Shown: positions 1 to 64,000 of the stretch, piece by piece | Position numbering within the stretch: position 1 is the first letter of the stretch | How the letters are laid out: each line of letters starts with the position of its first letter | Sequence record: OQ992558.1 | Direction: 5' to 3' (one strand) | From: Escherichia phage L14 | Length of the DNA: 64,000 bases | Made by a program: the position numbers and the translations under genes | The notes under the pieces: generated by a model | Databases searched by the model: none | What the model was told of the DNA's origin: nothing | Seen by the model: the letters and a program-made list of their open reading frames with translations, nothing else

Positions 1-25
1 ATTCCAAAAATCTTATTAATTATAT

Positions 26-223
26 TCATACTAATTCCTTTAATCCGTAGATAGGAGATAATTCATCGCCCATACGAAGGTCTTCATTTCCATCTACCCA
101 AGAAACAATATAAGCCTCTTTTATTTGAATACCACTCCATTTAAACGAAGGTAGAACCTTAGAAATTAATCCAGGTATATCAACTCCCTTTAATTCAACG
201 GTTTGATCTAAAAAGAATTTCAT
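26..223 (-). CDS. hypothetical protein (65 aa)
   Basis: ORF in tightly packed minus-strand early block; no motif recognised. Confidence 0.35.
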   Translation of the reverse strand: MKFFLDQTVELKGVDIPGLISKVLPSFKWSGIQIKEAYIVSWVDGNEDLRMGDELSPIYGLKELV

Positions 224-510
224 TAGAACCTCATCTGAAAACCATGCGATTTAACATTACCTCCACCAATATCAGAAATATTAATTTCGCGCGCAATTGA
301 AGGGTCAATGTCAATTTCACGATTGAGTTTAGTGATAGCTAAAGTATCGCGCCCATTTACAGTACGAAACTCTAAAGGACAAACCACATCAACGTAGTTT
401 TTAATCGATTCGCTAGTAGGCTGCAAATGTGCAGGAAGGTCTTTAGGCGCCTTTGAGAAAACTACTTCGCAGAAGTTTTTACGAGTATCAAAATAAGTGG
501 TCATAAACAT
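223..510 (-). CDS. hypothetical protein (95 aa)
   Basis: ORF preceded by GAGG Shine-Dalgarno; stop/start packing with neighbours. Confidence 0.45.
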   Translation of the reverse strand: MFMTTYFDTRKNFCEVVFSKAPKDLPAHLQPTSESIKNYVDVVCPLEFRTVNGRDTLAITKLNREIDIDPSIAREINISDIGGGNVKSHGFQMRF

Positions 511-525
511 AATATTTTCCTCAGT

Positions 526-541
526 AAGGGGCCGAAGCCCC
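526..541 (-). promoter_or_regulatory. intergenic stem-loop; GGGGC-UUCG-GCCCC on the minus-strand transcript
   Basis: Inverted repeat aggggc cgaa gcccct read directly; lies between two minus-strand ORFs just upstream of an RBS. Confidence 0.5.
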
Positions 542-549
542 TTTTTATT

Positions 550-915
550 TTAAATATCAAATTCGTTAAGAACTACATCAAAGATTGCTTCAAGATGCTC
601 AGGTTTAGCTCTATTACTCAGAATATGACGAATCCAAGTTTTAACCAGAAGCTTACGATTAACACCATTCCAGCAAGGATGAGTCCCTAAATCACGTTGA
701 CGAAAATCATCATCTAATGCGATTTTAAAAGAAGAACCTTCTTTCGTGATTGAAACTGTAATACCGTTTTCAAATCGCATATAAACGTAATTAGGAGTCA
801 TATACTGTTCAATTTCGCATACTGATCCATTTTGATGTTTCCAAAGGCAGATAGTATCAATAGAACCTGCAATACCATTAGAAACATATTTACGCTCAAA
901 GTTGATGTAGTTCAT
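550..915 (-). CDS. hypothetical protein (121 aa)
   Basis: ORF in early block. Confidence 0.45.
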   Translation of the reverse strand: MNYINFERKYVSNGIAGSIDTICLWKHQNGSVCEIEQYMTPNYVYMRFENGITVSITKEGSSFKIALDDDFRQRDLGTHPCWNGVNRKLLVKTWIRHILSNRAKPEHLEAIFDVVLNEFDI

Positions 916-983
916 TTTTATTCTCCGAGATGTTTAATTGCGGTACAGGTATATAATATCATATCCTGTACCAAAGTAAACAA

Positions 984-1316
984 TTATTTTACTACTTTCC
1001 AGTGTTGCATGTCAAGTTTACCGACTTTTTTCATCTTCTCAATTAAGCGTTCGGCACGTTGGCGAGCTGTAACATAATGCCATTCGCCTAATTCATTTTG
1101 TTCAATTTTTCCAACGATTACTGTATTCAATTCATAAATCCAACCAGTAAAGAAATTATGAACTTGAATTGTAAAGGTGAAATCTGTTCCCATACCTTCT
1201 GTTGTTTCTACTTCAATAATATCACCTTCAACTGCCATTAAGAACCACATAGTTTCATCATATTTACCATTGAAGCATTTAGTTTTAACTGCAGCGTTCA
1301 GATTAATCGTTTTCAT
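984..1316 (-). CDS. hypothetical protein (110 aa)
   Basis: ORF in early block. Confidence 0.45.
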   Translation of the reverse strand: MKTINLNAAVKTKCFNGKYDETMWFLMAVEGDIIEVETTEGMGTDFTFTIQVHNFFTGWIYELNTVIVGKIEQNELGEWHYVTARQRAERLIEKMKKVGKLDMQHWKVVK

Positions 1317-1343
1317 TTTATTCTCCTTTGTTTGTGTAAGATA

Positions 1344-1373
1344 ATACTATCACAAAGGAACCATACTGTAAAC
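1344..1373 (-). promoter_or_regulatory. T4-early-type promoter (GTTTAC -35, 18-nt spacer, TAGTAT -10)
   Basis: plus-strand gtaaac at 1368-1373 and atacta at 1344-1349; matches T4 early promoter architecture. Confidence 0.45.
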
Positions 1374-1395
1374 AACTTTGTGCAATCTTTGGAAA

Positions 1396-1421
1396 ATAAA
1401 AAAGGACTCCCGAAGGAGTCC
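1396..1421 (-). terminator. rho-independent terminator; GGACUCC-UUCG-GGAGUCC followed by U-tract
   Basis: Perfect 7-bp stem with UUCG loop then UUUUUUAUUUU on minus strand, immediately downstream of ORF 1427-1603. Confidence 0.7.
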
Positions 1422-1426
1422 TCAAC

Positions 1427-1603
1427 TTATGCTTTCTGCTTACCAAAACGAGAAGCATCATCTCGAAGAACCGCACGTGCTCGGCGCATGATCTTCTCAA
1501 CAGTTTGATTGATACGAGAGTTCGACCCACGCTTGTAGCCAGCGCGTTTAGAATCACCAACTTTCTTTTCAACTGCTTTCTTTGCTTTAACTTGTTTTGC
1601 CAT
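1427..1603 (-). CDS. small basic protein (58 aa; start taken at internal Met MAKQVK)
   Basis: Lys/Arg-rich ORF; ORF-track start at 1645 has no RBS, so start placement is inferred. Confidence 0.4.
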   Translation of the reverse strand: MAKQVKAKKAVEKKVGDSKRAGYKRGSNSRINQTVEKIMRRARAVLRDDASRFGKQKA

Positions 1604-1849
1604 TATAAATTCTCTTTTAAATGAAAATGCAGGACTTATTGGCATTGCCTGCGCAAGCCCTCAAGGGGAACATAGGTTTTTGGATATTTAACGACCAGGA
1701 TAACCATAAACCCGTCATCATTCACATTCAAGAGGTACACCGTAAAAACTGCCGGGGTCTTAAAACTATAATGATTCGCAAATCATTAATCAGACAATTT
1801 CGACGGCTCCTCGATTTTAGCTCACACTAAGGCAGTGAATCTCCATAAA

Positions 1850-2098
1850 TTACTTCAATGTTACCACAAAGTGACGAACTGCTTTTCGTGCAGCAGAAGC
1901 CAGAGGCTTAGCATATTTAAGTTCATCTTTTTCCTGAAGCTCAGCAGCTAGTGCAGTTTGAGCAGGATTCAGATGTTTGAAATAACGCAGGATTTCAAGA
2001 GCTTCGGCTTCAACATCAATAGATGCGCCATAGTTTTCGTGACCATTATTCCATGCGTTTCGTTGCAGTTCAAGAGCGTGTTGTAATTGTTTAATCAT
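1850..2098 (-). CDS. rIII: rIII-like lysis-inhibition accessory protein (82 aa)
   Basis: Length and position downstream of gene 31 match T4 rIII; sequence identity recalled, not verified. Confidence 0.5.
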   Translation of the reverse strand: MIKQLQHALELQRNAWNNGHENYGASIDVEAEALEILRYFKHLNPAQTALAAELQEKDELKYAKPLASAARKAVRHFVVTLK

Positions 2099-2245
2099 TT
2101 AAAAATTCTCGTTAGAGATTAAAACTCGGTAGTCACGTTCTTCTGAATTTCATCTTCTTTCGACAGATCTCTCAGTTGTAGACTACCACATAGAATTGTT
2201 CGGTTAACTTATTATTCCGACACCCAATTCATATTATTATTTATA

Positions 2246-2581
2246 TCACTTATAAAGACACGGAATAGCTTTATAGTGACAGGTAACGAATTTTTGTTTA
2301 ATTTCTTTTGGCTGCTTAAGACCCAGAGCTACAAGAGGATGCGGAACGTTTCGAATTTGACCAACTGGAAGAGAAGTCAAATCACCAACTTCGCAGAAAC
2401 CTTCAGGAACATCAGGACCAACAGAGTGAATTACACACAGTTCAGGAACTTCACCTTGAACACGTTTACCGATAATAAGTCCTGATTCTGTAACTTCTTC
2501 ATCACCAGCCTGTGCAGGTTCAGAAACTAAAATAACATATTCACCGACAGCACGAATTGGCAGCTGTTGTACTTCAGACAT
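2246..2581 (-). CDS. 31: gp31 co-chaperonin (GroES-like), 111 aa
   Basis: Length and sequence match recalled T4 gp31; position next to cd. Confidence 0.85.
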
Positions 2582-2637
2582 CGTTTTTCCTTTTTGTTAA
2601 CAGATGAATTAATAATAACAAATAATTCTTAAAGCAT

Positions 2638-2946
2638 TTATTTACCAATAAATTGGAGTAAATGCTCAACTTTCATACCATTAACGGAAATCAATTTGTC
2701 AATAGAAAAACCTCGCCATGCACCAAGCTCAACATCAAATACTGGAATCATGTCAGTAGATTCTTTCCGAGTAGATTCAGTCAATTTGTCAGTTTGTATG
2801 GTTGGCATAAAGTCTGCATCACGAGTACCTTTCATGGTACGAATAGTACCATCAGACTTTTCAAAAACTACGTTTGAAATACCCATGGACAATTTAGTTT
2901 TCAAAATTTCACGAATTGCTACTTTTTGTTCAGTCGTCAGTTTCAT
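2638..2946 (-). CDS. hypothetical protein (102 aa), 31.1-like position
   Basis: ORF between 31 and cd. Confidence 0.45.
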   Translation of the reverse strand: MKLTTEQKVAIREILKTKLSMGISNVVFEKSDGTIRTMKGTRDADFMPTIQTDKLTESTRKESTDMIPVFDVELGAWRGFSIDKLISVNGMKVEHLLQFIGK

Positions 2947-3183
2947 TTATTTACCTATTACAGTTTTAATATGAGTTGTTCCACGTTCTTTAAGAGTGGA
3001 AAGTAATTTTTGGCATTTTTCTAAATCAGATTTCCAACTATGTGGTCTATCAATACAAACCCAGTTTGACTTATAATACTGCTTCCATTTAGAGAAAAAA
3101 TACTTCTTATACTCTACAGCAAATGAAATGTTCTCGTTGGAATAAGAACTAATTGCTGTGAGTTGTACCAAACGAAATTTCAT
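2947..3183 (-). CDS. hypothetical protein (78 aa), 31.2-like position
   Basis: ORF abutting cd. Confidence 0.45.
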   Translation of the reverse strand: MKFRLVQLTAISSYSNENISFAVEYKKYFFSKWKQYYKSNWVCIDRPHSWKSDLEKCQKLLSTLKERGTTHIKTVIGK

Positions 3184-3764
3184 TATTCACCACAGAATTC
3201 GTTGATATTTTCCCAGTTTAACTTATTCAAGTTTTTCTTAGGAACATTAAACACTTCAATACCTGCATTTCGCAGAATATCATCCCAGCCAGGTTTATTT
3301 TTATCGTATGTTTCACAATAAACCAGCTTTTTAATTCCAGATTGAGCTATTGCTTTTGCACAATCTGGGCAAGGAGAAAGTGTTACATACATAGTAGCAC
3401 CTTCAATTGAAGAACCGTTTCGTGCAGCAAACAAAATAGCATTTAGTTCAGCATGAATTTCATTTTTAGACGACCATTCAGAGTGCGCGCTACGATGTTC
3501 TTTCGCCAATACAAAACGATCAGTTGAACCAAACGATACACATTCAGGCTTATGACCTTGAATGATAGTATGTTTAGGCTTATTCAGCAACCAACCTTGC
3601 TCAGCAGCATAATCACAGCAGTTCACACCACCTGCAGGTGAACCATTATATCCAGTAGAAATAATACGTCCATTCTTTTCAATTACTGCTCCTACTTTCC
3701 AGGAGCAACATTTTGATTCTTGTGATACTAAATATGCAATTTGAAGTACTGTACTCGCTTTCAT
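3183..3764 (-). CDS. cd: dCMP deaminase (193 aa)
   Basis: Zinc-dependent deaminase motifs HAE...PCxxC (HAELNAI...SPCPDCAKA) visible; length equals T4 Cd. Confidence 0.9.
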   Translation of the reverse strand: MKASTVLQIAYLVSQESKCCSWKVGAVIEKNGRIISTGYNGSPAGGVNCCDYAAEQGWLLNKPKHTIIQGHKPECVSFGSTDRFVLAKEHRSAHSEWSSKNEIHAELNAILFAARNGSSIEGATMYVTLSPCPDCAKAIAQSGIKKLVYCETYDKNKPGWDDILRNAGIEVFNVPKKNLNKLNWENINEFCGE

Positions 3765-4099
3765 TTCATAATCACCAGATAAGCAGATTTAGCAGTTTCA
3801 ACACGATAAATTTCGTGACGAAGTTTAGTTATACTTTTAATAACAGAACTAATTATATTCTGCCCATCTTTAAAGCGGTTTTTCTTATCAATAAAAATTG
3901 CGCCAACCATCTTTTTGTGAAGCTCAACCGGATACTTCGTCACAATAATAGCATCATACACAGAAGGATGAATACTATTCACCAGAGTATCATTCATTAA
4001 AGTTATTCTAATGAACTTTGCTGTTTCAGAGTCAAGCGCTCTATGATCGCCAGTATCATTTTCAAGACAATTATCAATTATATCAGTTAAATTCATCAT
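3761..4099 (-). CDS. hypothetical protein (112 aa)
   Basis: ORF in cd-pseT interval (cd.x-like). Confidence 0.45.
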   Translation of the reverse strand: MMNLTDIIDNCLENDTGDHRALDSETAKFIRITLMNDTLVNSIHPSVYDAIIVTKYPVELHKKMVGAIFIDKKNRFKDGQNIISSVIKSITKLRHEIYRVETAKSAYLVIMK

Positions 4100-4332
4100 A
4101 GTACGCCATACACCCTTTGTGCTTCAACTAATCCATCAAAATCCAATTTGAGATGTGTTATTTGGTCACCATCACCTGGATTCACAATTACTAATACTGA
4201 ACGAGGAGTTTCGGTAATAACACGAACCGATGTTTCGGGAAATCGTTCAGAAACCTTATTTACTAATTCCTGCGCAAATAGTTTAACTTTTTCTTGGAAT
4301 TCTTTAACAGTAATTGGTTTTTCACTTAGCAT
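4096..4332 (-). CDS. hypothetical protein (78 aa)
   Basis: ORF in cd-pseT interval; start overlaps upstream stop. Confidence 0.45.
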   Translation of the reverse strand: MLSEKPITVKEFQEKVKLFAQELVNKVSERFPETSVRVITETPRSVLVIVNPGDGDQITHLKLDFDGLVEAQRVYGVL

Positions 4333-4853
4333 GTTGATCCCAGCTCCTTACTTTCAACGTTTTTAACTAATTTGACAGAAACTAATTCAGCATCTTGGGT
4401 AATCATTACCGGGCCTTCTTCATACTCTTCAAGATATTCTAGAGCTTTCTTTTTAGCTTCTTCCTTTGTATCAGTTTGAGCATAGATATAAAACATGCAA
4501 CCAGTAATACCTACTACTTTCCACTTAATTTCTTTATCAGTTTTAATTTCAAATTTACTGGCAGAATCATCTTTTTGAACTTCTTCGAAAAAAGAATATT
4601 CTAACATATAAGCAATTGAAAATAACGGGCTAACTTTATAGGATTCACCCATTACATCAACAGCTTTATACCAACAATCATCAATTTCGCGTTTAATGCT
4701 AATAACATTCTTTGCAGGGTCAATTTTTACTTTAAATGAATTTTCCCCAATAAACTGGGCGATTCGTTTATTAGCCCCGCAAGTTTCATTAAAAATATCT
4801 TTATACCCAGTTTTAAAGCGATAAACCTTATCTTCTTCAAACCATTCGCTCAT
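4326..4853 (-). CDS. hypothetical protein (175 aa)
   Basis: ORF in cd-pseT interval. Confidence 0.45.
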   Translation of the reverse strand: MSEWFEEDKVYRFKTGYKDIFNETCGANKRIAQFIGENSFKVKIDPAKNVISIKREIDDCWYKAVDVMGESYKVSPLFSIAYMLEYSFFEEVQKDDSASKFEIKTDKEIKWKVVGITGCMFYIYAQTDTKEEAKKKALEYLEEYEEGPVMITQDAELVSVKLVKNVESKELGSTC

Positions 4854-4883
4854 TTCAATTTCCTCATTTGTTTTGGTAGAGCT

Positions 4884-4913
4884 ATAATATCACAACTCTA
4901 CCGTAAAGTAAAC
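4884..4913 (-). promoter_or_regulatory. T4-early-type promoter (GTTTAC / TATTAT)
   Basis: plus gtaaac 4908-4913, ataata 4884-4889, 18-nt spacer. Confidence 0.45.
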
Positions 4914-4915
4914 CA

Positions 4916-5221
4916 TTAAATCGCTTTGAATTCCGCAGTTTGAGATTCAAAGCGAATGTCGCCTTTGATAACTAGCTCAGCATCAAGACCGAATACAACA
5001 ATGATATGCGCGGAACCTGGATACAACGTAATGGCAATAGAATCCACCTGGTCTGGAAGCAAAGTGTTCAATACATGAGTCACTTGAGCGTGGATTCGAA
5101 GCTCAGCTGCGTTATCAAGTTTTTCAAACATATTATTAGCGATAATTTGGCTAAACACTACTTCTACGATTTTAGAGTAAGTCGGAAACATATTTACCTC
5201 ACATAATTTTCTTCGAGCCAA
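4916..5221 (-). CDS. hypothetical protein (101 aa)
   Basis: ORF in cd-pseT interval. Confidence 0.45.
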   Translation of the reverse strand: MARRKLCEVNMFPTYSKIVEVVFSQIIANNMFEKLDNAAELRIHAQVTHVLNTLLPDQVDSIAITLYPGSAHIIVVFGLDAELVIKGDIRFESQTAEFKAI

Positions 5222-5255
5222 TTAATAATAGTCCAAGTTTCATGGTGCAAAGCCA

Positions 5256-6456
<1,201 letters not shown>

Positions 6457-6460
<4 letters not shown>

Positions 6461-6687
6461 TTATTTTTCTCAACCAATGATTGAATATAATCATGCAGGT
6501 CTTTAGATGCTTTACCCCACTTATTTTGATATTCATTTTTAAGATTAGCACGTGATTGAGCTAATAAAACATCATTAGTTGGAGGTAAAGATTCTAATCG
6601 CTGAATCTGGCGTCCATAAATCATTGCAGCCATCTCGGATTCATAAATCAATCCTTTGAGATGTTCAAATTGATGCCATGAAATCAT
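6457..6687 (-). CDS. hypothetical protein (76 aa)
   Basis: ORF, 4-nt overlaps with neighbours. Confidence 0.45.
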
Positions 6688-6983
6688 TTACATTTATCCT
6701 CTTTTAACTCTTGACGATAATAACATATCATAGTTTTCTGATCATGTACATATCGTTTTACATCATTAAGCCAAATACGAAATTCCTGGGAATCTTCGAA
6801 TGGCATACCGACCCAAGCTTTACCATCAATAACTTTAACTTGCCAAGATAATTTAGCTTCGTCATATGACTTTATTTGTACAGGCCAATTAGGATGAACT
6901 GTTTCTTTCTTTACTTCTAGAGGCTTTGTCGAACAACCAACTAGAAGACCAATAGATAATATTACTGCTGATAGTTTAATCAT
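6684..6983 (-). CDS. putative lipoprotein (99 aa)
   Basis: N-terminal signal peptide with lipobox LLVGC. Confidence 0.5.
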   Translation of the reverse strand: MIKLSAVILSIGLLVGCSTKPLEVKKETVHPNWPVQIKSYDEAKLSWQVKVIDGKAWVGMPFEDSQEFRIWLNDVKRYVHDQKTMICYYRQELKEDKCK

Positions 6984-7333
6984 TTAGAAAGGTCCTGGAT
7001 GTCTTCTGCGAACTTGTTGAAGGAGTTGTTGATTTGTTTTTCAACCAATCCTGGCTTATGAGCCACCACATCCGCCTTCTTTGCATCTTTGCGCAGTTTT
7101 TCATTTTCACGCTCAATAGCAGCAATTGCCTCACGATTTTTATTATTCATCGCATCAATATAATTATACTGAATTCGCAAATTATTTAATGCTAAGGCGT
7201 TTTCATTGGCCGTTTTTGTAATTTCAGTAACTGATGTTTCTAATCTTTCTACCTTATTTTTTAAAATAATAGATGTTCCGCCAAATGCTATTACAAGTAA
7301 TAGCAATCCAGCTGTAAAATTACTTACATGCAT
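6980..7333 (-). CDS. membrane-anchored coiled-coil protein (117 aa)
   Basis: N-terminal hydrophobic helix then charged heptad-like sequence. Confidence 0.45.
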   Translation of the reverse strand: MHVSNFTAGLLLLVIAFGGTSIILKNKVERLETSVTEITKTANENALALNNLRIQYNYIDAMNNKNREAIAAIERENEKLRKDAKKADVVAHKPGLVEKQINNSFNKFAEDIQDLSK

Positions 7334-7830
7334 AAAGTTTTAATAACCTCTATAATATCGTCTTGAGAAAGACCGTTAATTAAAATATGATGTTCAGCCG
7401 GAGATTTAGAAATTTTAAAGCACGCCGCAACATCTTCTGCCATATCCGATGCGCTACGATTTGGATTACTAATTCCAAGACGATGCTTTCCTGTCAAAGG
7501 ATTAACGATGATATAGCATTTGCAGCTATTGATATGAACATTAGGTTGAGTCTGATTAATAAACACTTCACAATCATACTTAGCGAGCTGATTTTCTAAA
7601 AAGACTTTCATCTCCTCAACCGCATCAGGAAGCATATCACGGGCTTGCTCAAGACGACGATTTCGATATTCTTTAATGGTTGTTTTCCGCTTTACTTGCT
7701 TAGCTAAATCTTTCTTAAGATCGGTGATATATCCAACTCGACGATTTCCTTTGAATACAGAAATCCCATCTGTAGTATCACCGTATGCTTCAACGACCAT
7801 TTCAGTAGTAATGAGCTGCAAATCCATCAT
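7324..7830 (-). CDS. alc: Alc transcription-termination protein (168 aa)
   Basis: Length and position between pseT and rnlA as in T4; sequence recalled as Alc. Confidence 0.75.
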   Translation of the reverse strand: MMDLQLITTEMVVEAYGDTTDGISVFKGNRRVGYITDLKKDLAKQVKRKTTIKEYRNRRLEQARDMLPDAVEEMKVFLENQLAKYDCEVFINQTQPNVHINSCKCYIIVNPLTGKHRLGISNPNRSASDMAEDVAACFKISKSPAEHHILINGLSQDDIIEVIKTLCM

Positions 7831-7858
7831 AAAGTCCTCATGTTATGTCAGTAAGATT

Positions 7859-7888
7859 ACTATAACACAACACGAGGGACTTGTAAAC
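7859..7888 (-). promoter_or_regulatory. T4-early-type promoter upstream of alc
   Basis: plus gtaaac 7883-7888 and actata 7859-7864. Confidence 0.4.
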
Positions 7889-7891
7889 AAC

Positions 7892-9479
<1,588 letters not shown>

Positions 9480-9487
9480 AATAAAAT

Positions 9488-9501
9488 GGGCCTTGCGGCC
9501 C
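9488..9501 (-). promoter_or_regulatory. intergenic stem-loop (GGGCC-GCAA-GGCCC) between nrdB and denA
   Basis: 5-bp GC stem read directly. Confidence 0.4.
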
Positions 9502-9506
9502 ACTCC

Positions 9507-10685
9507 TTAAAAGTATTTTTTAAAACTCATCATAACTTTATCATCAACATCATTATCAATCTGTGCAACAAGATAAGATGACAGTTCTACTTCTTGTGGC
9601 GCTGATTGAACATTATCAGAATTAAGATATTCACGAATCCAAGGATATGGATGTTTAACCGGAGCATCGGTAATTGGGCATGGAAGACCGCACTGTTTCA
9701 TACGAGATACAGTTAAGTAATCAATAAAGCTCCACATGCTATTTGTATTTAATCCAGGAACATCGCCATCTTTAAATAAATGAACTGCCCAATCTTTTTC
9801 TTGACGGTTAACTTCCATGAAAATATCAACTGCTTCTTGTTCACACTCTTGAGCAATTTTAACCCATTGATCGCCATCAGTACCAGATTGAAGTTGACGA
9901 ATAATATATTGTGTACCTTTAAGATGAAGCTGCTCATCACGTGCAATGAACTTCATAATCTTGGCATTACCTTCCATGATTTCCATGTTTTTATGGAAGT
10001 TAAAGGTACACGCAAAGGATACATAAAAACGAATAGCTTCTAATGCATTAATAACGTGCAAACAGAGGTAAAGAGATTTCATTAGCTCACGCTTCCAATA
10101 TGTCTCATGCTCAATAGCATCTTCAATAACGTCTTCGTCTGCATTAATTTCTTTTTGGTATTCGATATCAGCTTTAGCGTTTTCCCAATAACGAGTTTTA
10201 ATCAGAACATCATCATAATAACGTCCAATGGATTCAGCACGTTTCATAATAGCTTCATCTAATACAATTTCATCAAATACCTTCGATGGATCAGTATAAA
10301 GATTTCGCATGATATGAGTATATGAACGACTGTGAATAGTTTCACTAAAAGTCCATGTAGCAACCCATGTATCAAGGCTTGGGTCTGAAATTAATGACAT
10401 AAGTACAGCAGATGGCGCGCGACCCTGAATGCTATCTAAAAGTGATTGATACTTCAAGTTGTTAGTAAAAATATTTTGCTGATACTGAGGAAGCTTATTA
10501 AACTGTGCAGCATCCATCATCAAGTTTACTTCTTCAGGACGCCAGAAAAATGATAATTGCTTTTCGGTTAAATCTTCAAAAACTTTATGACGTTGAATAT
10601 CATAACGCGCAATACCAAGACCTGAACCAAAAAACATAGGTTCTTTTAAAACATCAACTGGATTTGTATTAAAAACTGTGCTCAT
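9507..10685 (-). CDS. nrdB: ribonucleotide reductase small subunit (392 aa), uninterrupted
   Basis: Di-iron/tyrosyl-radical R2 family by sequence recall; single continuous ORF (no intron). Confidence 0.9.
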   Translation of the reverse strand: MSTVFNTNPVDVLKEPMFFGSGLGIARYDIQRHKVFEDLTEKQLSFFWRPEEVNLMMDAAQFNKLPQYQQNIFTNNLKYQSLLDSIQGRAPSAVLMSLISDPSLDTWVATWTFSETIHSRSYTHIMRNLYTDPSKVFDEIVLDEAIMKRAESIGRYYDDVLIKTRYWENAKADIEYQKEINADEDVIEDAIEHETYWKRELMKSLYLCLHVINALEAIRFYVSFACTFNFHKNMEIMEGNAKIMKFIARDEQLHLKGTQYIIRQLQSGTDGDQWVKIAQECEQEAVDIFMEVNRQEKDWAVHLFKDGDVPGLNTNSMWSFIDYLTVSRMKQCGLPCPITDAPVKHPYPWIREYLNSDNVQSAPQEVELSSYLVAQIDNDVDDKVMMSFKKYF

Positions 10686-10736
10686 AAATTTTCCGCTTAG
10701 TTAATAGTTGGTGACTCGTCCGTGAGTCAAATTATA

Positions 10737-13001
10737 TCATAATTTACAGGATGAACAATCTTCAGCTTTTGGAGTTTCTATTTCATAATCATCAGTACCA
10801 GAACCATCGCGTGTATTATGATAATAGAAATTTTTAATGCCATAATACCATCCGTATAGCATGTCATCAATCATTATTGACATTGGAACCTTTCCTTTTG
10901 GAAAAATCTGCGGATCATAATATGTATTCGCTGAAGCTGATTGACATACCCATTTCAGCATAATAGCTACCTGCGTAAGATAAGGTTTATTACCTTTCTT
11001 GGCTAATTTCCATGTATAATCATAGAGGTCTATGTTATGCTCAATATTCGGAACAACTTGATTAAATGAACCATCTTTTGATTCTTTAACACTTACCGGT
11101 CCGCGTGGAGGCTCGATGCCGTTTGTACTGTTAGATACCTGACTGGACGATTCACAAGGCATAAGTGCTGATAATGTGCTATTACGGATGCCAAAGAGCT
11201 TAAGGTCTTCCCGCAGCGCCGACCAGTCACAAACGTATTTTGGAGCTGCGATTTGGTCAATCTTTTTATTGTACCAGTCGATAGGTAATTCGCCTCGAGA
11301 CCAACGAGTGTCTGAATAATATTCGCAAGGTCCTTTTTCTTTGGCGAGCTTAATGGATGCTTTAATGAGTCCATACTGTAATCTCTCAAATAATTCATGT
11401 GTTAAATCGTTAGCATCTTCATAAGAAGCAAAGTTACTTGCCAGCCAAGCTGCATAGTTGGTAACACCTACACCAAGGTTACGGCGCTTTTTAGCTTTTT
11501 CTGCTTCAGGAACTGGATATCCTTGGTAATCCAACAGATTATCAAGAGCACGAACTTGAACTTCTGCCAATTCATTAATTTTATCTTGGTCTTGCCAGTC
11601 AAAATTATCTAGTACGAATGCAGAGAGAGTACACAATCCAATTTCAGCATCAGGACTATTCACATCATTTGTTGGAATAGCAATTTCACAGCACAAGTTA
11701 CTCTGACGAATAGGCGCCTTTTCACGAATAAACGGAGTATAGTTATTCGTATTATCAATGAACTGCACATAAATCCTTGCGGTTCCTGAACGTTCAGTCA
11801 TGAGCAATTCAAATAGTTCACGGGCTTTAATACGCTTTTTACGAATATTAGGGTCTTTTTCTGCTGCTTCGTATAATTCACGGAAACGGTCTTGGTCTTT
11901 AAAATAAGAATAATAAAGCTCGCCACCCATTTCATGCGGACTGAACAAAGTAATGTAATCATTCTTTCCGAATCGTTCCATCATCAAATCATTCAGTTGA
12001 ACACCATAATCCATATGACGAATGCGGTTTTCTTCTACGCCTTTGTTATTTTTCAAAACAAGAAGATTTTCAACTTCCAAATGCCAAATAGGATAATAAG
12101 CAGTAGCAGCGCCGCCACGAATTCCACCCTGTGAGCATGATTTAACAGCAGTCTGAAAATGTTTCCAAAAAGGAATAACACCAGTATGGCGTACTTCACC
12201 CATGCCAATCTTAGAACCTTCAGCACGAATCATACCAACGTTAATACCAATTCCAGCGCGTTTAGAGATATATTCAACAATTGAAGCAGAAGCCTTATTG
12301 ATAGACTTCAGTGAATCGCCTGCCTCAATAACAACACATGAACTAAACTGCCGAGTTGGAGTACGGCAACCAGCCATAATAGGAGTTGGTAATGAAATCT
12401 GTCGAGTAGATACCGCTTCATAAAAACGGATAACATGTTTTAATCTATCAACAGGTTCATCTTGATGCAATGCCATTCCAATAGTCATAAATGCAAACTG
12501 TGGAGTTTCATAAATTTGACCAGTGGTTTTATCTTTAACTAGATATTTTTCTTTTAATTGCATCGCCCCGGAATAAGTAAATTCCATATCCCGCTCGTGC
12601 TTAATTTTTGATTCTAAAAATGTAATTTCTTCTGCTGAATATTTTGACAATAATTCAGGGTCATATTTACCTTCATTTACACAGTAAGAAATATGGTCAA
12701 TAAATGAACGTGGTTCATACTGCCCATAAACATGCTTACGAAGAGCGAACATTAAACAACGTGCAGCTACATATTGATAATCAGGCTCTTCAACCGAAAT
12801 AGAATTCGCAGCGGCCTTAATGACAATAGTCTGAATATCATCAGTTGTCATTCCATCACGGAGATAAGATTTAATATTTTCATATAATTCATAAGGATCT
12901 ACTGATGTTCCTTCAGCTGCCCAAGATAAAACTTTAATAATTTTTTGCGGGTCAAAGCTCTGAGAAACACCACTACTTTTGATAACATTAATTAATTGCA
13001 T
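10737..13001 (-). CDS. nrdA: ribonucleotide reductase large subunit (754 aa)
   Basis: Class Ia RNR alpha; C-terminal CSSCKL-type tail; length equals T4 NrdA. Confidence 0.92.
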   Translation of the reverse strand: MQLINVIKSSGVSQSFDPQKIIKVLSWAAEGTSVDPYELYENIKSYLRDGMTTDDIQTIVIKAAANSISVEEPDYQYVAARCLMFALRKHVYGQYEPRSFIDHISYCVNEGKYDPELLSKYSAEEITFLESKIKHERDMEFTYSGAMQLKEKYLVKDKTTGQIYETPQFAFMTIGMALHQDEPVDRLKHVIRFYEAVSTRQISLPTPIMAGCRTPTRQFSSCVVIEAGDSLKSINKASASIVEYISKRAGIGINVGMIRAEGSKIGMGEVRHTGVIPFWKHFQTAVKSCSQGGIRGGAATAYYPIWHLEVENLLVLKNNKGVEENRIRHMDYGVQLNDLMMERFGKNDYITLFSPHEMGGELYYSYFKDQDRFRELYEAAEKDPNIRKKRIKARELFELLMTERSGTARIYVQFIDNTNNYTPFIREKAPIRQSNLCCEIAIPTNDVNSPDAEIGLCTLSAFVLDNFDWQDQDKINELAEVQVRALDNLLDYQGYPVPEAEKAKKRRNLGVGVTNYAAWLASNFASYEDANDLTHELFERLQYGLIKASIKLAKEKGPCEYYSDTRWSRGELPIDWYNKKIDQIAAPKYVCDWSALREDLKLFGIRNSTLSALMPCESSSQVSNSTNGIEPPRGPVSVKESKDGSFNQVVPNIEHNIDLYDYTWKLAKKGNKPYLTQVAIMLKWVCQSASANTYYDPQIFPKGKVPMSIMIDDMLYGWYYGIKNFYYHNTRDGSGTDDYEIETPKAEDCSSCKL

Positions 13002-13318
13002 AAGTCCTCAACTTGAAAATCGTCTTTAAACAATCGGTTAACTATATGAGCTATTATATCACCATGACACGGCTTTGGTTTACATGTGCATCCTAGCCTC
13101 ATTCCACGTAAAGGCTCTAAATGTGCTTTAGTTATTTCTCCGGATTTAATTCGACGTATAAAATCTTTTTTGAATAATTCAATGGCAGCCTCCCGGCTGC
13201 CAGCATCTTTACCGACGTAATTTCCCCAAAATGTACCACGGTGAATATTAACATCAAAGTCGGATTTATATTTATTCACTACCTGGCATAGACGGCCCGC
13301 GCGGTGATAATTCGTCAT
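12992..13318 (-). CDS. hypothetical protein (108 aa) with C-x-C-x4-CHGD motif (DUF4326-like)
   Basis: Motif [12 protein letters not shown] in translation; family assignment is from recall. Confidence 0.45.
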
Positions 13319-13535
13319 ATTGTTTTTCCGTTAAAACAGTAATATCATAGTAACAATCAGAAGAAGTTTTAACTGTAGAAATTTTATTATCAAAATACTC
13401 ACGAGTCATTTTATGAGTATAATATTTTTTGCCATAAATGATAATAGGCTGATTTGGTCCTGGAACTTCTAACTCACTTGGGTTAGGAAGTGTAAAAAGA
13501 ACTACACCAGAAGTATCTTTAAATCGTAAAATCAT
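13272..13535 (-). CDS. hypothetical protein (87 aa)
   Basis: ORF downstream of td; overlaps next ORF by 47 nt in another frame. Confidence 0.4.
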
Positions 13536-13558
13536 AAATCCTCACAATTAAATTAAAA

Positions 13559-13870
13559 TTACACCGCCATTTTTCCTTTCAAGACGCCGTGGGACTGATA
13601 ATCTTTGAGAACGAAATCTTTAGGCCTGAGTTTAAGAATGTATTCCAATTGTTCTTTAGTAGAAAGATAGCGGAATTTATAAGGCAATCCGCCTATTACC
13701 AGTTCACAAAGCTCTTTAGGTTCACGACGCAAAATTTCTTTACATTGTTCTACGTGATTCATATAGATATGAGTATTACCACCGGAAAATATCAAATCTC
13801 CCGGAATAAGATTACACATCTTAGCTACAATATGAACTAACGTAGCATATGATGCAATATTAAATGGAAG
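13559..13870 (-). CDS. td: thymidylate synthase, exon 2 (103 aa + stop)
   Basis: Begins CTT CCA TTT (LPFNIASY...) directly after intron 3' terminal G; in frame with exon 1. Confidence 0.9.
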   Translation of the reverse strand, partial: LPFNIASYATLVHIVAKMCNLIPGDLIFSGGNTHIYMNHVEQCKEILRREPKELCELVIGGLPYKFRYLSTKEQLEYILKLRPKDFVLKDYQSHGVLKGKMAV

Positions 13871-14190
13871 CATTATGTTCAGATAAGGTCGTTAATCTTA
13901 CCCCGGAATTATATCCAGCTGCATGTCACCATGCAGATCAGACTATATCTTCAACTTGTTAAAGCAAGTTGTCTATCGTTTCGAGTCACTTGACCCTACT
14001 CCCCAAAGGGATAGTCGTTAGGCATTTATGTAGAACCAATTCCATTTATCAGATTTTACACGGTAAGTAACTAATCCTGATGAAATTATTAAAGGGTAGT
14101 CCTACAATTTAGCACGGGATTGTCTACTAGAGAGGTCCCCCGTTTAGATAGATTACAAGTATAAGTCACCTTATACCTAGGCCTCAATTA
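13871..14190 (-). other. group I self-splicing intron in td, 320 nt, no internal ORF
   Basis: 5' end UAAUUGAGGCCUAGGUAUAAGGUG..., 3' end ...UAACGACCUUAUCUGAACAUAAUG match recalled T4 td intron ends; exon 1 ends in U, intron ends in G. Confidence 0.85.
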
Positions 14191-14739
14191 ACCCAAGAAA
14201 ACATCTACACTGCGTTGATACCATTGTAAATCAAGATAACCATTACGCACATTAAACTGATAGAACATATGACAAGGTGGTAATGCCATATATTTAAGTT
14301 CAGCTGGATTCCACGCAGAAACAATTTGACGCCTATCACTTGGTAGTTTTTTAATACGATCAATAACTTCTATAATTTGGTCTACACCGCCAAAATCGCG
14401 CCACTGTTTTCCATAAATTGGGCCAAGTTCACCACTATGGTATCCTAAATCTTTTGCCTGATTTTCGTAATTTTCATCCCAAACTGTTTTGCCTTGGATT
14501 AACGAATCATGCTGAATTAATCGTAAATCATTGACATTTGTGCTTCCTGATAAAAACCAAAGTAGCTCAGCAATGCAAGCTTTCCAGGCGAGCTTCTTAG
14601 TTGTTACCGCAGGAAAACCTTTAGTTAAATCCCAGCGTAATTTAGTACCGAATAAAGCAATTGTTCCTGTGCCTGTTCGGTCATCGGTTTCATAGCCATT
14701 TTCAAAAATGTCTTTAATTAAATCTTGGTATTGTTTCAT
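14191..14739 (-). CDS. td: thymidylate synthase, exon 1 (183 aa)
   Basis: TS active-site region ...LPPCHMFYQF...; ORF hits stop UAA exactly at intron 5' end. Confidence 0.9.
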
Positions 14740-14784
14740 TTAGTACCTTATATAAATTATAATACATTTTATGAAGCTAAATAA

Positions 14785-15132
14785 TCAATACGGTTTAGCA
14801 TCAAATTTTCTCTCAATTTCAGGTGTGAAATATAATTCTTTACCACGTTTGGAAAAGCGACCAATAATATGATAATTATTCTCATCAAACGTGATATTAC
14901 CAATATCCATAGCTTTCAACCAAATATCGATATTTCTATCCAGCTTTATGTCAAAATTCCAATACGGAGAACTATTACCGAAAATACTGCAAGCGGATTC
15001 AGTGAAACAACTGCTATAAATCTTGTCTTTAGGAACTACTAATTGATAGACACCTTTAATAAACTGAGGACCCTGCCACTTTGGCTGTTTCGTGTCTTTT
15101 TCTAATAGAATAGGGTAATAATTAAAATTCAT
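14785..15132 (-). CDS. hypothetical protein (115 aa) inserted between frd and td
   Basis: Clean ORF filling a ~410-bp gap where T4 frd and td directly overlap (recalled). Confidence 0.5.
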   Translation of the reverse strand: MNFNYYPILLEKDTKQPKWQGPQFIKGVYQLVVPKDKIYSSCFTESACSIFGNSSPYWNFDIKLDRNIDIWLKAMDIGNITFDENNYHIIGRFSKRGKELYFTPEIERKFDAKPY

Positions 15133-15151
15133 ATTTCCGCCACGCGTTATT

Positions 15152-15978
<827 letters not shown>

Positions 15979-15989
15979 ATTGCCTCCTA

Positions 15990-16322
15990 TTAAAAAGGAT
16001 CAGTAACATATCCGCTAGCTTTAATCATTTTAATTAACGTTAACATTCCTTTGTTAACTGCTCGTGAGATTTCATCAAAAACTTCATCACTAAAAAGTTC
16101 TAACACGCCCTTCTGAACTTTTAATTTACAGCCAACAATTTCGTCATCTCCTATAGTAAATTCGCTTCCGCCAATTCCGCCGAAAAACTTAATTACGCCA
16201 GTTAACTGTCTTCCACGAGAATATGGGTCGTGTGATAAAGTAATATGAGTCACCCCAGGTACAGTTTTAAATTGGCAGCGGATGTTTACTTGAGCAATTC
16301 CAGTTACATGAATGTCAGACAT
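15990..16322 (-). CDS. hypothetical protein (110 aa)
   Basis: ORF in 32-frd interval. Confidence 0.45.
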   Translation of the reverse strand: MSDIHVTGIAQVNIRCQFKTVPGVTHITLSHDPYSRGRQLTGVIKFFGGIGGSEFTIGDDEIVGCKLKVQKGVLELFSDEVFDEISRAVNKGMLTLIKMIKASGYVTDPF

Positions 16323-16332
16323 ATTATTTTCC

Positions 16333-16575
16333 TCAAACAGACTTTTTCACAATTTTCCAATCAGCTTTAAACTGATCAACATCAGAATGATAAATCCAGA
16401 ATCCTGCGCTTTCTCCGTCTTCATAAAGAGGACATCCATCACATTCATCTTCCCACCCCATATCGCGTAAAAGATGTTCAGCTTTTTCAACAAGCCCAGA
16501 ATCTTTACCGATGATATTAAAATACCATTTACCTTTAACTTCTGAATCTTTGATGCTCTGGCGTTGTAATCTCAT
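16333..16575 (-). CDS. hypothetical protein (80 aa)
   Basis: ORF in 32-frd interval. Confidence 0.45.
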   Translation of the reverse strand: MRLQRQSIKDSEVKGKWYFNIIGKDSGLVEKAEHLLRDMGWEDECDGCPLYEDGESAGFWIYHSDVDQFKADWKIVKKSV

Positions 16576-16674
16576 TTTATTCTCCTTAACAAGCTTTAAT
16601 CAAAAGATATAAACAGACCAACATAACTGCTGCCATAATATAAGGTGCGAACATTTTCTTTTCTCCATTAGTTT

Positions 16675-16704
16675 TGATAGGGTAATAGTATCACACTACT
16701 ACCC
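16675..16704 (-). promoter_or_regulatory. T4-early-type promoter
   Basis: plus gtaaac 16699-16704, atagta 16675-16680. Confidence 0.4.
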
Positions 16705-16713
16705 TTCTGTAAA

Positions 16714-17094
16714 CTACTTTTTGAAAGTTTTTCGCAAAAGTTCAATGATTTCATCTACATTGTTTTCGTCAACAATGCAGTGAATTTTTGTTACGCCAGA
16801 AACTTTGTCTTTGACTTCATCTTCTTCAGAAGTCGGTTCTTTATACTCACGAAAACAATGAAATTCGTCTTCACAAACGTTAAAGTAAAAATGCTTTCCA
16901 TTTGCGCATTCAATGTGTTTTATTACTCTAAATCCATCAACAAAGAAAGCTTCTTTAACTTCAAACCATCCGCCATTTTCTTGAATAATTTTAACTATTG
17001 CTGAATTAGAACGTGGGCGATAATTAATAAATGTATCAATAAGTCTTGGAACAAGTTCATACTTTTTGCCGATTTCCATTTTGATTTTCCTCAT
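16714..17094 (-). CDS. hypothetical protein (126 aa)
   Basis: ORF in 32-frd interval. Confidence 0.45.
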   Translation of the reverse strand: MRKIKMEIGKKYELVPRLIDTFINYRPRSNSAIVKIIQENGGWFEVKEAFFVDGFRVIKHIECANGKHFYFNVCEDEFHCFREYKEPTSEEDEVKDKVSGVTKIHCIVDENNVDEIIELLRKTFKK

Positions 17095-17124
17095 TTTAAT
17101 AGGGGCTTAATAGCCCCTTGATAA

Positions 17125-17352
17125 TTATTGTTCAATCATTCCCATGTAAAATTCTGTGTCTTCAGCATCCATACCATCACAATATTCATTAGCCATAAAG
17201 CGGGTGAGGTCTTCAAGAGGACCTTCAATAACGATTTGAATACTCCAAAACTTAGAATCTTGTACGCTTGTGATACTAAGTTCAGGATAACGATTACGAA
17301 TAATTTCTTCAATATATTCAAAATCAACGATGTCAATATCAACTTTAGCCAT
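17125..17352 (-). CDS. hypothetical acidic protein (75 aa; start at internal Met with AGAGGAAA RBS)
   Basis: RBS-supported start; the longer ORF-track start would overlap the upstream promoter. Confidence 0.45.
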
Positions 17353-17395
17353 ATTATTTTCCTCTTTAATTATCAGCAGTATTGCCGATAGTTGT

Positions 17396-17425
17396 ATAGT
17401 ACCATGGAAGGACAAGGATGTAAAC
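17396..17425 (-). promoter_or_regulatory. T4-early-type promoter
   Basis: plus gtaaac 17420-17425, atagta 17396-17401; part of a repeated promoter module. Confidence 0.45.
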
Positions 17426-17448
17426 CGTTTTGTGAAAAAATTTTTGAA

Positions 17449-17475
17449 ATAAAAAAGGGGACCTCTAGGGTCCCC
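17449..17475 (-). terminator. rho-independent terminator downstream of gene 32
   Basis: GGGGACC/GGUCCCC stem followed by UUUUUU on minus strand, 23 nt after gene 32 stop. Confidence 0.7.
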
Positions 17476-17497
17476 AATTAATTAGTAATATAATCTA

Positions 17498-18406
17498 TTA
17501 AAGGTCATTCAAAAGGTCATCCAGGTCTGTGTCATCAGCACTAGATGAACTGCCAGAGCTTGAGCTCATAAAATCATCTTCAGTTTTTGTTTTGAAGTCA
17601 TCAACATTGAATGCATCCAAATCATCAGCAACTTTATCAGCTTTCTTAGCGGCAGTTGCAGCGGCACCACCCATTGCAGCAGTTCCCATAACTTGACTGA
17701 ACTTAGTGCTCAGTTCTTCAAATGATTTGAATTTATCTTTAGAAGTCATTTCAGAAAGGTCAACCATTTGTTCGAACAGTTCTTTCTGGAAAGATTCATC
17801 GTCAATGTTTGGAATCGCAGATTGATTCAGGAATTTAGATTCGTCGTAGTTACTAAATCCAGAAACCTGTTTAACTTTCAGTACAAAGTTAGCACCTTCC
17901 CACGGACAAGTTACATCAACCGGAGTTTCACCCATTTCAACATCAACCGCAATCATCGCGTTGATTTTATCCCAGATTTTCTTACCGAAACGATATTTAA
18001 ATACTTTACCTTCATTTTCTGGAGCAGCTGGGTCTTTTACAACAAGAATATTAGCCCAGTAAGAAGTTTTACGTTTAACAAGACTGTACTCTTTATTGTC
18101 AGTGTTGTACAGATCATTTTTACTGATGTACTGACATACTGGACAAGAATCGTAATCACCGTGGGTAGATGAACAGTTTTCAATATACCATTTACCATTT
18201 TTCTTGAAACCGTGATTTACAAGAATTGCGAATGGTGCTTGTTCATCATTTTTAGACGGAAGAAAACGAATTACTGCTTGACCGTTACCCGCATTGTCGA
18301 GTTTCAGTTTCCACTCGCCTTTATCTTCAGAAGAAAAACCACCTTTATTTCCAGCCAGTTTAGCCATTTGTGCAGCGAGTTCAGCAGTAGATTTACGTTT
18401 AAACAT
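17498..18406 (-). CDS. 32: gp32 single-stranded DNA-binding protein (302 aa)
   Basis: N-terminus [17 protein letters not shown]... and acidic C-terminal tail match recalled T4 gp32. Confidence 0.93.
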
Positions 18407-18475
18407 TTTTATTTCCTTTTTTAATTTAATTAACAGTTGGTGCTATGACGATGTATGACCTCATAGCTGGTCAGT
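18407..18475 (-). promoter_or_regulatory. gene 32 translational operator: pseudoknot plus AU-rich UUAAAUUAA repeats
   Basis: Minus-strand leader CAGCUAUGAGGUCAUACAUCGUCAUAGCAC then UUAAUUAAAUUAAAAAAGGAAAUAAAAAUG, as recalled for T4 gp32 autoregulation. Confidence 0.6.
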
Positions 18476-18506
18476 GAGATAATTATAATCTATTTATAAT
18501 AAGCAA

Positions 18507-19160
18507 TTAATACTTGCAAGATTTCACAGTTTCAATGAAAACATTTTTAGCTTTCTGTGAATCAATATTTAAAATTTTTCTATAAGCCTTTAACTTTATA
18601 GAATAATTATTCCAGACTAAATTATCAGTCTGTTCATCGTGTTTATCAATTATATTTAAAAACGAATCAAGCAAGATAAACGTTTCAAACGAAATTATAT
18701 TCGATTGAAGTAGTTTAAAAATATAACTTGATTGAACTTTTGGATTATACTCAAAGATTTCTTTAAAAGCAGAAACTTCAACTTTTTTACTAAAATAGTA
18801 AATATTGCGAATATCTTCTTCAAACTTAAATTTAATTTGCTTTAAGCGTCCGATATATTCACGATAAAACACAAGTGCATCAGCGTCAGAGATGTCGCCA
18901 ATCCAAGCATCCTGGTTAGCAACAAGATTGCTTATAAAGATTAAAGCAAGTTCCTTTAATTTATATTTTTCTGATAACTTCTGGAAAAAATACTTATCCC
19001 TTCGCTTTTGATAAGCGGCATCAGACACCCGCATGCACCAATTATACTTAATAACATCATACTTTCCATTCATATGCTGTTTTATCATTAAGTATAATTT
19101 ATAAACTGATTTACCATCAATGTATCTTTCACCACCAGCAGGCATGCGGAGTTTAATCAT
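18507..19160 (-). CDS. 59: gp59 helicase loader (217 aa)
   Basis: Length and position between 32 and 33 as in T4. Confidence 0.8.
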   Translation of the reverse strand: MIKLRMPAGGERYIDGKSVYKLYLMIKQHMNGKYDVIKYNWCMRVSDAAYQKRRDKYFFQKLSEKYKLKELALIFISNLVANQDAWIGDISDADALVFYREYIGRLKQIKFKFEEDIRNIYYFSKKVEVSAFKEIFEYNPKVQSSYIFKLLQSNIISFETFILLDSFLNIIDKHDEQTDNLVWNNYSIKLKAYRKILNIDSQKAKNVFIETVKSCKY

Positions 19161-19495
19161 AGTAGAAAATCTAATGTATTAGTTTTTTCACAACGAACAA
19201 CAGAAGGACGTAAAAGATTTTCGTCAATGGCTTCTGACTGAATTTTTTCAATTATACCCGAAGGAATAAATTTAGCAAATTGAGTTTCAGGAATAGAGTT
19301 TTCTTCCAAGAATGCTGTCGTAGCTTCAAGATAACTCATTCCAAACTCTTCTACCATTTTTTCAATAATAAATCCATTTTCTTGGCGGTCAAGAAGCTTT
19401 GCAATTTCATCCTTTTCTTTCTTGATTGAAAGTTCTTTTTCTGAAAGCCCGGTCTCATCAACCGGACGAATATCATTTAGAGAAAACTGTGTCAT
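19157..19495 (-). CDS. 33: gp33 late-transcription co-activator (112 aa; start at 4th codon Met)
   Basis: Length and position; acidic protein. Confidence 0.75.
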   Translation of the reverse strand: MTQFSLNDIRPVDETGLSEKELSIKKEKDEIAKLLDRQENGFIIEKMVEEFGMSYLEATTAFLEENSIPETQFAKFIPSGIIEKIQSEAIDENLLRPSVVRCEKTNTLDFLL

Positions 19496-19742
19496 AAAGT
19501 TCAACTACCTCTTCAGTTTCAGCTTCAAACACATCACGGTTATCTTTATGATACAAAGCTAATAGACGATTAAACATCTTACCATCAACGCCAAGTTCAT
19601 CTTTGGCACGAATTCGAATATCTTTAATCAATTCATTATAACCGGAAATTTTCAGTTTATGATCAGATGCTTCTTTAATAAATTTAGCCAAGTCTTCGCC
19701 ATGGATAGCTTCATCAAATTCAACCATTTCTTTTTTAGCCAT
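19473..19742 (-). CDS. dsbA: DsbA double-stranded DNA-binding protein (89 aa)
   Basis: Length and position between rnh and 33 as in T4. Confidence 0.75.
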   Translation of the reverse strand: MAKKEMVEFDEAIHGEDLAKFIKEASDHKLKISGYNELIKDIRIRAKDELGVDGKMFNRLLALYHKDNRDVFEAETEEVVELYDTVFSK

Positions 19743-19750
19743 TATTCACC

Positions 19751-20668
19751 TCAAAATTCATTAATGCTATTAGTTAATTTAGAAAGACCCGCTTTTACAA
19801 AATATGAATAAATTTTGCCACGCGGTGGTAATTTATATGAATTATAGTAATTCACAATGTTTGAAGCAATATTATCAGGAATATAATCAAAATCAATTAG
19901 AACTAAATTTTCTTTATAACGATTATATTCAGATTCTGTGAGAAGCACCTTAGCTTGCTCACGGTCATTAGCAATAGCTTCAACGATTGAAGTTTTCATT
20001 GAAGGAGTCCGTTCACCTTCAACTCTGGTAAACCAAAAGTCAGAACGTACTTTAACTGAAGCAACGTTATCCTTTTTGTCACCCTTAAGAATTTTAGTCA
20101 TACAATCAATTTCAGCAGAACCGCTTTTAATTTTAACCCATTTCTTGTGCATCGGTGACCATTGCTTAACATTTGGATATTTGTGAAGTTGAGTAAAGTC
20201 ACCGTCCGATGAAATGATTAAAATCTTATGTCCTTCTAAAGAGAACTTTTTAACAAGAACAGCAATGTGGTCATCTGCTTCATACTTATCAATATCCATA
20301 ACAATGTATGGCATATAAGCTTTCAATTCATCTATAACTTTATGGCTGGATTCAAAATAACCTTCCCAGTCCCAAGTAGATTCTTCTCGTGCTTTTCCAC
20401 GGTTTTTCTTATAATAATAAGCGAAATCACGGCGCCAGTATCCAGATTTCGCGTTATCAATACACAGCACAATTTTAGTGTATCCAAGCGTTTTTGCTTT
20501 TTTGACATTAAACTTAATTGAGTTCAATATCAAATGACGAACCATTGATAAATTAATTTTTTCTTTATCTGGGAAGTTTACCAGAGCAGTTGAAAGAGCA
20601 ATTTGACTAAAGTCAATAAAGCAAATTCCTTCTTTGTAATCTTCATCCAGCATCATTTCTAAATCCAT
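19751..20668 (-). CDS. rnh: RNase H / FEN-type 5' nuclease (305 aa; start at MDLEMM with GAGG RBS)
   Basis: Matches recalled T4 RNase H; acidic catalytic residues in the DxD..DGD region. Confidence 0.9.
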   Translation of the reverse strand: MDLEMMLDEDYKEGICFIDFSQIALSTALVNFPDKEKINLSMVRHLILNSIKFNVKKAKTLGYTKIVLCIDNAKSGYWRRDFAYYYKKNRGKAREESTWDWEGYFESSHKVIDELKAYMPYIVMDIDKYEADDHIAVLVKKFSLEGHKILIISSDGDFTQLHKYPNVKQWSPMHKKWVKIKSGSAEIDCMTKILKGDKKDNVASVKVRSDFWFTRVEGERTPSMKTSIVEAIANDREQAKVLLTESEYNRYKENLVLIDFDYIPDNIASNIVNYYNSYKLPPRGKIYSYFVKAGLSKLTNSINEF

Positions 20669-20697
20669 ATGAACCTCGTTCAATTAGTGAGATTTCT

Positions 20698-20728
20698 ATT
20701 ATATACTATCCAAATCTTAAAGTAAACA
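20698..20728 (-). promoter_or_regulatory. candidate early promoter for rnh
   Basis: plus gtaaac 20723-20728, attata 20698-20703 (19-nt spacer). Confidence 0.35.
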
Positions 20729-20730
20729 AG

Positions 20731-20738
20731 TATAAATA
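20731..20738 (+). promoter_or_regulatory. T4 late promoter box TATAAATA for gene 34
   Basis: Exact TATAAATA 35 nt upstream of the gene 34 ATG. Confidence 0.7.
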
Positions 20739-20772
20739 CTTATTATTGAAAACACAATAGGAGCCCGGGAGA

Positions 20773-23700
20773 ATGGCCGAGATTAAAAGAAAGTTCAGAG
20801 CAGAAGATGGTCTGGACGCAGGTGGCGATAAAATAATCAACGTAGCTTTAGCTGATCGTACCGTAGGAACTGACGGTGTTAACGTTGATTACTTAATTCA
20901 AGAAAACACAGTTCAACAATATGATCCAACTCGTGGATATTTAAAAGATTTTGTAATCATTTATAATAATCGTTTTTGGGCAGCAACGGATAATATTCCA
21001 AAACCTGCTGGAAATTTTAATAGAATTCGTTGGAAAGCATTACGTACTGATGCTGTATATACAACCGTATCATCTGGACCATATCAATTAAAATCCGGAG
21101 AAGCAATTTCAGTAGATACATCAGTTGGCAATGACATTGAGTTTACTTTACCACCTTCTCCGCTTGATGGAGAAACCGTAATAATTCAAGATATCGGTGG
21201 AAAACCTGGCATAAATCAGGTTAAAATAAATTCTTCAAATCAGAGTATTGTCAATTTTAGAGGTGAACAGGTACGTTCAGTTTTAATGACTCATCCAAAG
21301 TCACAGATGGTATTCATTTTTAATAACCGTTTGTGGCAAATGTATATTGCTGATTATAGCAGAGAAGCTGCGATTGTTACTCCATCGACTGCATATCAAG
21401 CACAATCTAATGATTTTATCGTGCGTAGATTTACTTCCGCTGCGCCGATTAATATTAAACTTCCAAGATTTGCCAATCATGGAGATATCATTAATTTCGT
21501 TGATTTAGATAAATTAAATCCACTTTATCATACAATTGTTACGACATATGATGAAACGACGTCAGTGCAAGAAGTTGGAACTCATTCCATTGAAGGCCGT
21601 ACATCGATTGACGGTTTCTTGATGTTTGACGATAATGAGAAATTGTGGAGATTGTTTGACGGGGATAGTAAAGCACGTTTACGCATTATAACAACTAATT
21701 CAAATATTCGTCCAAATGAAGAAGTCATGGTATTTGGTGCGAATAACGGAACAACCCAAACAATTGAACTTCAGCTTCCGACTGATATTTCTGTTGGTGA
21801 TACTGTTAAAATTTCCATGAATTACATGAGAAAAGGACAAACAGTTAAAATCAAAGCTGCTGGTGAAGATAAAATTGCTTCTTCAGTTCAATTGCTGCAA
21901 TTCCCAAAACGTTCAGAATATCCGCCTGAAGCTGAATGGGTAACAGTTCAAGAATTAGTTTTTAATGGTGAAACTAATTATGTACCAGTTTTACAGCTTG
22001 CTTATATCGAAGATTCTGATGGAAAATACTGGGTTGTACAGCAAAACGTTCCAACAGTTGAAAGAGTCGATTCTTTAAATAATTCTACTAGAGCAAGATT
22101 AGGCGTAATTGCTTTAGCTACACAAGCTCAAGCAAATGCTGATTTAGAAAATTCTCCACAAAAAGAATTAGCAATTACTCCAGAAACGTTAGCTAATCGT
22201 ACTGCTACTGAAACTCGCAGAGGTATTGCAAGAATAGCAACTACTGCTCAAGTAAATCAGAACACCACATTCTCTTTTGCAGATGACATTATCATCACTC
22301 CTAAAAAGCTGAATGAAAGAACTGCTACAGAAACTCGTAGAGGTGTTGCTGAAATTGCTACGCAGCAAGAAACTAATACAGGTACTGATGATACTACAAT
22401 CATCACTCCTAAAAAGCTTCAAGCTCGTCAAGGTTCTGAATCATTATCTGGTATTGTAACTTTTGTATCTACTGCAGGAGCTACTCCAGCTTCTAGTCGT
22501 GAATTAAATGGTACGAATGTTTATAATAAAAACACTAATAATTTAGTTGTTTCACCTAAAGCTTTGGATCAGTATAAAGCTACTCCAACGCAACAAGGCG
22601 CAGTAATTTTAGCAGTTGAAAGTGAAGTAATTGCTGGACAAAGCCAAGAAGGATGGGCAAATGCGGTTGTAACACCAGAAACGTTACATAAAAAGACATC
22701 AACTGATGGAAGAATTGGTTTAATTGAAATTGCTACGCAAAGCGAAGTTAATACAGGAACTGATTATACTCGCGCAGTCACTCCTAAAACTTTAAATGAC
22801 CGTAGAGCAACTGAAAGTTTAAGTGGTATAGCTGAAATTGCTACGCAAGTTGAATTCGACGCAGGCGTCGACGATACTCGTATCTCTACACCATTAAAAA
22901 TTAAAACCAGATTTAATAGTACTGATCGTACTTCTGTTGTTGCTCTATCTGGATTAGTTGAATCAGGAACTCTCTGGGACCATTATACCCTTAATATTCT
23001 TGAAGCAAATGAGACACAGCGTGGTACACTTCGTGTAGCTACACAAGTTGAAGCTGCTGCAGGAACATTGGATAATGTTCTAATAACTCCTAAAAAGCTT
23101 TTAGGTACTAAATCTACTGAAGCACAGGAAGGCGTTATTAAAGTTGCAACTCGGTCTGAAACTGTAGCTGGAACGTCAGCAAATACTGCTGTATCTCCAA
23201 AAAATTTAAAATGGATTGTGCAGAGTGAACCTACTTGGGCAGCGACTACTGCGATAAGAGGTTTTGTTAAAACTTCGTCTGGTTCAATTACATTCGTTGG
23301 TAATGATACAGCTGGTTCAACACAGCCATTAGAATCATATGAGAAAAATGGTTATGCAGTATCACCATATGAATTAAATCGCGTATTAGCAAATTATTTG
23401 CCATTAAAAGCAAAAGCCGTAGATAGTAATTTATTAGATGGTCTAGATTCGCTCCAGTTCATTCGTAGGGACATTGCACAAACAGTTAATGGTTCACTAA
23501 CCTTAACCCAACAAACGAATCTGGGTGCCCCTCTTGTATCATCTAGTACTGCTACATTCGGTGGATCAGTTTCAGCAAATAGTACATTAACTATTTCTAA
23601 TACTGGAACGGCAACTCGTCTGATTTTTGAGAAAGGACCTCAAACTGGAACAAACCCGGCTCAAACGATGACAGTCAGAGTGTGGGGAAATCAATTTAGC

Positions 23701-24642
23701 GGGGAATCAGACACAACACGTTCTACCGTATTTGAAGTTAGTGATGAAACGTCTAGTCATTTTTATTCTCAGCGTAATAAAGCTGGAAATATAACATTTA
23801 ATATCAACGGTACAGTAACACCGATAAATGTTAATGCTTCAGGAACATTGAATGCAAATGGTGTAGCAACATTTGGTAATTCAGTCACTGCAACTGGTGA
23901 AATTATTTCTCGAAGCGCAAATGCTTTCCGTGCTATTAGCGGAAATTATGGTTTCATTGTTCGCAATGACGGGTCAGTAACGAATTTTATGCTTACTGCA
24001 TCGGGTGATCAGACTGGTGGATTTAATGGATTACGTCCATTGTCCATTAATAATCAATCTGGGCAGGTCACAATTGGTGAAAGCTTGATCATTGCTAAAG
24101 GTGCTACTATAAATTCAGGTGGTTTAACTGTTAACTCGAGAATTCGTTCTCAGGGCACTAAAACATCTGATTTATACACCCGCGCTCCAACATCTGATAC
24201 TGTAGGATTCTGGTCAATTGATATTAACGATTCAGCCACTTATAACCAGTTCCCGGGTTATTTTAAAATGGTTGAAAAAACTAATGAAGTGACTGGGCTT
24301 CCATACTTAGAACGTGGCGAAGAAGTTAAATCTCCTGGTACATTGACTCAGTTTGGTAACACACTTGATTCACTTTACCAAGATTGGATTACTTATCCAA
24401 CGACCCCAGAAGCACGTACCACTCGCTGGACACGTACATGGCAAAAAACTAAAAACTCTTGGTCAAGTTTTGTTCAGGTATTTGATGGAGGTAACCCTCC
24501 TCAACCTTCGGATATAGGAGCAATTCCATCTGATAATGGAATAATAGGTAATCTTACTATTCGTGATTTCTTACGAATTGGTAATGTTCGCATTATTCCT
24601 GACCCAGTGAATAAAACTGTTAAATTTGAATGGGTTGAATAA
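20773..24642 (+). CDS. 34: gp34 long tail fibre proximal subunit (1289 aa)
   Basis: Length equals T4 gp34; first of the plus-strand 34-35-36-37-38 late operon. Confidence 0.93.
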   Translation: MAEIKRKFRAEDGLDAGGDKIINVALADRTVGTDGVNVDYLIQENTVQQYDPTRGYLKDFVIIYNNRFWAATDNIPKPAGNFNRIRWKALRTDAVYTTVSSGPYQLKSGEAISVDTSVGNDIEFTLPPSPLDGETVIIQDIGGKPGINQVKINSSNQSIVNFRGEQVRSVLMTHPKSQMVFIFNNRLWQMYIADYSREAAIVTPSTAYQAQSNDFIVRRFTSAAPINIKLPRFANHGDIINFVDLDKLNPLYHTIVTTYDETTSVQEVGTHSIEGRTSIDGFLMFDDNEKLWRLFDGDSKARLRIITTNSNIRPNEEVMVFGANNGTTQTIELQLPTDISVGDTVKISMNYMRKGQTVKIKAAGEDKIASSVQLLQFPKRSEYPPEAEWVTVQELVFNGETNYVPVLQLAYIEDSDGKYWVVQQNVPTVERVDSLNNSTRARLGVIALATQAQANADLENSPQKELAITPETLANRTATETRRGIARIATTAQVNQNTTFSFADDIIITPKKLNERTATETRRGVAEIATQQETNTGTDDTTIITPKKLQARQGSESLSGIVTFVSTAGATPASSRELNGTNVYNKNTNNLVVSPKALDQYKATPTQQGAVILAVESEVIAGQSQEGWANAVVTPETLHKKTSTDGRIGLIEIATQSEVNTGTDYTRAVTPKTLNDRRATESLSGIAEIATQVEFDAGVDDTRISTPLKIKTRFNSTDRTSVVALSGLVESGTLWDHYTLNILEANETQRGTLRVATQVEAAAGTLDNVLITPKKLLGTKSTEAQEGVIKVATRSETVAGTSANTAVSPKNLKWIVQSEPTWAATTAIRGFVKTSSGSITFVGNDTAGSTQPLESYEKNGYAVSPYELNRVLANYLPLKAKAVDSNLLDGLDSLQFIRRDIAQTVNGSLTLTQQTNLGAPLVSSSTATFGGSVSANSTLTISNTGTATRLIFEKGPQTGTNPAQTMTVRVWGNQFSGESDTTRSTVFEVSDETSSHFYSQRNKAGNITFNINGTVTPINVNASGTLNANGVATFGNSVTATGEIISRSANAFRAISGNYGFIVRNDGSVTNFMLTASGDQTGGFNGLRPLSINNQSGQVTIGESLIIAKGATINSGGLTVNSRIRSQGTKTSDLYTRAPTSDTVGFWSIDINDSATYNQFPGYFKMVEKTNEVTGLPYLERGEEVKSPGTLTQFGNTLDSLYQDWITYPTTPEARTTRWTRTWQKTKNSWSSFVQVFDGGNPPQPSDIGAIPSDNGIIGNLTIRDFLRIGNVRIIPDPVNKTVKFEWVE
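22150..23220 (+). repeat. intragenic repeats in gp34 (~6 copies of A-T-x-x-R-R-G-[IV]-A-x-I-A-T-Q...T-P-K-x-L)
   Basis: Motif recurs in the translation (RTATETRRGIARIAT, RTATETRRGVAEIAT, DGRIGLIEIAT, LSGIAEIAT, RGTLRVAT, QEGVIKVAT). Confidence 0.7.
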
Positions 24643-24650
24643 GAGGTATT

Positions 24651-25766
24651 ATGGAAAAATTTATGGCAGAGTTTGGACAAGGATATGTCCAAACGCCATT
24701 TTTATCGGAAAGCAATTCAGTAAGATATAAAATAAGCATAGCGGGCTCTTGCCCGCTTTCTACTGCAGGGCCATATGTTAAATTTCAGGATAATCCCGTT
24801 GGAAATCAAACATTTAGTGCAGGTCTTCATTTAAGAGTTTTTGACCCTTCTACGGGAGCATTAGTTGATAGCAAGTCATATGCTTTTTCTGCTTCAAACA
24901 ATACAACATCTGCCGCTTTTGTCAGTTTCATGAATTCTTTGTCAAACAATAGACTTGTTGCTATATTAACTAGCGGAAAGGTTAATTTTCCTCCTGAAGT
25001 GGTATCTTGGTTAAGGGGAGCAGGAACTTCAGTTTTTCCATCAGATTCAGTATTGTCAAGATTTGACGTGTCATATGCTGCTTTTTATACTTCTTCTAAA
25101 AGAGCTATTGCATTAGAGCATGTTAAACTAAGTAATAGAAAAAGCACAGATGATTATCAAACTATTTTAGATGTTGTATTTGATAGTTTAGAAGACGTCG
25201 GAGCTACAGGATTTCCTAAAAGAACATATGAAAGTGTAGAGCAATTCATGTCAGCAGTTGGTGGAACTAATAACGAAATTGCGCGATTGCCAACTTCAGC
25301 TGCTATAAGTAAACTTTCTGACTACAATTTAATTCCTGGTGATGTTCTTTATCTTAAAGCACAACTATATGCTGATGCTGATTTACTTGATCTTGGAACT
25401 ACAAATATATCTATTCGTTTTTATGATGCATCAAATGGATATATTTCCTCGACCCAAGCTGAGTTTACTGGGCAAGCTGGGTCTTGGGAATTAAAAGAAG
25501 ATTATGTAGTTGTTCCTGAAAATGCAGTAGGATTTACGATATATGCACAAAGAACTGCTCAAGCAGGTCAAGGCGGCATGAGAAATTTAAGTTTTTCTGA
25601 AGTATCAAGAAATGGCGGCATTTCAAAACCTGCCGAATTTGGCGTCAACGGTATTCGCGTTAATTATGTCTGTGAATCGGCTTCACCTCCAGATATAATG
25701 GTACTTCCTACACAAGCCTCTTCTAAAACTGGCAAAGTGTTTGGACAGGAATTTAGAGAAGTTTAA
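24651..25766 (+). CDS. 35: gp35 long tail fibre hinge connector (371 aa)
   Basis: Position and size; AAGAGG RBS. Confidence 0.88.
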   Translation: MEKFMAEFGQGYVQTPFLSESNSVRYKISIAGSCPLSTAGPYVKFQDNPVGNQTFSAGLHLRVFDPSTGALVDSKSYAFSASNNTTSAAFVSFMNSLSNNRLVAILTSGKVNFPPEVVSWLRGAGTSVFPSDSVLSRFDVSYAAFYTSSKRAIALEHVKLSNRKSTDDYQTILDVVFDSLEDVGATGFPKRTYESVEQFMSAVGGTNNEIARLPTSAAISKLSDYNLIPGDVLYLKAQLYADADLLDLGTTNISIRFYDASNGYISSTQAEFTGQAGSWELKEDYVVVPENAVGFTIYAQRTAQAGQGGMRNLSFSEVSRNGGISKPAEFGVNGIRVNYVCESASPPDIMVLPTQASSKTGKVFGQEFREV

Positions 25767-25771
25767 ACTGA

Positions 25772-25798
25772 GGGAGCCTTCGGGTTCCCTTTTTCTTT
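25772..25798 (+). terminator. rho-independent terminator after gene 35
   Basis: GGGAGCC-UUCG-GGUUCCC then UUUUUCUUU on plus strand. Confidence 0.7.
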
Positions 25799-25805
25799 AT
25801 AAATA
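25798..25805 (+). promoter_or_regulatory. T4 late promoter box TATAAATA for gene 36
   Basis: Exact TATAAATA ~24 nt upstream of gene 36 ATG. Confidence 0.65.
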
Positions 25806-25828
25806 ATATTAAAATAAAGGGGCATATA

Positions 25829-26479
25829 ATGGCTGATTTAAAAGTAGGTTCAACTGTAGGTGGATCTGTCATTTGGCATCAAGGAAATTTTCCATTGAAT
25901 TCAGCCGGTGACGATGTACTCTACAAATCATTTAAAATATATTCAGAATATAATAAACCACAGGCAGCTGATAACGATTTCGTTTCTAAAGCTAATGGTG
26001 GTACTTACACCGGTCCAATTACTATTAATTACGGGGTAAATAGTTATCTTCAATTAAGTAATAATGAAACCCCCATTCGAATTCGTTCTGGTGGCGGTAC
26101 CGGTAATACTCTTGTAGTTGGCGGCTCTTCCGGCGGTATTAGTTTTAGACCTGCAGGTAGTGAAATCACTACTGGACAAATTACTATTACACCAGAAGGT
26201 TTGACAACATTTACCAGGGCTGTAACGGCTCCATCGGTAACTGTTACATCTACTCCTTCCGCAGCATCTGATGTTACTCGCAAAGATTATGTTGATGGAG
26301 CAATAAATACTGTTACAGCAAATGCAAACTCTAGGGTATTACGCTCTGGAGACACTATGACAGGAAATTTAACTGCGCCAAACCTTTTTTCACAGAATCC
26401 TGCATCTCAACCTTCACACGTTCCACGATTTGACCAAATCGTAATTAAGGATTCTGTTCAAGATTTCGGCTATTATTAA
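25829..26479 (+). CDS. 36: gp36 long tail fibre distal connector (216 aa)
   Basis: Position and size. Confidence 0.85.
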
Positions 26480-26487
26480 GAGGACTT

Positions 26488-29472
26488 ATGGCTACTTTAA
26501 AACAAATACAATTTAAAAGAAGCAAAATTGCAGGTCAACGTCCTGCAGCTTCAGTATTAGCCGAAGGTGAATTGGCTATAAACTTAAAAGATAAAACAAT
26601 TTTCACAAAAGATGACTCAGGTAGTGTTATAGAATTAGGTTTAAAATATGGAGGAACAATTGATGGTTCTTTAACTGTTAATGGAAATATAATTGGAAAT
26701 TTAACAGGTAACGCTGCAACTGCAACGAAATTAAAAACAGCACGAAAAATTAATGGTATATCCTTTGATGGGTCAAAAGATATCACGCTAACTCCATCTG
26801 ACATAAATGTCAATAGCACAACGTTTATAAAAAATAATGGCGAATTACCTGTTGATGCTAATTTAGATACGTATGGGCCTGTTGAAGAATATCTTGGAGT
26901 TTGGTCGAAAGCAACTTCAACCAACGCTCAACCAGCAAATAAATTTCCAGAAGAAAATGCTGTAGGTGTGCTAGAAGTATTTGTGGCCGGTCAATTTGCT
27001 GGTACTCAGAGATATACAACTAGATACGGAAATGTTTATATTCGTTCCTTGACTGCTACATGGAACGGAGTAAATGGTCCGTGGAGTGTGTGGCGAAATA
27101 TTCAATCCGGTACTCGTCCACTGTCAACAACAATTGATCTTAATGATCTAGGAGGCGCTGAACACTTTGGTTTGTGGCGAAATAGTTCAAATTCCATTGC
27201 TACCTTTGACAGAAATTTCCCAGAAGAGGGGTCGTCAGCTCAAGGTCTTTTGGAAGTATATGAAGGTGGAAAATATTCTCGTACACAAAGATATACAACC
27301 AGATTTGGTGTTGTATATACTCGTTGTCTTGCTGCCGCGTGGGATGCTTCCGCGCCTAAATGGGGACCGTGGCAACAAGTCGGTAATGTCACACCAGCGA
27401 CTTTCTATGACGGAGATCTGAATGATTTTAAAACCCCTGGGTTATATAATATTTTAGGCACTGATGCCGTTATTAACTGTCCTACAGGTGAAGGTTTGCC
27501 GCCTGTTATTATTGGTTTACTGGAAGTTAAACAGCGTGCTTCCGGTGGTGCTATTTTCCAAAAATTTACTACTGCCGGAACGGGTGCAACTACTCGCGGA
27601 CGTATTTTTGAGCGTGCATATACTGGTGGTGCGTGGGGCGCATGGAACGAAGTATATACATCTTATTCTCTGCCAATTACTTTGGGTATGGGTGGTATTA
27701 AAACTCAATTAGCGGAGCTAGATTGGCAAACATTTGATTTTGTTCCTGGTAGTATGTTTAGCGTTCCTTTGAACAAAATAAAGAACATGCCAGCAAATAT
27801 GGATTGGGGCACGATTGATGGAAACTTGATTATGTTTTCCGTCGGTCCTAGCGAACACACTAGCACAGGGCGTACTGTTCAGGTTTGGCGTGGTACTGTA
27901 TCCCAGACAAACTACCGTTATTTTGTCGTTCGTGTATTCGGTAATTCAGGAAATAGAGCTTGCACAGTTCGTCGTGTTGTTCTTGAAGATGGTCGCCACA
28001 AATGGACAGCGCAACAAGATTTTAATGGTGCTGTTAACTTCGGTGCTCCTACCAATTTTAACTCTACTGTTAACCTTAATAACACTACCACTTTTAAAAC
28101 AGAAGTTAAATTTCGCTCATTGAATGCATTCCGTATGTATGGCGGAAAATTTGGTACATTTTTACGTAATGATGGAGAGAGTCTTTATATTCTTTCCACC
28201 GACGAAGATGATCAAGATGGAAACTTTAATACAAATAGACCTTTCCGTTATGAATTAAGAACTGGTGATGTTACTTTGGGTGGTGCTAGTGGTGCTAACG
28301 TTTTAAAATTAAAACGTGATTCTCTCACCGCATTTTTTGGTGGTGATATTAACATGAAAGGCTTGATGACTTTTGACGCCGGACGTTTAGGATCACGAGA
28401 TTATTTTAAATTTAACCATTGGGGTGATAGCAATAACGCTCGTGATAACATTATTCAGTTAGAAGATAGCAAAGGCGTTCATTTTTCCACTGAACGTACT
28501 TTAGCGACTGGTGCAATTAAAACTAAATTCTTTGGTGAAGTTGAATCAACTGGTCGATTGACTATTAAACGTCCGGGTGATGCGATTGTATTATCGACTA
28601 CAGCCAGCAACTCTTTGCATATTCGTGGTGACGTAGACGGGACTGGTAACTGGTATATTGGCAAGGGTGGTGCTGATAATGGATTAGCGTTCTATAGTTA
28701 TGCTACTAATGCTGGTGTATACATTACAAACGGAGGGGATATCGCGCTAAGTCCAAAAGGTGTCGAAATGGCTCAGGTCAATAACGTTCGATTATATGTT
28801 CATGGTGAACGTTGGACCGCTAGTCAACCAGGTGATTGGGGTAGTCAGTGGCAAGTGGAAGCGCCAATATTCGTCGATCATGGTTATGTTTCACAGGATT
28901 GTTATTATCCAATTATTAAAGGAAGAAGTGTAATCACCAATCAAGGGTATGTAACTGCCGTCGATCTTGGTATTCGTCGTGTCAATAACAATTGGGGACA
29001 AGCAATTATTCGTGTTGGATCTGCAGAGGCATCGCCAGCGGCTGGACACCCTAACGCGGTATTTGAATTTCATTACGACGGTACTTTCTATTCTCCTGGT
29101 AATGGTAATTTTAGCGATGTGTATATTCGTTCTGACTCCCGTCTCAAGATTAATAAAGAAGAATTAGAATATGGAGCGGTCGAAAAAGTTTGCCGACTAA
29201 AAGTTTATATTTACGATAAAGTTAAGTCTATTAAAGACCGTAGTGTTATTAAACGTGAAGTTGGTATTATTGCTCAGGACCTTGAAAAGGAATTGCCGGA
29301 AGCTGTATCTAAAGTTGAAGTTGATGGATCTGATGTTCTGACAATTTCTAACTCTGCTGTGAATGCTCTTTTAATTAAGGCCATTCAGGAAATGAGCGAA
29401 GAAATTAAAGAATTGAAAACACCTTTCTTCACTAAAATTGCTCGCAAAATTAGTAATTATTTTAAATTCTAA
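26488..29472 (+). CDS. 37: gp37 long tail fibre distal subunit (994 aa) with C-terminal chaperone-like domain
   Basis: Position/size; N-terminal region similar to gp36 N-terminus; internal duplicated QRYTTR-G-VY-R-L motifs. Confidence 0.9.
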
Positions 29473-29504
29473 CAGCAGGGGGCTTTGCCCCTTTGGAGAA
29501 AATT

Positions 29505-30287
29505 ATGGCAGTAGTTGGTGTTCCTGGTTGGATTGGTAGTTCATCCGTAAATGAAACAGGACAACGATGGATGAGTCAAGCGGCTGGTCAATTAAGATTG
29601 GGTATTCCTTGCTGGATGAGTCAATTTGCAGGTCGCTCAAGAGAAATTATTCACACGCTTGGAGCAGACCATAACTTCAATGGTCAATGGTTCCGAGATA
29701 GATGTTTTGAGGCAGGTAGTGCACCTATAGTGTTTAATATCACTGGAGATTTAGTATCATATTCTAAAGATGTTCCTTTATTCTTCATGTACGGAGATAC
29801 ACCGAATGAATATGTTCAGTTGAACATACATGGTGTAACGATGTATGGCCGTGGCGGGAATGGCGGTAGCAATAGTCCTGGCTCAGCTGGGGGTCATTGT
29901 ATTCAAAATGATATTGGTGGGAGACTAAGAATTAATAATGGTGGAGCTATTGCTGGCGGCGGTGGCGGCGGGGGCGGCGGGTATTATTCTCCTTTTTCAC
30001 AAATGAGATTGACCTTTGGCGGTGGCGGCGGTCGTCCGTTTGGCGCACCGGGCGGATCTATTGATATGCAATCAGGAGCAACTGCTGGTACTATTTCTGC
30101 GCCAGGCGCAGGGTCTGTGAACGGTATCTACAACGGCGGGTCTGGTGGTGAAGTTGGCTCCGCAGGAGGTAGATGTAATATTCGTGGTCAAGGATATGAA
30201 TACGATGGCGGAGCTGCTGGTTATGCCGTCATAGGGTCTACACCGACATGGCAAAACGTTGGAGCAATATATGGTCCAAGAGTATAA
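29505..30287 (+). CDS. 38: gp38 tail-fibre adhesin with glycine-rich motifs (260 aa; ATG at 29505 with GGAG RBS)
   Basis: Poly-Gly runs ([18 protein letters not shown]) as in T2-type gp38; unlike the 183-aa T4 chaperone. Confidence 0.85.
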
Positions 30288-30319
30288 TTTTTGAATAAAT
30301 ACCCTTAAAAGGAGGGTCT

Positions 30320-30976
30320 ATGGCAGCACCTAGAATATCATTTTCGCCCTCTGATATTCTATTTGGTGTTCTAGATCGCTTGTTCAAAGATAACGCTACC
30401 GGGAAAGTTCTTGCTTCCCGGGTAGCTGTCGTAATTCTTTTGTTTATGATGGCGATTGTTTGGTATAGGGGAGATAGTTTCTTTGAGTACTATAAGCAAT
30501 CAAAGTATGAAACATACAGTGAAATTATTGAAAAGGAAAGAAATGCACGCTTTGAATCTGTCGCCCTGGAACAACTCCAGATAGTTCACATATCATCTGA
30601 GGCAGACTTTAGTGCGGTGTATTCTTTCCGCCCTAAAAACTTAAACTATTTTGTTGATATTATAGCATATGAAGGAAAATTACCTTCAACAATAAGTGAA
30701 AAATCACTTGGAGGATATCCTGTTGATAAAACTATGGATGAATATACAGTTCATTTAAATGGACGTCATTATTATTCCGACTCAAAATTTGCTTTTTTAC
30801 CAACTAAAAAGCCTACTCCCGAAATAAACTACATGTACAGTTGTCCATATTTTAATTTGGATAATATCTATGCTGGAACGATAACCATGTACTGGTATAG
30901 AAATGATCATATAAGTAATGACCGCCTTGAATCAATATGTGCTCAGGCGGCCAGAATATTAGGAAGGGCTAAATAA
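30320..30976 (+). CDS. t: holin (218 aa)
   Basis: Near-identical to recalled T4 holin T (MAAPRISFSPSDILFGVLDRLFKDNATGKV...). Confidence 0.95.
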   Translation: MAAPRISFSPSDILFGVLDRLFKDNATGKVLASRVAVVILLFMMAIVWYRGDSFFEYYKQSKYETYSEIIEKERNARFESVALEQLQIVHISSEADFSAVYSFRPKNLNYFVDIIAYEGKLPSTISEKSLGGYPVDKTMDEYTVHLNGRHYYSDSKFAFLPTKKPTPEINYMYSCPYFNLDNIYAGTITMYWYRNDHISNDRLESICAQAARILGRAK

Positions 30977-31249
30977 TTATTTGTTCGTATACATTTCTAG
31001 ATATCGATATACACCCTCAAAACCCTCGTTGAATTCATCGATGAGGGTTTTCTTATCTTCTTGAGTTAATTCAGAAACAATTTTACGAAATGAATTCTGA
31101 TTTAACTTTCTACCTTCATGCGTTACTCCAATCTCATTAAGAAATGCAATAAAATTAGCACGATTCTCAACAATATCTTCTCTGGAAAATTTAATCAAAA
31201 TAGATGCAACAGTAATAATTTCACGAACTGTATCAATGTTTTTATTCAT
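30977..31249 (-). CDS. asiA: anti-sigma70 factor AsiA (90 aa)
   Basis: Matches recalled T4 AsiA; stop codon abuts the t stop (TAATTA). Confidence 0.92.
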   Translation of the reverse strand: MNKNIDTVREIITVASILIKFSREDIVENRANFIAFLNEIGVTHEGRKLNQNSFRKIVSELTQEDKKTLIDEFNEGFEGVYRYLEMYTNK

Positions 31250-31261
31250 TAACTATACCAC

Positions 31262-31414
31262 TCAATTAGTTGACTTTGTTATAATATCATCAGACGCTTG
31301 ATTTGTAAACTGGTCTGTGTTATTTTCTTCAAAAATTTTTTCTACGAATTCCTTGAACGACTCGCGTTCCTGAGCTACATTATGCTCGATTACCTTTTCA
31401 AGATTATGACTCAT
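31262..31414 (-). CDS. small acidic ORF (50 aa)
   Basis: Hand-translated; ATGA overlap with upstream ORF stop; below ORF-track size cut-off. Confidence 0.35.
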   Translation of the reverse strand: MSHNLEKVIEHNVAQERESFKEFVEKIFEENNTDQFTNQASDDIITKSTN

Positions 31415-31689
31415 TCGAAATAATCTTCAATTTCGTAATCATGGACATAAATCATTATAGTTTTTAATACATCATCAATACTTTTTCCTGGAGCTGGAAT
31501 TACGTAAAAATATCCTGCTTTTGAGAGGTCTTTATAAGTTCCAATCAAGAAATCATTATTCTCAAGATGTAACTCTTCAACTAATTCATTGACAATTGAA
31601 TGGTATAGGTTTGGTAGAAACTTATATAGCTTTTCTAGAATATCAATTTTGATTGTGTATTGAACCATGGACTGAGAATCAATAATCAT
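31411..31689 (-). CDS. arn: Arn-like anti-restriction protein (92 aa)
   Basis: Acidic 92-aa ORF adjacent to asiA as in T4. Confidence 0.55.
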   Translation of the reverse strand: MIIDSQSMVQYTIKIDILEKLYKFLPNLYHSIVNELVEELHLENNDFLIGTYKDLSKAGYFYVIPAPGKSIDDVLKTIMIYVHDYEIEDYFE

Positions 31690-31766
31690 AGACCTTCCCC
31701 TTATGTTTCTGTTTGCGATTAGATTCTTTAAACGCTTTCTTCTTATCCTTATGGACAGAAGCTTTA

Positions 31767-31991
31767 TTAAAATTGTGTTTTGCGACTAAATTGTTCATAG
31801 TGCTGAATTACCTCTCTCAAACACTTGCATGTGAATGAAAACTTTTTAGCTACACCACATTCAAATATATGTTCTCTTAAATCACGTGTGTCAGTATATC
31901 CCATCTCAACAATAAAATGTCTTATTAGATTTTTATCTTTATCATTGAGAGAATTAAAATAATCGGATTTTGAATTAATTTCCCTGGCCAA
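31767..31991 (-). CDS. hypothetical protein (74 aa)
   Basis: ORF in arn-motA interval. Confidence 0.45.
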   Translation of the reverse strand: MAREINSKSDYFNSLNDKDKNLIRHFIVEMGYTDTRDLREHIFECGVAKKFSFTCKCLREVIQHYEQFSRKTQF

Positions 31992-32271
31992 ATTGAATCA
32001 CCTTCAGTTGACGTTTTAGTTCTTTTATCATTTCTTCGTTCATCGCAATATAAAGATCGCGTAAAGCAGGTTTTAACATTCCATTTACTGGAGAACTAAA
32101 TGGACATACATAATCTTTTCCTACGAGCTTTTTGGTGAATTCCATATCACAGAACTGAAATGCCGGTTCATTGGCATAAATTCCCCAATTAGTTGACATC
32201 ATTTTATTGGCATATTCCAACGCCTGGATTTGATTCTTAATTCCATCAATTTGAAACTTTTTAATATTCAT
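31975..32271 (-). CDS. hypothetical protein (98 aa)
   Basis: ORF in arn-motA interval. Confidence 0.45.
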   Translation of the reverse strand: MNIKKFQIDGIKNQIQALEYANKMMSTNWGIYANEPAFQFCDMEFTKKLVGKDYVCPFSSPVNGMLKPALRDLYIAMNEEMIKELKRQLKVIQFGQGN

Positions 32272-32732
32272 TAGTAAAGGTCCTCAGAGTAAAGTTCTTT
32301 TTCACTACCACCGCGTTCAATACGTACTTGTCCGGCGTAAGTTGCAATAATCATTGCTTCTTCACGTGTCCAGTAATTGCTATACTGATCAATAAACCCT
32401 TGGTCATCATCACAAACTTGCTGAGTAACTAATTGGGGTTTAACTACATCTAAAACTTCTGCCATATCTTTAGAATAATGACGAGCACCTGGAATAACAA
32501 GAGTTCGTCCATCTTTTAATTTAAAACGGTTGGCGGCACAAACAATTCGTCGTTGATACTTTTGGTTTTCATCCCAGTATGCGGTCTGCCAACAGATTTC
32601 AGGAACTTCTTTTAGAATATCTTCTTCTGTGCATTTATAACCATGCGCTTTAAATTTTTCAACAAGACTTTCTGGAGTTTCACGACATAAAGGAACATTC
32701 AGCATTTTTAAACGATTAATAAATGGGTTCAT
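32271..32732 (-). CDS. hypothetical protein (153 aa)
   Basis: ORF in arn-motA interval. Confidence 0.45.
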
Positions 32733-33058
32733 TTAAACCATCCTTTAATACGTTGCCATAAAGTTTTCTGTTGAGCTTTGTTAACACCAATTGAACGAAT
32801 AACTGGTTGAGATTCCTGAAATTCTTTATAATCAGCAAGGTAAATTTCGTAAGCTGCATCCGTAAATGAACTTATCGCTGCCATAAAATTATTGCGAATA
32901 CCTACTGGAGCATCTTTACTTTCACGAATAATCATGTATTTACCAGTCTTAATCTTTACGATAGTTCCAAGATAAGCTCCATGGTACCAGATGTCCCAAC
33001 CCTCTTGAGTAGGTTCTACACAACGACGAAGTTCATTGACAATTTCTAACTTGTTCAT
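32729..33058 (-). CDS. hypothetical protein (109 aa)
   Basis: ORF in arn-motA interval. Confidence 0.45.
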
Positions 33059-33068
33059 TATTTATTCC

Positions 33069-33704
33069 TCACAGTTCAGATGCTACAGTGATTACAGCTT
33101 CAATGTTTTCTGCCGAGCGTTTAATGTCAAGATACACATTACCGTTTTTAGCGATTTTACATGACATTCCGATATCAGTAAATTTCTGAATATGGTGTTC
33201 CATCATTTTGTATCCAAAAATTCGCATATTTCCGTTGTTGTTAATTTCAAAATTGCGAATTCCGTGAGTACGTTTTTCTAAAATAGCAAGATAGTTACTG
33301 CGGTAAGTTTCAACTTTTTTAAGAACAAATCCATTTTCATCTAAAAGTTTTAGCATAAGGTCTTTATCTTCTTCCATATCGGAAGTAATCTCACGAGCTT
33401 TACGAGTTGCTCGTTTTTTCAGTAGTTCAGGAGCATTTTCCTGTGCATATAAAGTTGCTGCATTTGAAATAATATCCTGAGCTTCTCCTGTAATGATTAA
33501 TCCATCACCAGATTTCTCTACCAGACCTTTTTTAATCAATACCCCAATATTACTATTAACTACTGCATTACCTAAATCTGGATGCACCTCACGAACTTCT
33601 GCAGCTGTAATGAAATCTTTCTTAGCAATGGTAATTAAAATCGCAGCAGTTTTTTCATTCAGAACATCGTTAGAAGCTTTGATGATGTAAGTTACTTTAG
33701 ACAT
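33069..33704 (-). CDS. motA: MotA middle-transcription activator (211 aa)
   Basis: Matches recalled T4 MotA in length and sequence. Confidence 0.9.
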   Translation of the reverse strand: MSKVTYIIKASNDVLNEKTAAILITIAKKDFITAAEVREVHPDLGNAVVNSNIGVLIKKGLVEKSGDGLIITGEAQDIISNAATLYAQENAPELLKKRATRKAREITSDMEEDKDLMLKLLDENGFVLKKVETYRSNYLAILEKRTHGIRNFEINNNGNMRIFGYKMMEHHIQKFTDIGMSCKIAKNGNVYLDIKRSAENIEAVITVASEL

Positions 33705-33741
33705 TTTAATCTCCGTTTCAGTTCATTTATTTGATAGGTCT

Positions 33742-33770
33742 ATAGTATCACGTTTAAAGCAGAAGTAAAC
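33742..33770 (-). promoter_or_regulatory. T4-early-type promoter upstream of motA
   Basis: plus gtaaac 33765-33770, atagta 33742-33747. Confidence 0.45.
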
Positions 33771-33809
33771 ACTTTTTTGCACTATTTTTCAAGAGCTCTA
33801 ATAAAGTAC

Positions 33810-34037
33810 TTACTTAATGTTCAGATTACGAACTTCGATTTCGTCTTCATGGGCAAAATCAAACTGTTTGAATTCTGTGTCACCTTTAAATTTAAAAATC
33901 ATTGTGAAGAAAGTCAGAACACCAGGTTTTTCTTCACGAACTCCACAAATATCATATTCAATACCATCTACAACCAGTTTGTTAGCAGTCAGAGCATTTT
34001 TAGCTTTAACGATTTCGTTTTCGATTTTAAATTTCAT
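33810..34037 (-). CDS. hypothetical protein (75 aa), motA.1 position
   Basis: ORF between motA and 52. Confidence 0.5.
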   Translation of the reverse strand: MKFKIENEIVKAKNALTANKLVVDGIEYDICGVREEKPGVLTFFTMIFKFKGDTEFKQFDFAHEDEIEVRNLNIK

Positions 34038-34086
34038 TTTTTGTATCTCCGGGTTGTTTGTTTCAGTTCATTTATTTGATAGTTGT

Positions 34087-34116
34087 ATAGTACCATAAAG
34101 CTTTATGCTTGTAAAC
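34087..34116 (-). promoter_or_regulatory. T4-early-type promoter
   Basis: plus gtaaac 34111-34116, atagta 34087-34092; repeated module. Confidence 0.45.
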
Positions 34117-34139
34117 CGTTTTGTGAAAAAATTTTGAAA

Positions 34140-34166
34140 TAAAAAAGGGAGAGCCGAGGCTCTCCC
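34140..34166 (-). terminator. rho-independent terminator (GGGAGAGCC/GGCUCUCCC stem + U-tract)
   Basis: 8-bp GC-rich stem followed by UUUUUU on minus strand. Confidence 0.65.
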
Positions 34167-34171
34167 TAAAA

Positions 34172-34321
34172 TTACTGCATGACTGTGATAACTGTCATGA
34201 TAACACGTTGAATTCCGAACGCAAGAAGACCTCCTGCTACGGCAGGAACAACACCTAAACCCGACAGTAAAATGCCACCAGATACTAATGCAGCGCTTGT
34301 AATACCTATGAATGGACTCAT
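34172..34321 (-). CDS. small hydrophobic membrane protein (49 aa)
   Basis: Hand-translated; ATGA overlap with gene 52 stop; below ORF-track cut-off. Confidence 0.4.
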   Translation of the reverse strand: MSPFIGITSAALVSGGILLSGLGVVPAVAGGLLAFGIQRVIMTVITVMQ

Positions 34322-35646
34322 TTGATTTCCTCTAAATCTTTGGTGTATTCTGTAACTACATCAGTAGTTTTCCAATATTCGTTTTCTTCTTTTTTAGCTT
34401 TAGCTTCTTCAGCAAGTTTCTTTGCTTCGTCGGAAGTCATATGAAAAATATTCATTCCAACTAGTTTATCAACATAAGAAGAATACATATCAATTTTAGA
34501 AAGTTCTTCGGTCAGTTCTTTGCGAGTTTTACCCTGCACAACAATTTCACCTGAAATTACTTTCTTAATGAAATGTGCCTTGGCAAAAGCTAAACGAAAT
34601 GCTGATTCAGTTTCTTTGATTTTGTTATCAATTCGTTTTTGGACATAAGTTTTACGAACTTCAACGAAGTCTTTGATTAAATCAACTACATTATCGTAAA
34701 CTTGCAGCTTTCCTTTCTCATTAATGACGGTAATATTCTGGGAACGACGCTCAATCAACCCGAAGTCTTTCATAATTTTTGCATGGCGTTCTTCTTCATT
34801 ATCGCTTAAGGAATATTCTTTTCGGAATTTAACTTTGAAGCCAAAGCCATGCTCACCACAAGCATCATCCCATGTAATGAAGCCTTTATCTTCAAGCGGG
34901 TCTAAGATTTTACTCACATAAGTTTCACGATCATACTTATATGGAATCTCAGTGATATGCATTTGAGTTCGTGAAGTAAACTTATATGTTCCACGAATTT
35001 CATATTGCCCATCAATTTCAACGACTTCACCACGAAATTCTGGGAATTCTACCTTCGGTTTAGTTACTTTCTTTCCTTGAAGAGCTTGCAGTACAGCTTT
35101 CTTGACAGAAGAAACACTATGAGGAAGAATGTAAGTTGCATAACCAGTTGCAATACCGGAAACGCCATTAAGAAGAACAGTAGGAATAATAGGCAAATAG
35201 AAAGCAGGCGGAATGTGTTCTTTATCTTGATGTACTGGAGCATATTCAGTATCTTTATATACGTTATAGAAATTTTTACTTACACGAGCAAAAATATAAC
35301 GACTTGCTGCTGCCTTTTGGACAGTACGAGAACCAAAGTTTCCTTGACCGTCTAACAGAGGAAAGTTATTATTCCAAGTGTTAGCCATCAAAGCACCTGC
35401 GTCTTGCGCAGAGTTTTCACCATGATGATATCCAAGGTCCGCTACACCGCCTGCGATAGAAGCGAGTTTGTGAAACTTATCTTTATTTCCTCGTGCCAAA
35501 TCAAGAGCTCGAGCAATAACAAATCGTTGAACTGGCTTAAATCCGTCAATCATATTTGGAATGGCACGATTTTCAACCGTGTACATAGCATAAGCCAATG
35601 CTTCATTATCAATGATACTTTTTAAATCACGATTATTCAGTTGCAT
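34318..35646 (-). CDS. 52: gp52 topoisomerase II medium subunit (442 aa)
   Basis: Type II topoisomerase DNA-cleavage domain; matches recalled T4 gp52. Confidence 0.93.
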   Translation of the reverse strand: MQLNNRDLKSIIDNEALAYAMYTVENRAIPNMIDGFKPVQRFVIARALDLARGNKDKFHKLASIAGGVADLGYHHGENSAQDAGALMANTWNNNFPLLDGQGNFGSRTVQKAAASRYIFARVSKNFYNVYKDTEYAPVHQDKEHIPPAFYLPIIPTVLLNGVSGIATGYATYILPHSVSSVKKAVLQALQGKKVTKPKVEFPEFRGEVVEIDGQYEIRGTYKFTSRTQMHITEIPYKYDRETYVSKILDPLEDKGFITWDDACGEHGFGFKVKFRKEYSLSDNEEERHAKIMKDFGLIERRSQNITVINEKGKLQVYDNVVDLIKDFVEVRKTYVQKRIDNKIKETESAFRLAFAKAHFIKKVISGEIVVQGKTRKELTEELSKIDMYSSYVDKLVGMNIFHMTSDEAKKLAEEAKAKKEENEYWKTTDVVTEYTKDLEEIK

Positions 35647-35650
35647 AAAT

Positions 35651-35791
35651 TTACCATACTAGTGAATGTAGTGCCATAATAACATCAGAAATGAAAAGCA
35701 CGACTTGAATTAATCCGAACATTATTCCGTAATATAATGCTATCAATAAAATAGCAAGGGCTAATGAATAGCCCAAGATTTTCTTAATCAT
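35651..35791 (-). CDS. small hydrophobic protein (46 aa)
   Basis: Hand-translated; overlaps next ORF by ATGATTAA. Confidence 0.35.
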   Translation of the reverse strand: MIKKILGYSLALAILLIALYYGIMFGLIQVVLFISDVIMALHSLVW

Positions 35792-35942
35792 TAGTAGATA
35801 ACAACACAAATGTTAAATATGCACACATACCCTGAGCTAAAGCTTGCGAAAACACACTGCTGGCATCAATACAGATAGTTAAAACACATGCTACTATCCA
35901 ACAAATAAATGAAATAACTCCTAATAATTTTGCGATATTCAT
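35784..35942 (-). CDS. small hydrophobic protein (52 aa), ac-like by size and position
   Basis: Hand-translated; GAGGAAAA RBS 6 nt upstream of ATG. Confidence 0.4.
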   Translation of the reverse strand: MNIAKLLGVISFICWIVACVLTICIDASSVFSQALAQGMCAYLTFVLLSTND

Positions 35943-35954
35943 ATTTTCCTCACT

Positions 35955-35970
35955 GGCGTCCGAAGACGCC
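35955..35970 (-). promoter_or_regulatory. UUCG-loop stem-loop (GGCGUC-UUCG-GACGCC) upstream of RBS
   Basis: 6-bp stem read directly. Confidence 0.5.
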
Positions 35971-36029
35971 TTTAGTTTTAAGATTATTACGATAGAACTG
36001 CATCACGTGTTCGTTGTGGAAATTACTCA

Positions 36030-36488
36030 TTAATATGCCTGCAAAACGAATTTAAAATTATCAGCCAACATACGGTTCATTTCTTCAAGTGTTTGATACT
36101 CAGAATGATGATTACGAGTAAACGCTAAAGCTAACTGTCCTTTTCCAAATCCCGTCGTCAGAGGTTTCATCTTAGAAGCAGGCAGATAAAATACTGTGTA
36201 TGGAACATTGTTATTTGCAATAGTACGTGCAAGCTGAGACCGACGTTGACGAATATGACTTAGAACTGCACTGAATCCTTGCTTAGAACGCTGATTACCT
36301 ACATAAAATCGTGCAGACACGCATGGATTACTAAATGGACGACCATCTAATTTACTCACTAAAAAGTAAAATCCAGGTTTAGATAAAAAGTCTTTATGCG
36401 GAGTTCCCAAAAACCATTCACCGTTCTTGATTGTACCAATAACGGTAGCGCCCGCATTATTCAGATCAGTAACAGTCATGTATTTCAT
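36030..36488 (-). CDS. ndd: Ndd nucleoid-disruption protein (152 aa; start at MKYMTV with AGAGGAAA RBS)
   Basis: Matches recalled T4 Ndd. Confidence 0.8.
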
Positions 36489-36548
36489 ATTAATTTCCTC
36501 TAAATTATTTTCTACTCCAAGGCCGCATGAATACACACGGCCATTAAA

Positions 36549-36764
36549 TTAATCGTCGCAGTCGACGCTCAATTCCCAAAACTCTTCTACAGTATAAGTT
36601 TCAGTATCATTTTCAATACAGAAACGTTCATTACTATTATTTGCTAAAGTAGCATTAACTGTCGGTTTCTCGCTAGTGCTCTTAAGAGGTGAAATACGAA
36701 TTAACTGATCACCGTTATCTAAACAGAAAATTTCACCAACTTTTACATCTTTAAAACTTTTCAT
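36549..36764 (-). CDS. hypothetical protein (71 aa)
   Basis: ORF in ndd-denB interval. Confidence 0.45.
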   Translation of the reverse strand: MKSFKDVKVGEIFCLDNGDQLIRISPLKSTSEKPTVNATLANNSNERFCIENDTETYTVEEFWELSVDCDD

Positions 36765-36879
36765 AATTCACCTCAAGGAGTATAAAATCCGAATGCAGTT
36801 GTTGACCATCCCATCCAGTATAGGAAATTTGCACCAATGTAAAACATAAGAATATAAAACCAACCGCTCAGCAAATTCA

Positions 36880-37098
36880 TTATTTTACACCATTCCAAAT
36901 TGTTTCAACCACGGATTTTAAACCATTTTGATGAATATCAATTCCGACTACTGTCATCAAATAGATTCCAACCACAACTGAACCCAAGGCGAAAATCAGC
37001 ATGAAAATGAATAAAGCCGGAAAAATATTATCGAAAAACCATTCAATAAATGTAAAAGCACTGCGTTTACGCTTCATATTTTCCTCACATAAATCCAA
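36880..37098 (-). CDS. small membrane protein (72 aa)
   Basis: Two hydrophobic helices. Confidence 0.45.
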   Translation of the reverse strand: MDLCEENMKRKRSAFTFIEWFFDNIFPALFIFMLIFALGSVVVGIYLMTVVGIDIHQNGLKSVVETIWNGVK

Positions 37099-37198
37099 AG
37101 TAAGCGTTTAATACATCAATCATTAAAACGATTGGGAATATACTCAAAACTATTAGTATTATAACTACATTCCATATAGCTTTAATAATCTTTTTCAT
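37085..37198 (-). CDS. small membrane peptide (37 aa; start at internal Met with GGAGG RBS)
   Basis: RBS-supported start; ORF-track extension upstream lacks RBS. Confidence 0.3.
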   Translation of the reverse strand: MKKIIKAIWNVVIILIVLSIFPIVLMIDVLNAYFGFM

Positions 37199-37226
37199 TT
37201 TCTGTTCCTCCGTAGTTGATAGAGTA

Positions 37227-37256
37227 ATAGTACCACGGAAGAACAGTCTTGTAAAC
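37227..37256 (-). promoter_or_regulatory. T4-early-type promoter
   Basis: plus gtaaac 37251-37256, atagta 37227-37232. Confidence 0.4.
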
Positions 37257-37441
37257 AACTTTTTTAAAAATATTCGTAATAAATGTGAATACCAACTACT
37301 ACCGCTGAAACCTGTGCAACCCACCACGCGCAAGCAATAAGTACAGAATTCAAAATTTTCATAATAACCTCATTACAAAAGTAAATGTTAAACAAATTAC
37401 TGGAATACTAATTAACCAAACAAAACACCACCATAATGAAC

Positions 37442-37705
37442 TCATAGTTCAATCTCAACGATTTTCATTTCATTACTATTAATAGCCTCTTTAAGACTAT
37501 CTGAAAGAATTACATTCCAGTGGTCATTCATATGACCATTAACTAAGCGTGTAATTTCTTCAGGAGTTGAAAAATAAGGCTGATCGGACTCCCAATGCGA
37601 TAATCCTAAGCGAGTATAAATCATACCTTCATCATCGCTAGAATATTCAACTGACACAAACTCATCAGTTATTTTATGCTTAGCATAATAAAATTTAAAT
37701 TTCAT
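37442..37705 (-). CDS. hypothetical protein (87 aa; start at internal Met with GGAGAG RBS)
   Basis: RBS-supported start. Confidence 0.45.
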   Translation of the reverse strand: MKFKFYYAKHKITDEFVSVEYSSDDEGMIYTRLGLSHWESDQPYFSTPEEITRLVNGHMNDHWNVILSDSLKEAINSNEMKIVEIEL

Positions 37706-37739
37706 TTTACTCTCCAAATCCGTATCAGTTGATAGTTGT

Positions 37740-37769
37740 ATAGTACCACGGTCCTTGTGGTATGTAAAC
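37740..37769 (-). promoter_or_regulatory. T4-early-type promoter
   Basis: plus gtaaac 37764-37769, atagta 37740-37745; repeated module. Confidence 0.45.
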
Positions 37770-37785
37770 CGTTTTGTGAAAATTT

Positions 37786-38343
37786 TTAAATGGAAAGATA
37801 CCATCCGTTGTAGTTGCTTTTTCTTACAACCTTACGAAGGTCTTCTCTATCACCGATGAACTTCGGAGTGTACTGGATGACACCTGGGTGAATTTCTTTA
37901 GTGTTGAATATAATTATACAGTCAGCGACCTGATGATTCAGAATGGGCCCTAGATTTATTCCAGAACCGTATGGATACTCTCCGCTGCATCCTGTTGTTA
38001 CAGAAATCCAACGTGAGTCAGTTTGATGTGTCTTAACTTCTACACGAAGCCCACAGTATCTTGGATGTGCTAAAACATCCCATGCATATGTATACGGATC
38101 ATCGACATCTTCTTGGCCTTTATTGACATATCCGCTTAGCCAATCTGCCACAAAAAACTCTGCGTACACAGCGATACGACATCTTTCGATAACTTCTGCC
38201 TTATCCTGATTTGGGTTTTGTTTTAAAGAGTATCTTGCAGTATCAGCAATTTTGACCTTCATTTCACTAGTCAAGTCACTGTTCGATAGGGTAAATGTCG
38301 GAATCTGAAATAGTCTCTGTAAACCCGGATTCGTTTTCTGCAT
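37786..38343 (-). CDS. denB: endonuclease IV-like (185 aa)
   Basis: Length and position (between ndd and rIIB) as T4 denB; AAGGAAA RBS. Confidence 0.65.
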   Translation of the reverse strand: MQKTNPGLQRLFQIPTFTLSNSDLTSEMKVKIADTARYSLKQNPNQDKAEVIERCRIAVYAEFFVADWLSGYVNKGQEDVDDPYTYAWDVLAHPRYCGLRVEVKTHQTDSRWISVTTGCSGEYPYGSGINLGPILNHQVADCIIIFNTKEIHPGVIQYTPKFIGDREDLRKVVRKSNYNGWYLSI

Positions 38344-38593
38344 TTAGACTTTCCTTTTTACCGCTGAGATAAGCGTTATATACTTTAAGAGTGCCGTAAT
38401 AAATTCGGTCATTTTCATCTAAAGACTCACGGTCAAGTTCATCGAGTTCCTTTTTATCCATGACTATAACATCATTGCAGTAAAGAAACCCAAGTTTTTC
38501 GTGACCAAACTCAAATTTATTGCAGTACACAATATTAGCGTGATGATTTCCGTGTAGATTAATCTCTTTTATGTCGGAATCACCGATATTCAT
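38276..38593 (-). CDS. hypothetical protein (105 aa)
   Basis: ORF; 3' end overlaps denB start by 68 nt. Confidence 0.4.
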   Translation of the reverse strand: MNIGDSDIKEINLHGNHHANIVYCNKFEFGHEKLGFLYCNDVIVMDKKELDELDRESLDENDRIYYGTLKVYNAYLSGKKESLNAENESGFTETISDSDIYPIEQ

Positions 38594-38625
38594 ACAATAA
38601 ATCATAATTTTTCCTTAAAACAAAA

Positions 38626-38637
38626 GGGCCGAAGCCC
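38626..38637 (-). promoter_or_regulatory. UUCG-loop stem-loop
   Basis: gggc cgaa gccc inverted repeat. Confidence 0.4.
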
Positions 38638-38643
38638 CTTATT

Positions 38644-38838
38644 TTATTTGAATTGTGCAATTCTTTTTTCTAAACAATCTGCGTAAGATTTCATTGAGAT
38701 GAACTGTGAAAGCAGTAATTCTTGCTCAACTTCATTAATCGTTAGAAACTTTGTGCTTTCTAAAAATTTGCTCAGTGCATTAATTTTGAGCATTAATTGA
38801 TCGTATTCTTCTTTTACTCGTGCTTGATAACCTAACAT
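38644..38838 (-). CDS. hypothetical protein (64 aa)
   Basis: ORF between rIIB and denB. Confidence 0.45.
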   Translation of the reverse strand: MLGYQARVKEEYDQLMLKINALSKFLESTKFLTINEVEQELLLSQFISMKSYADCLEKRIAQFK

Positions 38839-38852
38839 AATTTTCCTTAGTT

Positions 38853-38868
38853 AAGGGCCGAAGCCCTT
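38853..38868 (-). promoter_or_regulatory. UUCG-loop stem-loop (AAGGGC-UUCG-GCCCUU)
   Basis: 6-bp stem immediately downstream of rIIB stop. Confidence 0.5.
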
Positions 38869-39805
38869 ATTTAAATTGTTCAGTAACGTCTTCAACTACT
38901 TCGTATTGGCAGGTACGCATTTTAGCATCGTTGTAATCAATCGGAATTGATACTACATCACGCGGATGCACTTTAACTTTTACAACTCGACTGGTTGAAC
39001 TGCCAAAGTGACGAATATAAGATTTAGAACACACATGCAGACCACGAGAACAAGTTTGTGTATCATCGTCATTCACACGAGTACGTGGCATTTTAACTAC
39101 TTTACCAGGACTGTTATCAAAAGTATTTGAATGACAGTCAAAGTAATTGCTGCGAACTACTTTCCAAGCATAGAAGTAACCATCTTCTGTAATTTCAATA
39201 TCGTTTGCTACCAAGAAATCAAAGAGTCGAGATACCGCTTTTTGGCTTGGGTTTTCCAACAGATTTTCCAAGAACGGAAAATAAAATTCAAAGTTTTCGC
39301 CTTTTTCCATCGAATCGAGAATACGATCAACTAAACCAGACCGCAATTCAATATTTTGATAGAACAAGCTTCCACCTTCAATTCGAACATCACCGGAAAT
39401 ATATTTTTCAACGGCGCGACGAACGTTAATTTTTTGCGCCGCTTCTTCCAATTTATCTGTAACAAGCAGATTAAGAATTTCCTGGAAGTTTGAATGAGTA
39501 TTAGGAGTTGCGTTATAAGTTACACCGTCAACAGTAATTGAAATGAATTTTTTAGATGCATTCCAAATAATGTCAGATTTAGCAACTGGAGCAATAACTG
39601 CATCGCTATTAACTTTAACTGTAATGTCACCGCTAATAGTAACTTTAGAGCGTTCTGCTTCTTCAGCATTTTTCAAAACACGACGGATTGTGTCAACCGA
39701 TACACCTTGCCAATCAGCCAATTCCTGCTGGGTGTAATTACCACTTGAATACAGTTTAACAATTTCAGCTTGTTCGTTTTTGGTCAGGCATTTAATATTG
39801 TACAT
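38867..39805 (-). CDS. rIIB: rIIB (312 aa)
   Basis: Matches recalled T4 rIIB length and N-terminus. Confidence 0.9.
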   Translation of the reverse strand: MYNIKCLTKNEQAEIVKLYSSGNYTQQELADWQGVSVDTIRRVLKNAEEAERSKVTISGDITVKVNSDAVIAPVAKSDIIWNASKKFISITVDGVTYNATPNTHSNFQEILNLLVTDKLEEAAQKINVRRAVEKYISGDVRIEGGSLFYQNIELRSGLVDRILDSMEKGENFEFYFPFLENLLENPSQKAVSRLFDFLVANDIEITEDGYFYAWKVVRSNYFDCHSNTFDNSPGKVVKMPRTRVNDDDTQTCSRGLHVCSKSYIRHFGSSTSRVVKVKVHPRDVVSIPIDYNDAKMRTCQYEVVEDVTEQFK

Positions 39806-39816
39806 AATTTTCCTTA

Positions 39817-41994
39817 TTAGGCCGCAAGGGCCTTCATAGTTTTAGCGATTTGAGAAACTTCATCATCACTTAAAGAGTTGCGATATCCGATGAAGTCGGA
39901 AACAATACGGAATTTCTTGGTAAACTCAGCAACCATTTTATCACTGTTTTTTGAAGCATTATTTGATAATACATCAAAAAGATTAGTTACTGTCCAGATA
40001 TCATGACCGATGGTATCTTTTCCACCATTAAAATATACACCGCGCAATGAACTAACTATATTAGCGAGTCGTGTATATTCTTCAGAAACTTCATCTGTAC
40101 TGAAGTACTTCATCATAAAATCTAGTTCAGGATACTTGATAATTTTATCAATATATCGTTGAGCTGAACTTGAATAACCTACATACTTATCATAATCTAC
40201 ATCATCAAAAGCATCTACATATAAATCACGCAAAGCTTCAAAAATACATTGGCACTGACCGAGTTCTTTTACCTTTTTCTGTAAAAGCGGACGAATAACA
40301 TAAAATTCATTAATGCCAATAAGATTAGCCATACGAATCAAAATATTCATAGATGGATGACAAAGAGATGTAGTACCATCCATAGAGAAAATATCAGAAC
40401 GATGCATATACGCTACATAACCAGTAATTTCATCTGCTTCTGATGTGAGCGTAAACAGTTCCTCTTTTTCCCATCGCCCATCTTTAATTTCAAACTTAAA
40501 TGCTGTAGCAGCTTTAGGACGAGGAGCTTTACTTTTAACTACCTTTGGAATATAGCTTTTAACTAAAGCTTCAATTTCTGACAAATAATGAATGTTAACT
40601 TCATCACTTTCAAACATCGCCATAATATCAGGAAGTAAATCAATCTGCGATTCTACTTCTGGATTAATAAACAGAAGACGCTCATTGTGATGAATATTCA
40701 AAGTGTTATTAAATTCACTATCATCTAACGCATGTGCTAATCCACGGACAATATTAACACGATTTTTAATATTATCAATAACGATATTAATTTTTGTTGT
40801 ATTAATACCGAACAGACGATAACTTGATGCAACGGCTGAAGTTTCATGACTTTGCTTAATGCGTTTCAGTCGAGGGTCAAGATTTACTTCATACACAACT
40901 CCTGCATTGCATAGTTTACTATCAGGTTCAAACATGCTTTGCATCTTTTTATATGACAGATTTTTAGTCGTAAATTTGACTGAATTACTAATCATATAAT
41001 CTCGAGCAGAATATCCCATCTTCATCAATTCACGGTATGTATGACGAGGAGATGTAGATTCTTTAAATCGTTTTACATCTTCATTGAATGCCTTCTCACT
41101 AAGCTCTTTAACGCGCTCAATAATATTTTTACGAGTACGATCATCTAGTGAAAGAGCTTCGCGTGATGGAGCAATATCAAGTGAACCCATTGGAAACTTA
41201 ATGTAATTCACTTCATTGCGGATGCTTAACCAGTTACGGTCTCTAATAACGCCATCGATAGGATAAACAATACCACCATAGATAGCATACAATCCACCAC
41301 GATCTGGCCAATATCTTTCTGGATTTACGCCGTAATAGTCATCAAAATCCGGAAAATAATCAATTTCGCGGTCAAGACCATTAATGATAGCCAAATCTTT
41401 GAATGGTCGCATGATATAAGAAACTTCATAAGCAAAGTTTCTAAAGTCCTTTTCTTCAACTGGAACTACGATTTCAATACCAGTTTTATCATCTGGACCC
41501 ATTTCTTTTACGAACGTAGGTTTAATTTGCGGACCATCACCATCCATGTAAGCTACATAACCACGAATTTCGCCTTTATGATATGAAGTAATACTAAATG
41601 TATCAGTATAACTAAACGGAGATTTAGAACCTAAACCAAATCCACCAATGAAATCGTTAGATTCAGCCTTAGATGAACTAAAGTATGAATTATACAACCC
41701 AGGAGAATTATCATCACCTTGAATATCAAAATCGCTCATACCCGGACCAAAATCTCGGCAAACAAATCGCGGATCTAATCGTCCTGGAACTTGAATGATA
41801 AATTTTTCATGATTTCCATTGAGAGCATGGGCGTCAATCATGTTGGTAATCAATTCACGGACTACTGCGCGAATCTTGTTTGTATACAAATCAGATGACA
41901 GAATTTTAAATACTTTAGGAGATGCTGTGATGCTAAATGCTTTTGATTTAGAACCATTGCCAAGAATTGTTTCTTTTTCAGTGGTGATAATCAT
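39817..41994 (-). CDS. rIIA: rIIA (725 aa)
   Basis: Matches recalled T4 rIIA length; GHKL-type ATPase-like N-terminus. Confidence 0.92.
39819..39833 (-). promoter_or_regulatory. stem-loop at rIIA/rIIB junction
   Basis: aggcc gcaag ggcct inverted repeat. Confidence 0.4.
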
Positions 41995-42004
41995 AATTTC
42001 CTCA

Positions 42005-42208
42005 TTAATTCATATTACGCTTAATAACTTCAGCAACTTCTAGTAATTCATCTTTAGTTGCAGTGTCGGATTGAATTTTATCTCTAATATCTTTAAAGCG
42101 GTTTTTAAATTCTTCGGCTTCTCCCATATCGAAAAAGCGTTGAATGATTCTATATTCTCGATGAACTGCTTTATCAAAAAGTTCTAAATTTACTTTATAT
42201 GATTTCAT
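42005..42208 (-). CDS. hypothetical protein (67 aa), rIIA.1 position
   Basis: ORF between 39 and rIIA. Confidence 0.5.
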
Positions 42209-42233
42209 TTCAATATCCTCATTTGCCCAATTA

Positions 42234-42263
42234 ATTATACCACATCCTTGTGGTAAAGTAAAC
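42234..42263 (-). promoter_or_regulatory. T4-early-type promoter (GTTTAC / TATAAT)
   Basis: plus gtaaac 42258-42263, attata 42234-42239. Confidence 0.45.
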
Positions 42264-44083
42264 TACTGGCTCATCCATTCTTTACGAAGGTCAGCATTAT
42301 CTCCCATGAGCATTTCAAAAAGCTCTTTCCAGTTCTCAGGAAGTTTAACAACATCATATACTGGATTTTGAATCATCTCACGATATTCAGATTTTTCCAA
42401 AGAGCCAAGTCCTTTAATATAACGGATGCTATGTTTAGGTAGAGCATCTTTAGCACTCTCATATTCAGCGACTGTATAAAACCATTCTTGTTTTTTACCG
42501 ACCTGAGCGATGATTACAGGAGTTTTGACAAAACGAATTCTTCCTTGCTCAAACAGTTCTGGCCAATTACTAAAAAACCCGAGCAGAGAAGGATAAATGC
42601 TTCCTAGACCATCATGGTCAGCATCAGTCATAATAGCAATATTATGATAATTCAAGTTTTCAGCTTTTTCACCGAGAACTAATCCAGTGATTGCGCAAAT
42701 ATCAAACAATTCTTTGTTTTTAAGCATATCAGCATATGACATACCCCAACTGTTGAGAACTTTACCGCGCAATGGATAACCACCATGAAGTTCTTTATCA
42801 CGAACATCAATAAGATATCCGATAGCAGAATCACCCTCAGTCAAGAAAAGAGTAGTGTCAGCATCTTTACCGCAAAGATTCGCTTTAATGTGTTTATGAA
42901 CCTTAGCTTTAGAAGCCTTTTTAGCTGCTTTAGTTTCTGCTGCCTTTTCTGCCGCCAATTTACGAGCCAAAGCAGCTTCAATAATTGGCATTAAAATTGC
43001 TTCATTGTTTAAAATAGCACGTGAAATCTTTTTAGCATCAAGCTGAATATGACTACGAATTTCACCAAATGGAGAAGTCAAACGCTCTTTAGTTTGAGAA
43101 TCAAATCGCATGTTTTTCATATCACGAACAAACATAACGATAGTCAAACATTCTTTAACACGTGCTTTAGTTACATCAATTTTGAACTTACGTTTGATTT
43201 GTGGAATAAGGTCTTCACAAATATCATCCATAACACAGTCAATGTGATGGCCACCATTCTTAGTGTGAATGTTATTGACGTATGTTAATTGACGAAAACC
43301 ATCCGGTGAACGACCAACCGCAATAGAACAATTTTCTTGTTCTTGAACAATAGCATGCTCATCATATTGGCGTGCATATTTCTTAAAATTGCCCTGAACC
43401 TTTTTACCATTAAAGGTAAATTGAATATCAGGATAAACTACTGCAAGTGTCTGGAGACGATCTAGTGTAATGTCAAGATAAACTTGGGACAGCTCATTAG
43501 TTTCAAATGACATAAAATCAGGAATGAAAGTAACACGAGTTCCTTTCCATTTTCCAGGAATAGTTTCCCATGATTTATTTTCCATGCCATTTGAACAACG
43601 AACTACAATATTATTTTGACCATCACCAGTTTCACCGACAAACATCACAGAAAAAATGTTTGTCAAACTAGAACCAACACCATTCATACCGCCAGTGACG
43701 CGTTCTTTATCATCACCGAAGTTACCACCTGCTTTTGGAATAGTCCATGCAGCAACAGGACCAGGAATTTCTTCACCGGTAGGTGTTTTAACCATCGCCT
43801 GCGGAATACCACGACCGTTATCTTCAACTGTTACTTGATTGTTTTTAATAGTAACATTAATTTTATTTGCGAATTTAAACTTAGTACGAATACCTTCATC
43901 TACTGAGTTATCGATAATTTCATCAATAAGCTTAACAAGACCAGGTACATACTGAACACTTTCCCATTTACCAAACAGAAAGCGCTCATGCATTTCATTA
44001 GCAGAAGAGCCAATATACATGCCGCTACGCTTTTTGATATGTTCAATATCACTCAGAATTTTAATTTCATTCTTAATCATCAC
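42263..44083 (-). CDS. 39: topoisomerase II large (ATPase) subunit, unsplit 606-aa form
   Basis: GyrB-like ATPase and TOPRIM regions in one continuous ORF. Confidence 0.9.
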   Translation of the reverse strand: MMIKNEIKILSDIEHIKKRSGMYIGSSANEMHERFLFGKWESVQYVPGLVKLIDEIIDNSVDEGIRTKFKFANKINVTIKNNQVTVEDNGRGIPQAMVKTPTGEEIPGPVAAWTIPKAGGNFGDDKERVTGGMNGVGSSLTNIFSVMFVGETGDGQNNIVVRCSNGMENKSWETIPGKWKGTRVTFIPDFMSFETNELSQVYLDITLDRLQTLAVVYPDIQFTFNGKKVQGNFKKYARQYDEHAIVQEQENCSIAVGRSPDGFRQLTYVNNIHTKNGGHHIDCVMDDICEDLIPQIKRKFKIDVTKARVKECLTIVMFVRDMKNMRFDSQTKERLTSPFGEIRSHIQLDAKKISRAILNNEAILMPIIEAALARKLAAEKAAETKAAKKASKAKVHKHIKANLCGKDADTTLFLTEGDSAIGYLIDVRDKELHGGYPLRGKVLNSWGMSYADMLKNKELFDICAITGLVLGEKAENLNYHNIAIMTDADHDGLGSIYPSLLGFFSNWPELFEQGRIRFVKTPVIIAQVGKKQEWFYTVAEYESAKDALPKHSIRYIKGLGSLEKSEYREMIQNPVYDVVKLPENWKELFEMLMGDNADLRKEWMSQ

Positions 44084-44133
44084 TTATCCTCGTTTGGTTT
44101 CGGGAATATTATACTCCGGTAATCATAAAGCTA

Positions 44134-44149
44134 AAGGCCCGAAGGCCTT
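44134..44149 (-). promoter_or_regulatory. UUCG-loop stem-loop (AAGGCC-UUCG-GGCCUU)
   Basis: Inverted repeat upstream of gene 39 RBS. Confidence 0.45.
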
Positions 44150-44419
44150 TTATTTAAAACGGATAGTCGAATCCTTGAAGAATAGACCAGAACACACGGT
44201 TCCTTCTACTTTCTGCCCAGTAGGTCCAATAGCACGAAATCCAGTATGTTGAAAATCATTTTCAGAGCAACCGAACCAGTTGTATCCAGTGATTTCAATA
44301 TTAGTAAAACCACTTGAAGACAAAACTTTGGTTGCATTATCAGCATCAGTACATCCTGCTAAAGACACTGCTAATACTAATGCTGCGATAGAACGATTAA
44401 TATATTTCATAGTTTTCAC
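44150..44419 (-). CDS. putative lipoprotein (89 aa)
   Basis: Signal peptide with lipobox LAGC. Confidence 0.5.
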   Translation of the reverse strand: MKTMKYINRSIAALVLAVSLAGCTDADNATKVLSSSGFTNIEITGYNWFGCSENDFQHTGFRAIGPTGQKVEGTVCSGLFFKDSTIRFK

Positions 44420-44787
44420 TTAAATTTAATGGCTTGAAGGAGACTAATAATTCTCAAGCGACTTCTTTCATCTTTAACCGTAAATGAAAGAGGGTCACCA
44501 GATTTCATAATGATAGTGCATTCAAAATCAAAATCTTCGGGAACTTCTTCGAAGAAGTCAAATTCTTCATCATATATTAGAACATTACTCTGAAAACTGT
44601 GAAGAATTTTTCCATCATTTCCAGATGCTGTACTAATCATTGTAACATTATTACCTTTCATATCTTCAACGATAAATTCGCTTGTAGATATTACGGCATT
44701 AATAGAACCATTCCTATAAATAGCAGAAAATAGATATTTCTTTTCTTCACCTTCGCGAATGCGATATTTCTTACCAATTTTAAACAT
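44416..44787 (-). CDS. hypothetical protein (123 aa)
   Basis: ORF, 4-nt overlap with neighbour. Confidence 0.45.
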   Translation of the reverse strand: MFKIGKKYRIREGEEKKYLFSAIYRNGSINAVISTSEFIVEDMKGNNVTMISTASGNDGKILHSFQSNVLIYDEEFDFFEEVPEDFDFECTIIMKSGDPLSFTVKDERSRLRIISLLQAIKFK

Positions 44788-44789
44788 AA

Positions 44790-44966
44790 TTACCCTTTAA
44801 GTAAGTCGTAAAAACCACCATTCACATGCTTAGGAGCGGAAACTAACCGAATAGCAACCCGATGACAATCAGGACATACATCAGTATCCCTTTCAGAAAT
44901 TTTCTTGATTTTTTCGTATTCTTTTGCACAGTCTTTGGATTGACATTTATAATCATAAAGCGGCAT
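44790..44966 (-). CDS. zinc-ribbon protein (58 aa), CxxC-x19-CxxC
   Basis: Hand-translated MPLYDYKCQSKDCAKEY...CPDCHRV; below ORF-track cut-off. Confidence 0.45.
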   Translation of the reverse strand: MPLYDYKCQSKDCAKEYEKIKKISERDTDVCPDCHRVAIRLVSAPKHVNGGFYDLLKG

Positions 44967-44968
44967 AA

Positions 44969-45382
44969 TTATTCCTTAAAGTGAGCTTTCAACATCTGAT
45001 ACAAAGACCATGCCTGTTCATTATTTTCAATAGTAACGTTCATGACCGGGAATTTAGATGGATCAGTTATTGTTGCAGATTCTTCCTGCTCTTCAGCTGC
45101 CTGGTATGGATTTTCAACTTCATTAAAGAATTCAGCTTCATTCGATGAAAGCCAAATAAAATCTTCATCCAAAATATCTTTACCAGAAGATAGTACTAAA
45201 TTTCCAGCAAATGACATAATTTTAATAGGACGCCCAAGAGCATCCACATCTAAAATTTTAAAAGGATGCATACCTAAACGGCGTGCATAGATTCCGTTAT
45301 CAGTATGGTCTTTAATAAAATTTTCTTGAGCTTGTTTATTTTTAAATTGATACCATTTATTAACTTCAAATTTAATAGCCAT
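44969..45382 (-). CDS. hypothetical protein (137 aa)
   Basis: ORF in 39-motB interval. Confidence 0.45.
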
Positions 45383-45597
45383 TAATAAATTTCCTTCCAG
45401 TAAGTTGTACCGTCTTCAGTGATTTCACGAAATACACCGTAAATTGGTTGTTTATCCCCAACCTTTTCATACACATAAACCGAAGTCAAGTGAGTAAACT
45501 TAGCAGTGTGTTCCTTTTGAACTACTACCAAATCTGGATCGAATAACACATCTTCAAATTCGTCATTAGTGCAGTTCTGAACAATTTTACGTTTCAT
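45382..45597 (-). CDS. hypothetical protein (71 aa), cef-like by size and position
   Basis: Size/position only. Confidence 0.4.
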
Positions 45598-45768
45598 TAC
45601 AATTTCCTCGTTAATTGAACATTGGAGCGATGCGTTTCAGAAGAGTAGCAGCACCTTTGGCAAATTTTCCATTTTATTCTCCAAGTTATTTTCTGTATCA
45701 GTAGTTGATATTGATATAGTACCATAATCAACTACTGATGTATATAGTTTTATGAAAAAATTTAAACT

Positions 45769-46266
45769 TTATGCATAGCGAGCTTTGCTATAGTGTTTAA
45801 TCCAACTTTCAGGAATGACTTTGTATGTTCCTAAAAATACTGCGTTGTACAACTTAACGCCATCTTCTACCCACTGATCGGTAATGTATGCACACATAGC
45901 GCGAGTACGGTGTTTTTGAACAACCCCTTCTTCGTCTTCGGTAAATTCAAATTCATAAGGAGCGACGAACTTAATAGCTTGACCGAGTTTCCACTTAAAG
46001 TCTACACCTACGTGCGAAGTATCAATCGTTTCAATTCCTTTAGCAGGAACAGCTTTCAAAAACGCAGATTCAAGAAATTTCGCACGAACATAGCCAAACT
46101 GAGGTTTAGACTTTCCATCTTTAGGAATGATACGCACTTTTACTTCAGAATCTTCATCTTTAACACCATGTTTAAGCTGAATGCTTACAATTTCAACCAA
46201 TTTTCCTGCTGCTTTAGAACGGGATTTATCAGATACACGAGCAATTTCACCAATATTAATAATCAT
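45769..46266 (-). CDS. hypothetical protein (165 aa), motB-like position
   Basis: C-terminal motif TDQWVEDGVKLYN shared with next ORF. Confidence 0.45.
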   Translation of the reverse strand: MIINIGEIARVSDKSRSKAAGKLVEIVSIQLKHGVKDEDSEVKVRIIPKDGKSKPQFGYVRAKFLESAFLKAVPAKGIETIDTSHVGVDFKWKLGQAIKFVAPYEFEFTEDEEGVVQKHRTRAMCAYITDQWVEDGVKLYNAVFLGTYKVIPESWIKHYSKARYA

Positions 46267-46310
46267 AGTTATCTCTCACTTGTTAAAAAGATTTTATACT
46301 CCACGGGACC

Positions 46311-46340
46311 ATTATACTCTGGTCCCAAGAGTTTGTAAAC
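46311..46340 (-). promoter_or_regulatory. T4-early-type promoter (GTTTAC / TATAAT)
   Basis: plus gtaaac 46335-46340, attata 46311-46316. Confidence 0.45.
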
Positions 46341-46342
46341 TA

Positions 46343-46885
46343 TTAATTCAAAATAGCTACCACTGCGCTACGAGGTACTACGCTAAAATCACCTGCATGA
46401 ACAACGTTCAGGAGTTCAACGCCATCTTCAATCCACTGGTCTGTTACCCAACCACAGACCGAAATAAATGGAGTCTTGATAGCTACTGCACGAGTCAAAA
46501 GGTCAGTAGGATCGCATTCTTGGAAGAGGATAAGCTCTGCTTCAAAGACTATAGTTTTAATTACTTCATCATTATCTAAGCGATGTGCTCGAATCACGTA
46601 AGCTTTATTCTTATCATACCAATTACTTTTTGAAAAACTTTTAACCACAAACTCGCCTTCACCAAAAACACTAGTCAATGCTTTATAACCCAAATCTAGT
46701 TCAGTAGTTTTAATTTCAGTTTCAACCAGTTTGTAGATTTTGCCAATTTCGATGGTCCGAGCAGTCATAAAGGTTTCCTTAATTTCTATTGGTTTAACAA
46801 GAGTACCGTACATGCTTGCTATATCCATATCAAGCAGCTTATATACAGGATTCGGTGTGCATTCAGGATTATAATTAAATTTCAT
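46343..46885 (-). CDS. hypothetical protein (180 aa), paralogue of 45769-46266
   Basis: Shared C-terminal motif VTDQWIEDGVELLN. Confidence 0.45.
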   Translation of the reverse strand: MKFNYNPECTPNPVYKLLDMDIASMYGTLVKPIEIKETFMTARTIEIGKIYKLVETEIKTTELDLGYKALTSVFGEGEFVVKSFSKSNWYDKNKAYVIRAHRLDNDEVIKTIVFEAELILFQECDPTDLLTRAVAIKTPFISVCGWVTDQWIEDGVELLNVVHAGDFSVVPRSAVVAILN

Positions 46886-46887
46886 AA

Positions 46888-47388
46888 TTATCTCATTTCA
46901 ATAAAATCTACAAGTTCAGCATGGGATTTGCGGAACATTACTTGGTGTCCGCCAATGATAACTTGGTCATCTGGCACTTCGTATACAGCAAGATAAAATC
47001 CTTTAGAAGATAATTCTTCACGCTCTTCTCGTGTGAACCATCTCATCATATCATATTCGCTAGCGAAAGCAAAATGATAAAGAGCTATAAACCATCCTGG
47101 AATATGATATTCTACTCCAACATAATCTTTCTTGAACTTAGTATTAATTACTATATTAGCGTTTTTAACTAATAGTTTATCTTCATGCGGTACAGGAATT
47201 CTTTTATTATCATCACTATGATGCATAAAATTAGGTCTACTATAACCTACCCGTAATAGCCACTCTTCGCTCCATGAATCCATTATACTCCTGTATGGCG
47301 TAATTTGAACGCAAAGATTTCGACGTATTGTTATAGCGTCTTCATAATTAAGAATACTAAAAGATGATTCAACACGATAAATTTTCAT
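46888..47388 (-). CDS. hypothetical protein (166 aa; start at internal Met with GAGGA RBS)
   Basis: RBS-supported start. Confidence 0.45.
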   Translation of the reverse strand: MKIYRVESSFSILNYEDAITIRRNLCVQITPYRSIMDSWSEEWLLRVGYSRPNFMHHSDDNKRIPVPHEDKLLVKNANIVINTKFKKDYVGVEYHIPGWFIALYHFAFASEYDMMRWFTREEREELSSKGFYLAVYEVPDDQVIIGGHQVMFRKSHAELVDFIEMR

Positions 47389-47415
47389 TTTATTATCCTC
47401 AGTAGCTATGGTGTT

Positions 47416-47445
47416 ATAATACCACAACTAACCGAGGAAGTAAAC
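47416..47445 (-). promoter_or_regulatory. T4-early-type promoter
   Basis: plus gtaaac 47440-47445, ataata 47416-47421. Confidence 0.4.
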
Positions 47446-47451
47446 AACTTT

Positions 47452-48135
47452 TTATCGTTTTGTTGGAAGAGATAGAGGATCGCATTCTTCCTCTGACGGA
47501 GCATCTTCAAGACCCATAGCATATCGCAAAGCATACTTCATCATCAGGATGTCTTTAGCGCAGTCATGAATAGAATCATGTGCAACGAATCCATCTAAAG
47601 TTCCTTTTGGAAGAGGACACGTGGTCATATCACGAACAAGCAGAAGTGCTTCAATTCTAGTACGAATATCACGCTGATTCCAGAATTTACATGGTTCTAA
47701 CTTAAATGTGTCAAGCTCATTCTCAGAAACGCCATTAAGACGTTGAATATCACGAATGAGATCGACTAAAATTGGAAAATCAAACGACATTCCACGGCAC
47801 CAACCCTGAGATTTCCAGGGATCGATATTATGCGCATTGATATAATCATTAAATTTTGCAATACCATCAATGGTGCTTACATCTTCATCTGATGGTGCAA
47901 TATTTTTTCGAGCTTCAGGAGACTGATTTTTCCACCATTCGATAGTGCTTTTAGTAAAAAGACGGTGTCCTTTTTGGCTTTTTAAATCAAATTTGATTTT
48001 AATGCCACGTGAAACTAATTCATCAAATGTTTCAACTACTTCTGGATTAGGGTCAAAGGCAATAACAGCCAAATCAATAACAGCTGCCTTTTCACCGCTT
48101 CCCATTGTTTCAAAATCTATAATAAAATCAAACAT
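47452..48135 (-). CDS. dexA: exonuclease A (227 aa)
   Basis: DEDD-type 3'-5' exonuclease N-terminus (IDFETMG); matches recalled T4 DexA. Confidence 0.85.
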   Translation of the reverse strand: MFDFIIDFETMGSGEKAAVIDLAVIAFDPNPEVVETFDELVSRGIKIKFDLKSQKGHRLFTKSTIEWWKNQSPEARKNIAPSDEDVSTIDGIAKFNDYINAHNIDPWKSQGWCRGMSFDFPILVDLIRDIQRLNGVSENELDTFKLEPCKFWNQRDIRTRIEALLLVRDMTTCPLPKGTLDGFVAHDSIHDCAKDILMMKYALRYAMGLEDAPSEEECDPLSLPTKR

Positions 48136-48410
48136 TAAATTTTCCTTGCTAAATCGCGAATTTGACCTACAGTATAATCTTGAATATAAACTTTATTAAT
48201 AGGCTCATCAATAAATTTTGCCATAGATTCAATATCTTTTTGTATCTCTTCAAGACTGTATACTATCTTTAAAGCTTTTTCGCGAATAGTAACATTATCA
48301 GGTCCTGGATTTTCTTGAATGACAGCTTTAACATTTGTCATAAGAGATTTAAACTGATGCAAACTTAATTCAATCATTAATAACCGCCTTATAAAGATGG
48401 CTAATTTCAC
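48135..48410 (-). CDS. hypothetical protein (91 aa)
   Basis: ORF between dexA and dda. Confidence 0.45.
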   Translation of the reverse strand: MKLAIFIRRLLMIELSLHQFKSLMTNVKAVIQENPGPDNVTIREKALKIVYSLEEIQKDIESMAKFIDEPINKVYIQDYTVGQIRDLARKI

Positions 48411-48630
48411 CTAAAACATAATCACTGATTGTAACAGTTTTCACTTCACCGCAAAAGAATTCTAATGCAATCAAATCTCGTTCAATTTCTTCCAATTGAA
48501 GCATTAACTTGCCTGATTCAATTTTCACGTTTTTGCGATTTTTACTATAAGCTATTTCATAAATTTCGCTCACTTTATCTTGAAGCAGATAAAACTGGTC
48601 TTTAGTTATTTCCACGAATAGCTTCCTCAA
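48370..48630 (-). CDS. hypothetical protein (86 aa)
   Basis: ORF between dexA and dda. Confidence 0.4.
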   Translation of the reverse strand: MRKLFVEITKDQFYLLQDKVSEIYEIAYSKNRKNVKIESGKLMLQLEEIERDLIALEFFCGEVKTVTISDYVLGEISHLYKAVIND

Positions 48631-48862
48631 ATTTAATCAGCAGCTTACAGACACTTTCATCTAATGTAATTACCGTGTCTGTATTACTATGATATGATTG
48701 TTTTTCAATTCGTTTAATTGCTAGTATAGTATCACTTATAAGATTAAGTTTATAAAGGAGCTCAGCTCCTGTTACCATAACACTGAGGTTATCTTGCTTA
48801 TCAGTATGCTTCTTTATACCATCTATTAGACGATTTAAATATTTTGAATTGATGTTAATCAT
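48602..48862 (-). CDS. hypothetical protein (86 aa)
   Basis: ORF between dexA and dda. Confidence 0.4.
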   Translation of the reverse strand: MININSKYLNRLIDGIKKHTDKQDNLSVMVTGAELLYKLNLISDTILAIKRIEKQSYHSNTDTVITLDESVCKLLIKFEEAIRGNN

Positions 48863-48868
48863 ATATCC

Positions 48869-50188
48869 TCACACATAAAACACATCATAACGACCACGAG
48901 TAACACCAACATAAAGAAGCTGCTGAGCTAGTTCAGCATCTGCATAATGAATACAAGGCGTATAGATGAAAGCACGGTCTACAGACATACCCTGCGCTTT
49001 ATGGAACGTTGATGCAGGAAGTGCTTTCACTTTACTAAACTGTGATTTAGCATCCCAAAAATCACTCCATGGAGCTTTTCCACCTTTATTCCAATTTTTA
49101 TAAGTTTCTGCCGTTTTACCTAAAAATAGGTTAAACTTATATAGCTCTTCATCAGATGAAATTATTTTAATCTTTTCACGATAATATTCATCATCGCCGT
49201 AAGTTTCTACTGTTAAATCCCAATGACGAATTAAGTATTCTCCAGGAACACCACGAGCTTTAACAAACGTCGATGTATACTCTGCTTCTATAATACGAAC
49301 TAATTGTCCGTTATTAAAAATAATTTCTGACACAGGCTTTCCATCAATTTTATATGTTTTAATTAATGGTTCCTGCATTACAATAATTTCACCGACAATA
49401 AAATCTTTATCAGTTTCAAAAATCTTTTTACGAATAATGCTATTTAACTTGTCAACAGATTTATTTGTAAATGCCATTACGCGATTTTCAAACAAATCGT
49501 CTAGTGATTTTACGATTGAAAAATAATTTACCATAAAATCGCGTAAAGCGGTATCACCAGTAAATCCACGTACTCCATGGCCGTCAACAACTTTATCATA
49601 AATCCACTTACCGTTGCGAACATCAGTAGCTACATCAATAATAGGAGCATTACTGCGTTTAACTTCAGTGAGTTCACGCTGATAAAAATCTTTGTGTGTA
49701 AAGAATGGACTGATATAAGCAGTATTTTCTCCTGGATCAACAGGTCTAATTTGCTTATTATCACCTATTCCAATTATAGTACACCAAGGTGGAATAGTTG
49801 AAAGCAGAATTTTAAATAGCTTTCTATCATACATTGACACTTCGTCGCAGATTAATACCCTGCATTTAGCTAAATCTGGTACTTCCTTCTGTTCAAAAAG
49901 AACGTTTTCTTCATACGTAACTGGGTTAATTTTAAGAATACTGTGAATAGTACTCGCTTCTTTCCCTGATAGTTTTGAAAGAATCTTTTTAGCTGCATGT
50001 GTAGGAGCTGCCAAAATGATACCAGTTTCGCCCGTAGATATTAAAGCTTCAATGATGAACTTAGTAAGAGTAGTCTTACCAGTACCAGCAGGTCCATTAA
50101 TAGTTACATGATGTTTCTTTTCTTTAATAGCCCTCATAACGATGTTAAAGGCATTTTTCTGGCCTTCAGTCAAATCATCAAATGTCAT
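48869..50188 (-). CDS. dda: Dda SF1B DNA helicase (439 aa)
   Basis: Walker A GPAGTGKT; matches recalled T4 Dda. Confidence 0.92.
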   Translation of the reverse strand: MTFDDLTEGQKNAFNIVMRAIKEKKHHVTINGPAGTGKTTLTKFIIEALISTGETGIILAAPTHAAKKILSKLSGKEASTIHSILKINPVTYEENVLFEQKEVPDLAKCRVLICDEVSMYDRKLFKILLSTIPPWCTIIGIGDNKQIRPVDPGENTAYISPFFTHKDFYQRELTEVKRSNAPIIDVATDVRNGKWIYDKVVDGHGVRGFTGDTALRDFMVNYFSIVKSLDDLFENRVMAFTNKSVDKLNSIIRKKIFETDKDFIVGEIIVMQEPLIKTYKIDGKPVSEIIFNNGQLVRIIEAEYTSTFVKARGVPGEYLIRHWDLTVETYGDDEYYREKIKIISSDEELYKFNLFLGKTAETYKNWNKGGKAPWSDFWDAKSQFSKVKALPASTFHKAQGMSVDRAFIYTPCIHYADAELAQQLLYVGVTRGRYDVFYV

Positions 50189-50496
50189 CGTAAATTCCCT
50201 GCAATTGGTATACTAACAATACGCCCAGTATCTAAAATTCGCTGATATAATCTTTGCGTGTCTACGTCAGGCTTAACATGTTTAACTTCTATTTTATTAA
50301 ACCAAAATTTACGTGGAGTCTCAACTAATCTTGGAATTCCTTTACCTAAAGCTAGTCGATACTGTTCTTTAAGAGTGGTAAATACTTTATCAGCAATCTT
50401 CCATTCAAAAAATACAGCAGGACGATGTTCATCAAGTGGAACTGGCGCCGTAAATCCGTCTTTGTCTCGGTAAACTATCGCATATACATAAACCAT
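50185..50496 (-). CDS. hypothetical protein (103 aa), dda.1 position
   Basis: ORF, 4-nt overlap with dda. Confidence 0.45.
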   Translation of the reverse strand: MVYVYAIVYRDKDGFTAPVPLDEHRPAVFFEWKIADKVFTTLKEQYRLALGKGIPRLVETPRKFWFNKIEVKHVKPDVDTQRLYQRILDTGRIVSIPIAGNLR

Positions 50497-50497
50497 A

Positions 50498-51244
50498 TTA
50501 TCCTCGGATAAGTTTAAAAATTGAACAATTTAGCGGGTATCCTCTTTTCAGTTTAAGTTTATCAATAAAAGACAAGTTTTGATACCGCTCTACACCTTGA
50601 ATAATTTTATCACACATATCATATTGCATTTCTGCTTCTGACAACTTTTTCACAGTTTTCCAATCCGAGCCTTTAAGAAGAACGTTCAATTTAACAACTT
50701 CAGCGCCTTCTGCTATACGAGAACCATCAATACGAGCTTTAAGTGCTATAATTCTTAGCTTAATGTCAGAGGTCTGTTTTGATTTAGAAAGCTGAGAAAT
50801 GTGTTCAATTCGGTTTTCACGTTTTTTCTGTATAGCTTTAATTTGATTATAGGTCTTTTTGATTTTAGCCCATTTCTTTTCATCTAAATTTAGTTTATGA
50901 ACTTTTTTCGCAGATGAACGACCAATTCGCAAAGCAAATAAATCACGCTTTTCAATCAACTCTTCTAAAGTATAATCAGAACGAAATGTATTATACTTTT
51001 TCTTTACTGCAATAACATTCCCTTTAATGTATCCAACGTTATTATCAAAACGTTCTAATGATAATTTCTCTCCTTCAATACGATTATCAAAAGGTTCTCC
51101 TGAGTAAGCGCAAACTTTCTGATCTAAAATATTCTTAATATAATTGAAGTCTAAGTTAAAATCTTTAGAACGTCTTTTTGCAGATGCCTGAGTATGCTCT
51201 AGACGACGTTTAATTTTACGAATTTGGTTATTAGATAGCTTCAT
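50498..51244 (-). CDS. srd: Srd-like protein (248 aa)
   Basis: Size and position between dda and modA; basic/coiled-coil. Confidence 0.55.
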   Translation of the reverse strand: MKLSNNQIRKIKRRLEHTQASAKRRSKDFNLDFNYIKNILDQKVCAYSGEPFDNRIEGEKLSLERFDNNVGYIKGNVIAVKKKYNTFRSDYTLEELIEKRDLFALRIGRSSAKKVHKLNLDEKKWAKIKKTYNQIKAIQKKRENRIEHISQLSKSKQTSDIKLRIIALKARIDGSRIAEGAEVVKLNVLLKGSDWKTVKKLSEAEMQYDMCDKIIQGVERYQNLSFIDKLKLKRGYPLNCSIFKLIRG

Positions 51245-51280
51245 ATTTTTCTCACATCTTACGGACGGTTAACTACTTAT

Positions 51281-51310
51281 ACTATAACATTTTTACTTCA
51301 GCTTGTAAAC
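51281..51310 (-). promoter_or_regulatory. T4-early-type promoter upstream of srd
   Basis: plus gtaaac 51305-51310, actata 51281-51286. Confidence 0.4.
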
Positions 51311-51321
51311 AACTTTATGTA

Positions 51322-51350
51322 AAAATGCTTTAAAACTTTCATGGTATAAT
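51322..51350 (+). promoter_or_regulatory. MotA-box middle-promoter-like element on plus strand (aaaTGCTTTA, 12 nt, TATAAT)
   Basis: TGCTTTA at 51326-51332, TATAAT at 51345-51350; orientation opposite to flanking genes. Confidence 0.35.
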
Positions 51351-51367
51351 GAATCTAAGTCCTTCCA

Positions 51368-51970
51368 TTATAGATTAAATCCTTCAAAATCAAGAGTATA
51401 GATAGTGTATGTTGAATACTTTTTGTACTCATATCTATCTGCAATTCTAAATACACTTCCAGCTGGTATCATTACTTCTTGTTCATCTGAAACTAATTCC
51501 ATATTACGATAACGATGGCTATCTGGAAACTTAAAACTTGGACTATATTCTTTACAACGTAGAGCTTTTATAGCATACTCCTGGAAATTAAATACCATAG
51601 GAGCTTTGAATTCAAAAATAACTTGTGTGTTATACTCTAAACCGGAAGCAAAATGTAGAGCTATATTTTTATCATATGAAGCTGATACTACTTTATCAAA
51701 TGTAATAATATCAATTCCTTGATTTAATACTTGCTTAGTCTCAGCTGGAACACCTCTCCAAAGAGGTTTATCGTTTGGTTCCAAACGAGATTTGATTATT
51801 TCATTTAACCAAGTATGGTCATCTGGTTTATTAGTAATACAATGAATTAAAAGTTCAATTTCAGATAAATTAAACCCTTCAGAAAGTAATTCTTCACGAA
51901 TAGAAGCACGCACCGATGCATCCATTGATTTTATTTTAAAATCTTTTAGTTGCATTACTGAGTATTTCAT
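51368..51970 (-). CDS. modA: ADP-ribosyltransferase ModA (200 aa)
   Basis: R-S-E ART motifs (LWRG, S-x-S, EQEVMIP); length as T4 ModA. Confidence 0.75.
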   Translation of the reverse strand: MKYSVMQLKDFKIKSMDASVRASIREELLSEGFNLSEIELLIHCITNKPDDHTWLNEIIKSRLEPNDKPLWRGVPAETKQVLNQGIDIITFDKVVSASYDKNIALHFASGLEYNTQVIFEFKAPMVFNFQEYAIKALRCKEYSPSFKFPDSHRYRNMELVSDEQEVMIPAGSVFRIADRYEYKKYSTYTIYTLDFEGFNL

Positions 51971-52590
51971 TCAACTACCTCAATATCATAAACTTTAAAT
52001 GTTCCAAATGAATCGTGTAATTTTTCTTTTGAAATAGAAGTTATTCTATACTTTCCAATTGGAATCATCCATTCTTGTTCACGCACAATCATCATTAAGT
52101 TATCAGTACGCTCTGAATCTAGCCCATCAGTATCTTCATACGTGTACTTAAACTCAGTATTAGGAGAAGAAAGTATAATATCGCTGATATGGTCAGAATA
52201 ATTAAAAGCTTTATCAGTTTTTAAGCGAAATATTATTTCAGTGAAATACTCAACATAAGAAAAACCACATGCTGTGTGCAAACTAGTAGTAAATGAATCT
52301 ACCCTATTCGTTGAAAACACTTCTCCAACTTGTAAATCTTTAATGAGTTCTTTTGTCGATTTTGATATACCACGATATAACTGATAAGGTGATTTAGTTA
52401 AATGCTTTTTAACGATTTTATTCAACTGCCGATGAAGAGCTTCATTCTTTTTAGCTTCCATACATTGCCAAAGAACTGACTGCTCAAAGTCAGTAAATTT
52501 TTCACAGACCTTTTTATACATATCATATTGAAAATCAACGCTTTCAGCTTTTATAGATAACTGTTCAACATCTGCAAGATTAATAATCAT
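51967..52590 (-). CDS. modB: ADP-ribosyltransferase ModB (207 aa)
   Basis: R-S-E ART motifs (LYRG, STN, EQEWMIP); paralogue of modA. Confidence 0.75.
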   Translation of the reverse strand: MIINLADVEQLSIKAESVDFQYDMYKKVCEKFTDFEQSVLWQCMEAKKNEALHRQLNKIVKKHLTKSPYQLYRGISKSTKELIKDLQVGEVFSTNRVDSFTTSLHTACGFSYVEYFTEIIFRLKTDKAFNYSDHISDIILSSPNTEFKYTYEDTDGLDSERTDNLMMIVREQEWMIPIGKYRITSISKEKLHDSFGTFKVYDIEVVE

Positions 52591-52616
52591 GATAGCCTCC
52601 GTATACTTCAGAAGCT

Positions 52617-52646
52617 ATCATATCATCGTTAGAAAGGAAAGTAAAC
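52617..52646 (-). promoter_or_regulatory. T4-early-type promoter upstream of modB
   Basis: plus gtaaac 52641-52646, atcata 52617-52622. Confidence 0.4.
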
Positions 52647-52657
52647 AACTTTTTGAA

Positions 52658-52840
52658 TTATTTTGCCCAAGGAGCCCAAGGCGGAGGGTCAAGATGGTAT
52701 GAAGCTAGTTCTTCTAGAAGAGCATCTGGGGCTTCAATTCCATAATTCTGTAATACTATACGGTACTCTTTCTTATAATCACTAGAATCATTCTGGATAT
52801 TCGTAGAATGATTATCTTCTAACATCTCAAATAAATCCAT
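52658..52840 (-). CDS. hypothetical protein (60 aa)
   Basis: ORF in modB-soc interval. Confidence 0.4.
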   Translation of the reverse strand: MDLFEMLEDNHSTNIQNDSSDYKKEYRIVLQNYGIEAPDALLEELASYHLDPPPWAPWAK

Positions 52841-52848
52841 ACTAATTC

Positions 52849-53319
52849 CTAGCGATAAAAACCAAATTGACGATTAGCTTCAATAATCTTTCTTTCTTCT
52901 TCGGACATTCTCCAGCGTAGTCCAACATCAAAATGAGCCCAGACCATCTTAACAAATGCATTTATATCTTTAATATCTTCAATAATGAATGATTTACTTT
53001 TAGAAGGTTGACTCGCTAATTTAACTTTATCGTCTTCAAACAGGTCAAAAAGACCATATTCATGGGCTCTTTTATAGCCTTTAATAGTTAAAGCTTCAGA
53101 AGAAGAAAAAGGTGAATCAGTATTCTGCAAAATATCTTCAGTATGCTTTATAATTAGAATAACATTTTCTGGATATTTTCTTTCTTTTATATCTTTAATT
53201 AAAAAATCCGGATTTTCTGCTAAAGGAATAATTAATGAGCATTTTTTACCAAGAGTATTTACTGATTTACCTTCTTTAGACATGAATTCTACTGAATAAT
53301 GTTTTGCTACTTCAATCAT
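52849..53319 (-). CDS. hypothetical protein (156 aa)
   Basis: ORF in modB-soc interval. Confidence 0.45.
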
Positions 53320-53472
53320 GTGATTTCCTTTTGCCTACTAATGGACCATCGGGAATTTTGTTTTCCTGGATATATTTCTCATTTTCTTCCATCATTTTAC
53401 TACCGATTTTAAGAAGCAAATCCATTGCTTCATTTGCTTTAGCTTTAGCCTCTTCTAATATCATATCTCTGT

Positions 53473-53676
53473 TCACGATTTATCCCCATAGATGTCTCTC
53501 ATTAATTTAAGCGCTGAGCGTTCTAATTTCTTTTCTTTCTCAGCACTAATCATTGATTTCATCCATTCTTCCGATTCGTTCTGCATTTCTTTATTTGCTT
53601 GTTCAACCCAACCATCATCAATATACATCGAGTTTGGTCTATTGAACCATTCAAGCATCTTCTTCAGAGCTTTCAT
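53473..53676 (-). CDS. hypothetical protein (67 aa)
   Basis: ORF in modB-soc interval. Confidence 0.4.
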
Positions 53677-54148
53677 TTGTTTTACCTAAAACAACAGTAG
53701 GAGCATCATCAAATTCATGAATTTTGAGCAAATTTGGATGTAAACTATTCCATACAGAAGAAATAAAGTATGATAAAGCATCTTCACTCGCAATTATAAA
53801 TTTATTTCCTTTATCTATTTTCCAACTATATACTGAATCGTACGAATAAAAAGATAAAGGTTTATTATTATATTGTTCTGCGCTAACATTAATGTATTCT
53901 GATTTAGTAAATGCTTCAATTGCTCTAAACGGAATATTTGGTACAGTTTCAATAATACCAATCTTTTTAAGTTTTATTTCAGCATCTTCTGGAACTGGCA
54001 TTGAAACGAAATTTTCTACGAGATACATTGGGTCACAATAACCCTTATCAATCATTACTGCTACGGTAATTGGAACGTCTTTAGCAAACGACATACTATT
54101 ACTGCTAATATACATTTCAAACAAAATCGCTTCCATAATTTTCCTCAA
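53651..54148 (-). CDS. hypothetical protein (165 aa)
   Basis: ORF in modB-soc interval. Confidence 0.45.
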
Positions 54149-54486
54149 TCACAAGATGTAGATGAACAACTAGAATCACAAGAACTTCCACATGAATCGC
54201 CTTCCCATACATGAACAGGAACATTAGTATCATATGAATCAGAACTAGACTGTGTATTCTGCGTATTAGATGATGTAGTAGGTGTTGACCAGCGCCAAGG
54301 ATTTTTATAATATTCTTGGGCTTCTTCATAAGTCATAGTAACTGCTTCTACTGTTCCATCTCCCATATAAACATACTCAACTACAGTTAAAGGAAGGTAG
54401 TCATTTGAAATAGGAACTACACCTTCTCCGGGAGTTGTAGAGAAAAAATCCGTAAAGAAACTTTTAAACCAATTAAAGATAAACAT
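54145..54486 (-). CDS. hypothetical protein (113 aa) with Ser/Thr-rich linker and C-terminal Cys repeats
   Basis: C-terminus [18 protein letters not shown] read in translation. Confidence 0.45.
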
Positions 54487-54692
54487 TACAAAAAGCCTCT
54501 TTTGAATTCAACTTGCTTCTCGCCATAATCATATCGAATCTCTGCATTAAATTCAACAGAACCATCTGCGTACATCATAAATGAATGCACAACAACTTCT
54601 GTAGACCATGGCTGTAGTTCATATTTCTTCATTACATGCCGTGAAATGATAATATCTAAATCTTCATTTGGTTTAATCCAGCGATTTAACAT
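54486..54692 (-). CDS. hypothetical protein (68 aa)
   Basis: ORF, ATGA-type overlap. Confidence 0.4.
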   Translation of the reverse strand: MLNRWIKPNEDLDIIISRHVMKKYELQPWSTEVVVHSFMMYADGSVEFNAEIRYDYGEKQVEFKRGFL

Positions 54693-54756
54693 AGTGCTCT
54701 CCTCTATAAGATAATTCTATTATACCATACTCATTTTGGAAAGTAAACCGGTAAAA

Positions 54757-54782
54757 TGAAAAAAGGACTCCCGAAGGAGTCC
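54757..54782 (-). terminator. rho-independent terminator after soc; GGACUCC-UUCG-GGAGUCC + U-tract
   Basis: Identical hairpin to the one at 1404-1421; 8 nt downstream of soc stop. Confidence 0.7.
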
Positions 54783-54790
54783 TTGAATTA

Positions 54791-55027
54791 TTAACCACCT
54801 ATTTCTGTAGGCGTAAACATTGCAGCATTCTTAGTTTTCCAAGTTGTTGCATCGGAAACTACATCAGAATAAGCTGCTTTTTCTGACGGAAAGATTTGAT
54901 AATGAGAATCTGCAATACGGTGTTCATTTGAATATACATCAAATGCTACAGAAACTTCCATACCTTTAACTTCTTTGCCTTCACCTGCTGGATGAGTAAA
55001 GGTCTTGATGTTAACGAAACCACCCAT
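54791..55027 (-). CDS. soc: small outer capsid protein Soc (78 aa)
   Basis: VNIKTF...YQ-FPSEKAAYS motif matches recalled T4 Soc. Confidence 0.75.
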   Translation of the reverse strand: MGGFVNIKTFTHPAGEGKEVKGMEVSVAFDVYSNEHRIADSHYQIFPSEKAAYSDVVSDATTWKTKNAAMFTPTEIGG

Positions 55028-55058
55028 AATAAACTCCTTTATTGTTTAATTACAGGTG

Positions 55059-55066
55059 TATTTATA
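55059..55066 (-). promoter_or_regulatory. T4 late promoter box TATAAATA for soc
   Basis: plus tatttata = minus TATAAATA, ~31 nt upstream of soc ATG. Confidence 0.6.
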
Positions 55067-55240
55067 TCAGTCTTCAATGAAAACTTGTGCCAGGAATTCG
55101 TGTTCATCTTGAATTTGTTTATATAAAGCCATTACAGCATTTATATTAGATCTATCTACTTTAAGTTGATAGGCATACCACTCGTATAAATTAATTAAAG
55201 CTTTTTGTCGTCTAATAAATTCTTCTTTGGATATTTTCAT
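55067..55240 (-). CDS. hypothetical protein (57 aa)
   Basis: Hand-translated; ATGA overlap with upstream ORF; below ORF-track cut-off. Confidence 0.4.
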   Translation of the reverse strand: MKISKEEFIRRQKALINLYEWYAYQLKVDRSNINAVMALYKQIQDEHEFLAQVFIED

Positions 55241-55437
55241 TTTGAATGCTCTATAATTAATTTTAAGGCTTCTTTACTGACAAAAATTTCATCAAGACCT
55301 TCTTCTACACCCCAATCAACTACACGAAGCTGATTAGATAAGAGCTCGTATGTGAGCTCCTTGTCATAATTTTTAAATAGCTGGTCAATACGTTTCTTGT
55401 GGGCTTTCTTAAGCTGGCGTTTATTTAAACGAGCCAT
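55237..55437 (-). CDS. hypothetical protein (66 aa)
   Basis: ORF between 56 and soc. Confidence 0.45.
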   Translation of the reverse strand: MARLNKRQLKKAHKKRIDQLFKNYDKELTYELLSNQLRVVDWGVEEGLDEIFVSKEALKLIIEHSK

Positions 55438-55955
55438 TAATAACCTCGGTCTTGACGAGCGAAGTTTTCAGCATTTTTCAGATAATAAAGTTTAAAGATT
55501 TCTTCAGCCGTAAGACCGAGGCCTTGGAACATGTTCAGAACGAAATGAAGAATATCAATCATTTCGAATTTAATTTCCAACTGGTCTTGTGGAGACAAAT
55601 CAGTAATCAGAGTTTCACGTCGTTCACCATGTTGAGCTTTCCAAGGCTTCCATACAGCAGATGCATCTTTTTCACCATTGCTCATACCACCAAGAGAAGT
55701 CAATAGTTCGCGGAATTCATCATCAATATAATCTTTCTGATTACGCAGCCAATCAACAACTTCACCCGCAGTAGCCAAATCATCAGGATGACGGTTATAT
55801 TCAGGTTTATCTTTAGCTAAACGAACCTGCAGAGATTTCTGCATATCAAGCATAACTTGCAACGGGTCTTTTTCATCACCGAGAATATCCCAGTATTCAT
55901 TTTGAGCTTTATCAGCGCCTTCAATCAGTTGTGAACATTCATTAAAGTATGCCAT
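55437..55955 (-). CDS. 56: dCTP pyrophosphatase, MazG-like (172 aa; start at MAYFNE)
   Basis: Start matches recalled T4 gp56 N-terminus; ORF-track N-terminal extension is hydrophobic and likely spurious. Confidence 0.8.
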   Translation of the reverse strand: MAYFNECSQLIEGADKAQNEYWDILGDEKDPLQVMLDMQKSLQVRLAKDKPEYNRHPDDLATAGEVVDWLRNQKDYIDDEFRELLTSLGGMSNGEKDASAVWKPWKAQHGERRETLITDLSPQDQLEIKFEMIDILHFVLNMFQGLGLTAEEIFKLYYLKNAENFARQDRGY

Positions 55956-56026
55956 TATTTTTCCTTTCAATTCATGGGTTAGTAGATTAATTATACAATA
56001 AATATATAAAGCAATAAGGAGGACAT

Positions 56027-56227
56027 ATGGTACAAAAATTAATGGCACTTGTTAATGCCATCAAAGGTAATAAAAAGCGTATAGCTTTTACTATTTCTGC
56101 TATGGTAGGAATTTTACTCTGGAACTTTATTTTATCACCAATTGCAATTGCGCATGGTGTTAATATTCCAGTAGTTACTCTTGATACATTCGTAGATCTA
56201 GCATTTGCTTTAGTTGGGTTAATTTAA
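56027..56227 (+). CDS. small membrane protein (66 aa) on plus strand
   Basis: Strong RBS AAGGAGG 7 nt upstream of ATG; two hydrophobic segments; divergent from gene 56. Confidence 0.45.
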   Translation: MVQKLMALVNAIKGNKKRIAFTISAMVGILLWNFILSPIAIAHGVNIPVVTLDTFVDLAFALVGLI

Positions 56228-57252
56228 ATCTTGGCATATTTAGATAACCGCATTTTAGCCATTAACCCCTGGGCAATATTATTTTTCATATATTCCATAA
56301 TTTGTTCAGGGGTTGCACCTTCCTTTCTAATCATATCATTAACATCTTTTGATTTCCAGGGAGATTTATCCCAAAACATAACCCTTTCTCCTGCATCAAC
56401 TAATTTAGTCATTCGCTTGATAGTGTCAGGGTGACGAGGTTCATTATCTAAAACCCACACTCGTCTATCTTTAAATGGAACAACTTCTAGGTCTAATTGA
56501 CCACCCGTAATAGCTATACCATTTTCAATAAAAAGTGAATCTATAGGTCCTTCTAGAACATATACATCACCATCTTTAACTCGTTCGACTCCATATATTT
56601 TTGTTGCCTCAGGATAAGCTTTGATGGTGATATATTTTTGAGGAGCATCTTTCTTTAATGCACGTCCTTGAAAAGACTCAGCTTTTCCGTTAGCATTATA
56701 AATTGGAATAACAAGACGAGGCTCAGGTGTTTCCTTTTTATATGTTCCTGGAGCTATACTATTAACTAATTTAGGCCATTCAGTTGTAAACCAAAGATAT
56801 TTCCATTTATCCTTTGGAATACAACGAGCTTTTACATATTTTATAATTGGATGGTCTTCCGCCAGTTTATCTAATCGAACACATGACGGAAGAGATTTAA
56901 TTATTTTCTTCTCAGGTTGTTTAGGAAGTTCTTTAGGTTTTTCTACTGGACGACTTTTACCTTTTTCTTTTCTTATTTCAAAGATATACTCACGATATAA
57001 ATCAGGTTCAAACTCCTTTAAATATATTCCGATTGGCGCATGATAGTTACAGTTATAACAATGAATATTTCCTTCATTATTATCACCATAATACCATCCA
57101 CGAGCTTTATTCTGGTCGGTTTTTGAATCTCCACAAACAGGGCATCTAAACCGCAATTTAAAAGTTGAACTATTATTTACTTGTGTGAATTTAGGTAAAT
57201 GAGCTAATGCACGATACGCAAACTCATTATCAATCCAAGGTATTGATGACAT
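56224..57252 (-). CDS. 61: gp61 DNA primase (342 aa)
   Basis: Zinc-ribbon CPVCGDS...CYNC and TOPRIM region; matches recalled T4 gp61. Confidence 0.9.
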   Translation of the reverse strand: MSSIPWIDNEFAYRALAHLPKFTQVNNSSTFKLRFRCPVCGDSKTDQNKARGWYYGDNNEGNIHCYNCNYHAPIGIYLKEFEPDLYREYIFEIRKEKGKSRPVEKPKELPKQPEKKIIKSLPSCVRLDKLAEDHPIIKYVKARCIPKDKWKYLWFTTEWPKLVNSIAPGTYKKETPEPRLVIPIYNANGKAESFQGRALKKDAPQKYITIKAYPEATKIYGVERVKDGDVYVLEGPIDSLFIENGIAITGGQLDLEVVPFKDRRVWVLDNEPRHPDTIKRMTKLVDAGERVMFWDKSPWKSKDVNDMIRKEGATPEQIMEYMKNNIAQGLMAKMRLSKYAKI

Positions 57253-57254
57253 TT

Positions 57255-57419
57255 TTACTCTTCTTTTTCTTTAGATTCCTCTTTTTTCTTTTTAGGAATC
57301 TGTTCAGGACCTTTATTTACTACAGCACCTGACGTTGTTCCAGTGGAGATATTTTCAGGATTACCACCTGAATCTCCAGCTACCATATCTTCTTTAATAA
57401 ATTCTTTATATGTTTTCAT
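57255..57419 (-). CDS. small Lys/Glu-rich protein (54 aa)
   Basis: Hand-translated; AGAGG RBS; below ORF-track cut-off. Confidence 0.4.
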   Translation of the reverse strand: MKTYKEFIKEDMVAGDSGGNPENISTGTTSGAVVNKGPEQIPKKKKEESKEKEE

Positions 57420-57420
57420 A

Positions 57421-57777
57421 TTAACCTCTATTCATAAAAGCATTAAAAATTTGGTCATCAATCGATGGAATAGTAACTTTTTCTGCATCATTTAGCAAAT
57501 CATTAATTTCATCAGATAGCATAACGCATGTACCTTTATTTCCTGTAATTGCTACTGCACAATTACGAACGTTTTCTTTATCAAATTTTAGGTTAATATT
57601 TTCGTAGTGAAAATCCTTTAATGCCGAATATATTTTTAAAATGAAATTGTCTTTTACTACAATAAACCCAACCTCACTATTAAAACGTGGTTCATGGAAA
57701 CTGTAATAAACCTTTTCATCTATAAAATCGTATGAAATTTTTTCCATTTTTAAATATGAAAATTCAGAACTATACAT
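57421..57777 (-). CDS. hypothetical protein (118 aa)
   Basis: ORF in 41-61 interval. Confidence 0.45.
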   Translation of the reverse strand: MYSSEFSYLKMEKISYDFIDEKVYYSFHEPRFNSEVGFIVVKDNFILKIYSALKDFHYENINLKFDKENVRNCAVAITGNKGTCVMLSDEINDLLNDAEKVTIPSIDDQIFNAFMNRG

Positions 57778-57789
57778 ACTAACCTCTAA

Positions 57790-58083
57790 TTATTCACCTA
57801 CCACTTCAGCGATGATATTTTTATTATTAAAGTTTTTATCGCAATACAGAACATAATTATACTGCATTACACCACCAGACTTAAGCTGTTTTTGCACTTC
57901 AGCTTTCATTTCAGGACGATCGCGCTCAACGATATTCATAATATCTGCTTCAATTTGAGTTTCAACTTCAGTCTGATCAGCAGTCATAGACCATTCGCAC
58001 AAATCTTTATCATAACCTGCCATAGCAGGCTGAGCAGCACAAGAAGCTAAAGCAAAAATTGCAGCAAAAACAAATTTTTTCAT
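57790..58083 (-). CDS. sp: Spackle-like periplasmic protein (97 aa)
   Basis: Signal peptide (MKKFVFAAIFALASCAAQPAMA); size and position as T4 sp. Confidence 0.65.
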   Translation of the reverse strand: MKKFVFAAIFALASCAAQPAMAGYDKDLCEWSMTADQTEVETQIEADIMNIVERDRPEMKAEVQKQLKSGGVMQYNYVLYCDKNFNNKNIIAEVVGE

Positions 58084-58111
58084 GATAATCTCCTCAGTAG
58101 TTTATGTTTAT

Positions 58112-58141
58112 ATAGTATCTCAATTTCCAACAAAAGTAAAC
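58112..58141 (-). promoter_or_regulatory. T4-early-type promoter upstream of sp
   Basis: plus gtaaac 58136-58141, atagta 58112-58117. Confidence 0.4.
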
Positions 58142-58143
58142 AG

Positions 58144-58401
58144 CTATTTTAAAACTTCTGCATAATCACATGTTACAAACTGTTTCTCTAGCTTAACGAT
58201 CTTACGAAAGTATCTTTTGCATTGACGAATCTGTCGCTTTGTAGGGCGCACAGCAAACTTAATAAATTCCACTCGACCAAATGGAGGACTTTCTTCTGCT
58301 GGAATATCTAACACCAATTCCCACGTATCCGCAATAAGTGCCTTGAATTGAGTATTTTTCCTAACATTATACGGAGTAGGTTTAAATAAAACAATGCGCA
58401 T
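58144..58401 (-). CDS. hypothetical protein (85 aa)
   Basis: ORF in 41-61 interval. Confidence 0.45.
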   Translation of the reverse strand: MRIVLFKPTPYNVRKNTQFKALIADTWELVLDIPAEESPPFGRVEFIKFAVRPTKRQIRQCKRYFRKIVKLEKQFVTCDYAEVLK

Positions 58402-58402
58402 A

Positions 58403-58585
58403 TTATCCTCGGTAATCTACTTCATATACTTTCTTGTCATCAATGAAAGCTTTAACTAATGCTTTATTAACTTCAGCATATTGCGTAGTAGCCCATTGAA
58501 CGTCATCTTTCATCATTGTGATTTCTTTAGTAAACATGCTTTCATTCTTAAACCACCCCATAAAAACTACCTTTACCAATTCCAT
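58403..58585 (-). CDS. dmd: Dmd-like antitoxin (60 aa)
   Basis: 60-aa ORF immediately downstream of gene 41, the position of T4 61.5/dmd; sequence resembles recalled Dmd. Confidence 0.5.
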   Translation of the reverse strand: MELVKVVFMGWFKNESMFTKEITMMKDDVQWATTQYAEVNKALVKAFIDDKKVYEVDYRG

Positions 58586-58614
58586 AACAATCTCCTCATT
58601 TAACCAACAAGACT

Positions 58615-58644
58615 ACTATACCATAGTCTTGTCAGCTTGTAAAC
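58615..58644 (-). promoter_or_regulatory. T4-early-type promoter at 3' end of gene 41
   Basis: plus gtaaac 58639-58644, actata 58615-58620. Confidence 0.4.
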
Positions 58645-60071
58645 TAAAATTTTAATTCATTTGCCAAAGCATCTAACTGAGCTCGAGTCGATTCATTTCT
58701 TTGATAGCGATTCTGTTCAGCCTGAATCTGTTGTGAACCTGCTACTTCACTCACTTCAGTTGGAGTAGAATCTTGTTCAATTTCTACCCATTTTTGGTTT
58801 CCTTTTTGAACACCCATCAAAAACTTATTCCACTTATTCTTATCACCATATCGTGATTTGATTTGCTTAATGAGTTGTTGTTCAGCAGCTGCTAGCTCCT
58901 CGGTTTCAATGACCGCAAGCATAAAATCAGCTGTTGCTGGAAGACCAGCAGATTCTGCGATATCACTCATGTTAACATCAGAAGAGTCCCAAGCTTGTTT
59001 ACCGACCTGTGCTGCAGTCCAAAGAACAGTTTCTGTTTCAACAGCCAGAGCACGTAATTCCTCTGCAATAGCTTTAACAGTTGTGTAACTATTTTCTGAA
59101 TAAACTCTAATGCGGCAAGATTTACAAATACCTAGATAGTCGACAATAATGATTGTTGGAACAAAATTCTTCTTGAGCTTTAATTCATTTAAAAGTGATC
59201 GAAATGTATTAGCGTCTGCTCCACCAGTAGGATATTGCTTAACGATTAAACGACCAAGAGTAGATTTCTCACGCCATTTTTCCATTTTTCCTTTATACTC
59301 AGCGTAAGAAATATGTCCATCATCAATATCGTCAAGAGAAACATCGAGCATGTTAGCATCAATGCGCTTAGCACAGACTTCTTCTGCCATTTCCATGGAG
59401 ATATAAAGAACGTTATGACCAAGCTGCAAATAATCTGCTGCTAATGAGCAAAGTCCTAATGATTTACCAACGTTAACGCCAGCCATTAAAACGTTCAGTG
59501 TTCCAGTTTCAGCTCCGCCTTTTGTAATTTTATTCAAAATACGAAGTTTAAATGGAACTTTACGAGCTTTATTCATATAAGATAGCCAGCGTGCTTCATA
59601 ATCATCCATCCAATCATGACCGACGTAGCTATCAAATGAAATTGATAATGCTTGGCGCATGATGTCAGGAATAGCACCAACATCCGGCATTTTCTTATTT
59701 CGTTTTTCCGGAGGAAGCTCAGCATTAGTTTGAATTTCGATTATTTTAGACGTAGCATTAAACATCGCCCTTTGCTGAACATATTTTTCTGTTTCTTTTA
59801 TTAACCAGCTGTGGTCTTCCGGAGAATCAGCTAGTTTTGAAATAAGTGTTTTTACACCAGAATATTCTGTTTCAGTAAATGAACTATTTTCTAATGCAAC
59901 ATTTAACGCATTAATAGATGGAACGCTATGGTACTCATTAACATGAGATTTAATTAATTTGAATGTATTTTTAGCTGGACCACTTTCAAAATATTCTGAA
60001 TCCATATATGGCCAAACTTTTGAAAAATAAGCTTGATCAAATATGAGATGAGAAAGAATAATTTCTACCAC
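58644..60071 (-). CDS. 41: gp41 replicative DNA helicase (475 aa)
   Basis: DnaB-family; Walker A GVNVGKS; length equals T4 gp41. Confidence 0.92.
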   Translation of the reverse strand: MVEIILSHLIFDQAYFSKVWPYMDSEYFESGPAKNTFKLIKSHVNEYHSVPSINALNVALENSSFTETEYSGVKTLISKLADSPEDHSWLIKETEKYVQQRAMFNATSKIIEIQTNAELPPEKRNKKMPDVGAIPDIMRQALSISFDSYVGHDWMDDYEARWLSYMNKARKVPFKLRILNKITKGGAETGTLNVLMAGVNVGKSLGLCSLAADYLQLGHNVLYISMEMAEEVCAKRIDANMLDVSLDDIDDGHISYAEYKGKMEKWREKSTLGRLIVKQYPTGGADANTFRSLLNELKLKKNFVPTIIIVDYLGICKSCRIRVYSENSYTTVKAIAEELRALAVETETVLWTAAQVGKQAWDSSDVNMSDIAESAGLPATADFMLAVIETEELAAAEQQLIKQIKSRYGDKNKWNKFLMGVQKGNQKWVEIEQDSTPTEVSEVAGSQQIQAEQNRYQRNESTRAQLDALANELKF

Positions 60072-60080
60072 ACTTACTCC

Positions 60081-60443
60081 TTAAAAGAATTTAAACTTTT
60101 TCTTTGACCTTTTATTAAATGCATCTTGTAGTTGCATTGTAATACATTTTTCTACATGAGGAGCTAACTCAGCTTTTCTTTCTTGGTCAAGAACAGCAAA
60201 GTCCATTACGACTTTTCCATCAACCCAATCTAATTTTGTCACATACACAATGTGTGTAGAACCATCTTCTAGTTTAATGATAATCTCCTGGATAACATTT
60301 TCCATGGCAGATTTAATTATCTTAAGAGATTCATTAAAAAGACGTTCTTTTCTTTCTTCTTCCCCCTCCGAAGAGGGGGATTCGTCGATAATTTCTAGAT
60401 CTAAATCTAAATCATCTTTATTCATTAAATTCTTCCATATCAC
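60081..60443 (-). CDS. 40: gp40-like protein (120 aa)
   Basis: Position between uvsX and 41; overlaps uvsX 3' end by 26 nt (or 8 nt from the 7th-codon Met). Confidence 0.5.
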   Translation of the reverse strand: MIWKNLMNKDDLDLDLEIIDESPSSEGEEERKERLFNESLKIIKSAMENVIQEIIIKLEDGSTHIVYVTKLDWVDGKVVMDFAVLDQERKAELAPHVEKCITMQLQDAFNKRSKKKFKFF

Positions 60444-61599
60444 TTAACTGCTCGAGGTCAGTTTCTAAATCAGCTGCTGATTTACTTTTACTTTCTGGAG
60501 ATTTAAATTTTTCAACCTTTGAGTTAATCAATTCATCAACTTCAGCTTCAACAATTTCATTACTATCAATAGCACCTAACTGATAAGCGCGTTTAATAGC
60601 ATCTCGGAATGGTTGATGCTTAAATAAAGGACCCCAGAATGTAGTGCAGTTAGTATCTTTTGCACGCCAAGATTTTTCTTCGCGAATCATCTCACCGGTT
60701 TCTTCATCAAGAAATTCACGAGCATACCAACCATTTTTAGGTTTTACTACAAATCCTAATTCTAGAGCCATATCTAACAATCCAGAATAAGGATCGATAC
60801 CACCGTCAAATTTAACATCAATAAAGAATTTACTTTTTTCTTTAACTGTACGAGATTTTTCTACATTTAGAACAAATTGATACCCCTGAAGATCAGAACC
60901 ATCTTTAATCTGGCGCTTACCGATAATGAATACAGTATCAGCCGAATACATTACGCCTGTACCACCTGTCATCACGGTTTTACTAAACATTTCAATGGTT
61001 TCAATTGTATGGTTAACCGCAACACATGGAATATTTTTAATACTAAAATAAGGAGTAACAATACGGAATAATGACTTCAGTGATTTAGCACGAGTCATAT
61101 CTGCAACAGATTTTTCATTCAAGGCATCTTCCGTTTCTTTCTTAGAAGCCATATTACCAATTGAATCGATGAATACAATAACTTTTTCACCACGCTCAAT
61201 AGCTTCAAGCTGATTCACCATATCAATTTTCAGCTGTTCAACTGACTGGATTGGCGTATGAATTACTCGTTCCGGGTCAACTCCCATGGATCGCAAATAA
61301 GCTGGAGTAATACCAAATTCACTATCATAGAATAGACAAACCGCGTCAGGATATTTGTTCAAATATGCCGCAACCATAGTCAAAGACATATTTGATTTAA
61401 AGTGTTTAGAAGGCCCTGCGAAAATAGTTAAACCAGACTGCATACCGCCATCAATCGCACCAGAAATAGCAATATTCAGCATTGGAATTTTTGTACGGAT
61501 TACATCCTTTTCATTAAAGAATTTAGATGTAGTCAGTTCAGCAGTCATTTTAGAAGTGGAAGCTTTAATCAAACGGGATTTTAAATCTGCAATAGACAT
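60418..61599 (-). CDS. uvsX: UvsX recombinase (RecA-like), 393 aa
   Basis: Walker A GPSKHFKS; matches recalled T4 UvsX. Confidence 0.92.
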   Translation of the reverse strand: MSIADLKSRLIKASTSKMTAELTTSKFFNEKDVIRTKIPMLNIAISGAIDGGMQSGLTIFAGPSKHFKSNMSLTMVAAYLNKYPDAVCLFYDSEFGITPAYLRSMGVDPERVIHTPIQSVEQLKIDMVNQLEAIERGEKVIVFIDSIGNMASKKETEDALNEKSVADMTRAKSLKSLFRIVTPYFSIKNIPCVAVNHTIETIEMFSKTVMTGGTGVMYSADTVFIIGKRQIKDGSDLQGYQFVLNVEKSRTVKEKSKFFIDVKFDGGIDPYSGLLDMALELGFVVKPKNGWYAREFLDEETGEMIREEKSWRAKDTNCTTFWGPLFKHQPFRDAIKRAYQLGAIDSNEIVEAEVDELINSKVEKFKSPESKSKSAADLETDLEQLSDMEEFNE

Positions 61600-61676
61600 T
61601 CATTTTTTCCATAGGCATCATTATATTTTCCTCACTGGTTAAAGATAGAGTAATTATAACACGATAAATTTAGGCA

Positions 61677-62525
61677 TTAATCAACTGCTATTGGATGAAT
61701 AGCATTAAACTTATGAAATGCTTCTGATTTTTCTTTACGTGAAACGCACATGCGAAGAACCTTTAATGGCTCGTCTTCTTCACCCAACGATTTTCGTTTT
61801 TCAATATTCGACGTTTTCCAACGAGCTTGCTCTGGAAACTCTCTATTGATTTGCTCAAGCGCTCTATTATGTTTAGAATTACTACGAATTGAACTACACC
61901 CACCAGGAGCTTGCGCTTTTCCAGATACAACCAGATATTTGAACAAGGCCAAATGCGGATAACCTTGATTAATTAAATTGAGAAATGCATACATATCTTC
62001 GCACAAATCAATTTTTCCATACCCAATTTGTTCTGTCGTAAGTTTTCCGAGGTCATACCATGTATTCGTGAATCCATATGAATTTTCACGATAATTACCC
62101 CAAGATGAAGTAATTTTAAAAATTGGTAGACGAGCATGGCCATGATAATACCCGCAATCCATGGCATCCTCAACATATTGAATCAATTCATAGAACTGTT
62201 CACGAGTCAATTGATTGACTTTATCTACACAACGACGGTCATCTCTTTTTCGCATTGAACTCATACGAATAGTAGTATCATCGTCAATCATCCAGATTCG
62301 TTGACCTGCATACATATCAGTAATTGCTTTACGAGTACCGGCAATTCCGTTTACATCATCAGGAATAGTTATAATTTTAGCTCTAGACCCATAGGCATCA
62401 TAATAAGCTTTTTCTTCATGTTCACGCACTATAATATGCGGTTCATAATCAGTCGGAAACATATCAAGGGCAGAAACTGCCCCTACACGCTGATAACTTG
62501 GAATTACGAATTGAATCATTTCCAC
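61677..62525 (-). CDS. glycosyltransferase with DXD motif (282 aa); candidate HMC-glucosyl transferase
   Basis: IWMIDDDTTIR DXD motif; occupies the uvsX-42 slot where T4 has the 351-aa beta-gt. Confidence 0.6.
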   Translation of the reverse strand: MEMIQFVIPSYQRVGAVSALDMFPTDYEPHIIVREHEEKAYYDAYGSRAKIITIPDDVNGIAGTRKAITDMYAGQRIWMIDDDTTIRMSSMRKRDDRRCVDKVNQLTREQFYELIQYVEDAMDCGYYHGHARLPIFKITSSWGNYRENSYGFTNTWYDLGKLTTEQIGYGKIDLCEDMYAFLNLINQGYPHLALFKYLVVSGKAQAPGGCSSIRSNSKHNRALEQINREFPEQARWKTSNIEKRKSLGEEDEPLKVLRMCVSRKEKSEAFHKFNAIHPIAVD

Positions 62526-63256
62526 TCACCATTATAATCTTTTTTCACAATATGAGTTTCGCCAGTATTCCACCAATGATCAACCAAGTAAAAATGACGA
62601 GAATATACATGAAGACTTCCAACATTCCATATAATAGAACCTGCTTTATATTGACGAGTTGAATCGCCTGCATTCAAATCAGATACTAATTTATCTAATA
62701 CGTATTTTTGCCATGCATAATCATTACGGAATCCGAAGACCACATCATTTGAGCGCATGTTAACAACCGCATTGATTTTCTTGTCACGAATCAGGTATTG
62801 TACTGTATTTGTACACATGAAATCTGACATGCCATCTTTATTGTAGTCAAACTGCATAGATGGACGAGTATAAATCATGATACCACGTCGAGAATCAGGA
62901 TTTTGACCAAGTTCAGCTAAACACATGTCATATTGAGCATAGTTATCTTCTGACCAGATAGCCCAACCATAATTCGAGTTAATTTCACCTTTAGAAGATG
63001 CTACTTGTTGCCAAATCTTCGGTGTTTCACCCGGAATATCTTTAACGAACAAGCTTTTAGATTTATACCATTCAAGTTCACGCTGAATGTATTCATCATT
63101 AAGAGCGCCAAAAATAAACGGTTCATCTGCTACAAATGATGCGCCAATAATTTCAATAGTTTTAACACCAGTTTTATCAACTACGAAATCTTTTTCTTTT
63201 AATGCAAGTCCCAAATGAAGACGGATTTCTTCAACTGTCATAGAGTCACTAATCAT
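62516..63256 (-). CDS. 42: dCMP hydroxymethylase (246 aa)
   Basis: TS-fold enzyme; matches recalled T4 gp42 length and position. Confidence 0.9.
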   Translation of the reverse strand: MISDSMTVEEIRLHLGLALKEKDFVVDKTGVKTIEIIGASFVADEPFIFGALNDEYIQRELEWYKSKSLFVKDIPGETPKIWQQVASSKGEINSNYGWAIWSEDNYAQYDMCLAELGQNPDSRRGIMIYTRPSMQFDYNKDGMSDFMCTNTVQYLIRDKKINAVVNMRSNDVVFGFRNDYAWQKYVLDKLVSDLNAGDSTRQYKAGSIIWNVGSLHVYSRHFYLVDHWWNTGETHIVKKDYNGEWK

Positions 63257-63409
63257 TTAAACCTCAATTGATACATTCATATTTAACTTGTAACAGTAAT
63301 AAACCCCAACCTAAAATAATAGTTGGAATCATAAGAGGAACCGTTACACTGTAGTATATACTTATTATAATCATCAAGATTAAAAGCAATGCTGCTATAA
63401 TTTTGCTTT

Positions 63410-63661
63410 TCATTCCTTCTCTCTGATGATAATTACCTGATTTGGCTGCGCAAACTTTTTAGTTTCACCTGCAATTGACCAAATAAATGTAATAAACCAA
63501 CCAATAATTGACCAGTTAAACAGTAAAGACGTGAAAAAGATTCCTACTGTCGATTTTGACCCACGCATCAAGGCGATAAACCATGGAAGCATGTATATAA
63601 TAATAGCCAACACGCCTGAAACTAAAACCATAAAAATTGAACCTGCTACTAAAGTTTCCAT
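63410..63661 (-). CDS. imm: Imm superinfection immunity membrane protein (83 aa)
   Basis: Two TM helices; size and position as T4 imm. Confidence 0.75.
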   Translation of the reverse strand: METLVAGSIFMVLVSGVLAIIIYMLPWFIALMRGSKSTVGIFFTSLLFNWSIIGWFITFIWSIAGETKKFAQPNQVIIIREKE

Positions 63662-63668
63662 GTTTTCC

Positions 63669-63884
63669 TCACTTAGTCAAATTTTTTACGCATGAATTAT
63701 AAGAATTCACTACATACTCCATCGGAGCATTTTTACCAGTACGCCATTGGTAATTATTAGCCCAATTAGCCCAAATTTCGGCGCAGTAGTTTTCAATTTT
63801 TTCTTCGCGTGTAATTACATCAGAATTACGATATGCTTGAGCAGATTCATCTGGACGAATAGCTTCGTCAAAATTCGCCTGCAT
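63669..63884 (-). CDS. hypothetical protein (at least 71 aa)
   Basis: Reading frame stays open upstream of the ATG to the window edge (64000), so the protein may be longer. Confidence 0.4.
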   Translation of the reverse strand: MQANFDEAIRPDESAQAYRNSDVITREEKIENYCAEIWANWANNYQWRTGKNAPMEYVVNSYNSCVKNLTK

Positions 63885-64000
63885 TTGTTCGACTGTTTGC
63901 TTTGGAGCTTCTTTATAACACTTGACATTAGGATTATAAAATTTGCTTGAACAGTTTACAATTTTTCCTACATCAGACTGATTTACTACCGGTCCTTGAG

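Follow-up and report, generated by a model that had tools for sequence, protein, structure and literature searches.

The 113-residue ORF at positions 54145..54486 of the window (the whole 64,000-nucleotide stretch of Escherichia phage L14 DNA analysed here, record OQ992558.1) is the T4 early gene mrh.1, which is already catalogued, annotated and placed under a Pfam DUF. Its product ends in a cysteine tail that is real, in frame and under selection. We put forward, tentatively and as a possibility, that Mrh.1 is tethered to the membrane and exposes in the cytoplasm a thiolate/carboxylate tail with which it binds a metal or a host target.

Identity and distribution of the mrh.1 gene

54145..54486, minus strand: mrh.1 coding sequence, 113 codons and a TGA stop; orthologue of T4 mrh.1 (UniProt P20706), Pfam DUF7206, phrog_2031.

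The ORF list and translation give an ATG start, a TGA stop and 113 aa on the minus strand. The original prediction had quoted a C-x3-C-x3-C-x4-C end after a low-complexity linker and had left the strand unstated; the translation agrees with that quote exactly. The DNA is 100% identical to gp027 of Salmonella phage UAB_60, and the product differs from Mrh.1 of T4 and T4T by a single substitution (E95 here, A95 in T4). The DUF7206 score was 102.5 bits (curated gathering threshold, 25.6), with residues 3-113 covering model positions 1-107 of 107, and phrog_2031 was matched at 1.7e-32. T4 Mrh.1, listed under P20706 as an 'uncharacterized 12.6 kDa protein in mrh-soc intergenic region', is the product of the same gene, with a length of 113 aa and shared neighbours, and we found no difference of substance between it and the window protein.

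The protein had been described as unusual for a T-even early product. This view has to be abandoned, since the gene is T4's own mrh.1 and occurs in more than 500 Tequatrovirus records as well as in further T4-like genera. An exhaustive HMMER search of 1.8 billion representatives returned 11 matches, amounting to about four distinct true clusters, all from T4-like phages; Mrh.1 is restricted to the T4-like phages of Enterobacterales. Frame-shifted versions were encountered as isolated database records only, for instance P0006, which enters an overlapping 70-aa frame (54117..54329). As for a function label, Pfam has nothing beyond DUF7206, PHROGs lists the function as unknown, and neither NCBIfam nor PADLOC gave a match, so that no defence or anti-defence model of these two collections matches Mrh.1. 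In the literature, mrh.1, DUF7206 and the tail strings were absent from main texts, the gene being named in supplementary tables only.

mrh.1 belongs to an early transcription unit

54763..54784, minus strand: intrinsic terminator after soc, 9-bp stem with 5 GC pairs, then a T run.
54719..54747, minus strand: sigma-70 early-type promoter of mrh.2 > mrh.1 > mrh (TTTACT, 17-nt spacer, TG-extended TATAAT), the top promoter match in the region (10/12 with extended −10).
54486..54692, minus strand: mrh.2, 68 aa, phrog_1873; its TAA stop overlaps the mrh.1 ATG (TAATG), with AAGAGG 9 nt upstream.
53651..54136, minus strand: mrh, 161 aa from the annotated ATG, T4_MRH family, downstream of mrh.1 in the same unit.

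As indicated by these features, mrh.1 comes second in an early operon located behind soc in the early 39-56 region, with mrh.2 preceding it and mrh following it (soc / promoter > mrh.2 > mrh.1 > mrh). The terminator, which is annotated at the same site in phages Merlin and Marfa, keeps the late transcript of soc apart from the early mrh.2/mrh.1 unit. The TAATG overlap and the AAGAGG located 9 nt upstream point to translational coupling of mrh.2 and mrh.1. The mrh.2 gene is missing in Winklervirus and EcS1, and mrh.1 is therefore independent of it. Gene order is the same as in T4T, T2 and UAB_60; it is kept, with the loss of some genes, in Dhakavirus, Moonvirus, Kanagawavirus, Winklervirus, Marfavirus and Kagamiyamavirus, and the position soc-(mrh.2)-mrh.1-(mrh)-modB is found in at least 7 genera.

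Mrh.1 is made early in infection and is dispensable: the T4 mrh.1 RNA belongs to the early class (PMC9697503, supplement file 4), and the gene lies inside the non-essential 39-56 deletion region (PMC8262927). In the CRISPRi-ART knock-down, T4 mrh.1 was scored 'Semi-Fit' (0.79, p 0.069), and mrh.2, mrh, srh and soc were all 'Not Fit' (PMC11879866 supplement). mrh.1 is dispensable but not neutral: among T4 genes of wholly unknown function, this genome-wide screen flagged a fitness contribution for only five, mrh.1 included. T4 proteomics did not detect the protein. Trypsin would cut it into peptides of 8, 53, 4 and 48 residues, which accounts for its having been missed and is no proof of expression.

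Predicted organization of Mrh.1 and membrane attachment

54439..54486, minus strand: N-terminal amphipathic helix, residues 1-16 (AF2 helix at residues 3-15; family consensus M-I-x-W-L-K-x-L-F).
54409..54432, minus strand: conserved Pro/Gly hinge after the helix, residues 19-26, PGEGVVPI (P19 and P25 nearly invariant in alignments).
54331..54387, minus strand: beta-hairpin, residues 34-52, with the invariant EYVYMGDG-x2-E-x-V (residues 37-49); AF2 strands 34-40 and 46-52, pLDDT 70-81.
54304..54330, minus strand: short helix particular to the Tequatrovirus form, residues 53-61 (AF2 helix 53-61; unrelated sequence in other genera).
54208..54288, minus strand: disordered Ser/Thr/Asn/Gln-rich linker, residues 67-93, ending in the small hydrophobic patch NVPVHV.

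Mrh.1 is a small, acidic protein with a net charge of −12. Two AF2 models gave a mean pLDDT of about 57 and were confident for the helix and the hairpin only; pLDDT was below 50 at residues 68-98 of the linker region and, in both models, in the tail. The hairpin, which is also contained in the model of the Dhakavirus homologue, is on these models the sole part of Mrh.1 predicted to fold with confidence. Residues Y40, G42, G44, E47, S105 and C112 are invariant among 58 aligned sequences. The linker differs in sequence and length between genera, its indels being whole codons, and the patch equivalent to NVPVHV reads IDTTPIVVAAAV in other genera. A Foldseek comparison of the models with the PDB gave nothing below E = 0.9, and a profile search of PDB sequences returned only noise (E at least 0.14). 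Homology and structure prediction had been suggested as checks of the cysteine tail. The first bore it out, the homologues being all T4-like and all provided with the tail; the second was confident only for helix and hairpin, leaving the tail disordered.

We then considered the N-terminal helix. The MIxWLKxLF motif is present in 115 of the 119 family clusters and K8 is nearly invariant. The hydrophobic moment of the family helices is 0.45-0.80, as compared with 0.27 for MinD and 0.56 for FtsA (E. coli sequences read from MG1655), and when the Dhakavirus helix was shuffled the observed moment was reached in 0.5% of trials. Mrh.1 thus displays the short helix, high hydrophobic moment and conserved basic residue of amphipathic membrane-targeting sequences. 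MinD (KKGFLKRLFGG, motif GFLKRLFGG) and FtsA (GSWIKRLNSWLRKEF, motif SWIKRL) share with it the hydrophobic/Lys pattern [FWI]-[LI]-K-x-L-F, and in the relative L048 the stretch is MIKFLKKLFG where MinD has GFLKRLFGG. The proteins are non-homologous, however, and the helix is N-terminal in Mrh.1 but C-terminal in MinD and FtsA. From this resemblance alone we infer that the Mrh.1 helix is a membrane-targeting helix of the MinD/FtsA type and would bind the membrane.

The original prediction also envisaged a disulfide-rich and possibly secreted protein. Four clustered Cys and the hydrophobic N-terminus of the T4 form would suit a secreted or periplasmic module, which we nevertheless judge extremely improbable. 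A heuristic search found no TM segment or signal peptide in Mrh.1 (maximal 19-residue Kyte-Doolittle mean, 0.84): K8 and D13 break up the hydrophobic run at the N-terminus, and most genera have there only an amphipathic helix of about 9 residues with K-T-K-P-G-E-G behind it, an arrangement incompatible with a signal peptide. We found in Mrh.1 neither the combination of a basic n-region, an uninterrupted core of at least 10 residues and a cleavage site that marks Sec-secreted or periplasmic proteins, nor a TM segment. Furthermore, most homologues have only two tail Cys, and in TM-anchored proteins that carry the same tail (see below) the positive charges following the TM segment predict that the tail is cytoplasmic. 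The secreted reading therefore lacks support.

Conservation and selection of the cysteine tail

54148..54207, minus strand: Cys tail, residues 94-113; C103-D104 and C112-D113 conserved across the family, C99 and C107 in Tequatrovirus only.

Across the family the tail is a stretch of Ser, Asp, Gly, Tyr and Cys that is predicted to be flexible. In the window protein its four cysteines, at positions 99, 103, 107 and 112, form the array C-x3-C-x3-C-x4-C, and an Asp closes the chain. Four randomly placed residues fall within 14 positions of a 113-aa protein with a chance P of 0.005; conservation of the tail is stronger evidence than this figure. The penultimate residue is Cys in all 119 clusters and the last one is Asp in 117, and Asp follows 230 of the 246 tail cysteines. 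The tail is kept across genera despite completely diverged linkers, and no full-length homologue without it was found in any of the 119 clusters, which disposes of one of the objections foreseen in the original prediction. The other, a different reading frame, is ruled out at the codon level. Synonymous codons are mixed in the tail (TCN and AGY for Ser, TGT and TGC, GAT and GAC), meaning that it is the protein, not a repeat in the DNA, that is under selection and that the frame is right, and the length differences between homologues are whole codons.

What did not hold up was the idea of the four-Cys array as a functional unit with conserved spacing. In 115 of the 119 clusters the tail has only two Cys, 4-10 residues apart, the four-Cys array being present in 4; the C-x3-C-x3-C-x4-C array is therefore Tequatrovirus-specific, and C99 and C107 appear, from the sequence comparison, to be a Tequatrovirus addition.

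Could the tail be tolerated low-complexity sequence without a specific role, function residing in the helix and hairpin only? It is indeed predicted to be disordered, and the gene is dispensable in the laboratory, but a universal penultimate Cys beside an unalignable linker, synonymous-site variation that betrays constraint on the amino acids, and the recurrence of the ending on unrelated proteins, some of which lack the hairpin, make this very unlikely.

A redox-active dithiol tail was also considered. In such a model the two conserved Cys would cycle between dithiol and disulfide like the shuttle of class Ia ribonucleotide reductase (RNR) R1, and the tail would be a Trx/Grx substrate or decoy, or a membrane-tethered reductant or oxidant of a host protein. 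The two Cys of Mrh.1 do lie, next to acidic residues, in a flexible Gly/Ser-rich extreme C-terminus; NrdA (R1) of the window (10737..13001, minus strand) and NrdA of T4 have acidic two-Cys tails as well (EDCSSCKL and DDCAACKL, respectively), and a disulfide loop tolerates variable spacing better than a rigid metal site. The resemblance is nonetheless a loose, chemical one, since the NrdA tails have C-x2-C, end in K-L or K-I and contain no Tyr/Asp repeats, whereas the Mrh.1 family has C-x4-10-C and ends in C-D. The Cys spacing of the E. coli R1 tail is x4. Two Cys 2-4 residues apart in the last 8 residues or so is a description that literally fits the window tail (C107 and C112, 4 apart, in the last 7) and does not fit the family, in which 111 of the 119 clusters have 6-10 residues, and 3 have 5, between the last two Cys. 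A pure dithiol model explains neither the Tyr found in place of Cys in the upstream repeats (SYDSGS as against SCDSGS) nor EcS1, where Ser replaces the upstream Cys and the aligned tail keeps the penultimate Cys alone. We consequently regard the dithiol model as unlikely. Mimicry of the RNR tail was itself discarded once the T4 and window NrdA tails had been read and found only loosely similar.

The same tail terminates other phage proteins

The tail, (SYDSGS)n-SCDS-x-SCD, also terminates otherwise unrelated phage proteins, some of them without the hairpin altogether. The bearers include a 223-aa protein of phages K64-1 and KP13-7 with two TM segments, the single-TM metagenomic proteins L049, L053 and L051, phrog_13684 and L048, which carry an amphipathic helix, and L033, a stand-alone peptide of 44 aa. 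In L049 the tail consists of (SSSYDSGS)x3 followed by SSCDSGGGGCD. Lys/Arg residues come right after the TM segment in L049, L053 and L051, which places their C-terminus in the cytoplasm according to the positive-inside rule. The Klebsiella jumbo phage protein (K64-1 gp618 / KP13-7 00392, 'membrane protein') ends ...IDSTSIVPGVAAAVITT...SSYDSGSCDSSSSSSCD, and Dhakavirus Mrh.1 ends ...IDTTPIMVAAAVSSWTGDSSYSSYDSGSCDSSSGSCD. Each has an N-terminal membrane anchor, predicted in the case of Mrh.1, and a linker that is long and disordered; unlike Mrh.1, the jumbo phage protein has a two-TM hairpin anchor and no EYVYMGDG hairpin, falls outside DUF7206 and is encoded in other genomic surroundings.

Pairwise hhalign of the tail gave probabilities of 58-97%, which are not independent evidence of homology because the proteins had been found by a search for the tail motif, and convergence of low-complexity sequence may lie behind the shared tails. 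The gene neighbourhoods of the bearers revealed no consistent functional partner. Spanin or endolysin genes adjoin two of them (L035 and L040) and not the others, so that no conclusion as to lysis can be drawn. Across 185,579 reference genomes of bacteria and archaea, the strict tail pattern turned up nothing but a chance match of 21 codons; a host-protein tail copied by phages is accordingly unsupported by this exact-pattern search.

Two further explanations bear on these proteins. Tyr and Cys alternate at one position of the repeat, as in L049, and the tail moves between N-terminal anchors and phages, as a short linear motif or decoy would: the repeated S-[Y/C]-D-S-G-S would be recognised by a host or phage membrane enzyme (for example a kinase or phosphatase, or some other enzyme directed at Tyr/Cys/Ser nucleophiles), and the tail would titrate this enzyme or be modified by it. 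The K64-1 and RaK2 copy adjoins a Ser/Thr phosphatase gene, and mrh.1 shares its early cluster with the ADP-ribosyltransferases ModA and ModB. Such a role is improbable all the same: no enzyme is a consistent neighbour across contexts, T4-type tails have lost the Tyr units entirely yet keep the Cys-Asp units, and the tail is devoid of Arg, the known acceptor residue of the T4 ADP-ribosyltransferases.

The other explanation is a modified-peptide precursor, whose Cys/Ser-rich C-terminal core would be converted into thiazoles, oxazoles or thioethers, as in microcin B17, SCIFF peptides and methanobactin. The Cys/Ser/Gly/Asp-rich composition of the C-terminus resembles that of modified-peptide cores, and the stand-alone peptide L033 would fit. 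However, no cyclodehydratase (YcaO), radical-SAM, lanthipeptide-type or MbnBC gene lies beside mrh.1 in the genera examined, its neighbours in all loci read being soc, mrh.2, mrh, srh, modA.2-4, modB and modA, and membrane anchors and a folded hairpin are unlike a leader peptide. We give this explanation almost no credit.

On sequence grounds, the C-terminal ending looks like a reusable module. More speculatively, and with considerable doubt, it might be an undescribed portable module of about 20-45 residues made of a hydrophobic patch, (S-Y-D-S-G-S)n and S-C-D-S-x(3-9)-[S/G]-C-D at the carboxyl end. Joined by a disordered tether to an amphipathic-helix or TM anchor in very different phages (T4-like, Klebsiella jumbo, a contig with a lambda-like lysis-terminase order, and low-GC metagenomic ones), it would bring a thiolate/carboxylate 'warhead' made of Cys-Asp to some broadly conserved target at the cytoplasmic face of the membrane. 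Its recurrence on unrelated membrane-anchored proteins suggests that they have an undescribed target or chemistry in common, and on this reading T4 Mrh.1 would be the founding member, one that is amenable to experiment.

A possible mode of action and comparison with known systems

The conserved features of Mrh.1 reduce to a simple, testable design: membrane helix, tether and Cys-Asp tail. In the mechanism that we tentatively propose for a membrane-tethered thiolate/carboxylate protein, the helix would park Mrh.1 on the cytoplasmic face of the inner membrane and the disordered half would serve as the tether. The tail would act through reduced thiolates and adjacent carboxylates, provided by two S-C-D units with extra Tyr-Asp or Cys units, and it would either chelate a metal ion or ligate a site, metal or thiol, on a host factor close to the membrane. 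The additional pair of cysteines in the T4 type would add ligands and be inessential to the module.

Putative metal binding by the tail is a reasonable suggestion, provided that it is not understood in the classical sense. The four fixed-spacing ligands, CxxC or CxC of a zinc knuckle, zinc ribbon or Fe-S motif were not found in the Mrh.1 family, and a classical rigid site is excluded because only two Cys are conserved, at a spacing of 4-10, with no His and no fixed CxxC or CxC. We conjecture that the tail could form a 2-Cys/2-Asp site or a dimer-bridged one.

Among known systems, flexible thiol-carboxylate peptides offer a comparison in chemistry. Alternating thiol and carboxylate groups, as in Cys-Asp, are the ligand pattern of phytochelatins, (gamma-Glu-Cys)n-Gly, and on the basis of this established chemistry the Cys-Asp units of Mrh.1 may be likened to phytochelatins, (Glu-Cys)n peptides and metallothioneins, in which the alternation is likewise carried by a flexible peptide. 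Compared with phytochelatins and metallothioneins, Mrh.1 has 2-4 Cys instead of many (4% Cys overall), an ordinary alpha-peptide bond and no CxC or CxxC.

Identity and reading frame of mrh.1

54145..54486, minus strand: mrh.1 ORF, ATG to TGA, 113 codons

Translation of this ORF agreed exactly with the C-terminal sequence quoted in the original prediction. The tail cysteines are residues 99, 103, 107 and 112; four residues randomly placed in 113 positions fall within 14 positions with P = 0.005. Over the surrounding 1.5 kb, identity is 100% with Salmonella phage UAB_60 (genus Tequatrovirus) and 96–99% with well over a hundred genomes of T4-like phages. T4T annotates this 342-nt gene as mrh.1, and one residue of the product differs (A95, against E95 in the window). 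The protein's match to Pfam DUF7206 spans the whole family model (102.5 bits against a cutoff of 25.6), and it also matched phrog_2031. Both families are labelled unknown function, and NCBIfam and PADLOC gave no match. The ORF, described as unusual for a T-even early protein, is thus a standard T4 gene, already known and catalogued as an uncharacterised family.

It had also been considered that homologues might lack the cysteine tail or that the true frame might differ. Comparison with relatives gave decisive support for a real tail and a correct frame: every full-length homologue keeps the tail, length differences are whole codons, and the tail codons are mixed (Ser as TCN and AGY, TGT with TGC, GAT with GAC), showing selection on the protein sequence.

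A 70-aa ORF (54117..54329, minus strand) overlaps mrh.1 in another frame and shows no conservation as a gene. In one database record, P0006 (141 aa), the mrh.1 reading crosses into the overlapping frame beyond residue 59; an indel in the record is the most likely cause. Another, P0007 (150 aa, 647-nt ENA contig), has an unrelated 111-residue stretch, MRVPWTARRSNQSILKEISPG...DREAWRAAIHGV, resembling a mammalian repeat-derived ORF, followed by the first 30 Mrh.1 residues; this record appears to be an assembly chimera.

When 1.84 billion representative proteins were scanned exhaustively with HMMER, 11 matched, amounting to only a handful of distinct true clusters; a profile search of a 5.8-billion-protein set yielded 130 clusters (90% identity), each PF23836 where annotated. 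By tblastn, mrh.1 was found in about 780 records of phages named for Escherichia, Shigella, Salmonella, Yersinia, Klebsiella, Citrobacter, Enterobacter, Serratia, Erwinia and Edwardsiella, the genera including Tequatrovirus, Mosigvirus, Dhakavirus, Moonvirus, Kanagawavirus, Winklervirus, Kagamiyamavirus and Marfavirus. Its position after soc is retained across genera; mrh.2 and mrh are sometimes absent, and Mrh.1 is therefore independent of both. One related protein, P0003 (164 aa; Escherichia phage 235Ecol030PP and 16 other sequences), is a mosaic of T4-type N-terminus and linker, Dhakavirus-type middle (MEEIIRQPEKAGNVGAGALPLNSKKLKEHL...IDTAPIITATAVSSW) and four-Cys T4-type tail, which points to recombination between mrh.1 alleles of different genera.

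Conserved parts and tail composition

Alignments of 19 and 58 sequences, together with statistics over 119 clusters, portray Mrh.1 as a modular protein.

N-terminal motif M-I-x-W-L-K-x-L-F: in 115 of the 119 clusters
Hinge P-G-E-G-x-x-P: in the family alignments
Invariant core E-Y-V-Y-M-G-D-G-x-x-E-x-V: in the family alignments
Linker between core and patch: unalignable between genera
Short hydrophobic patch before the tail: e.g. IDTTPIVVAAAV

Over the 119 clusters, Ser accounts for 44% of the tail, Asp for 17%, Gly for 16%, Cys for 10% and Tyr for 8%. Every cluster has Cys at the penultimate position, the last residue is Asp in 117 and Asn in two, and Asp directly follows 230 of the 246 tail cysteines. 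A second tail Cys lies 4–10 residues upstream of the penultimate one (phage EcS1 has Ser in its place). The C-x3-C-x3-C-x4-C array noted earlier is present in the window tail, but its spacing is not conserved: 115 clusters have exactly two tail cysteines, and four occur only in the four Tequatrovirus clusters. The array is therefore a lineage-specific elaboration of an S-C-D ... S-C-D ending. That the tail is functionless low-complexity sequence is contradicted by its invariance; the tail could also be a linear motif, or a decoy, recognised by an enzyme whose targets are Tyr, Cys or Ser. A zinc site of the classical knuckle type was excluded, because the cysteine spacing varies, His is absent and only two cysteines are conserved.

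Predicted fold and cellular location

AF2, run with the family alignment on window Mrh.1 and a Dhakavirus homologue, predicted in both an N-terminal helix and one beta-hairpin over the invariant motif (pLDDT 70–81), then disorder from about residue 68 to the C-terminus; the models average pLDDT 57. Foldseek and a PDB profile search returned only noise. The protein has a net charge of −12, no TM segment (maximum 19-residue hydropathy 0.84) and no signal peptide, K8 and D13 breaking the hydrophobic run; in other genera the N-terminus is no more than an amphipathic helix of 9 residues with charged residues after it. The suggestion of a secreted, disulfide-rich module is thus not supported, since an export signal is lacking.

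The N-terminal helix (hydrophobic moment 0.45–0.80) follows the pattern [FWI]-[LI]-K-x-L-F, common to it and the membrane-targeting sequences of E. coli MG1655 MinD (KKGFLKRLFGG, moment 0.27) and FtsA (GSWIKRLNSWLRKEF, moment 0.56). We infer from these sequence features that Mrh.1 is a cytoplasmic protein on the inner face of the membrane.

The same tail on other phage proteins

A DNA search for Y-D-S-G-S, 0–2 residues, C-D-S, 4–9 residues and C-D-stop returned mrh.1 genes and the following non-DUF7206 proteins.

223-aa "membrane protein", Klebsiella jumbo phages K64-1 and KP13-7: two TM segments, long Lys/Thr-rich linker
104-aa protein, phrog_13684, without Pfam match: amphipathic helix MGYFTDLIKRWFKR at the start, GGYDSGGYDSGTCDTSSYGCD at the end
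116-aa tail-bearing protein, 82-kb contig: flanked by SSB-like and spanin-like genes
93-aa protein MIKFLKKLFG...SSSYDSGSCDSGGCDGGGGCD: Mrh.1-type helix, no hairpin
Tail-bearing proteins, 28–32% GC contigs: N-terminal hydrophobic segment read as a single TM
280-aa protein: long N-terminal part that is not low-complexity, same kind of ending
44-aa candidate peptide: same kind of ending

The 223-aa protein carries the patch IDSTSIVPGVAAAVITT and ends in SSYDSGSCDSSSSSSCD. The phrog_13684 gene lies directly after holin, endolysin and Rz/Rz1 and before terminase and portal, in a lambda-like order, and a 47%-identical relative of its product retains the ending. One protein of the 28–32% GC contigs has three SSSYDSGS units and then SSCDSGGGGCD; in another such locus (L051) the hydrophobic segment runs off the edge. 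Every TM-anchored tail protein has Lys and Arg after the TM segment, so that a cytoplasmic tail is predicted.

Applied to 185,579 reference genomes of bacteria and archaea, the strict pattern gave a single match, a chance one of 21 codons. The hhalign tail matches are circular, the compared proteins having been found by motif, and the likeness may be due to convergence. Independent of the search are the layout that these proteins have in common, with an anchor, a disordered tether and the tail, and the similar pre-tail patch in K64-1 and Dhakavirus. Unrelated phages appear to reuse the tail on membrane anchors; that it is a new portable, membrane-tethered C-terminal module we consider rather unlikely.

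In RaK2 (NC_019526, 2029..2704) the 223-aa protein is split by a frameshift at an A-run: ORF480 ends after the run, the tail-bearing frame is unannotated (147 open codons without Met), and ORF481 is called in the third frame. K64-1 and KP13-7 (both 529-1200 in their loci, L045 and L046) have one unbroken gene. The split is probably a homopolymer sequencing error in the record, or may reflect slippage. The 44-aa peptide (MVVGDIANDGCLCSCSESSGSSYSDSCSSYDSGSSCDSGSCGCD, eight Cys, putative start codon; about 1316..1450, minus strand, of locus L033) possibly stands alone and adjoins a gene for an RtcB-like RNA ligase; the viral contig is AT-rich and 4.3 kb long.

Locus, expression and dispensability

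54784..54763, minus strand: intrinsic terminator between soc and the promoter
54747..54719, minus strand: promoter with TG-extended TATAAT, upstream of mrh.2

Along the minus strand, gene 61 (primase) comes first, then gene 56 (dCTPase), a pair of small ORFs, soc, terminator and promoter, followed by mrh.2, mrh.1, mrh, srh, modA.x, modB and modA. The mrh.2 stop and mrh.1 start overlap as TAATG, with AAGAGG 9 nt upstream. Mrh.1 might also be a modified-peptide precursor, but no maturase gene lies nearby.

mrh.1 is transcribed early: T4 omics data class its RNA as "early" and leave the protein unclassified (PMC9697503, supplement file 4). Non-detection of the protein is expected, since its tryptic peptides have 8, 53, 4 and 48 residues. 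The 39-56 region containing mrh.1 is deletable (Homyk and Weil, as cited in PMC8262927). In the CRISPRi-ART supplement (PMC11879866), T4 mrh.1 is "Semi-Fit" (score 0.79, p 0.069), one of five such genes of purely unknown function, and the surrounding genes mrh.2, mrh, srh and soc all score as "Not Fit".

As for adjacent genes, mrh (53651..54148, minus strand) is listed from a TTG at 54148, overlapping the mrh.1 stop, whereas records annotate it from ATG 54136 (161 aa) with GAGGAAA upstream; the ATG is more plausible. Two small ORFs (57 and 66 aa; 55067..55437, minus strand) separate gene 56 from soc at the place where T4 has segF, a homing endonuclease gene (247..921 in locus L002); this is a commonplace presence/absence difference for a mobile endonuclease. 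Between genes 56 and 61, a 66-aa hydrophobic, membrane-protein-like ORF (56027..56227, plus strand) runs opposite to the otherwise minus-strand early region; its counterpart is a CDS in UAB_60, noted as similar to T4T. In UAB_60 and several further phage records, the small T4 ORFs modA.2 and modA.4 (UAB_60 gp022 and gp024; about 52658..52840, minus strand, and neighbours) bear the label 'molybdenum ABC transporter, periplasmic molybdenum-binding protein ModA', an annotation error due to the shared gene name modA.

Possible function of the tail

Among window ORFs with at least two Cys in the last 20 residues, NrdA is the only recognised protein-coding gene besides mrh.1. This large subunit of aerobic ribonucleotide reductase (10737..13001, minus strand, 754 aa) ends in ...TPKAEDCSSCKL (T4: ...TPKADDCAACKL). 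The Mrh.1 tail could be a redox-active dithiol in the manner of the RNR R1 C-terminus, where the window phage has EDCSSCKL and T4 DDCAACKL, but the resemblance is loose.

We propose that the N-terminal helix would tether Mrh.1 to the cytoplasmic membrane face, and that the flexible tail would work via reduced thiolates beside carboxylates. Metal chelation, or ligation of a metal/thiol site on a membrane-proximal host factor, is the reading that we favour, at low confidence. As a T4 gene, mrh.1 is cheap to test; it has a mild knock-down phenotype and a strictly conserved Cys-Asp-ended tail. The metal reading is favoured because the repeated Cys-Asp and Tyr-Asp units would make good ligand sets, their alternation of thiol and carboxylate recalling that of the phytochelatins.

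Follow-up and report, generated by a model that had tools for sequence, protein, structure and literature searches.

Positions 56027-56227 of the window (the whole 64,000-nucleotide stretch of Escherichia phage L14 DNA analysed here) contain a plus-strand open reading frame of 66 codons that starts with ATG, stops with TAA and translates to MVQKLMALVNAIKGNKKRIAFTISAMVGILLWNFILSPIAIAHGVNIPVVTLDTFVDLAFALVGLI. The ORF lies between gene 56 and the primase gene 61, both of which are on the minus strand. The features of the locus that enter into our analysis are listed below, most of them with the evidence from which they were called.

56027..56227 (stop included), plus strand: coding sequence of 66 aa, dam.1 / RB32ORF030w / phrog_2024 family (ORF listing and homologues)
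56016..56022, plus strand: Shine-Dalgarno sequence AAGGAGG, with the ATG 4 nt downstream (read from the sequence)
55997..56004, plus strand: late-promoter-like box AATAAATA, with the ATAAATA core of the T4 late promoter TATAAATA at 55998-56004 (sequence)
56081..56152, plus strand: predicted transmembrane helix, codons ~19-42 (hydropathy and charge; AF2 helix 16-42)
55437..55955, minus strand: gene 56 (dCTPase), divergent from the ORF, start ATG at 55955
55990..56012, minus strand: MotA-type middle promoter for gene 56, GCTT N13 TATAAT (sequence; the homologous site is annotated in SA20RB)
56029..56064, minus strand: predicted intrinsic terminator downstream of gene 61, inside codons 1-13 of the ORF (scan and fold)
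56224..57252, minus strand: gene 61 (DNA primase), convergent with the ORF, 4-nt overlap at 56224-56227

The start codons of gene 56 and of the ORF are 71 nt apart. At the other end, the TAA of gene 61 and the TAA of the ORF share the palindrome TTAA, so that the two genes overlap by 4 nt. A preliminary description of the locus had reported a 66-aa plus-strand ORF with a near-consensus ribosome-binding site (AAGGAGG), divergent from gene 56 and ending 4 nt inside the 3' end of gene 61; the sequence and the ORF list bear this out and the coordinates agree. The length of the ORF is by itself no proof of a gene, because spurious ORFs of 30-84 aa are common in this AT-rich window. No second copy (paralogue) was found elsewhere within the window. 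T4 carries dam between genes 56 and 61; dam is absent from this interval in the window, and no Dam match was found anywhere in the 64 kb. The place of T4 segF (region 55027-55437) is occupied by two small ORFs, at 55067-55240 and 55237-55437.

The ORF belongs to a catalogued family of hypothetical proteins

The preliminary description had not recognised the ORF as a T4 gene. T4 itself, however, has a copy with 97% amino acid identity (AF158101, 17738-17938), which lies inside a 310-bp "gap" between dam and 61 and is merely unannotated in that record. The record of the resequenced T4T, HM137666, names the ORF dam.1 (ADJ39749.1), the name used for RB32, RB51 and RB14 is RB32ORF030w, and that used for RB69 is RB69ORF029w. 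A search of PHROGs matched residues 2-66 to positions 1-65 of the 65-position profile of phrog_2024 (E=1.5e-31), a family to which PHROGs assigns no function. Similarly, the named members that were read from the three 90%-identity clusters of the family are all labelled "hypothetical protein". Most of the related records in which the gene occurs already annotate it, as a hypothetical protein, and PHROGs has it as a family, so that the gene is not itself a discovery. Intact copies of the ORF are left unannotated in AF158101, EF469154 (JS98; L027 1474-1674), LC348380 (T2), NC_014260 (IME08) and MT782071 (JN02). Literature searches on dam.1 and RB32ORF030w found no mention of either name, and searches on T4 Ribo-seq and proteogenomics returned nothing relevant.

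Conservation argues for a protein-coding gene under purifying selection

A tblastn search identified the same ORF in about 690 phage records (692) from Tequatrovirus, Mosigvirus and Gaprivervirus, with amino acid identities of at least 90% in Tequatrovirus and of 44-56% in Mosigvirus and Gaprivervirus. More diverged copies occupy the same position in Salmonella phage S16 (gp16.1; Gelderlandvirus), Citrobacter phage Moon (Moonvirus), Klebsiella phages Mineola (Jiaodavirus) and KLB31 (Kanagawavirus), and JS98 (Dhakavirus). Over at least eight genera of Tevenvirinae the frame is open and can be aligned at 25-55% amino acid identity. Codon alignments of eight copies yielded dN/dS values of 0.10-0.14 within Tequatrovirus, 0.10-0.43 between genera and 0.10-0.68 over all pairs. 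Between genera, synonymous sites were at or near saturation (pS 0.56-0.78), compared with a pN of ~0.32-0.39, and the least variable codon position in these alignments was the second. Since spurious ORFs reach a similar length, it is conservation that settles gene status, and these comparisons indicate that the ORF is almost certainly a genuine protein-coding gene under purifying selection. Lack of conservation in relatives, which the preliminary description had named as one outcome that would speak against the ORF, is not what we found: both the ORF and its frame are kept in related genomes.

The position of the gene is conserved as well. Members of the family lie on the strand opposite the early genes, on the 56/dam side of primase gene 61. 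The ORF and the primase gene converge in T4, ST0, DK-13, a metagenomic T4-like contig, KLB31, S16, Moon, Mineola and JS98, and the 4-nt overlap with gene 61 is kept in 8 of the 10 lineages examined. A homing-endonuclease gene located between the ORF and the primase gene breaks the overlap in DK-13 (Gaprivervirus; L005 2872-3621), and extra sequence separates the ORF stop from a primase-like 3' end in TH40 (L004). In Mineola, the ORF is intact and an 18-nt gap lies between it and the primase gene.

We also searched for more distant relatives. A profile built from 18 members was run against 1.84 billion representative proteins (E <= 0.001); its nine matches were members, fragments of members and relatives of 60-68 aa, and this search provided no tie to any characterised family. 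A word-indexed protein search returned close relatives and nothing else. The distant relatives have the motif WN[FY]..P.A..[HY]G..LPP in common, and one of them is carried by the metagenomic T4-like contig, in which it is convergent with the primase gene and overlaps it. There was no annotated counterpart beside the primase gene of Aeromonas phages avDM1 and 65, AB-Navy1 (Acinetobacter), PSTCR6 (Providencia) or PhiK2046 (Klebsiella), and an HMM search of the six-frame translations found none either. Since no copy was detected beside the primase gene in these phages, the ORF would seem to be accessory, and confined to enterobacterial members of the Tevenvirinae. One public protein, P0074 (61 aa, MVFVNVIKGNKKCIVFIIFVMVG…), looks as if it had been translated from C-to-T converted reads, its changes relative to the family being A>V, T>I, S>F/L, P>L and H>Y. 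This pattern suggests that P0074 is a bisulfite or deamination artefact of a public assembly.

Signals on the opposite strand and the relation to oriA

The terminator predicted downstream of gene 61 has its hairpin at 56039-56064, in codons 5-13 of the ORF, with an 11-bp stem, a 4-nt loop and a TTTTTGT tail (-16.3 kcal/mol, z=-3.05 vs shuffles), and the same minus-strand terminator is annotated in related records, including SA20RB. One DNA segment would thus encode protein on the plus strand and form the predicted end of the gene 61 transcript on the minus strand. The hairpin is specific to Tequatrovirus; the copies from Mosigvirus and Gaprivervirus show no evident counterpart. On the other side of the start codon, the middle promoter of gene 56 and the late-promoter-like box of the ORF overlap back to back because there is no dam in the interval.

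The preliminary description had tied the ORF to a replication origin in the 56-61 interval. In T4, oriA is annotated where gene 56 begins, and the transcript of this gene is said to serve as the primer (PMC3016281). The association with the ORF looks incidental, since in T4 dam stands between the ORF and gene 56/oriA. Judged from the genomes compared here, the constant partner of the ORF is the 3' end of the primase gene, not the origin.

A candidate late promoter precedes the ORF

The box AATAAATA upstream of the ORF matches the T4 late consensus TATAAATA at 7 of 8 positions, the first T being the one that is missing, and the ATG follows 22 nt on. Nolan et al. (PMC1524935) report poor conservation of the T at -13 among the late promoters of T4-like phages. 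The core ATAAATA occurs 12 times in the window, counting both strands, compared with 36 +/- 6 times in shuffled sequences, a threefold depletion. Other copies directly precede soc, the tail-fibre gene 36 and the holin gene t, and the copy at gene 32 lies 84 nt upstream of it. A copy at 20732(+) probably precedes 34, and further copies are located at 2238(-), 8429(+), 13269(-), 26303(+), 33059(-) and 44716(+). The region before gene t (30294-30322 of the window, plus strand) has the same build as that before the ORF, with AATAAATA and not TATAAATA, followed by AAGGAGG, 4 nt and ATG.

An exact ATAAATA was present 15-22 nt upstream of the ATG in 9 of 11 lineages with otherwise diverged flanks (this window, T4, Mosigvirus ST0, Gaprivervirus DK-13 and L012, JS98, the metagenomic contig L016, KLB31 and Mineola), and T4 keeps it although the upstream neighbour there is dam, not 56. 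S16 and Moon have ATTAAATA in its place. Given how often the heptamer occurs in the window, ATAAATA would fall within such a band of 20 nt by chance with a probability of ~0.002 for each lineage. A GGAGG or GGAG precedes the ORF in all 11 lineages examined. The conservation of ATAAATA upstream of the ORF and its depletion in the window, together with the variability of the T at -13 (PMC1524935), point to gp55-dependent late transcription, and the ORF is probably expressed late. A candidate transcription start lies near 56010, which would give a leader of 17 nt. The plus-strand position of the ORF is what would be expected of a late gene and fits with the ATAAATA upstream. The box lies inside the spacer of the divergent middle promoter, and its conservation could therefore partly serve that promoter.

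A terminator scan and folding (z=-1.3) found no plus-strand intrinsic terminator after the ORF, so that a late RNA would probably continue antisense to gene 61. The plus-strand terminator annotated after the ORF in the SA20RB record was reproduced by neither the scan nor the fold.

The product is predicted to be a small inner-membrane protein

In every member of the family, the most hydrophobic stretch of 19 residues reaches a Kyte-Doolittle value of 1.8-2.7, as would be expected of a signal anchor. The N-terminal 18-23 residues contain 5-6 K/R and the C-terminal flank contains 0-2, and from this excess the N-terminus is predicted to be cytoplasmic. The AF2 model (pLDDT 78.6) has helices at residues 2-12, 16-42 and 52-63. 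The C-terminal stretch (~52-66) is hydrophobic in Tequatrovirus, with two Asp, and weakly hydrophobic in distant members. Its shortness, its two Asp and its weak hydrophobicity in distant relatives lead us to read this stretch as a helix on the periplasmic side and not as a second span. Of the two hydrophobic segments noted in the preliminary description, residues ~19-42 can accordingly be kept as a full span, whereas ~52-66 is too short for one; the pair probably represents a single transmembrane helix followed by a short helix at the C-terminus. Hydropathy and charge, on which the topology call is entirely based, make an inner-membrane protein with its N-terminus inside very probable. The initial view of the locus as a small plus-strand membrane-protein gene amid minus-strand early genes thus gains support from the conserved ORF and the predicted helix.

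The alignment revealed a common layout, in which a K/R cluster and a hydrophobic run are followed by W-N/D-aromatic-x3-P-x5-G-x3-P. W32, P38 and G44 are invariant, N33 is replaced by D in one member, and the aromatic residue at position 34 (F/Y) is L in JS98; P48 and an acidic residue at position 53 are also conserved. Searches of Pfam, NCBIfam, PDB and BFVD, with Foldseek for BFVD and PDB, detected no relative outside the family. NCBIfam matches to P13 porin and AaeX (E~0.01-0.03) fell far below the cut-off and were dismissed as hydrophobic noise. A lipoprotein or spanin was likewise rejected: there is no lipobox, and Cys is confined to the Gaprivervirus copies and the metagenomic relative P0076. 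The tryptic pattern includes a single peptide of usable size, LMALVNAIK, which may help to explain the lack of proteomic reports in our literature searches. With no K/R beyond residue 18, standard shotgun proteomics would miss the protein.

Alternative readings of the locus

Were the ORF a product of chance, its DNA would be kept for the terminator of gene 61, the promoters of 56 and dam, and the neighbourhood of oriA. The minus-strand terminator hairpin within the early codons would then account for part of the conserved sequence, and the middle promoter that overlaps the upstream region and the T4 oriA annotated nearby could be invoked in the same way. However, the hairpin is Tequatrovirus-specific, yet the frame is open across genera with a dN/dS well below 1, and the ORF adjoins the primase gene with or without an adjacent gene 56. 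The dN/dS values and the cross-genus alignment effectively refute this explanation, to which we attach almost no probability. A role for the RNA as the main product would instead have the late promoter drive antisense transcription into the primase and early genes and shut them, the ORF being secondary or incidental. Such a role would be in keeping with the missing plus-strand terminator after the ORF and with the fact that 8 of 10 lineages preserve the 4-nt overlap between the ORF and the converging gene 61. It is harder to reconcile with conservation of the amino acid sequence in spite of saturated synonymous sites, with the retention of a strong Shine-Dalgarno sequence in all lineages, and with an ORF that stays intact in DK-13, TH40 and Mineola, where it is parted from the primase gene; we consider it improbable that RNA is the main product. 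Antisense-RNA and protein roles are compatible with each other and not exclusive.

For the protein, two other fates can be considered. Signal peptidase I could cleave a Sec signal before [HY]G (between IAIA and HG), turning the product into a secreted micro-peptide: an acidic, hydrophobic peptide of ~24 aa, HGVNIPVVTLDTFVDLAFALVGLI, would be released to the periplasm or to the outer leaflet. Positive charge in the N-region, small residues at -3/-1 before [HY]G in most lineages (AIA, ALA, VAA, AAS) and Pro38 at -6 of the putative cut site would fit with this fate. By contrast, the hydrophobic core of ~22-24 residues resembles a signal anchor, where 7-15 would be expected of a cleaved h-region, the site reads LVA in Mosigvirus and ALT in P0075, and W32, N33, F/Y34 and P38 would, unusually, all lie inside the segment to be discarded. 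We give cleavage little credence. The other fate is that of a holin, the label that UniProt and BFVD attach to the orthologue from phage OE5505 (A0A482MZV5, in a separate cluster) and for which a search of the literature on OE5505 found no support. The product is small, membrane-embedded and probably late, like a holin, and the promoter and Shine-Dalgarno sequence are built as in gene t of the window. Yet it has a single full transmembrane helix, and a charged hydrophilic tail is missing from its C-terminus, which is instead hydrophobic and has a net charge of -2 to +1; the last 24-29 residues include 0-2 K/R and finish with a hydrophobic helix. There is also no match to a Pfam or NCBIfam holin family, and these phages already encode holin T. 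A holin function appears very improbable.

A proposed model: a probable late membrane micro-protein

The reading that we prefer is that of a late gene which encodes a small protein of the inner membrane. In this model, gp55-RNA polymerase would start late in infection from the AATAAATA box, ~17 nt before the ATG, and produce an mRNA with a short leader and a strong Shine-Dalgarno sequence. The transcript would probably extend past the ORF as antisense RNA to gene 61. The 66-aa product is predicted to enter the inner membrane in such a way that the K/R-rich N-terminus stays cytoplasmic and a tail of ~24 residues is periplasmic, the short helix of this tail (52-63) lying on the outer leaflet or dipping into it. 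The conserved residues W32, N/D33, F/Y34, P38, G44 and P48 fall in or just after the transmembrane helix, which suggests action through helix contact. The most likely action would be helix-helix contact in the membrane, not enzyme activity, and the contact may be self-association or binding of a phage or host membrane protein. Taken together, this sequence of expression, antisense run-on, membrane insertion and action by helix contact seems likely. As to its role, we would guess that the protein tunes a late envelope event, which might be lysis timing or inhibition, membrane integrity or envelope protection, or membrane-bound assembly. That it is a partner-binding modulator of a late envelope process can be put forward only tentatively. 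A more specific version, and a rather unlikely one, places dam.1 in a late membrane process in which its Asn-containing helix would bind holin T or another membrane protein and so tune the timing or inhibition of lysis, or has it counter a membrane-based defence of the host.

T4 has one of the best-studied genomes, and its reference record AF158101 is without this gene despite selection across at least eight genera of Tevenvirinae. Because the annotation omits the ORF, omics data mapped to such an annotation would not count it. The omission from the T4 reference annotation and the one usable peptide given by trypsin are possible reasons why dam.1 may have been overlooked for decades. Listing the gene in T4 and finding its role could give function to a widespread phage micro-protein.

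Comparison with known systems

T4T dam.1, RB32ORF030w, RB69ORF029w and S16 gp16.1 are the same gene as the ORF described here, with the same position and orientation relative to gene 61. The arrangement in the window differs from that in T4 in that the ORF is directly beside gene 56, whereas T4 has dam in between. Like T4 holin T, which is a late inner-membrane protein with its N-terminus inside, the ORF product is predicted to have all three of these properties. However, holin T has 218 aa and a large periplasmic domain, compared with 66 aa and a single helix for the ORF product. The small holins of classes I and II cross the membrane with 2-3 helices and end in a charged tail, whereas the C-terminus of the single-helix ORF product is hydrophobic and either uncharged or acidic, and no sequence or Pfam relation connects it to holins. 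Small single-pass regulators, among them AcrZ, MgtS, HK97 gp15 and the T4 proteins Imm and Ac, bind a larger membrane protein and have no catalytic activity; T4 Imm is made early and has two helices. Sequence similarity to regulators of the AcrZ/MgtS type was not detected, all similarity being within the ORF's own family. The likeness to AcrZ, MgtS, HK97 gp15, Imm and Ac would be one of size and build: 50-80 aa, with a single or double helix.

Follow-up and report, generated by a model that had tools for sequence, protein, structure and literature searches.

Escherichia phage L14 very probably carries the T2/T6-type ba-gt gene between uvsX and gene 42

The open reading frame between uvsX and gene 42 in the analysed window (a stretch of 64,000 nucleotides from Escherichia phage L14, sequence record OQ992558.1) is almost certainly the ba-gt gene of Tequatrovirus, i.e., the ortholog of the T2/T6 gene whose product puts a second glucose on glucosylated hydroxymethylcytosine, yielding gentiobiosyl-hydroxymethylcytosine (gentiobiosyl-hmC). 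The gene, also named g-gt or TAGT and encoding a beta-glucosyl-HMC-alpha-glucosyltransferase, was located at positions 61677-62519 on the minus strand with its TAA stop codon at 61677-61679. Which host defences are able to act on a T-even phage depends on the type of sugar that its hmC carries, and the presence of ba-gt predicts a modification pattern of the T2/T6 type and not of the T4 type for L14, which is of use for annotation and for reasoning on host range in phage therapy. The arrangement is the textbook one of T2 and T6 and contains no new biology: publications already cover the gene as well as its function, fold, synteny and distribution, and the same interpretation has been set out explicitly for T6-like Tequatroviruses (PMC13390438; PMC13216743).

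Over 280 amino acids the protein was 99% identical to the T2 enzyme and 99% and 98% identical to the enzymes in two T6 records, and each of the two to five substitutions separating it from these enzymes was either conservative or also present in other isolates. It matched the PHROG 842 profile annotated as beta-glucosyl-HMC-alpha-glucosyltransferase (E = 7e-89, profile positions 3-269 of 270) and, over the full length of the model, the Pfam family PF20691 (TET-associated glycosyltransferase, TAGT) with 38.2 bits against a gathering cut-off of 27.5 (E = 1.9e-9, profile positions 2-205 of 205, protein residues 5-209), while no NCBIfam model matched the protein. The identity of 98-99% and the two profile matches support the suggestion made in the first-pass annotation that this could be a transferase of the second glucose as in T2 and T6, and no result spoke against it. 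An RB69-type arabinosyltransferase was considered and rejected on the same identity values. The T2 and T6 genes were reportedly cloned and sequenced by Winkler and Rueger in 1993.

Using megablast, ba-gt was found at full length and at least 90% nucleotide identity in 474 deposited phage genomes, mostly from phages of Escherichia and Shigella, with some of Yersinia, Salmonella and Citrobacter and a few of other genera, and many of these genomes annotate it as beta-glucosyl-HMC-alpha-glucosyltransferase. The copies in phages ES12 and ES26 were 100% identical to the one in the window. A word-indexed homologue search yielded only 11 proteins, and an exhaustive profile search was needed to reach the wider TAGT family, which then comprised 2144 representatives (clustered at 50% identity) at E-values of at most 1e-3.

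The motif IWMIDDDTTIR noticed in the first reading of the DNA is present at residues 75-85 (280-residue numbering), and its three aspartates D79-D80-D81 are encoded by GAC GAT GAT at positions 62277-62285 on the minus strand. In 87 family representatives that were 19-63% identical to the query, R11, D80, D175, G186 and G207 were invariant and D79, D81, G206 and R212 were at least 90% conserved; the residues conserved in the Pfam TAGT family (R11, D79-D81, D175, G206-G207, R212) are all found in the L14 protein. Judged by this conservation, the DDD is the DXD motif of the family and not a chance triplet, because it is invariant or nearly so in 87 diverse homologues and is accompanied by family and fold matches. 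In the structure model it directly follows a predicted beta-strand (residues 74-77), as in GT-A enzymes, and D79-D81 would bind the metal and UDP-Glc. The pair E174-D175 within the sequence CEDMY (positions 61995-62000, minus strand), of which D175 is invariant in the 87 representatives, is, by likeness to inverting enzymes of the GT2 type, a plausible candidate for the motif that would supply the catalytic base in an inverting GT-A enzyme.

A sequence search of the PDB returned chance matches only (E > 1), and the fold was therefore assessed on a predicted model, since no solved relative was detectable by sequence. The model was built from an alignment of 10 sequences (mean pLDDT 70, pTM 0.72), with pLDDT values of 85-95 in the N-terminal half and below 50 in the loops 125-151 and 203-211. 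A GT-A nucleotide-diphospho-sugar transferase fold was recognised in it, with marginal Foldseek E-values of about 1e-3. The first-pass annotation had described the protein as a GT-A-type DXD glycosyltransferase and had proposed a comparison at the fold level as a check; the predicted GT-A fold, the conserved DDD and the memberships in Pfam TAGT and PHROG 842 all agree with this description. The contrary reading, that the protein is no nucleotide-sugar transferase and that the DDD arose by chance, could draw on the only moderate confidence of the model and is next to incredible: it is refuted by the Pfam, PHROG and fold matches, by the conservation of the DDD throughout the family and by genetic evidence for the T6 ortholog (PMC11078745; bioRxiv 10.64898/2026.02.25.707755). 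Structural or profile evidence against a sugar transferase had been named beforehand as what would overturn the assignment; the profiles and the predicted fold point the opposite way. The TAGT of T6 has been described as a GT-A protein in a group sister to GT2 (PMC13216743). Compared with GT2-type GT-A proteins such as TarP/TarS and the catalytic domain of BcsA, the L14 protein showed only 7-16% sequence identity; it differs from them in having no membrane or polymerase modules and in its acceptor, which is modified DNA.

The open reading frame recorded at positions 61677-62525 was found on the minus strand, where the listing counts 282 codons from a GTG at 62525. The length of 282 amino acids given for it in the first reading is better replaced by 280. 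An ATG at 62519 lies in frame as the third codon, two codons after the GTG, and overlaps with the TGA stop codon of gene 42 in the sequence ATGA; in AR1 and T2 the coding sequence is annotated from the equivalent ATG, which gives 280 amino acids. The protein most likely has this length, because annotated relatives place the start of the coding sequence at the ATG that overlaps the gene 42 stop. Since the stop and the start overlap, co-transcription and translational coupling of gene 42 and ba-gt are probable. Codons 12-18 of ba-gt contain a 9-bp GC-rich hairpin (TAGGGGCAG TTT CTGCCCTTG, minus strand, 62465-62485); it was flagged by a scan for terminator-like structures, has a weak T tract and is kept in T2 and T6.

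The end of the window is a T4-like (Tequatrovirus) block of replication genes on the minus strand in the order primase 61, dmd, helicase 41, gene 40, uvsX, ba-gt, gene 42, imm and imm.1. Gene 42 (62516-63256, minus strand) encodes a dCMP hydroxymethylase with 98% amino acid identity to T4 gp42 and a match to Pfam Thymidylat_synt, and the downstream neighbour uvsX (60418-61599, minus strand) encodes a recombinase with 91% amino acid identity to T4 UvsX and matches to Pfam T4_UVSX_C and RecA. A truncation of imm.1 (71-residue open reading frame, 63669-63884) was considered and rejected, as the frame continues without a stop as far as the edge of the window and its translation agrees with imm.1 of AR1.

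The order uvsX, ba-gt, gene 42 is the same as in T2, T6 and AR1, whereas T4 carries at this position the homing endonuclease gene segA and the gene for the 351-residue beta-gt. In L14 the spacer between uvsX and ba-gt spans only 77 nt (61600-61676) and contains no segA. The replacement of T4 beta-gt between uvsX and gene 42 that had been claimed for this locus is thus upheld by synteny, although the swap also involves the absence of segA, which the claim had left unmentioned. On the minus strand the spacer reads TGCCTAA (61676-61670), 11 further nucleotides and TATAAT (61658-61653). This site upstream of uvsX resembles a T4 MotA-dependent middle promoter, and we take it to be a candidate for one.

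The statement that the protein does not resemble T4 beta-gt was likewise confirmed: BLASTP gave no similarity between the two (best E = 2.2), and no match to T4 beta-gt was obtained anywhere in the window by tblastn. The two enzymes share a syntenic locus downstream of gene 42 and the formation of a beta-glycosidic bond. T4 beta-gt uses UDP-glucose, as does ba-gt. They differ in the acceptor, which is the hydroxyl group of hmC for T4 beta-gt and the 6-OH of the alpha-glucose for ba-gt, and in fold and length, T4 beta-gt being a GT-B protein of 351 amino acids without detectable sequence similarity to the GT-A protein (PMC13216743 for the fold class).

In the pathway proposed for L14, gp42 would make hm-dCMP, so that hmC enters the DNA during replication, and alpha-gt would put a first alpha-glucose on hmC after replication. 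The ba-gt enzyme would then take a second glucose from UDP-Glc and attach it to the 6-OH of this alpha-glucose, creating the beta-1,6 bond of gentiobiosyl-hmC; as the bond in the product is a beta bond, the enzyme presumably works with inversion. An alpha-gt gene was not found in the window by tblastn, and its expected position lies beyond the window end. Since the gene would be located outside the window, the alpha-gt step was deduced from relatives, and we infer that L14 carries alpha-gt between genes 47 and 55, some 12 kb past the end of the window. ES12, with its identical ba-gt, encodes an alpha-gt that is 91% identical to that of T4.

In T6, deletion of ba-gt (g-gt) replaces gentiobiosyl-hmC by alpha-glucosyl-hmC and alters the sensitivity to Brig1 and BapA (PMC11078745; bioRxiv 10.64898/2026.02.25.707755). 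Transfer of glucose from UDP-Glc to alpha-glucosyl-hmC, as supported by these deletions of the T6 ortholog, is most likely also what the L14 allele would carry out. T6-like Tequatroviruses encode an alpha-GT together with a TAGT that is syntenic with the beta-GT of T4, and they have no beta-GT; in those from Durham that carry TAGT, alpha-gentiobiosyl-hmC was detected by LC-MS (PMC13390438). In most relatives of the T-even phages TAGT is paired with an alpha-GT or a beta-GT (PMC13216743). What sets the Tequatrovirus members apart from the Pfam TAGT family at large is that no TET/JBP dioxygenase accompanies them. Their hmC is made by gp42 at the nucleotide level, and their acceptor is the sugar on the base and not the hydroxymethyl group.

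A TAGT-family transferase with another donor or acceptor, acting on hmC directly, on beta-glucosyl-hmC or with another sugar and thus not producing gentiobiosyl-hmC, has to be weighed here. The size and diversity of the family (the 2144 representatives mentioned above) and the existence of phages that pair TAGT with a beta-GT or carry it without a recognisable alpha- or beta-GT (PMC13216743) would allow for such an activity. Only two to five residues separate the protein from the T2 and T6 enzymes, however, and ES12 has alpha-gt, with no beta-gt among the 40 kb inspected on the two sides of its ba-gt, so that we regard a different donor or acceptor as highly improbable and retain the transfer of a second glucose as the function of the L14 protein.

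With regard to the allele, the L14 gene shares with those of T2 and T6 the identity of 98-99%, the DDD, the overlap of its start with the gene 42 stop and the location next to uvsX on the other side. It differs by few substitutions, at positions 11, 30, 40, 55, 106 and 251, from which no functional difference can be inferred. The allele is T2-like in having Y40 and D55 (N40 and G55 in T6) and R106, T6-like at positions 11 and 251, and carries I30 instead of V, which among the compared sequences is shared only with ES12 and ES26. Given the 98-99% identity it is very unlikely that this allele would make a modification other than gentiobiosyl-hmC.

How much of the hmC is diglucosylated in L14 cannot be read from the sequence, because the nearly identical T2 and T6 enzymes (about 98%, differing at few residues) accompany gentiobiosyl-hmC contents of 5% in T2 DNA and 72% in T6 DNA, a 14-fold difference. 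The enzyme might therefore contribute little, leaving the DNA essentially alpha-monoglucosylated in a T2-like rather than a T6-like pattern, and R106, Y40 and D55, which L14 has in common with T2, are in line with this. We consider such a minor contribution a tangible possibility, if a somewhat doubtful one: it is a matter of degree and not of the identity of the enzyme, the residues or expression differences behind the T2/T6 ratio are not established in the literature examined, and the Durham T6-like Tequatroviruses with ba-gt do show the gentiobiosyl base (PMC13390438). It is very improbable that this combination of T2 and T6 residues with I30 leads to an uncommon ratio between mono- and diglucosylated hmC; if this were true, a comparison of natural alleles could reveal what determines the low content in T2 and the high content in T6.

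Both T6 records carry apparent lesions in ba-gt. In MH550421 codon 10 was changed from CAG to the amber codon TAG (locus L002, positions 3950-3952, minus strand), and the coding sequence has therefore been annotated from Met20. In AP018814 three nucleotides are missing from a GATGATGAT run, which reduces DDD to DD (locus L007, about positions 3732-3740); at the DDD, the less slippery GACGATGAT is found in the window and in T2, AR1 and ES12. Laboratory stocks of T6 may thus be losing or varying ba-gt function, which is suspected because T6 is the classical phage with high gentiobiosyl content and yet both records appear damaged.

As for the host defences, gentiobiosyl-hmC was resistant in vitro to the glycosylase Brig1, which excises alpha-glucosyl-hmC (PMC11078745), and it is also resistant to the glucosyl hydrolase BapA (bioRxiv 10.64898/2026.02.25.707755). 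Type IV enzymes of the GmrSD type still target it (PMC13216743).

Over the last 24 kb of the window (positions 40000 to 64000), overall identity to the best-matching deposited genomes was only about 96%, and the imm/imm.1 segment was 100% identical to ES12 and ES26 and the td region 100% identical to phage U115. Going by these matches, L14 belongs to a very common phage type and is itself a new mosaic isolate, as the 24-kb stretch agrees with known genomes at only about 96%, and the mosaicism is typical of Tequatrovirus. The thymidylate synthase gene td is split by a group I intron (13919-14200, minus strand; Rfam RF00028, 70 bits), and its exon open reading frames (14188-14739 and 13559-13873) lie only about 300 nt apart, which leaves no room for an open reading frame of the homing endonuclease I-TevI of the T4 td intron. 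The same intron layout is found in phage U115 and many others.
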